Assembly (NCBI GenBank): GCA_002269645.1
Contig: NIVC01000059.1
Span: 1,302,001 to 1,366,000 of the forward strand
Length of the DNA: 64,000 bases
Reading direction: 5' to 3'
DNA from: Macrostomum lignano
Taxonomy: Eukaryota
Positions 1 to 64,000 of the stretch are shown in pieces. The stretch's first letter is position 1; every line of letters starts with the position of its first letter. Position numbers and translations under genes: made by a program. A model generated the notes under the pieces. That model saw only the letters and a list, made by a program, of their open reading frames with translations. It made no database searches and was not told the DNA's origin.

Positions 1-884
1 AATATAAAACTTTTGAAAAGCGTCTAGTGGTGTATAACGGTGCAATTAAAATATCAAATATAGTTCATAATTCCTGCAGTCCACAGCTTTTGTATCAGTT
101 CAGCAATTGCTGTAGTTTAATTTGTCAAATATAGAATCTTTATTATAAGAAAACTATAGTATTTAAAATTGCTACAGAATGGTGAGTATTAAAACTAATT
201 TATTTGTAAGTTGTGTAGTAAATCGTATTTTTTGTCATTCATTTTTTTATAATTGATTACTTTAAACTAAATAAATATTATGATTACTCTTATTAGGGTA
301 GTAGCCTAATTACTACGCATCATGTGACCTACTTAAAGGGTTATCGTGCGATTCACACCCCATGATTCATGGGCCATGAAAGCCAATCCTCGAGGAACAG
401 AAAGAGGCCACTGTCCATCCTGTGTGAGTGTATGTTTGTGAGTGCCTGCTGCCTACAGTACATTTTGGCGCACGCGTTGTGTGCTCAATTGGGTTCGATC
501 AGCAAACGGATGGGACGTAATTGTTGAGGCATTTCCGCAGGTTGTGTAGAGGTGCTGCTGAAAGAGTTGCACCAGGCTAGCTAGGGTGCCAAAAACCTTC
601 AGTAACTAAGAACTTCGTCTGTTGGAGTAATTAGAAAAGCTAGAATAGCTTTACGAGTTCTGGATCAAGAAGTTTAATAAATTTAAGATACATACATGTT
701 ATATGTTTGAACAAGCATGATGTAAATTGCATCACATCGCATATGTCGTAGACATTGTAGCTACTGTATTGTAGACGCCTGCATGTACTGTGCTAAGATT
801 AAAGTCTAATAACAATTAGAAAACAATTCACCCACGGTTATAGTTCTATACATATTTTCAGCAACCCGTCTGTAGTGAACTGAA

Positions 885-1939
885 GGGGTCGCTTTCATAA
901 GACCGAATAATTTCACAACGCCGAAAAGCACTACCCTTCACAAGACCGAAACCTCATAAGACCGAAATTTCACAACGCGGAAAACTACTGCACGAGCCTT
1001 CACAAGACCGAAACTTCATTAGACCGAAATTTCACAACGCGGAAAACTACTGCACGTCGATCCTTCACAAGACCGAAACTTCATAAGACCGAAATTTCAC
1101 AACGCGGAAAACTACTGCACGAGCCTTCACAAGACCGAAACTTCACAAGACCGAAATTTCACAACGCGGAAAACTACTGCACGAGCCTTCACAAGACCGA
1201 AACTTCATTAGACCGAAATTTCACAACGCGGAAAACTACTGCACGTCGATCCTTCACAAGACCGAAACTTCATAAGACCGAAATTTCACAACGCGGAAAA
1301 CTACTGCACGAGCCTTCACAAGACCGAAACTTCATAAGACCGAAATTTCATAAGACCGAAAACTCAAAATGGAAAATGAACAATACATTTCACTACTCAC
1401 TGTTCACAAAAATTTGAGTGCTTCGTTCGTGCTTGCTTCTGACGTAACAAATTTTATAATGACCAAGAACATTCACATGCTGTATGAAATTTACACTCGA
1501 TGGCGAGAGCAGAATGACAAAGTAATTTCCTCCATAACTTTAATTTTTATAACTTATTTTTCGGACTTTGATGCTTCAGAAGCATATGACTTATATGATA
1601 TGGAATTTTAACAGCTCCATTTCCTACCCTCTGGTTGTTTGCTTTTTTATCCACGAAGGCATTTAATGTACTTATAGGCCAATGTAGCGTAAGGCATACC
1701 AACGAAAGGATCAACGAAATGGATCTATATCCTCCTAAGTGTTAACTAGCCAATTATAGAAAGGGAGGTCTGTACAGAGGTCTGTACAGACAGTCTGTAC
1801 GTCTGTCTGTCTGTTCCAAGCGTATACTCCTGCACATGTTGTGAAATTTCGGTCTTATGAAGTTTCGGTCTTGTGAAGGATCGTGCAGTATAGTTTTCGG
1901 CGTTGTGAAATTTCGGTCTTATGAAACCCCCCTCCCCCC
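885..1939. mobile_element. Non-autonomous foldback/MITE-like DNA element with modular terminal inverted repeats
   Basis: Left arm (ggggtcgctttcataagaccgaa..., internally expanded to about 7 units of ~65 bp to ~1368) is the reverse complement of the right arm ~1837-1939 (...ttcggtcttatgaaacccccctcccccc). AACTGAA flanks both ends (878-884 and 1940-1946). Confidence 0.75.
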
Positions 1940-2574
1940 AACTGAATTGCGAAATTGAAATGCTAGATATGTTCATGTACGCATGTGTACGTATATTGTT
2001 ACTAGTTAGTAGTCTATCAAGAAATTCAACAAGATATAAATTTATATTTATGATGTGGCCAACGCGCGCACGTGCATATCAATACCTGTTTTAAAAAATT
2101 AGAATAAACATTAAAATAATAATACTCGTAAATATATACTTTTTGAATTTTATTGAATATTAATTTCAATTAAAGACTCAGCTAACAAGATCAGATTATG
2201 CATTTTAGGACTACAAATGAGTCATGGCCGGTACAAAGTCACAAATTAATATTCGTTATAACATAAATATAATAAATTATTAATTTGATTTTAAAACCGG
2301 CATCCAAAAATATACACACTACACTTATCAGTAAAACACCACCATTAGAAGCAATTGAAGGAATTAAGCGCGATCTGCAGCTTAGAAAACCTCTTCTTCA
2401 TTTGGCATAAATTAGTTTTCAATAACCATTTCGCTTGGGAACTGGTTGCTTCCTACAGCTGCTGGTAGTGCATGTTGTGGGAAGAATCGTGAGGATCTTC
2501 GATTCGAAATCGACGTGTGCTCATGGCAAATCGGATCTGGCTGGGTTTTCTCTGGTACATGTATAATGCGTGTA

Positions 2575-3415
2575 AACCTCCCTTCTCTCAGCTCTCCTTT
2601 GCCTCCCTTTTCTTTCTCCCTTCTCTCTCCCTTGTCTCCCCCTTCTCTTTCCTTTCTCTCTCCCTTGTCTCCCCCTTCTCTTTCCCTTCTCTCTCCCTTG
2701 TCTCCCCCTTCTCTTTCCCTTCTCTCTCCCTTGCCTCCCCTTTCTCTTTCCCTTCTCTCTCCCTTGCCTCCCCTTTCTCTTTCCCTTCTCTCTCTCCCTT
2801 GTCTCCCCCTTCTCTTTCCCTTCTCTCTCCCTTGCCTCCCCTTTCTCTTTCCCTTCTCTCTCCCTTGTCTCCCCCTTCTCTTTCCCTTCTCTCTCCCTTG
2901 CCTCCCCTTTCTCTTTCCCTTCTCTCTCCCTTGTCTCCCCCTTCTCTTTCCCTTCTCTCTCCCTTGTCTCCCCCTTCTCTTTCCCTTCTCTCTCCCTTGT
3001 CTCCCCCTTCTCTTTCCCTTCTCTCTCCCTTGCCTCCCCTTTCTCTCTCCCTTCTCTCTCCCTTGTCTCCCCTTTTTCTCTCCCTTCTCTCTCCCTTGTC
3101 TCCCCCTTCTCTTTCCCTTCTCTCTCCCTTGTCTCCCCCTTCTCTTTCCCTTCTCTCTCTCCCTTGTCTCCCCCTTCTCTTTCCCTTCTCTCTCCCTTGT
3201 CTCCCCCTTCTCTTTCCCTTCTCTCTCCCTTGTCTCCCCCTTCTCTTTCCCTTCTCTCTCCCTTGTCTCCCCCTTCTCTTTCCCTTCTCTCTCCCTTGCC
3301 TCCCCTTTCTCTCTCCCTTCTCTCTCCCTTGTCTCCCCTTTTTCTCTCCCTTCTCTCTCCCTTGCCTCCCCTTTCTCTCTCCCTTCTTTCTTCTTTCTCT
3401 CTTCTCTCTCCCTTC
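2575..3415. repeat. CT-rich 33-bp minisatellite (cttgtctcccccttctctttcccttctctctcc)n
   Basis: Direct reading; explains the 11-aa-periodic ORFs in all frames. Confidence 0.95.
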
Positions 3416-4307
3416 CGTCTCCATCTCATCACCACTTATTCCATATTTCCATTAGTCTCCACTAATTAACCCGATCCCTGCAATCATTTTTACTGAATAC
3501 CCTCGTAGCCACATCTGTTCTTAAAACGAGAGCTAGAAAAGTATCCACGCAACAGAAAACTTGTATTATTGCCGGTTTTCTCATTACCAAAAAAATTAAC
3601 TAGAGACATCCAAGGTGCGCTAAGCAGAGGAGCAGTAAAGAGTGAGAAGAGAGAGTCAGTCACTCGCTCAATCGCCCTAGCTACCAGGCCAAATGCAACC
3701 TTAGTCAGGCAACTCAACCAATCTTATTGTCGACAAAAATTCACTATATATACATGCAGTAGGGGGATTTTGGGATTATTATTTCTCTACCTGGCGTTTC
3801 CAATTACACCACAGGCAGCCATGCTAGAGAGAGAGAGCTTGTGTGTTAGCCATCATCTCTAATACTAGATGTTTCTCATTTCTCATTTCCCAGCTGGCCA
3901 GCTACTCGTAGTTACAACCCCACACGATTGGCGATGCTCCATCTCTTTGCCCTGGGACCGCTCGTGTGGCCTGCACCCTGCTAAACTCCCAGCGCTGCTG
4001 GGCCTAAATAGTAATTAACTTGGCGATAATGAAAACTGGAGTGACGAATGAGGGACACAAGCGGCCGACTGCACCGAGGAGGCAGCCACCTATGGCGCCG
4101 GTCCGACACAAGCTTCTGTACACCTGACTGACCTAAAATGAAAAACCAAAAATGCTAAAACACCGAAGCACGTGGGTTTCTTAGCTTAGTCCTAGATGGA
4201 GGGCCGATTTTTCTCTCTCAAGACTGAACTTTAAGTGAAGTGAAATTTGTTTTGACAATAAGTTACTCTGCACATTTCTTCCAGACTGCACAGCTCACGA
4301 AACGGAT

Positions 4308-4411
4308 AGGCAGACAGACAGACAGACAGGCAGACAGACAGGCAGACAGACAGGCAGACAGACAGGCAGACAGACAGGCAGACAGACAGAAACACAGATA
4401 AACAGACAGAC

Positions 4412-4442
<31 letters not shown>

Positions 4443-4483
4443 GAGACACACAGACACACAGACAGACAGAGAGACATACAGAC

Positions 4484-4514
<31 letters not shown>

Positions 4515-4587
4515 GGCAGACAGACAGACAGGCAGGCAGACAGACAGACAGACAGACAGAAACACAGATAGACAGACAGACAGAGAC

Positions 4588-4648
<61 letters not shown>

Positions 4649-4721
4649 CACAGACAGACACACAGACAGACAGACAGACAGACACACAGACAGACAGACA
4701 GACACAGACAGACAGACAGGC

Positions 4722-4762
<41 letters not shown>

Positions 4763-4835
4763 CACAGACAGACACACAGACAGACAGACAGACAGACACA
4801 CAGACAGACAGACAGACACAGACAGACAGACAGGC

Positions 4836-4880
<45 letters not shown>

Positions 4881-4905
4881 CAGACAGACACCAAGACAGA
4901 CAGGC

Positions 4906-4937
<32 letters not shown>

Positions 4938-4941
4938 TCTA

Positions 4942-5010
<69 letters not shown>

Positions 5011-5045
5011 CACAAACAGACAGACAGACAGGCAGGCAGACAGGC

Positions 5046-5106
<61 letters not shown>

Positions 5107-5157
5107 GGCAGGCAGACAGACAGACAGACACACAGACAGGCAGGCAGGCAGGCAGGC

Positions 5158-5225
<68 letters not shown>
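4308..5225. repeat. (GACA)n microsatellite with GGCA/CACA variants
   Basis: Direct reading. Confidence 0.97.
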
Positions 5226-5982
5226 TCACATCACTTAGGGTTAGTTAGAGAATGCATGGCAGTGCGTGCGCACTAATGTATTGATGTAGTCACGAACCCC
5301 ATCGTCAATAAGCTTCGAAATATTCCGCTTTTTTAAAAGACAAAACAGATTTTTTGAGGCTGAAGCATGGGTTTTTTAATTCTAACGACCAACCGACCGC
5401 AGGCAAAATCAGACAGGCAAAATGTTGTTTTGTATAATTACTTGAAGATGGATTCTGCGGTTGATGTTAGTGTGGCACGATTCTACCTCGTACTAGAAAT
5501 TTTACTAATAGTAATAAACTTATACTTGCATCTAACTGTAGGACTGATTATGGCGCGATTATAACTACTAATAAAAAAAATTAGAGAATCTGAAAAATCA
5601 CGGAAATTCTGCTGCAGTAATAGCTAGTGAACGAGTCCAATTGTTATAATTTTCAATAATAATTTGAATATGATTTTTGTTTATTTAATGCCAAAAAGTT
5701 GTTAAAATTTTAGATTTGTTTAATTAGCGATAAAACAGAAAAAAACGAGTTGGAATTTTTTAAAATTAAAGCCGTAACTTTTTTGTTACAATCGGTAGCT
5801 CGAGACAATATTCTTCGTTTAGTTTTGTTTAAATACGCTCGATTTGATTCTGTGCCGGACTTCAAAAAACGTAACGATTGTGACGTTAATAGTCGCTTCT
5901 TATTTTTATCTATCTTCGTTGGCGCCAGAAGTCACGTGACACCAGACACAGCGAGGTCACGTGACAGAGCCGCGCTCGCTCT

Positions 5983-14746
<8,764 letters not shown>

Positions 14747-14854
14747 TTGCGCGCCAAAAATATTATCAGATTAATCGAGATCAACAAGAATTTCACTAGC
14801 AAAGCTGGTCGAGAGAGGACTCTAGCAATGATTTATAGCTTTCGTAACAGCGAC

Positions 14855-14995
14855 AGAACCGGCACTGCGACCGGACTCAAACCGCTTCCTATTTTAATAC
14901 CCCACCGAGTCGGCTTTTCCTCATCATCATTTTCTTCCCTACTAATGCTACAACAATCTCCAATGGCAACAACTACAGCCAGCCAATCAGAGAGC
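14855..14995 (-). promoter_or_regulatory. Putative core promoter of the prohormone-4-like gene
   Basis: TATA-like tattaaaa (~14890-14900, minus strand) about 30 nt before an Inr-like tcgcagt, with CCAAT motifs at ~14960 and ~14982. Motif-based only. Confidence 0.35.
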
Positions 14996-15519
14996 GCTCA
15001 AAGGTTGGCGACTGAGTGGTGTATGGGATGAGATCTGAGGCGCCTACTCAGCCGCACGCATATACAATATACAACACAATACAATTCAGAGATGCCGGTT
15101 TTTTACATTTCCATCAATAATTAATAATTCATAAAGCTATACAGATGAGTATTAGACTTAGACCATAATCTGCGCCGATGATAGGGTGGGGGACTATAAA
15201 AAAGATAAAAGATGAGAGAGAATTAGAAATTTAGCACGAACCCCCGGAACCCCGGGGCTAAGAACAATATCATAGCGGAGTGGATCCCTAAATGCCCACC
15301 TGTATAATTATCTACGCCAACCAAGTATAGCGAAGCTAGTGGCTGGCTGCAATATGCAACTGGCTCATCGTTTCTTTTTGGATTGCCGACTATATTCGTT
15401 CCAACTCTGTTGCCATCAAGTTTCTGTGCAGGCGAAAGGTTTCTCCTTTTTTTAAACAAAAATGCCTTTTTGACGGAACTTTTCAAAAGACCATTTTTTC
15501 GAGCAACGGGCCTAAGATC

Positions 15520-15900
15520 TGGGAGGCTGGCCCAAGCAACTGACACTGTGGGAGGCTGGCCCAAGCAACTGACACTGTGGGAGGCTGGCCCAGCAACTGA
15601 CACTCTGGGAGGCTGACCAAGCAACTGAGGATCTGGGAGGCTGGCCCAGCAACTGACACTGTGGGAGGCTGACCCAGCAACTGAGGATCTGGGAGGCTGG
15701 CCCAGCAACTGATACTGTGGGAGGCTGACCCAGCAACTGAGGATCTGGGAGGCTGGCCCAGCAACTGATACTGTGGGAGGCTGACCCAGCAACTGAGGAT
15801 CTGGGAGGCTGGCCCAGCAACTGAGGATCTGGGAGGCTGGCCCAGCAACTGAGGATCTGGGAGGCTGGCCCAGCAACTGAGGATCTGGGAGGCTGATCTG
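15520..15900. repeat. 28-bp minisatellite (ctgggaggctggcccagcaactgaggat)n between the KDM1B-like and prohormone-4 genes
   Basis: Direct reading. Confidence 0.95.
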
Positions 15901-16429
15901 GGAGTAGAGGTAAAAAATGAGACAAAGAAAATTTTAAATCTTTTTTGAATTATATAAGAGAGGCTTTCGTCAGATAAACTACAGGAATTGAGTTTATTAC
16001 AAAAATAATAAAAACGCTTAGCAGCTACTGTAAGTAGAAATGCGCAAATATAGTGTGCTGCCGGAACAGAAAAATGTGCAATCAAGTGACTTAAGGGTTT
16101 AGTTAAAAGAAAGTCAAATGGATTTATTCTACTTCCAGTAGTCAAATGGATAACCGAATTTATTTTTATTTTGCTTACAAAAGATGATGTAATAGAAAAA
16201 TGCAAAAGGAACACAGAACAACAAGAAAACACGATGAGAGTATGATTAAATTTACAGTACGCTCGTAGCAAGTGTCTTTAAAATGAAAATGGCTATCGCA
16301 ATAAACACAGAGAGAGAAACAGACCAGAGTCATTATTAAAGACGAGACAAAAGCATCCCAGCAACTATAAGCATTCTAGTGATTAAAACTAATGACAGTA
16401 GCAACCTGATCGACCTTAGCAGATCGAAT

Positions 16430-16690
16430 GCGCTTAGCAACTAAAAAAGAATCACCCTAGCAACTAAAGAAGAATCACCCTAGCAACTAAAGAAGCGCCC
16501 TAGCAACTAAAAAAGATTCACCTTAGCAACTAAAGAAGAATCACTCTAGCAACTGAAGAATAATCACCCTAGCAACTAAAGAAGCGCCCTAGCAACTAAA
16601 AAAGACTCACCCTAGCAACCAAGAAAGAATCACCATAGCAACTAAGAAAGAATCACCCTAGCAACCAGAAATACACACCCCAGCAACCGA
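16430..16690. repeat. ~23-bp repeat (ccctagcaactaaagaagaatca)n in the KDM1B-like 3' region
   Basis: Direct reading. Confidence 0.9.
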
Positions 16691-16741
16691 ATGTAAAGAA
16701 GAAAACAGCTAGATAAGACAATGTCCAGATACTCAGACGCC

Positions 16742-19700
16742 CTAGCAACGCTGCTCAGCCCGAAGCAGCACCCGCCTAGACCGAGCGTCCAGCCAGTCGG
16801 CCACCCGGCCAGCAGCGGCCAGTCCGCTGACGCAGGCGCCAGTCAGGCTGTGCGGAAACTCCTTCGATGCGGCTTCGCCGGCGAAGAACAACGGGCCGGC
16901 ATCGCCGTCGCCGTCGCAGTCGCCGCCGCTAGAGCAGCCGACGTCGGCTGAAAGTGCATCGGCGAATTCGGCGTCGCCAGTAGGCGACCATCGACCAGCG
17001 GCCGGGTAGGCGGCGGACCAGCTGCTCAGCGACGAATCGACGGGCGGTTCGGCAGATTCGCCGAATATTACGGCGAGTCGACGAGCGGCCTCTCTGGTGG
17101 CGTAGCCGAGCGGATCAGCCTGAGCTGCCAGATGTTCAACAGCCTTGCCGCAGAAGATCGCCAACAGCGGAAAGGCCGACGACGTTGATGGCGAATTGTC
17201 GCCAGCGACCGGGGACGGATCGACAAACAGGTGGCAGATGCCGCGACTTGTCGACGACTCCGGCAGGGTGGCAAAACATCGACTCGGCAGCCAGAATCGA
17301 CGTCGGAATCGAAGCCTCAGCGTCGACAAACGGCAGCAGCCGTGAGCGTCGGCCGCTCGCAGTTTAGAACTGGGCAGCGGCGGCTCGAACTTCGGACCGT
17401 CATTATCGTCGCCGGTCAGAAGACCCGACGGCGTTAGCGGCAGCGTCAACAGACAGCAGGCGGCGCGGATCCGACGCCCGTCTGTTAGCGACACTTCGAC
17501 GCCAGCGTCTGGCGAAGTCGAGGAGGCCGCCGGACGTCGACAGATCCGTGCGACGGCGGAACCGCACAGCAGCGGAACCGTCCGCGAGCCGGCAGCCAGC
17601 CAGTCGGCCAGGTCGGCCAGAGTGTCGACTTCGACAATCGCTGAATTGTCGCTTAGTTGCGGCAGAATTTTGTCGCGCTCGAACGGCAACGTCGAGGCGG
17701 CGGATACTAGATTGAGTGGGGCGCCTAATCTGTACTCTAAACTGGCCAGGTAGAAATTTAATAATCTGGCGCCTTGCTCCGAACTGGCGGTCATCGCGTC
17801 TAACAGACTCTGCTCGTCGATTTGCGTCGAAACTGATACGTCATCACTTTCGATTGGTGCCGACACAAATCCGGTTGGATTCGAGCTATTTTCGGTAAGA
17901 TTGGATTCCTTTGCAGTGGGATTTGATTTACTTCCGGTAGAATTGGGTTCACTTCCGGTAGGATTGGCTTCACTTCCGGTAGGATTGGCTTCAGTTCCGG
18001 TAGGATTTGCTTCAGTTCCGGTATGATTGGATTCACTTCCGGTGGGATTGGCTTCACTTCCGGTGGGATAGGCTTCACTTCCGGTAGGAATAGATTTACT
18101 TCCTGTTGCATCATAATTCGCAGCATCGGATTCGACAAAGAAGCTAACAGCTTCACTTCCCGTTGCCCGAGCCTTTCGCCTAGCTGACGCGTAGACTCGC
18201 TTAGCGGACGCCGCGGTGAGTGCCTCAGTAACGACATCGACAGCTTGACAGACCACGTCGGACTCCACCGCGATCCGACCGCCGTCGGGCCAATCGAACA
18301 GGTCTACGTTCAGCAACGGATTATCCTCCAGACTAAGGACGCCGCTGTGGCCGATGCCCCGCTGCAGTGCCATCAGACACAACGGGTTATTCGACACACT
18401 GTCGACAACAGCAACGTCGGGTAAACGACGTCGCCGACGACTATTTCCTTTGTCGTTATCCTTATCGTCGTTGTTGGTCGATTCAATCAGAACGACGCGT
18501 CGGCCAAAGTTGACCAGCTGCCGAGCCGCCGCCAGTCCCGCAATGTCGTCGCCGAAAATAACGACATCGGCGACACTAGCGTCGTCGGAATCGCCGTCGT
18601 CGCCGTCAGCAGCATCGGGAGCGACAGGTCGGACGCCGAAATTAATAAGGCCCAGACGTTCTAATCGACGAATAATAGCCGGCAAAATGGCCGAACAGAT
18701 CCGAATCCTGGCCAGGCCTCTACATAGGATTAACGATTCGGAGCGTCGACTGTCAGCAATAGTTGGCCAATCGGCTGGTGTCCGAGACGATGATTGAGCC
18801 AGCGTCGAGTGCCAGATGGCCCAGGCGGCTAGTAGAGTATTGCGCACTGCCAGGTACAGCTGCGGCTGGTTGCGCAGCTCCAACTGGCCAGCTGGGTAGG
18901 CGGCGGCAAGTTCGTCGGGATCGACCTGGTCGGGCCGGACCGACAAAGCCGAGCGGCTCGAAGAAGCGGCCGAGGACTGGCCGAAAGAGAACAGGCCGCT
19001 GGCGAACGGGTGGAGCTGGGACGGCGAATCTAAGGGACGGCGGGGAGGAGGGGAAGAGGTGATTTAGTTGTTGACTGAATTCGGACACCGCTGATGAGGT
19101 TTAGAGTCTGGGCCTCCTCATCCACTTCCTCTATCTTCCAGACTCCTAAAATTTCCCATTCCTACATGTACCTCCGTTCCCTACATGTAGCTCACCATCC
19201 TTACATCTACCTCACCATTCCTACATCTATCTCACCATCCCTACATCTACCTTACCATCCCTACATCTACCTCACCATTCCTACATCTATCTCACCATCC
19301 CTACATCTACCTCACCATCCCTACATCTATCTCACCATCCCTACATCTACCTTACCATCCCTACATCTACCTCATTATCCCTACATCTACCTTACCATCC
19401 CTACATCCGCCTCTCGAAGCCTACATCCGCCTCTCGATCCCTACATCCGCCTCTCGAACCCTACATCCGCCTCTCGATCCCTACATCCGCGTCTCGATCC
19501 CTACATCCGCCTCTCGATCCCTACATCCGCCTTTCGAACCCTACATCCGCCTCTCGAACCCTACATCCGCCTCTCGATCCCTACATCCGCCTCTCGAAGC
19601 CTACATCCGCTTTCGATCCCTACATCTGCCTCCCGAACCCTACATCCGCCTCTTGAACCCTACATCCGCTCCTCGATCCCTACATCCGCCTCTCGATCCC

Positions 19701-20684
19701 TACATCCGCCTCTCGATCCCTACATCCGCCTCCCGAACCCTACATCCGCCTCTCGAACCCTACATCCACCTCTCGATCCCTACATCTGCCTCCCGATCCC
19801 TACATCTGCCTCCCGATCCCTACATCCGCCTCTCGATCCCTACATCTGCCTCCCGAAGTAGGAGGGCTGTTGGAAAACGCCTTCGGCGACACCGTCCCAC
19901 CACACAGGGTGTACAGCAGCCCTGACAAGCCCCAAAATGAATGTGGCCAGGAATCGAACCAGGGGACGCATTTACCGCTAAGCCCTACCAATCAGCTGAT
20001 CACCGGGCAGAGGCGCCAGACCAACGCTTAAAGGCCTGCAGCCGTACAACTTGGAGTCAAACAGCAGCAGCCTTCTACAGCAGTTGTCCTGCAGCAGCAC
20101 AGGAACAGCCAGGCTGGATAGAAAGTCAGGATCCGACGCCGCCCAAGCCACGCCCGGGTGTTCGGGTTCGTCGCAATTACTGCATCGAAACTCTAACAGA
20201 CGCCTTGGCAACAAGTTATAATCGTTATCGCTATTACAATCCGAGCCAGTGTCTAATTGTCTCCACCGGCCGCAGTCTCGACAAGAGGCCCAGTAGGGCA
20301 GTGCGGCGTTAGCCAGCAGTTCCCTGGGGCTGGGCTGGCGGCACTCCGCACGCAACCAGGCCGATCTGAGCTGAGCAACCCAACTAGGCGCCCATTCGTT
20401 GGCCAACCGGCCTCGATAGCACAGCTCGAAACAGGCGTTGCAATAGTGTTCCCACCTGCTCAGGTGGTACCAACGCGACGTTTTCGAATTAGATTCTGTT
20501 GCTATAGCGACGCAACGAGACGATAGGCGGGCGAAACAGACCGGTTGAGACTCGCCGCAACCAGATTTTGTGCAGCCTTCGAGAGCACCGCGGCTGCCGA
20601 CGAAGTCAGAGCTATCGGGTTCGCGTTTGCGCTTCTGAAGACAGATATTTGGTCTGTGTTTCTTAGAAACAGTGGGCTGCGATC
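16742..20684 (-). CDS. KDM1B: KDM1B/LSD2-like protein (C4H2C2 zinc finger, CW zinc finger, SWIRM, amine-oxidase fold), ~990 aa; start codon unresolved; catalytic motifs degenerate
   Basis: Exons ~20684-19989 (alternative donor gives 20004) and 19029-16742. CTKSGC...PVCFA...RC...TSRWYHLSRWEHYCNACFE (C4H2C2 finger), LPYWASCRDCGRWRQL...C..PE (zf-CW), ALSVRPDQ...LYLAVRNTLLAAW...RGLARIR...LERLGLINFG (SWIRM), LNFYLASLEYRLG, LFFAGEAASKEFPHSLTGACVSGL all align with LSD2 as I recall it. Confidence 0.9.
19190..19860. repeat. 20-bp minisatellite with two sub-arrays (cctacatctacctcaccatc, then cctacatccgcctctcgatc) in the KDM1B-like intron
   Basis: Direct reading. Confidence 0.95.
19865..19989 (-). mobile_element. 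tRNA-derived SINE family B, 5' part
   Basis: Minus strand ggtagggcttagcgg (A-box-like)...ggttcgattcc (B box)...cattcatttt...agggctgctgtacaccctgtgtg, shared with 60560-60690. Confidence 0.7.
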
Positions 20685-20734
20685 CTAGATAAGAGATGAG
20701 CAGCCGGTCTGGATGAGATGAGACAGTGCAGGTG

Positions 20735-21700
20735 AGAATGTGAGCAGGAAATCTAGGTGAGATTAAAAGCGAGCAGCCAGTCCATGTGCGAATAGATGTG
20801 AGCAGGAAATCTAGGTGAGATTAGAAGCGAGCAGGAAATCTAGGTGAGAATAGATGTGAGCGGGAAATCTAGGTGAGAATAGATGTGAGCGGGAAATCTA
20901 GGTGAGAATAGATGTAAGAAGGAAATTTAGGTGAGACTAGATGTAAGCAGGAAATCTAGGTGAGAATAGATGTGATAAGGAAATCTAGGTGAGAATAGAT
21001 GTAAGCAGGAAATCTAGGTGAGAATAGATGCGAGCGAAAAATCTAAGAGAGAATAGATGTAAGTAGGAAATCTAGGTGAAAATAGATGTAAGCAGGAAAT
21101 CTAGGTGGGACTAGATGTAAGAAGGAAATTTAGGTGAGAATAGATGTGAGAAGGAAATCTAAGTGAGAATAGATGTGAGCGGGAAATCTAAGTGAGAATA
21201 GATGTGAGCGGGAAATCTAGGTGAGAATAGATGTGAGCGGGAAATCTAGGTGAGAATAGATGTGAGCGGGAAATATACGTGAGAATAGATGTGAGAAGGA
21301 AATCTAGGTGAGAATAGATGTGAGAAGGAAATCTATGTGAGAATAGATGTGAGCGGGAAATATACGTGAGAATCGATGTGAGTAGGAAATCTAGGTGAGA
21401 CTAGATGTGAGCAGGAAATCTATGTGAGAATAGATGTGAGCGGGAAATATACGTGAGAATAGATGTGAGCGGGAAATCTAGGTGAGAATAGATGTGAGCG
21501 GGAAATCTAGGTGAGAATAGATGTGAGCGGGAAATATACGTGAGAATCGATGTGAGAAGGAAATCTAGGTGAGACTAGATGTGAGCAGGAAATCTAGGTG
21601 AGAATAGATGTGAGAAGGGAATTTAGGTGAGACTAGATGTAAGCAGGAAATCTAGGTGAGAATAGATGTGAGCGGGAAATCTAGGTGAGAATAGATGTGC
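20735..21700. repeat. 29-bp minisatellite (gcgggaaatctaggtgagaatagatgtga)n between GAPDH and the KDM1B-like ORF
   Basis: Direct reading. Confidence 0.95.
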
Positions 21701-22538
21701 ACAAGCAGGGAGTCTACGCTCATAGATACGAATGTGAGTTCGCGATCATTCAAAAAGGACAAAGTATAGATAGCTAGATTTTATAAGACTTCAGCTTGAT
21801 GTGAATTAGGTTACGATTTTAAATCTGCAAGTGCCTGCACGGGCATAGGAGACAAGATTTGAAAAATCTGAGTTTTAGTTCGCAAGAGTTGTATGTACGG
21901 CCAAGTTGCCCTAAGATTTCTAGATATTATAAATAAAAAATTTTGAACATTTTCAGACGATAATAAAACTTTTGTTTTCTATAAATATAAATAAAAAAAT
22001 ATATTGCTAACAAATTGTTAAATTCGATTTTAATAACGCTAACCAAAAAGTTGTTCTTTCGAGGGCTAAAAGCGTATTTTATATTTATTTAATATTTCAA
22101 TAGCAACAGCTGGACAAAGGAAACAAAAAATTAACAATGGAAATAATAAACCGGTTAAGCTTGGAAAACTAATAAACAGATAGATTAAATCGAGGGTCTC
22201 TTTAACCTGCTGAAGACGGGACAGAAACTAATGGCTAATTAATTATTAAAAAAGTAAGTGTAGATAAATTTTTGCCTTAAAAATCAATCTCCAATGGCGC
22301 AACACTAACGAGAAAAATTATGGAATTTCTACGAAACACGGCCTACGCGAGTGCGCAAATTTGTGCCTACTTATCTGTAGATGCGGTATAACTACTACTG
22401 CAAGTACGGTATTATGGCTTTCTAATAGAAATTGGTCGAACAAAGCTATGTTATAAGAACGACACCTATTAATATTATTAGCTACTTAATTGAATAGTGC
22501 AATTCAAGTCAGCAATGGATGCTTCGCAAAAGAATTTC

Positions 22539-24738
<2,200 letters not shown>

Positions 24739-25119
24739 TTAAGTGATTTAGGAATTTATAATAATAATAACAGATTAGATACTTGAGCTCCGGTGGGAGA
24801 GAAGAACTTGCGCATGAATTGTAAAACAAAATAATAAATTATCTATTATTATGACCATAGCTGGTAAAAAAACTTACAAACTTTAACTTAATATTGGTCC
24901 CTATATTGAGGAAAAAACAAGCATTAAGAACAAAGAGGACCACAATTAAAATAAATTTGAGGCGGTTTTTGGTTTATTTAAAATAGGCGAGTCCCACAGT
25001 GGAATGCAAATAAAATTTTGAGCTCAAATTGTGAAAAAATAATGTTTTAACTGATTTCATTTTCTACTCCAAAATCTAACTAGATGGGCCACTCAGGCTC
25101 GTATACTTAGTAAAACGGC

Positions 25120-25455
25120 TTACTACTTTCAGTTCAGTAGCAAAGAAGAATACATAAGCTATTTTATAAAAGTTAAGGTTGTTAAAATGGCTTTGATAAG
25201 TTAAGAAACCCCAAGTTAGCAGGCGTAAACAAAGTGCTAATTGGTTCAGCAATAATGTACATTGGCCGGTCCACTACTGAAATGTACATGGCAGATTTAG
25301 GCTGGAATTCTGAGAAAGGCAATAAAAATTGGGGCGCGGTGGAAAGGCGCGGTTTGAGGGTTTAAGTTGAGGGTAAGAGCCAATAAATGAGCCTTGGCTT
25401 AAAAAATACATTAAAATGCTTCAGTTTAACTTACTACTGAACTGGAAGTAGCCTG
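25120..25455 (-). promoter_or_regulatory. Putative GAPDH promoter
   Basis: TATAAAA at ~25163-25170, CCAAT motifs at ~25240 and ~25262, GC-rich ggggcgcgg at ~25331; probable 5'UTR intron (donor gtaagt ~24877, acceptor just before the ATG). Motif-based only. Confidence 0.35.
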
Positions 25456-26104
25456 CACGCAAATGTGCCGAGTGGCCTATCTAGTTATTCGAGTATCTTT
25501 GCCTACAACTAAAATAACAAGCTGGGTTAGCCACAAGCGAAATGACAAAATGTGCGTACTACTGTTACTGGCTAAAAAGCGGTGGAAAAACGCGTACAGA
25601 CAACAATAAGCTAAAAAGGCATGATGAATATGCAAATTTATAATAATATCACAGGTTGTAAAGAAAATAAGATCGCAAAAAATCTGTTTTTTAAAAGGCG
25701 TCTCTACGCGTGACGACACTTAGAGGAGCGAAAAATCATCAAGATAAATGTTGCAAACAATCAATTAACAAAAAAATTGTGTGTAAAGCAAGCAAGCAAT
25801 TTAATAAAATAGCAAAAGCAACAAAAGAGAGCACACTACTTGACAAAAGGCACAATATTTATAGCAATGTAGCAGATGTACAAAACAAACAATATATATA
25901 ATTGTTGAGCAACAAATTCCGAACAGTATTAATCTACATTTTTACAAAACCTTGATCCAAATCTAGCAAAAACAAACAGAGTAAGTTAAGTACATGGAGA
26001 ACAGGAACAGAAAAAACGCTAGAAAAAGAGAAAATCTAAGCGTATTAGATAGATTAGCAATACAGTTTAGGCCTATTGCGTCATAAGAGCACGTTGCGAC
26101 ACAT

Positions 26105-26390
26105 TAAAGGGGGTCATGACCCCCCAACAGAAAAATCAAGGGGGTCATGACCCCCTCCAACAGAAAAATCAAGGGGGTCATGACCTCCCCCGTGAAAATT
26201 AAGAGTCATGACCCCCCCCCTCCCGAATGAAACTGAAAATAAATTTCGTTCACTATTTCGCAATTACGAATATATTGCTTAATAAAATTCTCTCAAACTC
26301 GGATCTTGAACTCGCTAGTGGGTTCAAAAGAGGGGGGAGGTCAACGGGGTCCACTGACCCCTCCAGGGAAAAAGCCATGCATGATTCTTT
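26105..26390. mobile_element. Probable decayed hAT-type MITE with tandem palindromic gggggtcatgaccccc motifs
   Basis: Three to four palindromic G5-TCATGA-C5 motifs in ~34-bp units; ends and TSD not identified. Confidence 0.4.
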
Positions 26391-26582
26391 CATTGCCAGC
26401 TAGCATGCACTGATTTTCACTTTGGCATCCTGAATTTGGCGCTGCTCAGGGAAAGGGGAAGGGTGTTTCCGGTGACCTAAATTACTGGTAAAAAGTACAA
26501 AGTTATCAAAAATATCCATTTTAAAACTTTCAAGGTCATTGACAAATACGAATAGTTAAAAACATGAAAAACTTATCACTAA

Positions 26583-40506
<13,924 letters not shown>

Positions 40507-41252
40507 TTTAAATGGGATAAAAACTAATAATTCACTACTTCCAGTGAAAGGTATAGATTTCTTCTTTCTTTCCCATGAAAACACAATGATTTATTTTTTT
40601 AGCCAGCCAGACATGACATGCTGGCTAGCACTAGCACAAGATCCAGCGACCAGCGTGCTTTATTAAGTTTCAGTTGGTTCAAGTCAGGAAGAAATTTGAG
40701 TTCACCAGGTCATTTGTGAAGTAATGTTTTCCTCTACGAACTTCAGGTTAAAAAAAGGCCTACTCAGATTTATTGAAATTATTAATACAAAGATACAACA
40801 ACAGGCACAGCACAGCGGCAGGACCAGGCACAATTCTGAAAAATGATCAATAAAACAACCTTCAAAACAATCAAAATTATGGCTTTTATAGAAAAGCCCA
40901 CAAAAAATTCCTAAATTTTTTTAGTATTTTTAAGGTAATTCTAATTTGAAAGTAGTTTACCTACAATTCTTATTAGGTTTTTACTATTTTTTTGTTTTAA
41001 AAGTCTACCGAAAAACGAAAATTCAAAGCGCGACTTTTTCAGGATTATAATTGTAATTTAATACTACTTTACTTGTTCTTCATATATCAAGCAGGACCAG
41101 TCTATTATTTAGGTGTTTTGTTTTTTCGCTGAATCTCTTATTATTTCAACTTTTCACATCTTCAATAACTTTATAATTTTTTAAGTTAAAGTTTTTCTTC
41201 TTATAGTATTCATCAAAATTAATACCAATCAAATCAAAATTAAAAACCACAA

Positions 41253-42501
41253 ATGGCTTCAACAACTAATCACTCGCGCGAAAATCCTGCCCAAAAATTA
41301 GGCTCAGGCGCTGCATCTACTGATCCTAAAAATGTTGCAGAATTAAATGCATATGTAAGTACTAATTTAGTTTAGCTTGTAGTAAAAAATTACTTTTGCA
41401 TTTTATTAGGCTATAGGCATAGCCACAGGGCTATATATTGTATACATTCAATAGTCAGGCCCCTAGCCTACCAGATCTAAAAATCAGGGCCTACTATAGA
41501 GTTCCAGGAAATTTTGTCATAAGGGCTTTTTCCTCAAACAGTCATTTGTCATTTTTTCATCAATTAATGGAAAGGTGCATGATTTTGAAATTAAATTTAA
41601 TTAGAGCCTAGATAGCTCATAGACTTGAGCATTATAGATTAAGCCTAGTACTTTGTTAAAATAACACCAACAGAGTTTATTTGTTTAAACAAAGATTTTC
41701 TTATTGTAAACATATCTTTTATATGTAGTAGGTAGGCTAACTTATAGGCCTATCTAAGCTATCTTTAGCAATTAGCTAATTGCTATTGCTTGCTTGTAAG
41801 ATGGTGGTGGAGAAGTTTTCTTGGAAATTGGTTGGTTTTTTTTAAAAATTGCTAACACCAGTGAGGTGGGGCAGATTCCTCGTTTGAATTGCCACCAACT
41901 TTGAGTTTGCACAAATGAAGCCAGAAATCGCAGAGACAAATCACAACAAAATTTCTTTTCCTGTTTTACTCTGACAACCGGGTTCTCAAGTCCGGGGGAA
42001 GGTAGTTGTAATTGTAGCGGAGCAGTCGTTAGCGGCATGGTCATTCAAAGCAATGAAAATCAGAGATTTCTGACTCTGTAAATTATTGTGTCAATTATAT
42101 CAAACTAGTTACTTTTAGTAGGGTAGTTGCTGCCACCACCGTAATTTATGTATTACGGAACGAATGAGTCTCAGAGCTTTCTTTGAAATGAGGTCTTTGG
42201 CTATTTTACGCCCCATAGGCAAATGACTCAAGAAATACTATGGCTTTGGATTAATGAATAGATATTAGTTCATGAAATTTATTAAAGTTTAATAAGCAGG
42301 CTGAATATTAAAGATAAATATAACTCAACACTACTCTGATGAAATGGAGGAGGCGACTAAATAAAACAAACTAAAAACTAGAGAACTAACTATAAAGACA
42401 ACCAGAAAATGCGAGTAGCAAGTAATAAAGTTAGCAAGAAAAAGGGGGTAGCAAGGTAGCAAGGGTAAAGATGGTAACGGGGAGTATGTAAAAATCATTG
42501 T

Positions 42502-42536
<35 letters not shown>

Positions 42537-45500
42537 AAGCTATTGGTCACGCAACAGGGACACTAGGTGGGCATGCACTGGAGAGAGAAAATACGAAAAA
42601 GGACATGATACAGGGTGGCATAAAATATATGAAATAAAACAAAAATTATTAAACACATCCTGCTATATATGAGTAAACACATGAAATGGATAAAATCAAA
42701 ACCCGCAACGGGACTGATGTCACTCCAAAATTTAGGAAACACCGCATGTACCACGCTCATGCAAAATATTCCAAATGTCAAGTTCAAGTTTATATGTGGC
42801 AACTTGCCTGCCACACTTGCCTAATTCATTTAAATCATACATGCCCAATAGAGCATGACCAAGATGGCCACAGCTCTAAATTTCTAAATAGAGAATAATA
42901 AGCCTAGATCTATATATTTCATGTGAATAACTTACACCACATGTTATTCTATAAGTTATTCTGCACGTAATTCTGCATGTTTGTAGCGGTTTTTCAGTAA
43001 TGAGACCAAGGGCGTGTCCAGAGGTTTCAGGAAGGGGGGCCCAGTTGGGGCCCAGTAAAAACTGAAGGGCAACATCTCAAATGGTCGAATGGAGTGTACG
43101 TTTTTTAATTATTGTAAGAGAAAATTTTTGCTTTTCACCGAAAAGCAAAAGTGACATCTAAAAATACCTCGCAATAAATGATTGCAATTGTTTAGTTGAT
43201 TTAAAAAAACGAACATTCTAAATCACTAAATGGTTCTTGTTTTTTTGCCCAAGAAAATGCTTTTGAATATTTTTCGCTTTGTCAAGTTGTTTAGTTTTAT
43301 AATTGGAAGACTTTAAACATGAATGCATGCATGTTACTTTTTCCAGCAGATTCTCGTCAAAAAACTCCGTTGGTTACTCCATCGGAAGATTTCATGCATT
43401 TACTGTACATTGAACCTTTATTATTATAAAAAGTAAGAAACGCCAACATTTAAAATTTTTGATGCATTTTTCAATGGCCTCATTAATAATAGAAAACATA
43501 TATATATACCCAGCAAGACAAAATTGTCCACACTTCTCTTGGCAGAATTTTATCTCTCTGTTTGAGTGACAAACAAGGACAACTTAATAACAGTTATCAG
43601 ATACACCGAGTACTAAGATAGAGCCTGATAGACCAGACCATAGAAATCTAAGCTAGATCTCTATGGATAGACAGTTTTTGTAATTGTAATTTGTCTATGG
43701 TCAACTATTGGATCAATTCGCCACTCAACTGAGAGACAAATTCTCCTGAGAAAAGGATGGGGACACTTGTCTTGCTGAGTATGCATGTATGGTGCATAAA
43801 GTACATTTGATGATCGAAGATAGGTTTAGTGAAACACGTCAGCATGAACTTAAATATGAATTTAAAGTAACACTGTACCACCCACTTCATCACAATCACC
43901 ATACATAATATAACAACAGACCTTAATATGAATGCATGCATATATACATATTATTTAATAGATATATATACATAATTTAAAGCAAATCAGCCAATTCGAT
44001 CAATGTACATACATGTACATTCGTATACCTTTGAACGATACATGAAACAGGTAGCAATTAGTAGCAATGACAATGAAGTGAAAAATGACAAGTAATGTAA
44101 CGTACATAAAAGAAGTATGTACAGAATAAAAATGCAAAAAGCAACATGCATATACTGTAATACTATACATGTACATACATTAGTCAAGTGGCCATAGCAA
44201 ATGTAAATTGTCTTAGCGAGCAAAATAAGTCATAAAATCATGTAAGACTTATTCGCCTATTAGAATGGGCAGAAGCAAATTCATCAACAAAACAGTCAAG
44301 ATCAATTATTGATGCTCGCTTGTTTTCAATCGACAAAAGAGCCAGATTCGAAAGTCGAAAAGATGACATTCGACTTCTTAAGTACATCTTGATCAGGCGC
44401 ATTTTCGAAAAACTGCGCTCTGCTGATGCTGTAGTAACTGGAATTGTCAAGCATATGATGAGAAGCTTGTACAACTCAGGGAAAACCTCTCTGAATGGGT
44501 GCAACATCTCAGCAAATGCTTTTAAATCAGTCAAGCTGCCATCGCCCTTTCTCTCAATCAGACGCTTTACTTGAATGACCTCAAGTTTCAGGAAGTCTTG
44601 GTCACAGTTGAATAGGCCTCCTAAATCCTCCAGCTGTGAAGCGTCCAAAAACAGTCCGAGTTTGGCTTTAGAGAACCAATTCCCTTATAGAGAACAGCTG
44701 TTTCATGGTCAAATCTTTGTTGCATTTCCGACAATAGGCAGTCAATCACTGGTAGATATACATTAATTCGAAATCCGTTTGCTCCAGATTCAGTTGCGCT
44801 GAGCGACATGATTGTTTTCAAAAGTTACAAACTGATCAAAGTGCTTATTTGGGCATTTTGTTCGTCTGTTTGGTTCTGGCTCAGGTATATTCCACTCATT
44901 ACCTAACTGCTGGGAGTCCAGAAATACTTTCTCTAAGAATTAGTTGCTGTCCCGCAAAGTTTGGAATTCGGTGATTGTTGACTGTGCCAAATCAACAGCA
45001 GAAGCAAGGTCTAAATCTTTTTGTTGAAGAAAATCCAATAGTGCCTTTGTGCGAGTCAGAATTTTGCACATGAGAACTAGCCTTAGTACGAAGCTTCAGG
45101 TCAACTGAGCTAAAATTCCAGTGGCTTCAACAACACGATCTCCGGAGTCCTACTCCTTAATTTCTTTTAAATTGGAGAGAATCGCGCCAATACGATTACA
45201 AATATTGTTGCACGCCTTCTCTCTGCAGGCCCATCTCGTGTCTGAGAGGCACTGAAGCTCGAAGGCTGGCTTTCCAGGATAGAGTTTCTTCTGGTGGTCA
45301 ATAAACTGAGGATGAACAACTGAGTTTGACATAAAACAGTAGAGCTTCTGCACAAGAGAAAAGAAGTCCTCAATCTCGGGCACTGATTTGCAAGCATCAA
45401 CAAGACATAGATTCAGGCAGTGTGCATAGCAGTGTACGTAAATTGCGAGTTCCGACTTGTCTCGAATCAGCTTTTGGAGCCCATTATGAACTCTGCTCAT

Positions 45501-48500
45501 CACTGAGGCTCCATCATAGCCTTGGCCAACTAGAAATCCGGTGTCTAGGCCATATTTCTGAAGGCTTTCTCTAATAGTGAGTTAGCAAGTGATTGGGCAG
45601 ATAGTCCTGAAGCAGGTTTAAATTCCATAAAGACTTCCTGCACTCCTTCTGAATGCTTGTAGAAACAAATGATTAAGGAGATCATTTCAACCTTAGAAAT
45701 ATCCTTGGCCTCATCTACAATCACAGAAAAATATTTGGCTTCTTGGATGTCGTTTACAACATCACAGACCATGTCTGCCAGAATGTTAATAACTTCATTT
45801 TGAATTGTGTCACTCGTGTACTTTGCATTCTTCTTCTGTTCAGATATCTTCTTCTTTATTATTTCGTCGTGCCTGCCAATCAGCTTCAATAATGCTTTGA
45901 AGTTTCCAAGATTTACTTGCTCATCATTTTCGCGATGCCCCCTTTGGGCAATGTTTTGAGTTGCTGTAAGAAGTAATACTTCTCCTACACACTTAATGAA
46001 GTGCCTGTTCTCAGCTACCTTAGCTTTGTACGTAGCATCAAGCTGTTTCAATACAGTTCCTTCAGTGTCTTTCATTACTTTGTAGTCACACTATGCTTGC
46101 ATTGCTAAACTGTGGCAATGAGAGCAGGCATGCTTTTTAAAGCCTGCATCCTGACACTGAGCATTTTTCCAGTTGCGGAATCCCTGAGTAGTAAAAGATG
46201 GCTCTTCTTGCATAGATGGAGGCGCGAAGTGGCGGCAGGGAAAGCAAAAAGCAGAATCCTTCATTTGCAAATACTCAAGCCACTTGTAAGTCTCAAACCA
46301 CGAGAATTGAAATGAACAGGACTTTTGCTTTGCCTTATCCGTTCCTGTGGAGGATTTTTACCAATAACTTAAAAAATACGTCTATATAGCTATATCAGTA
46401 TAGCTAGCCTTAGCCACTAGCACTAGCCACTAGTAACCATTAGCACAAACAGTATTATGTAAATAACTGTCCACTTACCGCCTGAAGTTCCAACTGATTT
46501 TGGGTAGTTCCGCAAAAATGGCTGACAGGGTGGATTGTCCTTATTCTAGGAAATATCACACGGGGCCTTCGAAGAAGGTTGCTCAATCGTTCTACTGTCT
46601 GAGGCTGACTCCGTGGCAGTGGCAGCGGTAGCTGTCTCAACTAGAACAGGAGTGCCAGGAAAATTTGTTTCAGAGCCAGTCAGTTGAGCATCCTGTTCAG
46701 ACTCCTGATCCGCAATCGTAAAGATGGCGCTTGGTTAATCCTTATGCCTTTTTGCCTGGCTATCGTTTTTTTTGCCTGGACCTTCATCTTCTCGCGGGTC
46801 TGAACTAGGTCTTTTTAGAAAACTTCGAATATCAGGCCTCTGCATTGTTGGCTTGGCCAGGCTTCTTTAATTCAATTCTTGAAACACATTTCAGTTTTGT
46901 TTGAACCTTAAGACTTTAAGAGAGTAGTAGCTAAAGTGTGACTTAAATCTTGAGGGGCAGAGGGGCAATGCTCTGTAGTCTTTTACACATTGTCTGAATG
47001 TATGATGGTTTAACTCTTTGTCCCTATCGAAATGTACATTTATCAGCGCCCTTCTCCCTTCCCTTTCTGTCTGTCCTATCCCTCCTTTCCCTGTCCTAGT
47101 GCAAGTGTTAGGCGTTGGGGAGGGGGTTGGGGGTTGGAAGGATACAGCCATATAGACTGAACAGTTAGATAAAACAATAAAGTCTGAGAGGCGATGCACT
47201 TTGTAATTAAAGTTAGAGACAAAACCAAAACACCAACAGATACTATAAAAACAAACGAAACAAATTTGCCATACTATCAGATCACTGAGATCAGAAAGTA
47301 AAGAATAATGTACCCATGTACAGTTATGCTCGTGTAAAAACTTCTAGTATAGTAGTATTGTTTCTAAAATTAAAATTTATAAAAATAAAAAAAGTTTTGA
47401 AAACTAAAAGTGGGGGGGCCACAGGGGGGCCTGTGGCCTAATAGGGGGGCCCAGGCCCCCCCTGGCCCCCCCTTGGACGGGCCACTGAATGAGACAAGAG
47501 CAAGGCAGTGGTTCAACTGGTTAATGAGTTTATAGAATAATGTTATTGGAATCTAGAAGAAGAAGATTCGTGAAGAGATTCCAGCTGAGCTGCTTTATAT
47601 TTATAGTGTTGAGATGATCTTCTGGAAAGTTCTAGAAATATATAATGCATTATAACAAAATGATTGTTAAGAAAATACTGCTAGTTATTTATCGCTAGTT
47701 TTACCCACAGACTGCGAATACTCGTTAATTATTAAATATATTAAAATGCAGTAAATGAGATTTTGTTTCAGACATAGAACTTTCTAGAAAACGTACAAAT
47801 AGAAATTTCTCGAAAGTCACTACATGTTATTCCGCACATTATTCTGTACATTATTCCGCATGTTATTCCACATGTTATTCCCCACATTATTCAGCATGTT
47901 ATTCCACACATTATTTGGTACATTATTCTGCACGTTATTCTGCATGTTATTCTGCATGTTACTATAGGCATTTTTCCACAATGTTCTGTATAAAATTTAA
48001 TAGTAATTTTTCCATTTTGATACATTTCAAATGTAAAGCGAAAGCCTACATGTACATGAGCTTGTTGTTATATTTTCCTGGATTGCGAGAACATTATTCA
48101 TAAAATTATATAAATTGACTGCAACAGAGTACTGTAGTTGCAGAGTTGTAAGTTGAGTTAGAGTTGCATGCACAGAGGCAAGGTCCTGGAGAGCATACAT
48201 GTGCAACAGTCGGCCGAGTCGGCCGATCCGACCGACTGATTTGGCGGCCAACCATGGAAGTTGCAAAAATGCCCATGCAAAAAACACCAAGTAGTAGTAC
48301 TAAGTAGCTGACAAGGCATTTTGGCTTTATAAGACAGTCATAGTTACTCCTGCCGTTTACCCAAAGTTGCGTTAATTGCGTTTTTTACATGTAAGTCACA
48401 TTTTTGTTAAAACTAAGTCGCACGGCCGACCGAATTTTGGAGGTCGCGCATGTATGCCAGAGAGGTTAGAGAAAAAGAAGATAAGAGTGACTACTTTTTA

Positions 48501-51500
48501 ACATATATTAATGAAAGTATAGCTCTCTGCTGTCATAGATTTAAATGCTGAAGACTCCTGCCAGAAAATGATTTCACCCCACTCCCATAACTTGCTGTCA
48601 AAAAATCAAAATTAAAACATTACTAGGTATCTGTAGGAAGTAGTGTGATGTGGTTAGAATATCGGAAATGAATGGTTAAAGCCCTATTTCTTAACTTAGT
48701 ATTTTAGTACTTCATTTCTTACCTATCTGTCAGGCTTTTTTGTTTCACAGCATTTTTGGCCACCTGGTCTTTGCCACAATGCCAACATAGTTCAGCTGAA
48801 TTTGGTGCAAAATTTAGTAGATTATGCCAGACAATGAGGCGGTATTGCAAAACAGCTTTCAAACTTGTGGAGACAAGCAAAGATTGTATTGTGACAATTT
48901 GTTGCACAAAAAGCAAAACCAGTAAGCCACAGCTGGACCCGTCTTGCTGCACTGAATGGTGCAGCTGCAGAGGCTTCATTCTTCGCCATTGAAAAGCATG
49001 CTGTAGTGAGCTGGACAGGAAAGTTAATTTTGAGGATATTAAAACATTTTGCTTAAAAAATACAAAAAGGCAAGGTGCTAGTGGCTATAGAAATTAATGT
49101 GGGAAAAATGGGTACACAACCTTGTGGCTCACTTTAGGTTGGCACAGAAGCAGATGCTGAGGTCCTCGTAGCATTGCAGCGGATCCAGAACCAACACAAA
49201 ACCATCACAAATGTTGATGTAAAGTAACATAAAGTGATGGCTCTGATGAATCAATCTGATCATTGAGGTGGTAGCCTTCAATGGCGACAAAAAGGTAGGT
49301 TATATAATTAATTGCATTTATTTGGTACGCGTGTAACAAAGAGCAATTTATATGCTCATGTAATTTATATGAAGGCATATGCATCTTGCTCGAGCAATGG
49401 GCATCAGGCAAATAACCGCATATACAATTGTGAAAAGTGAAAGGCCAGCTAAAATGCCAAAAGGAGGTTCTAAGAGAGTGGATCAAAAGATTAGATTTTC
49501 TTGAAGAGTCAATTCAAGTTAACCCCTGTGTTACTCTAGCCAAACTGAAGACTGGCCTTTATGCTTGCTTTCCTAAAAAATCTAAAGTAGCAATTTCTAC
49601 AATTAGTCATCATCTAGACAGAATGCTCTACACCACTAAGTTGCTAAGAGACCAGCTAGTAGAGCAAAACTCACCAGCTAATTTGCAACTGCGTCGTGCC
49701 TATTGCGAATGGTGGTGTTCAACTGAAGTTGTAAACTGGCCAAAAGTTTACGTCAAGGAATTTGGGTTTGACTGCTAGACACCGAGGTTGCAGGGCCATG
49801 CTCAACAGGGTCAGAGAGCATATTGGCGTGTTATAGGATCAAAGGGCCCATAACTGATGGTCTGTTGTGCAGTTTCACCTGGTATTGGAGTACTGCACTT
49901 CTAGACGTACCCAACCAGCATGACAAAAAAAGATTCATAGAAGATATATGTCCAATTGGGCTTTACTCAGAACAGAGTGTTACAGTGATAACTTTCAATG
50001 TTTCTTTGTATAATTCTCTAACTCACACTCTTAAAACTCTTCCACACTGTTTTGAAGTTAGTTTGAAATAAATAACTTCACTTCAAACTCTGAGTATTTG
50101 TATTGAACCACTAGAGACTTTTAGCTCATAAATGGGTTGCTTTATTTGCTGTAAAAATTGCTCCTATATATATTAGATTTTCCTTCACACTTTAAAACAA
50201 AAAATTGTCTATTTATTCATACAGTATAACAAAAGAAACTTAATTTTGGCATTGCATACAAAATCAACTTCCTAAGAAACAAATAGAATATTATTAGCGC
50301 TACTTCACTTGTTTATATTAAGAAAAACTTTTAAGAAAATAAGTTGATGAAAAACATTTGCCATTAGCTTTCTTATTTGCACCAAAAATTACACATGGAA
50401 GAAAGCCATGGTAGCAGCATTGCATATTGCAACTTTGAAAAAGAAATATGTGAAATTATGAATGTAGCTGCCAGCTATGGCATATCAGTCATTAGGCATG
50501 GCACAAAATGATATAAATAAAAGCTATAGAAACAAAAGGAGACAAAAATATTTGTTTAGCTATTCACATTTTATAAAAGTTTGTTAATATTGCCATCAAA
50601 AGACCCATTTTGGTATAAATTTATTAAATGATTTAATGAAGCTGAACAAAAATGTACAACCCTGATTTTTAATTGTATGAACAAGCCTTCAGTTCAGTAG
50701 CTACCCTAATTGGGAAAAATCTGTTATGAAAATAGCCTAACTCAGAAAAACAGAAGGGTAAAAAATTTATAAAAATATAAGACTTTTTAAAGATTGCTTC
50801 CAATGTTTGCATCAATAAAAAAGCACTATGCTGACTCTCAAGGTTCAACTAAATGTATTTCTTGGTCACAATGAGATTTTATGCACTAAAAAGCTTCTCT
50901 GAGTCAGCATTAAAAGGCATAATGCAATGTAGTGCATAAATGAGCAGTTGAATAAAAGTTTAAGACACATAAAAGAAAAATAAGCATAGTATAAAATGTT
51001 CAATATTCAGTAATTAAAACCTTAGAGGTCATAGTACCCAGGTAGATCTCAATAAAACATCTGGATGAGCTGTTAAAAGTACTATCATAGCTCTATGTTG
51101 ATCCACTGGTGCTGCATTGGCTGGGTATCAGCTTGAAGCATGCACTGGAGTCATTCAGTGACTTCCTACAGAATTGGCAAAGTAGCCTGTCATTCTAATA
51201 GAGTGGCCCTCTTCTCCAGTTCACAAGGCTGGTTTGAAGTTGTAATAGGCAATACCCTACTTGGCCTTGGCACTTGGTGGTGGAATCTTCACTTGGAGGC
51301 TTTAGGCAAGTTGGCTGCCTTAAAGGGGCCTTGTTCTCTCACTGTTCCTATTCTTATTGCTCTTGCTCTTGCTCTTGTTGCTCTTCTGAAGCATTGTCCT
51401 CTAGGAGATCTTGTAGGAATTTATCAATATTGTCATTATTATCCATTCTTTATATTTAATTTTGTGCACAGCTCTTAATACTGGTATTTGCAATGGTCTA

Positions 51501-53753
51501 TAGATATGCAAAATATGGTGCTTCTTTACAGTCAGGTAGGTTCATTTTATAGGCTGGCAGGCCAAAAAAACTGGACTATATCATTGTGTTTCTTGCGTGC
51601 CTTAGGTGGGGTATGCTTAGGTTGGCAGATTTGACATTCAGATTTTTTTTGATTTTCTATTTATTTATTTTTTGAGACATTTTTAATCAATAACTTCATT
51701 GCTCCACTATGACCTAAAATGCCTTCAACATGCAGCTCTTTAGCATCTTTTTTATCAATTGTCTTTTGCTACATTGCTAAATAATTTGATTGTTGTATCT
51801 TTTGTACTTTATTAACTTCTCTTCTTGCTCTGCCTCAATCTCTATCCTCTTTTGTAGTTGCTCCATTGCATGCTGCTGCTGTTTTGTTTAAATATGCTTA
51901 GCTATTTTACTCCAAGCTTCAAAGCTATTGACAATTATTTAGGCTATAGCTGGATTTGCTTTAAGCCTGTTTTTAATGGCCAGTAGTATATTCAACATAA
52001 ATTTAGATAGCTTATTAACATTGTTTTGCAAGTCATTATAAAGCCACTTTAGGAACAATTTGCTATCTGAGTTGCCATATAAGATGCAATATGCACTGTA
52101 TCCTAATTTTGATAATAACAAGTATGTGACACTACTGCACTACTCAGACTGGCAGCCTAGTGACTTCCAACCATAGCTTATATAGGTCATTGACTACAAT
52201 AATTGTGCTCATAGAGTTTGAAACCCTCAGTATGGTCCTATCTAAAGAGCTTTGATAACCTTGTTTTGCTGTGGCAAATAAGACAATAGCCTTTTCACTA
52301 GTTTGCCATAGAAGTTATATATACTTAAAGAACCAATGCTATCAATGGGTGACAATTTGCCTATAGTCTCACAAATCTTGCTAATGACCAGATTTGCATT
52401 CTCCAGCTAATTAGAGCACTCTTTGACTTGGAAGTTTATTCATGCTTGGTACCATATTTTGTATAAAAATGGTTACAGATATCATCAAGTAGTTTGTTTG
52501 CCTTACTAGATTTGTCCAACAACTTCACTGTGTATTGGATAACATTATGCATGTGACATAGGCTATACCCACTAATGTTAATCAGATGAGCTAGCTCAAA
52601 TAGGGGATAGTCAAGCATGAAATATTTAATTGGATGTGAAAAGATAGTGAATATTTTATCTAGGCATGATCATCATTATGATCATAAAAAAACGACAATG
52701 CAGTCTCATTGTTAGTTTACTTTACCTAAATTTTATTTGTTTTAATATGTTGATACTTGTTAAAATTGTTAAATAAACTTTATTGTTGTTTTACATAATT
52801 ATGTTCATATTTTTATCTTTGTAAATCCAATAGGAAAGTTATAGTTACAATAAAAAGCAAGCAAAAGTTAACACCTTAAAATCAGTGAATATTAACCACA
52901 ATCATAGAAAACAGTTGTTGTGAATTCATAAAATTGTGATTATGTCTGACCCCTAAAAATATGGCTAAAATTGACTTGATGTGATTTAACTAAGCAAGAT
53001 AAAAGATTTTTATGTAATTTAATAGAGTGCAAGGCAATTTGATTTGATTGCTTTATATCCATAATATGCAGATTTAGTCAGGTTTTAAAATTAAAGTTGC
53101 CTTTGTATGATCATATTTAACCTTTTATTACATTTTTGTTATTCCCTAAACAACAGAGACAGGCAGTTTGAAGTTGATAATTTCTCAGTTTAATGATTTT
53201 AAACATTTTAAAGTAGGCCTCTATATAAATACATAAATTGATGTCTATCCATGTAGGATGTGGTCTACCATAGCCCCTAGGTTGCTGCTTATAGTTTATT
53301 TGGTTTATTAAATTATGACTATAGCTACTTGGGTACCTACTTGAGATGGGTACCTACCTATGTTCTGACACATCCATGTGTCAGGGGTGGTTTTTTATTA
53401 AGAGAAGGTTTATTAAATTAATTCCCATATAATTTTTGTGGTTATAGTAATGAGGCATTTGTAAAAAAACAAATTTACCTAACGATAGTAGCATTGATTA
53501 ATGAAAAGGTTAAAAATAACTATAAAATAAGGTTAATACCGATTATAAAAAGTGTATAAAACTTTTTTCTTTTTGCTATATTTGTGTGATTAAATGTTTT
53601 TTGTAGATCCAGAACTCACTGGAACAGATGCAGCAGCGATTCCAAGAAATGTCTGATCAGATCAGCAGCCGCATGGACGAGATGGGTACTAGAATTGACG
53701 ATATTGAGCGCAATGTTGCGGAACTAATGACCCAAGCTGGAGTTGACAATTAA
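41253..53753 (+). CDS. HSBP1: Heat shock factor-binding protein 1, 82 aa, two exons
   Basis: Exon 1 41253-41354 (...TDPKNVAELNAY|gtaagt) joins exon 2 53607-53753 (ttgtag|IQNSLEQMQQRFQEMSDQISSRMDEMGTRIDDIERNVAELMTQAGVDN*) in phase 0; AATAAA at ~53779. Absent from the ORF track. Confidence 0.92.
43007..47487 (-). mobile_element. hAT DNA transposon (ZMYM1/Blackjack-like), 4481 bp
   Basis: Imperfect TIRs CAAGGGCGTGTCCAG / CAGTGGCCCGTCCAA with G-run subterminals; perfect 8-bp TSD AATGAGAC (42999-43006, 47488-47495). Confidence 0.92.
44238..46845 (-). pseudogene. Disrupted hAT transposase (TTF-type zinc finger, DUF4371 region, hAT dimerisation domain)
   Basis: WFETYKWLEY...FCFPCRHF, AQRGHRE...GNFKALL, YTSDTIQNEVI, FSVIVDEAKD, VHCYAHCLNL, LSDTRW, PVTTASAERSFSKMRLIK; several in-frame stops and frame changes. 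Confidence 0.9.
47820..47960. repeat. 14-bp repeat (atgttattccgcac)n; related units at ~42940-42980 on the other side of the hAT insertion
   Basis: Direct reading. Confidence 0.8.
48194..48456. mobile_element. hAT-type MITE family M1, copy 3 (opposite orientation to copy 1)
   Basis: Same TIR; flanks CTGGAGAG / CCAGAGAG (6/8); body is the reverse complement of 34678-34976. Confidence 0.88.
48719..48990 (-). pseudogene. Ulp1/SENP-like cysteine protease fragment, probably transposon-borne
   Basis: QQDGSSCGLLVL resembles the Q-x-x-x-x-x-CG catalytic-Cys motif of peptidase C48, followed by a YR.I helix and C..C; no intact upstream catalytic His seen. Confidence 0.5.
49437..49850 (+). pseudogene. 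Tc1/IS630-like transposase remnant
   Basis: Winged-helix-like (NPCVTLAKLK...VAISTISHHL...YTTK), NSPANLQLRRAY, then degenerate VYVKEFGF (cf. VYIDESGF) and G.A..GQRA...V.GSKG; contains a stop. Confidence 0.55.
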
Positions 53754-54510
53754 ATGTAACTTCTCACTGCTGACTACTAATAAACATCAATGTGTTTCTA
53801 TATAGATCTTGATTAGTTAACCTAGATTAGTAAATTTTATATAGCCCAAGTCCCTAAGAGTCGTCGCCGAAGTAGTCGAAAAAATGTACAAAGAATCGTA
53901 GTATAAAATTAAAGTACTTTTTTCTACGATTATTATTGCAATGCAAAAGCAACTTTCTGTATTAATAATCTGCCAATAATCTGGTTCCCACTGTGCAATA
54001 TGCTATGAGAACATTTCAAGCTTTCGCATAATACTCACATGTATGCAGAATGTGTTAATTTTTTATCACCAGTTATTCTACTCTCAATAGCAGTCTGTCT
54101 AATCACAATTTTTGCAATAAAACTAACGTGTCTGTTTATTACTACTTTAAGTAAGTTTTTTTTCAAAATCGATTTTAATTTTGCAATTTATTATATATAT
54201 ATATATCCTGTTCGATTCTTTAAAGTTAATTTTTGTTTTCAATAAAGTATAAACGTTCTGATTCGATCTGTTAATTACAAATCAATAAACAAAGCATCTT
54301 GTCTTGTTATTTCCGTAGTTGATTTCATAGTTGATTTAGGGTCACACAGGTAGAACTTTAGTTTCCTGTCCTTGTGAGTATGCAATTTTATTAAATGGTG
54401 CCCGCGCCGTGCGCCCTCCTTATTATCCTTTTTGGGCCCATTTTTGTCAATTTCTTGCTAGTGGGCTTTGTTTGGTTGAAAAGACCGTATTTACGGTTTT
54501 TGTAAAGACT

Positions 54511-54725
54511 TTAGCCTAGTGGTCAGAGCGTCTGACTGACTGACTCACGACTGACTGAAAGGTCAGGGGTTCGATTCTTGACGCACTCGGAACAATTTGT
54601 GTTCTTAATTGCGACCCCCTCCCCCAGTCCTTGGACTGAACAGCCGTACGCAGCCTTCAGATGCGCCGCGCAATAGCTGCGGCTGAGCTGTCGGTTGCAC
54701 ATCTGCCCCCCCATTGGTGCGAGTG
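54511..54725 (+). mobile_element. tRNA-derived SINE family A copy lacking the CORE segment
   Basis: A box tagcctagtgg, B box ggttcgattc, then a body nearly identical to the reverse complement of 13640-13730. Confidence 0.75.
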
Positions 54726-55236
54726 TAATTAATTATTGCAACCGAATGAGGAAGGGAGAAAGTGGTAAGGGAAGAAAGACTAATAAGAAAATTCTTTAGA
54801 CTTCGCATTCTGATATACTGAAAAAATACGCTTCCATTTTTAGCTGCTGAAAGTGTATCATACATTTCACGGTTGAAAATCTCTTTATTCTTCATAGTTC
54901 CGGTTGCAAAAAGGCGCGGGCTTGGAATATAACTTTTCTTAGAAACTTTGGGTTTAAATCTACGCGTGTACTTTAGTAAGATTTCAATTTAGCATCCACT
55001 CTAAGGTAACTTTTCTCTGTAATTTTGTACTTAGACTCGTACACGAAATCAATTTCCTTATATAGATCTGTTAAGTGAACAGATCATAAATCGTGAACCT
55101 ATAACCCAGCAGTGCTGATTTTCAGGCAGTTTAATTTCAAGTAAAACATTAAAAAAGCCAATTTAATTTCAGCTTTGCTAAGACAAGAAGCCTACGTGAA
55201 AAATTAATAAATTGCTACTTCAACTAATAATTCACG

Positions 55237-55554
55237 ATGGTAAAAGTACTAGCCACTAAAGCCGAGTTCGATGCCCTTCTGGCCGAGTCAGGCAGCAAGC
55301 TGGTGGTGATTGACTTCACCGCCACCTGGTGCCCTCCATGCCGCATGATTGCGCCGAAATTTGAGCAACTGTCCAAAGACACGCCCGATGTGGTCTTCGC
55401 CAAAGTTGACGTGGACGAGAACGAAGAGACGGCCGGCAGTCAGGGCATCGAGGCTATGCCAACGTTCCTACTGTTCAAGGACAAGAGCCAGGTTGACAAG
55501 ATGCTTGGTGCCGATTTTGATGGCCTGGTGAAGTTGGTTGAGAAGCACAAGTAG
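55237..55554 (+). CDS. TXN: Thioredoxin, 105 aa, no intron in the CDS, WCPPC active site
   Basis: KLVVIDFTATWCPPCRMIAP...VVFAKVDVDE...IEAMPTF...GA; full thioredoxin fold in one ORF. Confidence 0.96.
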   Translation: MVKVLATKAEFDALLAESGSKLVVIDFTATWCPPCRMIAPKFEQLSKDTPDVVFAKVDVDENEETAGSQGIEAMPTFLLFKDKSQVDKMLGADFDGLVKLVEKHK

Positions 55555-58514
55555 CTAGTTGAGAATTTGCCTACTTGTTGCCTTGTTAAAGAAGGGATTT
55601 GACAACTTATTCAGTTTCCTTTTAATAAATCAAATGGTCATAATTATTTTTATTGTTTTCGTTCCAAATTAAATTAATTTGCCTGCTGTTCGCATTAATA
55701 ATAGCTTAATGAAACTTTTTTAAACCTATTGTTTCAACACTGGCATAGAAATCTATATAATACACCAGCTAGTAGTTACCAAGTAATAAAAAATATTATG
55801 TGCAATTTAAATTTCATATTCATTAATTTGCTCTTTATTTTCAATTTTATTAATAATAAGTTAGTTTTTCTTCTGACAAAGAGGCTTTAAAAAGCAACAA
55901 GCAACCAAAGACTCTTTAATTTGTTTTTCTTTTTGTTGTTACTAAAATTTAAGATCTGCAATTTCTTATTAGACTCAAATTGTGCCAGTCGGAATTTTCT
56001 TCTAAATAAATCCTATTTCTATCTTATCACTTAAATCATTTGAATCAAGCAAAAGTTTTTTAACTTGCTTAGAAAAATATTTAAAATATTGGTTTTGGCT
56101 TTTCGATTTGACTACAATTAAAGCATGTGATGTGGGTGCCCATTTTTGCACTTTCTTTACATGTAAGATCCTTGAAACAGGGGATGCTATGATATTGAAT
56201 CTCCTTATGTTCAAACTTTGAGAATAAGAATAAGGACTTCTCTATAAGATTTCTGGGTATCTCTAACTCAATTGAGAGACCCTCGAAAACATTTTTTAAT
56301 ATATAAAATGGGGCCAAAATAATCTGAGTGTAAATTTTGACACTCCTTCTCATCGGATAAGTTAAAAAAATCAACAATTCAATTGTTAAACTGTTGTAAG
56401 TTTTTGTGTGTAAAGTTTGAGCTCTAACTGAGAATTGAGAGTAAGTCTTTTCTGGTGCGTCTGTAAGTGCATTTGCAACTGGTGCGTAGGTAGGCAGTTG
56501 CAGCGCATATAAAATCTTTAGCTAACACATCTGGGCTTTCAGTTTCAACTGATTCTTAACGCCAGCTGCTTCTGCTATTAGGGCTTGCAATTTGCCCCTA
56601 AGTTATATTTCTCTCTTTGTGCATTGGATCATTCTCCTTGTTGCATTTTTGCCTGCGTTCGTTGGTTGGTCGTCTGAAGTGGAGTCAGACGAGGCCTTTA
56701 CCATTGAGCTTTTCTGGTTAGATGGCTAGGATAAGTTAGATAGCCTTAAATGGTTAGTGTGGAATTTGTATCCAGAATAGCCTGTTGGCAAGAATAACTA
56801 GGCAAGCTGGCACCAATGTTAATGTGAATGTAACATTAGCAAAAGTCGCGTGTAGACAACAATATAATCGGAATTCTGATCTGCATGCATAGAAGCGTAG
56901 TTCTTGTTTTTAAAGTAGCGACACTTATTTACAACAGGTTCTCGTTTACAGAGATTATCGAGCTGTCGCAGGTCAATCTATAGTTATAGTGCGCATGTAT
57001 ATATAGATAGTAAAATAGCCGTAGAAGCCTGTGTGCAGCTTTAGCTTTATAGTTTTTTGGTGCATAATGTACCATACTCGTGCCTGTACACTTAGCTTGA
57101 CGTCCTGCTGAACAACTGAAGTAGGACGCTATGCACTTAATTTTCCTAAAAAAGGGCATCCTAAATTCACTAGCGATCCGACAAATGTAAAGCTGCGTTC
57201 CTTCTCCAGATCATTTCAAAGATAATCTAGTAGCTAAAAAACTAAAAAAAGATTTAGTTCGTGCCACTTCGTGTTTGTTGATATTCAGGACCTCTTCTGC
57301 GATGTTGAAAGTGCCTACGTCATTTTATACACCGTCAGCTGTGCCACTAATTCCATTATCCTGTGAGGCACACTTAGCTAGCTTTGTCTAGACGACAAAA
57401 AGGGTTATAAAAATTTGGCATTTAGACCGCTACAATAACAAAACGCAATCAAGTTTTTTTGCTTCTTTCTGTGCCCGCAAAAATTGATGTTAAAAAATTT
57501 GTACCTATAATTGTAGGTCTAGCAAATATCAAAGTACACAATAATCTTTTTTGTCTTCATTGACATTTCACATCTGAAACATTTTTAAAGATTAATTTAT
57601 TAAAATAGATTACTTTTCAGAAGAGAAAAGCTTTGAAGTATAATTAAGAAGCATATTTGTAGAAATAAGTACACAGGTCAACAAAGATAAACTCACAAAT
57701 AACTGATACATAAATGGTTTTAGTTTATTTTTTAATTGCTTTTTTCAATAAACAATCAAACTAATCAAATAATCTATCGATCATATTTGAAAAAGGAAGG
57801 AAAAGAACCAGACAACAATATGAAAATTGCATTGAGAAGCTTTGATTATGTAATCTAATAGTGCATTCAGTACTTTCGTTTGCAGAACATTAAAGCAAAT
57901 AAACACAAAGTTGGCGGTGAGAATGTGTGATTACACTTTGTGACACATTATTTTAGCATCTTTGTTTAGAATATATTTAGCTCTCTTAATGTACATGTAT
58001 TTCCCAAGCAAAGTTTTTCCAAATGCTTACTTAGCCAGCTACAATTTATTCGCCCTTAAACTATAAATGGTTAAGTAAAAAATTGTCAACTTAATAAAGA
58101 AAAACCATAAGACATTTATTACGACAAAGCAAAACGGCCAAAACGATGAAAGCTAAAAAATTAATCAACTGAAAGCATAACTGTCAAACAAACAACTGAA
58201 GCACATACATGTAGCTAAATATATAACGGATGTCCCGATAAAAGCTTAAATTATTTTGTTTGACTCCTGCATTTTCGGCACTCTGAGGCCCGGCCGATAT
58301 GTAGCTACGCTAGCATATCGAAAATAATATCTATAAATTTTATCTATAACAAATCGCATTCGATTCGAGCACTGCCACTGACAATCGGCAGAAATAATGA
58401 AGCTTTGCACACAAGCAAATTAATTTCATAGACAGCATCTTCCGGAACGGATTAAGCCAGGGTCAGATGCTGTCTGTCTTTTAAAGGAACTTCTGACTAG
58501 AGTTACGTAGTCAG

Positions 58515-61500
58515 TCACAGTTCCTGGGTGATGCAGTTCAGCTGCTGTTGCTGTTGTTCGGCTCTGAGCAGCCAATGCGCTGGCACCATCACTAATCCAC
58601 TGGCGATTAGGCTGCAACCGCACACCAGGAAAGGTACGTCAAATGATGATGTCCAGTCGTATAGCAGGCCTGCGTATGTAGTGAAGTGTCGAGGTGACTG
58701 ACGGATTCAATTTAGCTAGTGGCAGGGTGACAACAAAGAAAAAAACAACAAAGTCATCAGCTTAGCTACATACCAGCCAAAGGCGGTCCAGCCAGCACGC
58801 CAACTCCTTGAAACAGCAGCGTCAGGCCGAACGAATCGCTGAGCTTGTCGATGCCGACCAGGTCAACCAGGACGGGTGACGTCAGCGTCACGAATGAGCC
58901 TGTGCAGAGCGTCACCATGGATTTTATGGTGGAGGGGGGGACAAAGCCAATAATTAAATAATGTACATGTACATGACAAGTCTTACATGTACATTATTTT
59001 CAGAATCGGTGTTGTCAGCACTCATTTTAGCGCCGCAGGCACTCATTTTAGCGCTGCAGGCACTCATTTTAGCGCCTCGAACACTCAATTTAGCGCCTTG
59101 AACACTCATTTTAGCGCCTCGAACACTCAATTTAGCGCAGCAGGCACTCATTTTAGCGCCGCAGGCACTCATTTTAGCGCCGCAGGCACTCATTTTAGCG
59201 CCTCGAACACTCAATTTAGCGCCTTGAACACTCATTTTAGCGCCTCGAACACTCAATTTAGCGCAGCAGGCACTCATTTTAGCGCCGCAGGCACTCATTT
59301 TAGCGCCGCAGGCACTCATTTTAGCGCCTCGAGCACTCATTTTAGCGCCGCAGGCACTCATTTTAGCGCCTCGAGCACTCATTTTAGCGCCGCAGGCACT
59401 CATTTTAGCGCCTCGAGCACTCATTTTAGCGCCGCAGGCACTCATTTTAGCGCCGCAGGCACTCATTTTAGCGCCGCAGGCACTCATTTTAGCGCCGCAG
59501 GCACTATGTATTGTCTCCCTGCAGCAAAATTATTGATTTCCATAGCGGTTCACAAGTTGGGGTTGGGAGACAAAGCATCGGCATGTCCCAACCCAGATCT
59601 TTTACTGGGGGGGGGGGACATGTCCCCCCCCCCGTTGGCGACGCCGCTGACTGCCTGCGTAGGATTTTCGAATGCAGTCTTCTTCCATCAAATTGCATCA
59701 ATCTATCTCAGAATGTAGATATACTGTATATCAATTTATCTCACCGGAGAACAGACCGAAGGCGGCACAGCAGGCGGCGCTGAAGGCGTATTCATCGGAC
59801 AGGCAGCTGATGGCCAGAGCCGCTCCAGACACCGCCAGGGATGCCCAGTACAGCTGCAGCCGCCGACTGTCTGCGCCCCGGTCTGACAGCCAGCCGAACC
59901 CCAGCCGGCCCACAGTGTTGGCGCCGCCAATCACCGACACCAGCAGGGCGCTCTCGGTGTCCTCGTGTCCGGCCTGCTGCGCCCTGTCCGGAGTGTAGAT
60001 GTACGGCGCATTGAAGCCGATGCTGCACAGCAAATTTGATAGCAGGAACAGCAGGAAAACCGGTTTAGTCAGCAGCTCCAAGTTGAAAAATTTCTGCGCA
60101 TCTGCAGACTCTGCCGTCGTTGTCGCTGCGCCGCTGGAATCGGCGCCTGCAGCGGCCGAGCCAGGAGTAGTGCCGGCTGCTGGCACGGAGGTGAGGCTGG
60201 TGATGGAGCGGACGAACTGCACCGGTCGACTCACGTTAGTGAGACTGGCGCTGGTCAGATGGTGATGACGCTGCTGATGATGCGGCGGCTGCAGCAGAGC
60301 CTGAGATCGCGGCTGGCCCTGCACTCGCGGCCGCATGTCTTGCACGGACAGGAAATCAGCGACCGCTGGAATCGGCTGCTGCAACATCTGCTGCTGCTGC
60401 TGCTTGCTGTTGCCGTCTCTTAGAAGCTGATCATTGTCGGCCACGTCAGCGACGGAAGAGTTGGTTCTGAATTGGGAGCCAGGCAAGAATGGCTGAGACT
60501 TGAGTAATTCTGCTCATTCCGCTGACTCCTGAGCACATGCAAGCGCACCAATGCTGTCCGCAGACACGCACTCATGCTCACGCTCACACAGGGTGTACAG
60601 CTGCCCTTTTGACTTTCTAATCGTTTCTCGAGCCTCAAATGAATGCTGGGCCGCGGATCGAACGCCCGTAGCTACGCTTCTCTACACAATTTTAAAGTAG
60701 CTAGGCTAAATATAGCAACCCATGCAGTGGCATTAAAAATGAGCCTGGACAGGAGGTCAAGGAGCTACACGAAAACTAGTTTGAGCTTCTAGCACCAACA
60801 GTCCAAAATGTACTTTGCTGTCTCGTTCCCTGGTGGCAGCATCGTCGTCAGCAGCAGCGACCGGCCGCCGTCGTCGCCACCTTCGTCAGCCGACGCTCGA
60901 CGAACAATGGGTAGCGGATGCGGCGACGACGGCGACAGCAATTGATGACGACGTCCAGGAGTCGGCAGCGGCGTCGTCTTGTCGTTGTCATTGTCGATGT
61001 CGATGTCGATTTCGGGCTGATTAGCCTCTAGCTGTTTCTCCGGAGGCGACTGATCTGTCGACGATGAAGAAGATAAAATCTGGTCGAGTTTGAACGGTCG
61101 GAACAGAGCAGCGAATACGGCGCACTGGAGCACGGCGGCAGATAGTATGAGCATGGTCCCTCTCCAGGTGTACTCGCGCAACAGGAAGCTAATTAGCGGG
61201 CTCATCGCCAGAGTGCCTGGATTGCATTTTGAAGGTGACAGATTGTAAGGGGCTGGGTGGTTCAGGAGATATGTACACTGGGTAAGAGATTCTGGATGTT
61301 AGGGTGGGTGGCTCAGGAGTAATGTACACTGGGTGAGAGATTGGGGTGTGTGGTTTGTTAGTCATGTACACTGGGTGAGAGATTGGGGTGTGTGGTTTGT
61401 TAGTCATGTACACTGGGTGAGAGATTGGGGTGGGTGGTTTGTTAGTCATGTACACTGGGTGAGAGATTGGGGTGTGTGGTTTGTTAGTCATGTACACTGG

Positions 61501-63414
61501 GTGAGAGATTGGGGTGGGTGGCTCAGGAGTCATGTACACTGGGTGAGAGATTGGGATGGGTGGCTCGGAAGTCATGTACACTGGGTGAGAGATTGGGGTG
61601 GGTGGTTTGTTAGTCATGTACACTGGGTGAGAGATTAGGATGGGTGGCTGGGAAGTCATGTACACTGAATGACAGAGAGGGGTGGGTGGTTTGGGAGTTG
61701 TGTACACTGGGTAAGAGATTAGGGTGGGTGTTTTTATTTTAAAAAATTGCAGCTAAGCAATTTTCTTGCATAGGGTGGGCCCGTGCTCGTTAAATAAATT
61801 TATGCACCGTCAAAACAAAATACATGTACGCCGAGAAAATTACAGCCATCTGACTAGCTGGATGTAGTCATTTTATCAGAGGCAATTTTCTTTCGCTATT
61901 AGCTACAATTAAAATAATTATTATAATTGGTGGATTGAGGTTTTCAAGCCTCACCGACTCCGGAGCCGCACACTGCAATACCAATCGCTGTTGACCTGTA
62001 CTTCTCAAAGTAGATGCCCACGCAGATTATAGCTGGCAGATAGATCAGACTCATGCCGGAGCCTGAAATGATCAATGATACAATTAGGCTTCTCTGTTTT
62101 TCTCTTGCGCTCAATTCTGACTATAAAAAGCTGCATAGAGAGTTCTACCTAAGTGCTCTCTAAGTTCTTCATCAAAATCTTCCATCTAAATCCGGCCGCA
62201 ACCTCATGCAGTCCTACTCAGCTGTAACTCGTAACCCGAGGGAGACTGCTTGCCTAATCTCTTTGCGAGAGAGCTCTGGGATCTTACAGGGGTCTGGCTA
62301 AATCCCGTTCCGCACGCGACAGCACTGTGGACTGTATGTTTTCAAGAAATGAAGAATCGCAGCAAAGAAGCAAAGCATTGCTCTCTGAGGAACTGCAGGC
62401 GGGATTTCTTTCCTCTTCGACAACATCAAAGAAGATTTCTATAAGGACCTTCGTCTCGTTACATTATGTATGATACTAATTCCAATTGCATCGATAGGTA
62501 ATTTGTATTTCATAAAAACGATCGACTAACTGAAGATCAAAGAACGACTTTTTACGCAAGTTCGTGACAGAGGACTCGCTATGTACTTCAAAGTTTGATT
62601 GATCAGACCATCGAAAAAAGAGAATGGCGAAGAGGCAAAAAATAATACTATAATTCTATAGCTTTGAAATGTATAGCTAGATAGGGAACTATATAGGGGA
62701 TATACATCTAGAGCGTTGGGACATATGGAGACAGAACAATGTACACTCTGGAGATAAGAGGGGCAGATAAGAATGTACATTCGGGAGATAAGAGGGGCAG
62801 ATAAGAATGTACATTCGAGAGATAAGAGGGGCAGATAAGAATGTACATTCGGGATATAAGAGAGGCAGATAAGAATGTAAATTCGGGAGATAAGAGGGGC
62901 AGATAAGAATGTACATTCGGGAGATAAGAGGGGCAGATAAGAATGTACATTCGGGAGATAAGAGGGGCAGATAAGAATGTACATTCGAGAGATAAGAGGG
63001 GCAGATAAGAATACACATTCGGGAAATAAGAGGGGCAGATAAGAATGTACACTCTGGAGTGAGAAAGGCACTTTACCCACACTCACCAACCAAGCAGCCA
63101 ACGGTGATAACCAGAGGCCAGGCCGTCTCTACAAAATAGGAAGCCGCGAAACCGAACGCCCCAATGACGGAGCCGGCCAGCGCCGCCACCCGATAGCCGA
63201 ACCGAGCGCTGACGGCGCCAGCCACCGGGCCGCCTGCCAGAGTGACGCCAACCAGGGTGGAGGCGATCCAGCCGTTCAGCTGGCGGGTGGAGCCCAGCTC
63301 CTGCACCAGGTCGGCTGCCAGCACGCCGAAAGCGTAGCTGATGCCGTCGATGATCACGTGCAGCATGAAGCTGCTAAGCACCACCATCCAGCCCCAGCCG
63401 CCGTCAAGCTGCAT
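58515..63414 (-). CDS. SLC16/monocarboxylate transporter family MFS protein, ~613 aa
   Basis: Exons 63414-63087, 62062-61955, 61216-60814, 60466-59745, 58899-58774, 58669-58515; phases consistent (1842 nt). [59 protein letters not shown] motifs. An upstream coding exon cannot be excluded. Confidence 0.93.
58905..59649. mobile_element. Probable hAT (Blackjack-like) MITE containing a 21-bp internal array, in SLC16 intron 4
   Basis: Ends cagagcgtcacc...ggggggg and reverse-complemented cagcggcgtcgcc...gggggggg; internal (gcactcattttagcgccgcag)n at 59010-59505; no clear TSD. Confidence 0.55.
60500..60700 (-). mobile_element. tRNA-derived SINE family B copy in SLC16 intron 3
   Basis: B box gttcgatcc, then the same body as 10750-10860 and 19865-19989. 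Confidence 0.72.
61260..61725. repeat. 42-bp minisatellite (gtacactgggtgagagattggggtgtgtggtttgttagtcat)n in SLC16 intron 2
   Basis: Direct reading. Confidence 0.95.
62735..63060. repeat. 34-bp minisatellite (gataagaggggcagataagaatgtacattcggga)n in SLC16 intron 1
   Basis: Direct reading. Confidence 0.95.
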
Positions 63415-63489
63415 CTTAGGTTTTAATGGCCTCAGCTGCCCTGCGCGAATCAATTGGGTCTTTTGGAGTCTTTCTGCCTGTCTTGCTGT

Positions 63490-64000
<511 letters not shown>

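What the first reader, a model, noticed from the sequence alone, without database searches (positions are those of the whole stretch)
16742..20684. LSD2/KDM1B homolog that looks like a pseudo-demethylase: reader modules intact, FAD and catalytic motifs lost
Seen in sequence: the C4H2C2 finger, zf-CW and SWIRM motifs are recognisable and the ORF is open for ~990 codons. The Rossmann GxGxxG reads G-D-D-I-A-G (18536-18553), the R-x-GGR FAD loop is replaced by an acidic/Arg-rich stretch, and GCCRLSTLRLRFRRRFW aligns gap-free to LSD2 GAGIIEKIALQFPYRFW, putting Thr (17321-17323) at catalytic Lys661. Established: K661 and the Gly-rich loop are needed for LSD1/2 demethylation. Inference: a non-catalytic chromatin reader or scaffold kept by selection.
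Basis: partly seen in the sequence, partly recalled or inferred. Interest (0 to 1): 0.72.

Follow-up and report, generated by a model that had tools for sequence, protein, structure and literature searches.

The report
Flatworm LSD2 homolog without cofactor site
A flatworm (Macrostomum lignano) gene descended from the histone demethylase LSD2/KDM1B keeps its zinc-finger and SWIRM modules but has lost the residues that bind the FAD cofactor and carry out catalysis, yet it is still kept intact by natural selection, so it is most likely a natural "dead enzyme" working as a chromatin scaffold.

Summary
The locus is M. lignano gene BOX15_Mlig019979g2 (PAA92271.1), on the minus strand. It has two exons (20628-19989 and 19029-16742) split by a 959-nt GT-AG intron. 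Its best relatives, by sequence and by predicted fold, are KDM1B/LSD2.

All eight C4H2C2 zinc ligands, the zf-CW Trp/Cys residues and the SWIRM core are kept. The amine-oxidase domain has lost:
- the second Gly of GxGxxG (GDDIAG);
- RxGGR (now NDDKD...RRRRR);
- the GAQ strand;
- the WDxNE substrate loop;
- the catalytic Lys (now Thr, 17321-17323);
- the active-site Tyr.

It keeps only 52 of 85 strongly conserved oxidase-domain columns, against 74-100% in 20 other KDM1Bs.

Two further genomic copies carry the same changes, and all three reading frames are open. Between copies dN/dS is 0.29 (p = 9e-9); it is 0.10 in the zinc fingers and about 0.36 in the oxidase domain. Only two indels separate the copies, both in frame. 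The gene model comes from transcripts. No intact second KDM1B appeared in an exhaustive protein search.

Verdict: a pseudo-demethylase under selection, not a pseudogene. Inactivity and the scaffold role are inferred, not tested. It is a new variant of a known family and moderately interesting.

The parts
19989..20628 (-). Exon 1 of BOX15_Mlig019979g2 (residues 1-213 plus the first base of codon 214). It is 5'-partial, with no ATG.
   Evidence: tblastn of P0001 and reconstruction of the coding sequence reproduce PAA92271.1 exactly. The donor is ATTG|GTAGGG.
20431..20574 (-). C4H2C2 zinc finger (C19, C24, C31, C39, H55, H61, C63, C66).
   Evidence: All 8 ligand columns are conserved against 27 KDM1B homologs; 13 of 13 strongly conserved columns are kept. 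pLDDT is 80-90.
20173..20295 (-). zf-CW module (W113, C116, C119, W122, C149, C152).
   Evidence: Pfam zf-CW scores 17.3 bits, below the 27.5 cut-off. 9 of 10 strongly conserved KDM1B columns are kept.
19030..19988 (-). GT-AG intron of 959 nt, mostly a 20-nt tandem repeat (19197-19856, 33 copies).
   Evidence: The paralogous copies have a 771-nt intron at the same place.
16742..19029 (-). Exon 2 (residues 214-975 plus stop TAG at 16742-16744).
18632..18952 (-). SWIRM domain (residues 240-346), with an 11-residue lineage-specific insertion.
   Evidence: It aligns to the LSD2 SWIRM in HMMER and in MAFFT. 16 of 19 conserved columns are kept. Pfam SWIRM gives only 12 bits.
16790..18574 (-). Amine-oxidase-like domain (residues 366-960): fold retained, cofactor and catalytic residues lost.
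   Evidence: Pfam Amino_oxidase scores 83.6 bits, against 209-271 bits in four normal KDM1Bs; NAD_binding_8 scores 12 bits, against 31-52. 52 of 85 conserved columns are kept. Foldseek top hits are LSD2 structures with target-normalised TM 0.77-0.79.
18536..18553 (-). Degenerate dinucleotide-binding motif G-D-D-I-A-G in place of G-A-G-x-x-G.
   Evidence: It is identical in all three genomic copies.
18425..18478 (-). The RxGGR pyrophosphate loop replaced by TNNDDKDNDKGNSRRRRR.
   Evidence: pLDDT is below 50 for residues 401-413. 5 of 21 residues differ between the copies.
17807..18145 (-). Disordered insert (residues 509-621) containing an in-frame 21-nt repeat (17893-18103; PTGSEAN heptads). 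Copy number differs between the copies.
   Evidence: TRF. The other genomic copies (L001, L002) carry 63 nt more. pLDDT is about 30.
17669..17683 (-). The substrate-cleft loop W-D-x-N-E replaced by F-E-R-D-K (residues 663-667).
   Evidence: W->F663, D->E664.
17291..17341 (-). GCCRLSTLRLRFRRRFW segment; Thr783 (17321-17323) sits at the catalytic-Lys column, and the preceding conserved Glu is Ser.
16940..16966 (-). FADALSADV in place of the (A/S)YS(F/Y)V segment; the active-site Tyr is lost.
16823..16888 (-). Retained C-terminal flavoprotein motif FFAGEAASKEFPHSLTGACVSG.
   Evidence: F, A, G and E are invariant in the alignment.

Best explanation
The locus encodes a transcribed, spliced and selectively maintained descendant of the histone H3K4 demethylase KDM1B/LSD2.

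It has become a pseudoenzyme. The amine-oxidase-like domain still folds like LSD2, but it has acidic or bulky residues where the FAD diphosphate and ADP normally sit: G-D-D-I-A-G, NDDKD in place of RxGGR, and D/V in place of the G-A of the GAQ strand. It also lacks the catalytic Lys, the active-site Tyr and the WDxNE histone-tail loop. It therefore most likely neither binds FAD nor demethylates.

What selection preserves is the N-terminal C4H2C2 zinc finger, zf-CW and SWIRM assembly, with the oxidase-like domain kept as the structural platform these modules pack against. The protein would then act as a non-catalytic chromatin-binding or recruiting scaffold.

Shown here: homology, motif loss, three open copies, purifying selection, and a transcript-derived gene model. 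Inferred: absence of FAD binding and activity, and the scaffold or reader role.
For: Homology to KDM1B:
- PDB HMMER best hit is LSD2, E 9e-28.
- The exhaustive phmmer search returns KDM1B proteins from many phyla as the best non-self hits.
- The AlphaFold model (pTM 0.76) matches full-length LSD2 structures at target-normalised TM 0.77-0.79, against about 0.6 for LSD1.

Motif loss:
- Shown: - 33 of 85 strongly conserved oxidase-domain columns are changed, but only 4 of 42 in the N-terminal modules. 20 other KDM1Bs keep 74-100% of the oxidase-domain columns.
- Rossmann-type Pfam profiles drop below threshold (NAD_binding_8 12 bits against 31-52 in controls).

Selection:
- dN/dS is 0.29 overall (p = 9e-9), 0.10 in the zinc fingers and 0.35-0.37 in the oxidase domain (p = 5e-4).
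- There are 2 in-frame indels where 12-24 are expected.
- The degenerate motifs are identical in all three copies, so their loss predates the duplication and the frame has been kept since.

Transcription: the annotation is built from a genome-guided transcriptome (PMC5730564).

Precedent: KDM1B has a demethylase-independent repression function that depends on its N-terminal zinc-finger region (Yang et al. 2010, as cited in PMC11241480). LSD1 scaffolding functions are described in PMC9803847.
Against: - There is no biochemical measurement.
- Some flavoprotein elements remain: the Glu at the end of strand 2 (LIES), the FFAGE motif and the TLPL strand. Non-canonical cofactor binding cannot be excluded from sequence alone.
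- LSD1 K661A keeps about 20% activity on nucleosomes, so the Lys loss alone proves little.
- The AlphaFold model was built from an alignment of normal KDM1Bs and would show the LSD2 fold regardless.
- dN/dS covers only the recent divergence between copies (dS 0.07), and the oxidase-domain value (0.36) is fairly relaxed. The difference from the N-terminal modules is not significant (Fisher p = 0.086).
- The gene model has no start codon (no Met in the first 432 residues), so the true 5' end and translation are unverified.
- RNA evidence cannot be assigned to this particular copy.
- zf-CW and SWIRM score below Pfam thresholds.
Confidence: 0.72

Rival explanations
1. The oxidase-like domain has taken on a new role. 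It no longer binds FAD, but selection on it reflects a new ligand or partner, for example nucleic acid or an acidic protein bound by the Arg-rich stretches RRRRR and RLRFRRRF, rather than a purely structural function.
For: dN/dS in the oxidase domain is still significantly below 1. Several replacements add charged clusters: NDDKDNDKGNSRRRRR and LRLRFRRRFW. A lineage-specific disordered heptad-repeat insert lies where LSD1 carries its Tower domain; the position is inferred from family knowledge.
Against: The RxGGR-replacement loop is among the fastest-changing stretches between copies (5 of 21 residues) and is predicted to be disordered, which does not fit a new binding site. No partner or ligand is indicated by any data here.
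Confidence: 0.12
2. It is still an active demethylase or amine oxidase that binds FAD in a non-canonical way.
For: The Glu after strand 2, the FFAGE motif, the TLPL strand and the overall fold are retained. LSD1 K661A keeps partial activity on nucleosomes.
Against: Five independent cofactor, catalytic or substrate elements are changed at once, three of them to Asp at positions facing the FAD diphosphate. The role of those positions comes from family knowledge of GxGxxG and RxGGR. Apart from the partial changes listed in Noticed in passing, the 27 closest homologs keep these motifs. Rossmann-type profiles fall below threshold.
Confidence: 0.07
3. It is a pseudogene, or a set of pseudogene copies, that has not yet accumulated disabling mutations and is transcribed only incidentally.
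For: There is no start codon in the annotated model. The protein is highly divergent: the best non-self hit scores 194 bits, whereas normal KDM1Bs score about 700 bits across phyla. Tandem repeats invade the intron, the flanks and even the coding sequence.
Against: dN/dS is 0.29 with p = 9e-9. There are two indels, both in frame, where 12-24 are expected. Three independent contigs carry open frames of 975-993 codons. The splice sites are intact in all copies. The M. lignano spliced leader ends in ATG (PMC8629364), so a trans-spliced mRNA could supply the start codon.
Confidence: 0.05
4. It is an assembly or annotation artefact: a chimeric or mis-assembled sequence that creates the odd motifs.
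For: The Mlig_3_7 assembly is repeat-rich and redundant.
Against: The same motifs occur in three separate contigs with collinear flanks, GAPDH upstream and an LDL-receptor-class-A protein downstream. The changes are substitutions within gap-free alignments, not junctions.
Confidence: 0.02

Closest known systems
Human KDM1B / LSD2 / AOF1 (PDB 4GU0, 4HSU, 4FWE, 7XE1-3)
   Same: Same domain order: C4H2C2 zinc finger, zf-CW, linker, SWIRM, amine-oxidase-like domain, with no folded Tower. It is the best sequence and fold match. All zinc ligands are conserved.
   Different: Only 23-24% identity in the structural alignments. GAGPAG becomes GDDIAG, DRIGGR becomes NNDDKD, K661 becomes Thr, and WDHNE becomes FERDK. 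The Tyr of AYSF is lost. There is a disordered repeat-containing insert (residues 509-621) and an 11-residue insertion in SWIRM.
LSD1/KDM1A scaffolding functions (the K661A literature) and S. pombe Lsd1/Lsd2 catalysis-independent roles
   Same: These are precedents that LSD-family proteins act on chromatin without catalysis (PMC9803847, PMC7226997, PMC11241480).
   Different: Those are engineered point mutants of active enzymes. Here the loss is natural, affects many sites, includes the cofactor site, and is fixed in the genome.
Octopod KDM1B (Argonauta hians GAB1611014.1; Octopus vulgaris ortholog P0187)
   Same: The catalytic-Lys column is also replaced: Thr in Argonauta and Met in Octopus. 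Argonauta also lacks GGR.
   Different: GxGxxG is intact, Rossmann profiles are above threshold, identity to other KDM1Bs is 40-45% and scores are about 700 bits. The decay is far less extensive than in M. lignano.
Catalytically inactive JmjC-family relatives such as JARID2 (from general knowledge; see the review PMC11241480)
   Same: The same concept: a demethylase-fold protein kept for non-catalytic chromatin roles.
   Different: A different fold and cofactor (Fe/2-oxoglutarate), with no homology. My searches of the held papers found no description of an equivalent natural case in the FAD-dependent LSD family.

Membership tests
KDM1B/LSD2 (by descent) | N-terminal C4H2C2 zinc finger with 8 ligands | tested here: met
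   C19, C24, C31, C39, H55, H61, C63 and C66 align to the ligand columns; 13 of 13 conserved columns are kept.
KDM1B/LSD2 (by descent) | zf-CW domain | tested here: inconclusive
   The W/C ligand columns are conserved, but Pfam zf-CW scores 17.3 bits, below the 27.5 cut-off.
KDM1B/LSD2 (by descent) | SWIRM domain between the zinc fingers and the oxidase domain | tested here: inconclusive
   It aligns to the LSD2 SWIRM with 16 of 19 conserved columns and is modelled with pLDDT about 80-93, but Pfam SWIRM gives only 12 bits, below the 28.6 cut-off.
KDM1B/LSD2 (by descent) | Amine-oxidase fold without a Tower domain; the closest relatives are KDM1B rather than KDM1A | tested here: met
   Pfam Amino_oxidase E 2e-23. 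Target-normalised TM is 0.77-0.79 to LSD2 and about 0.6 to LSD1. The top named hits are all KDM1B.
KDM1B/LSD2 (as an enzyme: FAD-dependent H3K4me1/2 demethylase) | Dinucleotide-binding GxGxxG and RxGGR motifs | tested here: not met
   GDDIAG and NNDDKD. NAD_binding_8 scores 12.3 bits, below the 21.9 cut-off, against 31-52 in four control KDM1Bs.
KDM1B/LSD2 (as an enzyme: FAD-dependent H3K4me1/2 demethylase) | Catalytic Lys (human K661) and active-site Tyr | tested here: not met
   Thr783 sits at the Lys column, and A-L-S-A replaces Y-S-(F/Y).
KDM1B/LSD2 (as an enzyme: FAD-dependent H3K4me1/2 demethylase) | Measured FAD binding and demethylase activity | not testable with these tools
   This needs recombinant protein.
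Pseudoenzyme | Homolog of an enzyme that lacks its key catalytic or cofactor residues | tested here: met
Pseudoenzyme | Maintained by purifying selection and expressed (not a pseudogene) | tested here: met
   dN/dS 0.29, p = 9e-9. Indel deficit. Three open copies. Transcript-derived annotation. Protein-level expression was not tested.

The most novel reading that the evidence does not exclude
The only KDM1B-type gene of M. lignano cannot bind FAD. M. lignano is a flatworm that, unlike planarians and parasitic flatworms, still has DNMT1 and DNMT3. Catalytic-Lys substitutions also occur in octopod KDM1B. Together these would mean that the evolutionarily constrained job of LSD2 is a non-catalytic chromatin or recruitment function of the zinc-finger/SWIRM/oxidase-fold assembly, and that demethylation is dispensable in some animal lineages.
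Probability: 0.25. Interest if true: 0.75.

Novelty: new variant of a known kind. Interest (0 to 1): 0.55.

Why it matters
Separating catalytic from scaffolding roles of LSD-family demethylases is an open problem, because engineered "dead" mutants such as LSD1 K661A keep residual activity (PMC9803847).

A naturally fixed LSD2 that lacks the cofactor site yet is still under purifying selection is a natural experiment. Whatever it does in M. lignano is by construction independent of catalysis. M. lignano is also a tractable model, with established transgenesis (PMC5730564) and gene knock-down studies.

It also bears on the link between KDM1B and de novo DNA methylation, since this species keeps DNMT1 and DNMT3 (PMC11292947, PMC9246332).

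It remains a sequence-based inference about one annotated "hypothetical protein".

Tried and rejected
(1) Word-indexed protein searches with the 734-aa ORF and with the N-terminal 397 aa returned almost nothing useful: plant LSD1-like proteins and one fish KDM1B. The protein is too divergent and the repeat insert soaks up candidates. The exhaustive HMMER search was needed.

(2) I considered that the catalytic decay followed loss of DNA methylation, as proposed for the annelid Dimorphilus, which lost KDM1B (PMC12153100). I rejected this because M. lignano retains DNMT1 and DNMT3 and low-level 5mC.

(3) I considered that the in-frame acceptor TTCAG|AAG just upstream of exon 1 is the trans-splice site that would receive the ATG-ending spliced leader. 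It is not conserved: the two other copies read TTCTG|AAA. A conserved in-frame alternative exists (GTTTCTAAG|AAACAC), but without RNA reads the 5' end remains unresolved.

(4) Searches of the held papers for the gene identifiers, for an LSD-family pseudoenzyme and for flatworm KDM1B found nothing on this gene.

(5) The LSD2-NPAC structure paper (PMC3625064) is not held, so the list of FAD-contact residues rests on family knowledge and on conservation in the alignment.

(6) I could not obtain orthologs from other Macrostomum species. None is present in the protein collections, so the age of the loss is unknown.
Full report
**What is there**

The window is genomic DNA of the free-living flatworm Macrostomum lignano. 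The 734-codon minus-strand ORF at 16742-18946 is 100% identical to part of GenBank PAA92271.1, "hypothetical protein BOX15_Mlig019979g2, partial", 975 aa.

Rebuilding the coding sequence from the window reproduces that protein exactly:
- exon 1 runs 20628-19989;
- a 959-nt intron runs 19988-19030, with donor ATTG|GTAGGG and acceptor CCCTTAG|AT;
- exon 2 runs 19029-16742 and ends in TAG.

The genomic interval contains an intron with stops in every frame, mostly a 20-nt tandem repeat.

The model is 5'-partial. There is no Met in the first 432 residues and no in-frame ATG upstream before a stop.

**Checking the observation**

HMMER against PDB sequences gives human KDM1B/LSD2 as best hit (E 9e-28). 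It aligns VVIFGDDIAGLAAARQL to VIIIGAGPAGLAAARQL, IESTNNDDKDNDKG to LEAKDRIGGRVWDD, and GCCRLSTLRLRFRRRFW gap-free to GAGIIEKIALQFPYRFW.

I then ran an exhaustive phmmer search of 1.84 billion representative proteins and aligned the 27 best homologs.
- In the N-terminal part, the eight C4H2C2 ligands, the zf-CW Trp/Cys positions and the SWIRM core are all present.
- In the oxidase domain, the other homologs have G-[AS]-G at the nucleotide-binding turn, and nearly all have GGR, GAQ, WDxNE, E-K and YS[YF].
- M. lignano has G-D-D, D-K-D, V-A-V, F-E-R-D-K, S-T and A-L-S-A.

The table counts columns where at least 85% of 20 full-length KDM1Bs agree.

| Module | Conserved columns kept in M. lignano |
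|---|---|
| C4H2C2 zinc finger | 13 of 13 |
| zf-CW | 9 of 10 |
| SWIRM | 16 of 19 |
| Oxidase domain | 52 of 85 |

By the same leave-one-out measure, the other KDM1Bs keep 84-100% of oxidase-domain columns (74% for one mite protein). Mean identity of M. lignano to the others, relative to their identity among themselves, is 0.89-0.94 for the N-terminal modules and 0.64 for the oxidase domain.

A Pfam control makes the same point.

| Pfam profile | Four normal KDM1Bs (bits) | M. lignano (bits) |
|---|---|---|
| Amino_oxidase | 209-271 | 84 |
| NAD_binding_8 | 31-52 | 12 (below cut-off) |
| zf-CW | 33-44 | 17 (below cut-off) |
| SWIRM | 32-43 | 12 (below cut-off) |

So "reader modules intact" should read "ligands and KDM1B-specific columns intact, but divergent".

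**Pseudogene or pseudoenzyme**

Two more genomic copies exist on other contigs: PAA57689.1 at locus L001 and PAA61658.1 at locus L002. Their flanks are collinear with the window, with GAPDH upstream and an LDL-receptor-class-A protein downstream. L001 and L002 are nearly identical to each other, and the window copy differs from them by about 5% at the protein level.

All three reading frames are open (975-993 codons) with conserved GT-AG splice sites. GDDIAG, the Thr and the other replacements are invariant among them. The motif losses therefore predate the duplication.

Nei-Gojobori estimates for the window copy against L001 give 44 non-synonymous and 51 synonymous differences, dN 0.021, dS 0.072 and dN/dS 0.29.

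| Region | dN/dS |
|---|---|
| Zinc-finger exon | 0.10 |
| Linker and SWIRM | 0.18 |
| Oxidase domain, two halves | 0.35 and 0.37 |
| Repeat insert | 0.43 |

Neutrality is rejected for the whole gene (binomial p = 9e-9) and for the oxidase domain alone (p = 5e-4). The contrast between the N-terminal modules and the oxidase domain is only a trend (Fisher p = 0.086).

Collinear non-coding flanks show 0.81 gap openings per 100 nt. At that rate about 24 indels are expected in the coding sequence, or about 12 when scaled to its substitutions. Two are seen (63 nt and 6 nt), both in frame and both in repeats (Poisson p = 2e-8 and 8e-4).

The GenBank annotation of this assembly was derived from a genome-guided transcriptome (PMC5730564). 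A spliced transcript therefore underlies the model, although reads cannot be assigned to this copy here.

The missing start codon has a plausible explanation. The 35-nt M. lignano spliced leader ends in ATG, and about 30-39% of genes are trans-spliced (PMC8629364; PMC5730564). An in-frame AG acceptor conserved in all three copies lies just upstream. This is inference only.

**Structure**

An AlphaFold2 model built from the 28-sequence alignment has pTM 0.76.
- The zinc fingers, SWIRM and most of the oxidase fold are confident.
- pLDDT is below 50 in the replaced GGR loop (residues 401-413) and across the repeat-containing insert (residues 509-621).
- Foldseek places it on full-length LSD2 structures (E 1e-41 to 1e-36, target-normalised TM 0.77-0.79), ahead of LSD1 (about 0.6).

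Because the alignment consists of normal KDM1Bs, this shows compatibility with the fold. It is not independent proof.

**Is there an intact KDM1B elsewhere in this species?**

The best non-self hit in the exhaustive search is a frog KDM1B at 33% identity and 194 bits. Of the 18 next-best hits after the query itself (E <= 1e-27; 19 were looked up), 14 carry an organism name and none is a flatworm. They come from frog, gastropods, a nemertean, a sea cucumber, a sponge, an octopod, bivalves, a millipede, a tick, nematodes and an annelid; four carry no name.

For scale, ordinary KDM1Bs from different phyla score about 700-790 bits against each other.

So, within the annotated proteome held in these collections, the degenerate gene in its three copies is the only KDM1B-type gene seen for M. 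lignano. An unannotated copy cannot be excluded without searching the genome itself.

**How it most likely works**

From family knowledge, the second Gly of GxGxxG and the GGR loop sit against the FAD diphosphate. Here they are Asp375 and Asp402/Lys403/Asp404, with Asp374 and Asp418 nearby, which should repel the cofactor. The lysine that positions the water at flavin N5, the Tyr lining the substrate lysine pocket and the WDxNE loop that grips the H3 tail are gone as well.

I conclude, by inference, that the protein neither binds FAD nor demethylates.

The Lys change alone would not suffice, because LSD1 K661A keeps about 20% activity on nucleosomes (PMC9803847).

Selection is strongest on the zinc-finger exon and still significant on the oxidase fold. 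The simplest reading is a non-catalytic chromatin-binding or recruiting protein in which the oxidase-like domain is the platform for the zinc-finger/SWIRM assembly. Vertebrate KDM1B already has a demethylase-independent repression function that depends on its N-terminal zinc-finger region (Yang et al. 2010, cited in PMC11241480).

Rivals are a new ligand or partner for the oxidase-like domain, residual non-canonical activity, a young pseudogene, and an artefact. They are weighed in the Rival explanations section.

**Comparison and novelty**

By descent this is a KDM1B. As an enzyme it fails two defining tests, the cofactor motifs and the catalytic residues.

My searches of the held papers found no description of a natural pseudoenzyme in the FAD-dependent LSD family, and nothing on this gene.

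Partial parallels turned up in passing. Octopod KDM1Bs have Thr (Argonauta, which also lacks GGR) or Met (Octopus) at the Lys column, and a mite has Gln. All of these keep GxGxxG and score as normal KDM1Bs.

I rate this a new variant of a known kind. It is of moderate interest as a natural separation-of-function allele in a tractable model that still has DNMT1 and DNMT3. It rests on sequence inference until FAD binding and activity are measured.

Noticed in passing
proteins P0017 (Argonauta hians), P0187 (Octopus vulgaris), P0036 (Tropilaelaps mercedesae); not in the window: Other KDM1B orthologs also lack the catalytic Lys. Argonauta has GAGIIETVVLKF (Thr) and NSLETQ in place of RxGGR. Octopus has GAGVIEMIVLQF (Met) with GGR intact. 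The mite Tropilaelaps has Gln and keeps only 74% of conserved oxidase-domain columns. A scallop keeps E-K. Loss of the Lys may therefore recur in KDM1B evolution.
   Followed up: partly
window 17893-18103 (within 17807-18145), minus strand: An in-frame 21-nt tandem repeat encoding PTGSEAN-like heptads lies inside the oxidase domain. The other two genomic copies carry 63 nt more (three extra units). It is predicted to be disordered. It lies between the helices that flank the Tower insertion in LSD1; that position is inferred from family knowledge.
   Followed up: partly
window 20629-20820 and upstream to about 21700: The gene model has no start codon, and the in-frame extension upstream of exon 1 has no ATG before a stop. 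The species' spliced leader ends in ATG. A conserved in-frame AG acceptor (GTTTCTAAG|AAACAC) lies just upstream in all three copies. The start codon may therefore come from trans-splicing.
   Followed up: partly
window 20738-21699; 19197-19856; 16435-16665; 15516-15896; 14554-14698: Dense tandem-repeat arrays surround and invade the gene: a 29-nt unit in 33 copies upstream, a 20-nt unit in 33 copies in the intron, 23-nt and 28/56-nt arrays downstream, and a 27/53-nt array at 14554-14698. They create long spurious ORFs on both strands, for example 19094-19861 (+) and 15223-16271 (-).
   Followed up: no
window about 22900-24735, minus strand: A GAPDH gene lies immediately upstream on the same strand: Gp_dh_N at E 7e-40 in ORF 24151-24735. 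The same neighbour is present in both other copies. A Cys-rich protein with an LDL-receptor class A match lies downstream at 8615-10414.
   Followed up: partly
window 45545-46075 (-), 59731-60486 (-): An ORF with a DUF4371 match (E 3e-14), a domain I recall (not checked here) from transposase-derived proteins, and an exon-like ORF with a Major Facilitator Superfamily match (E 3e-9).
   Followed up: no
window 2001-4000, 8001-12000, 32001-34000: Blocks with extreme strand composition: GC skew -0.50, about +0.41 to +0.44, and +0.54. They coincide with overlapping long ORFs on both strands, which suggests low-complexity or repeat DNA.
   Followed up: no
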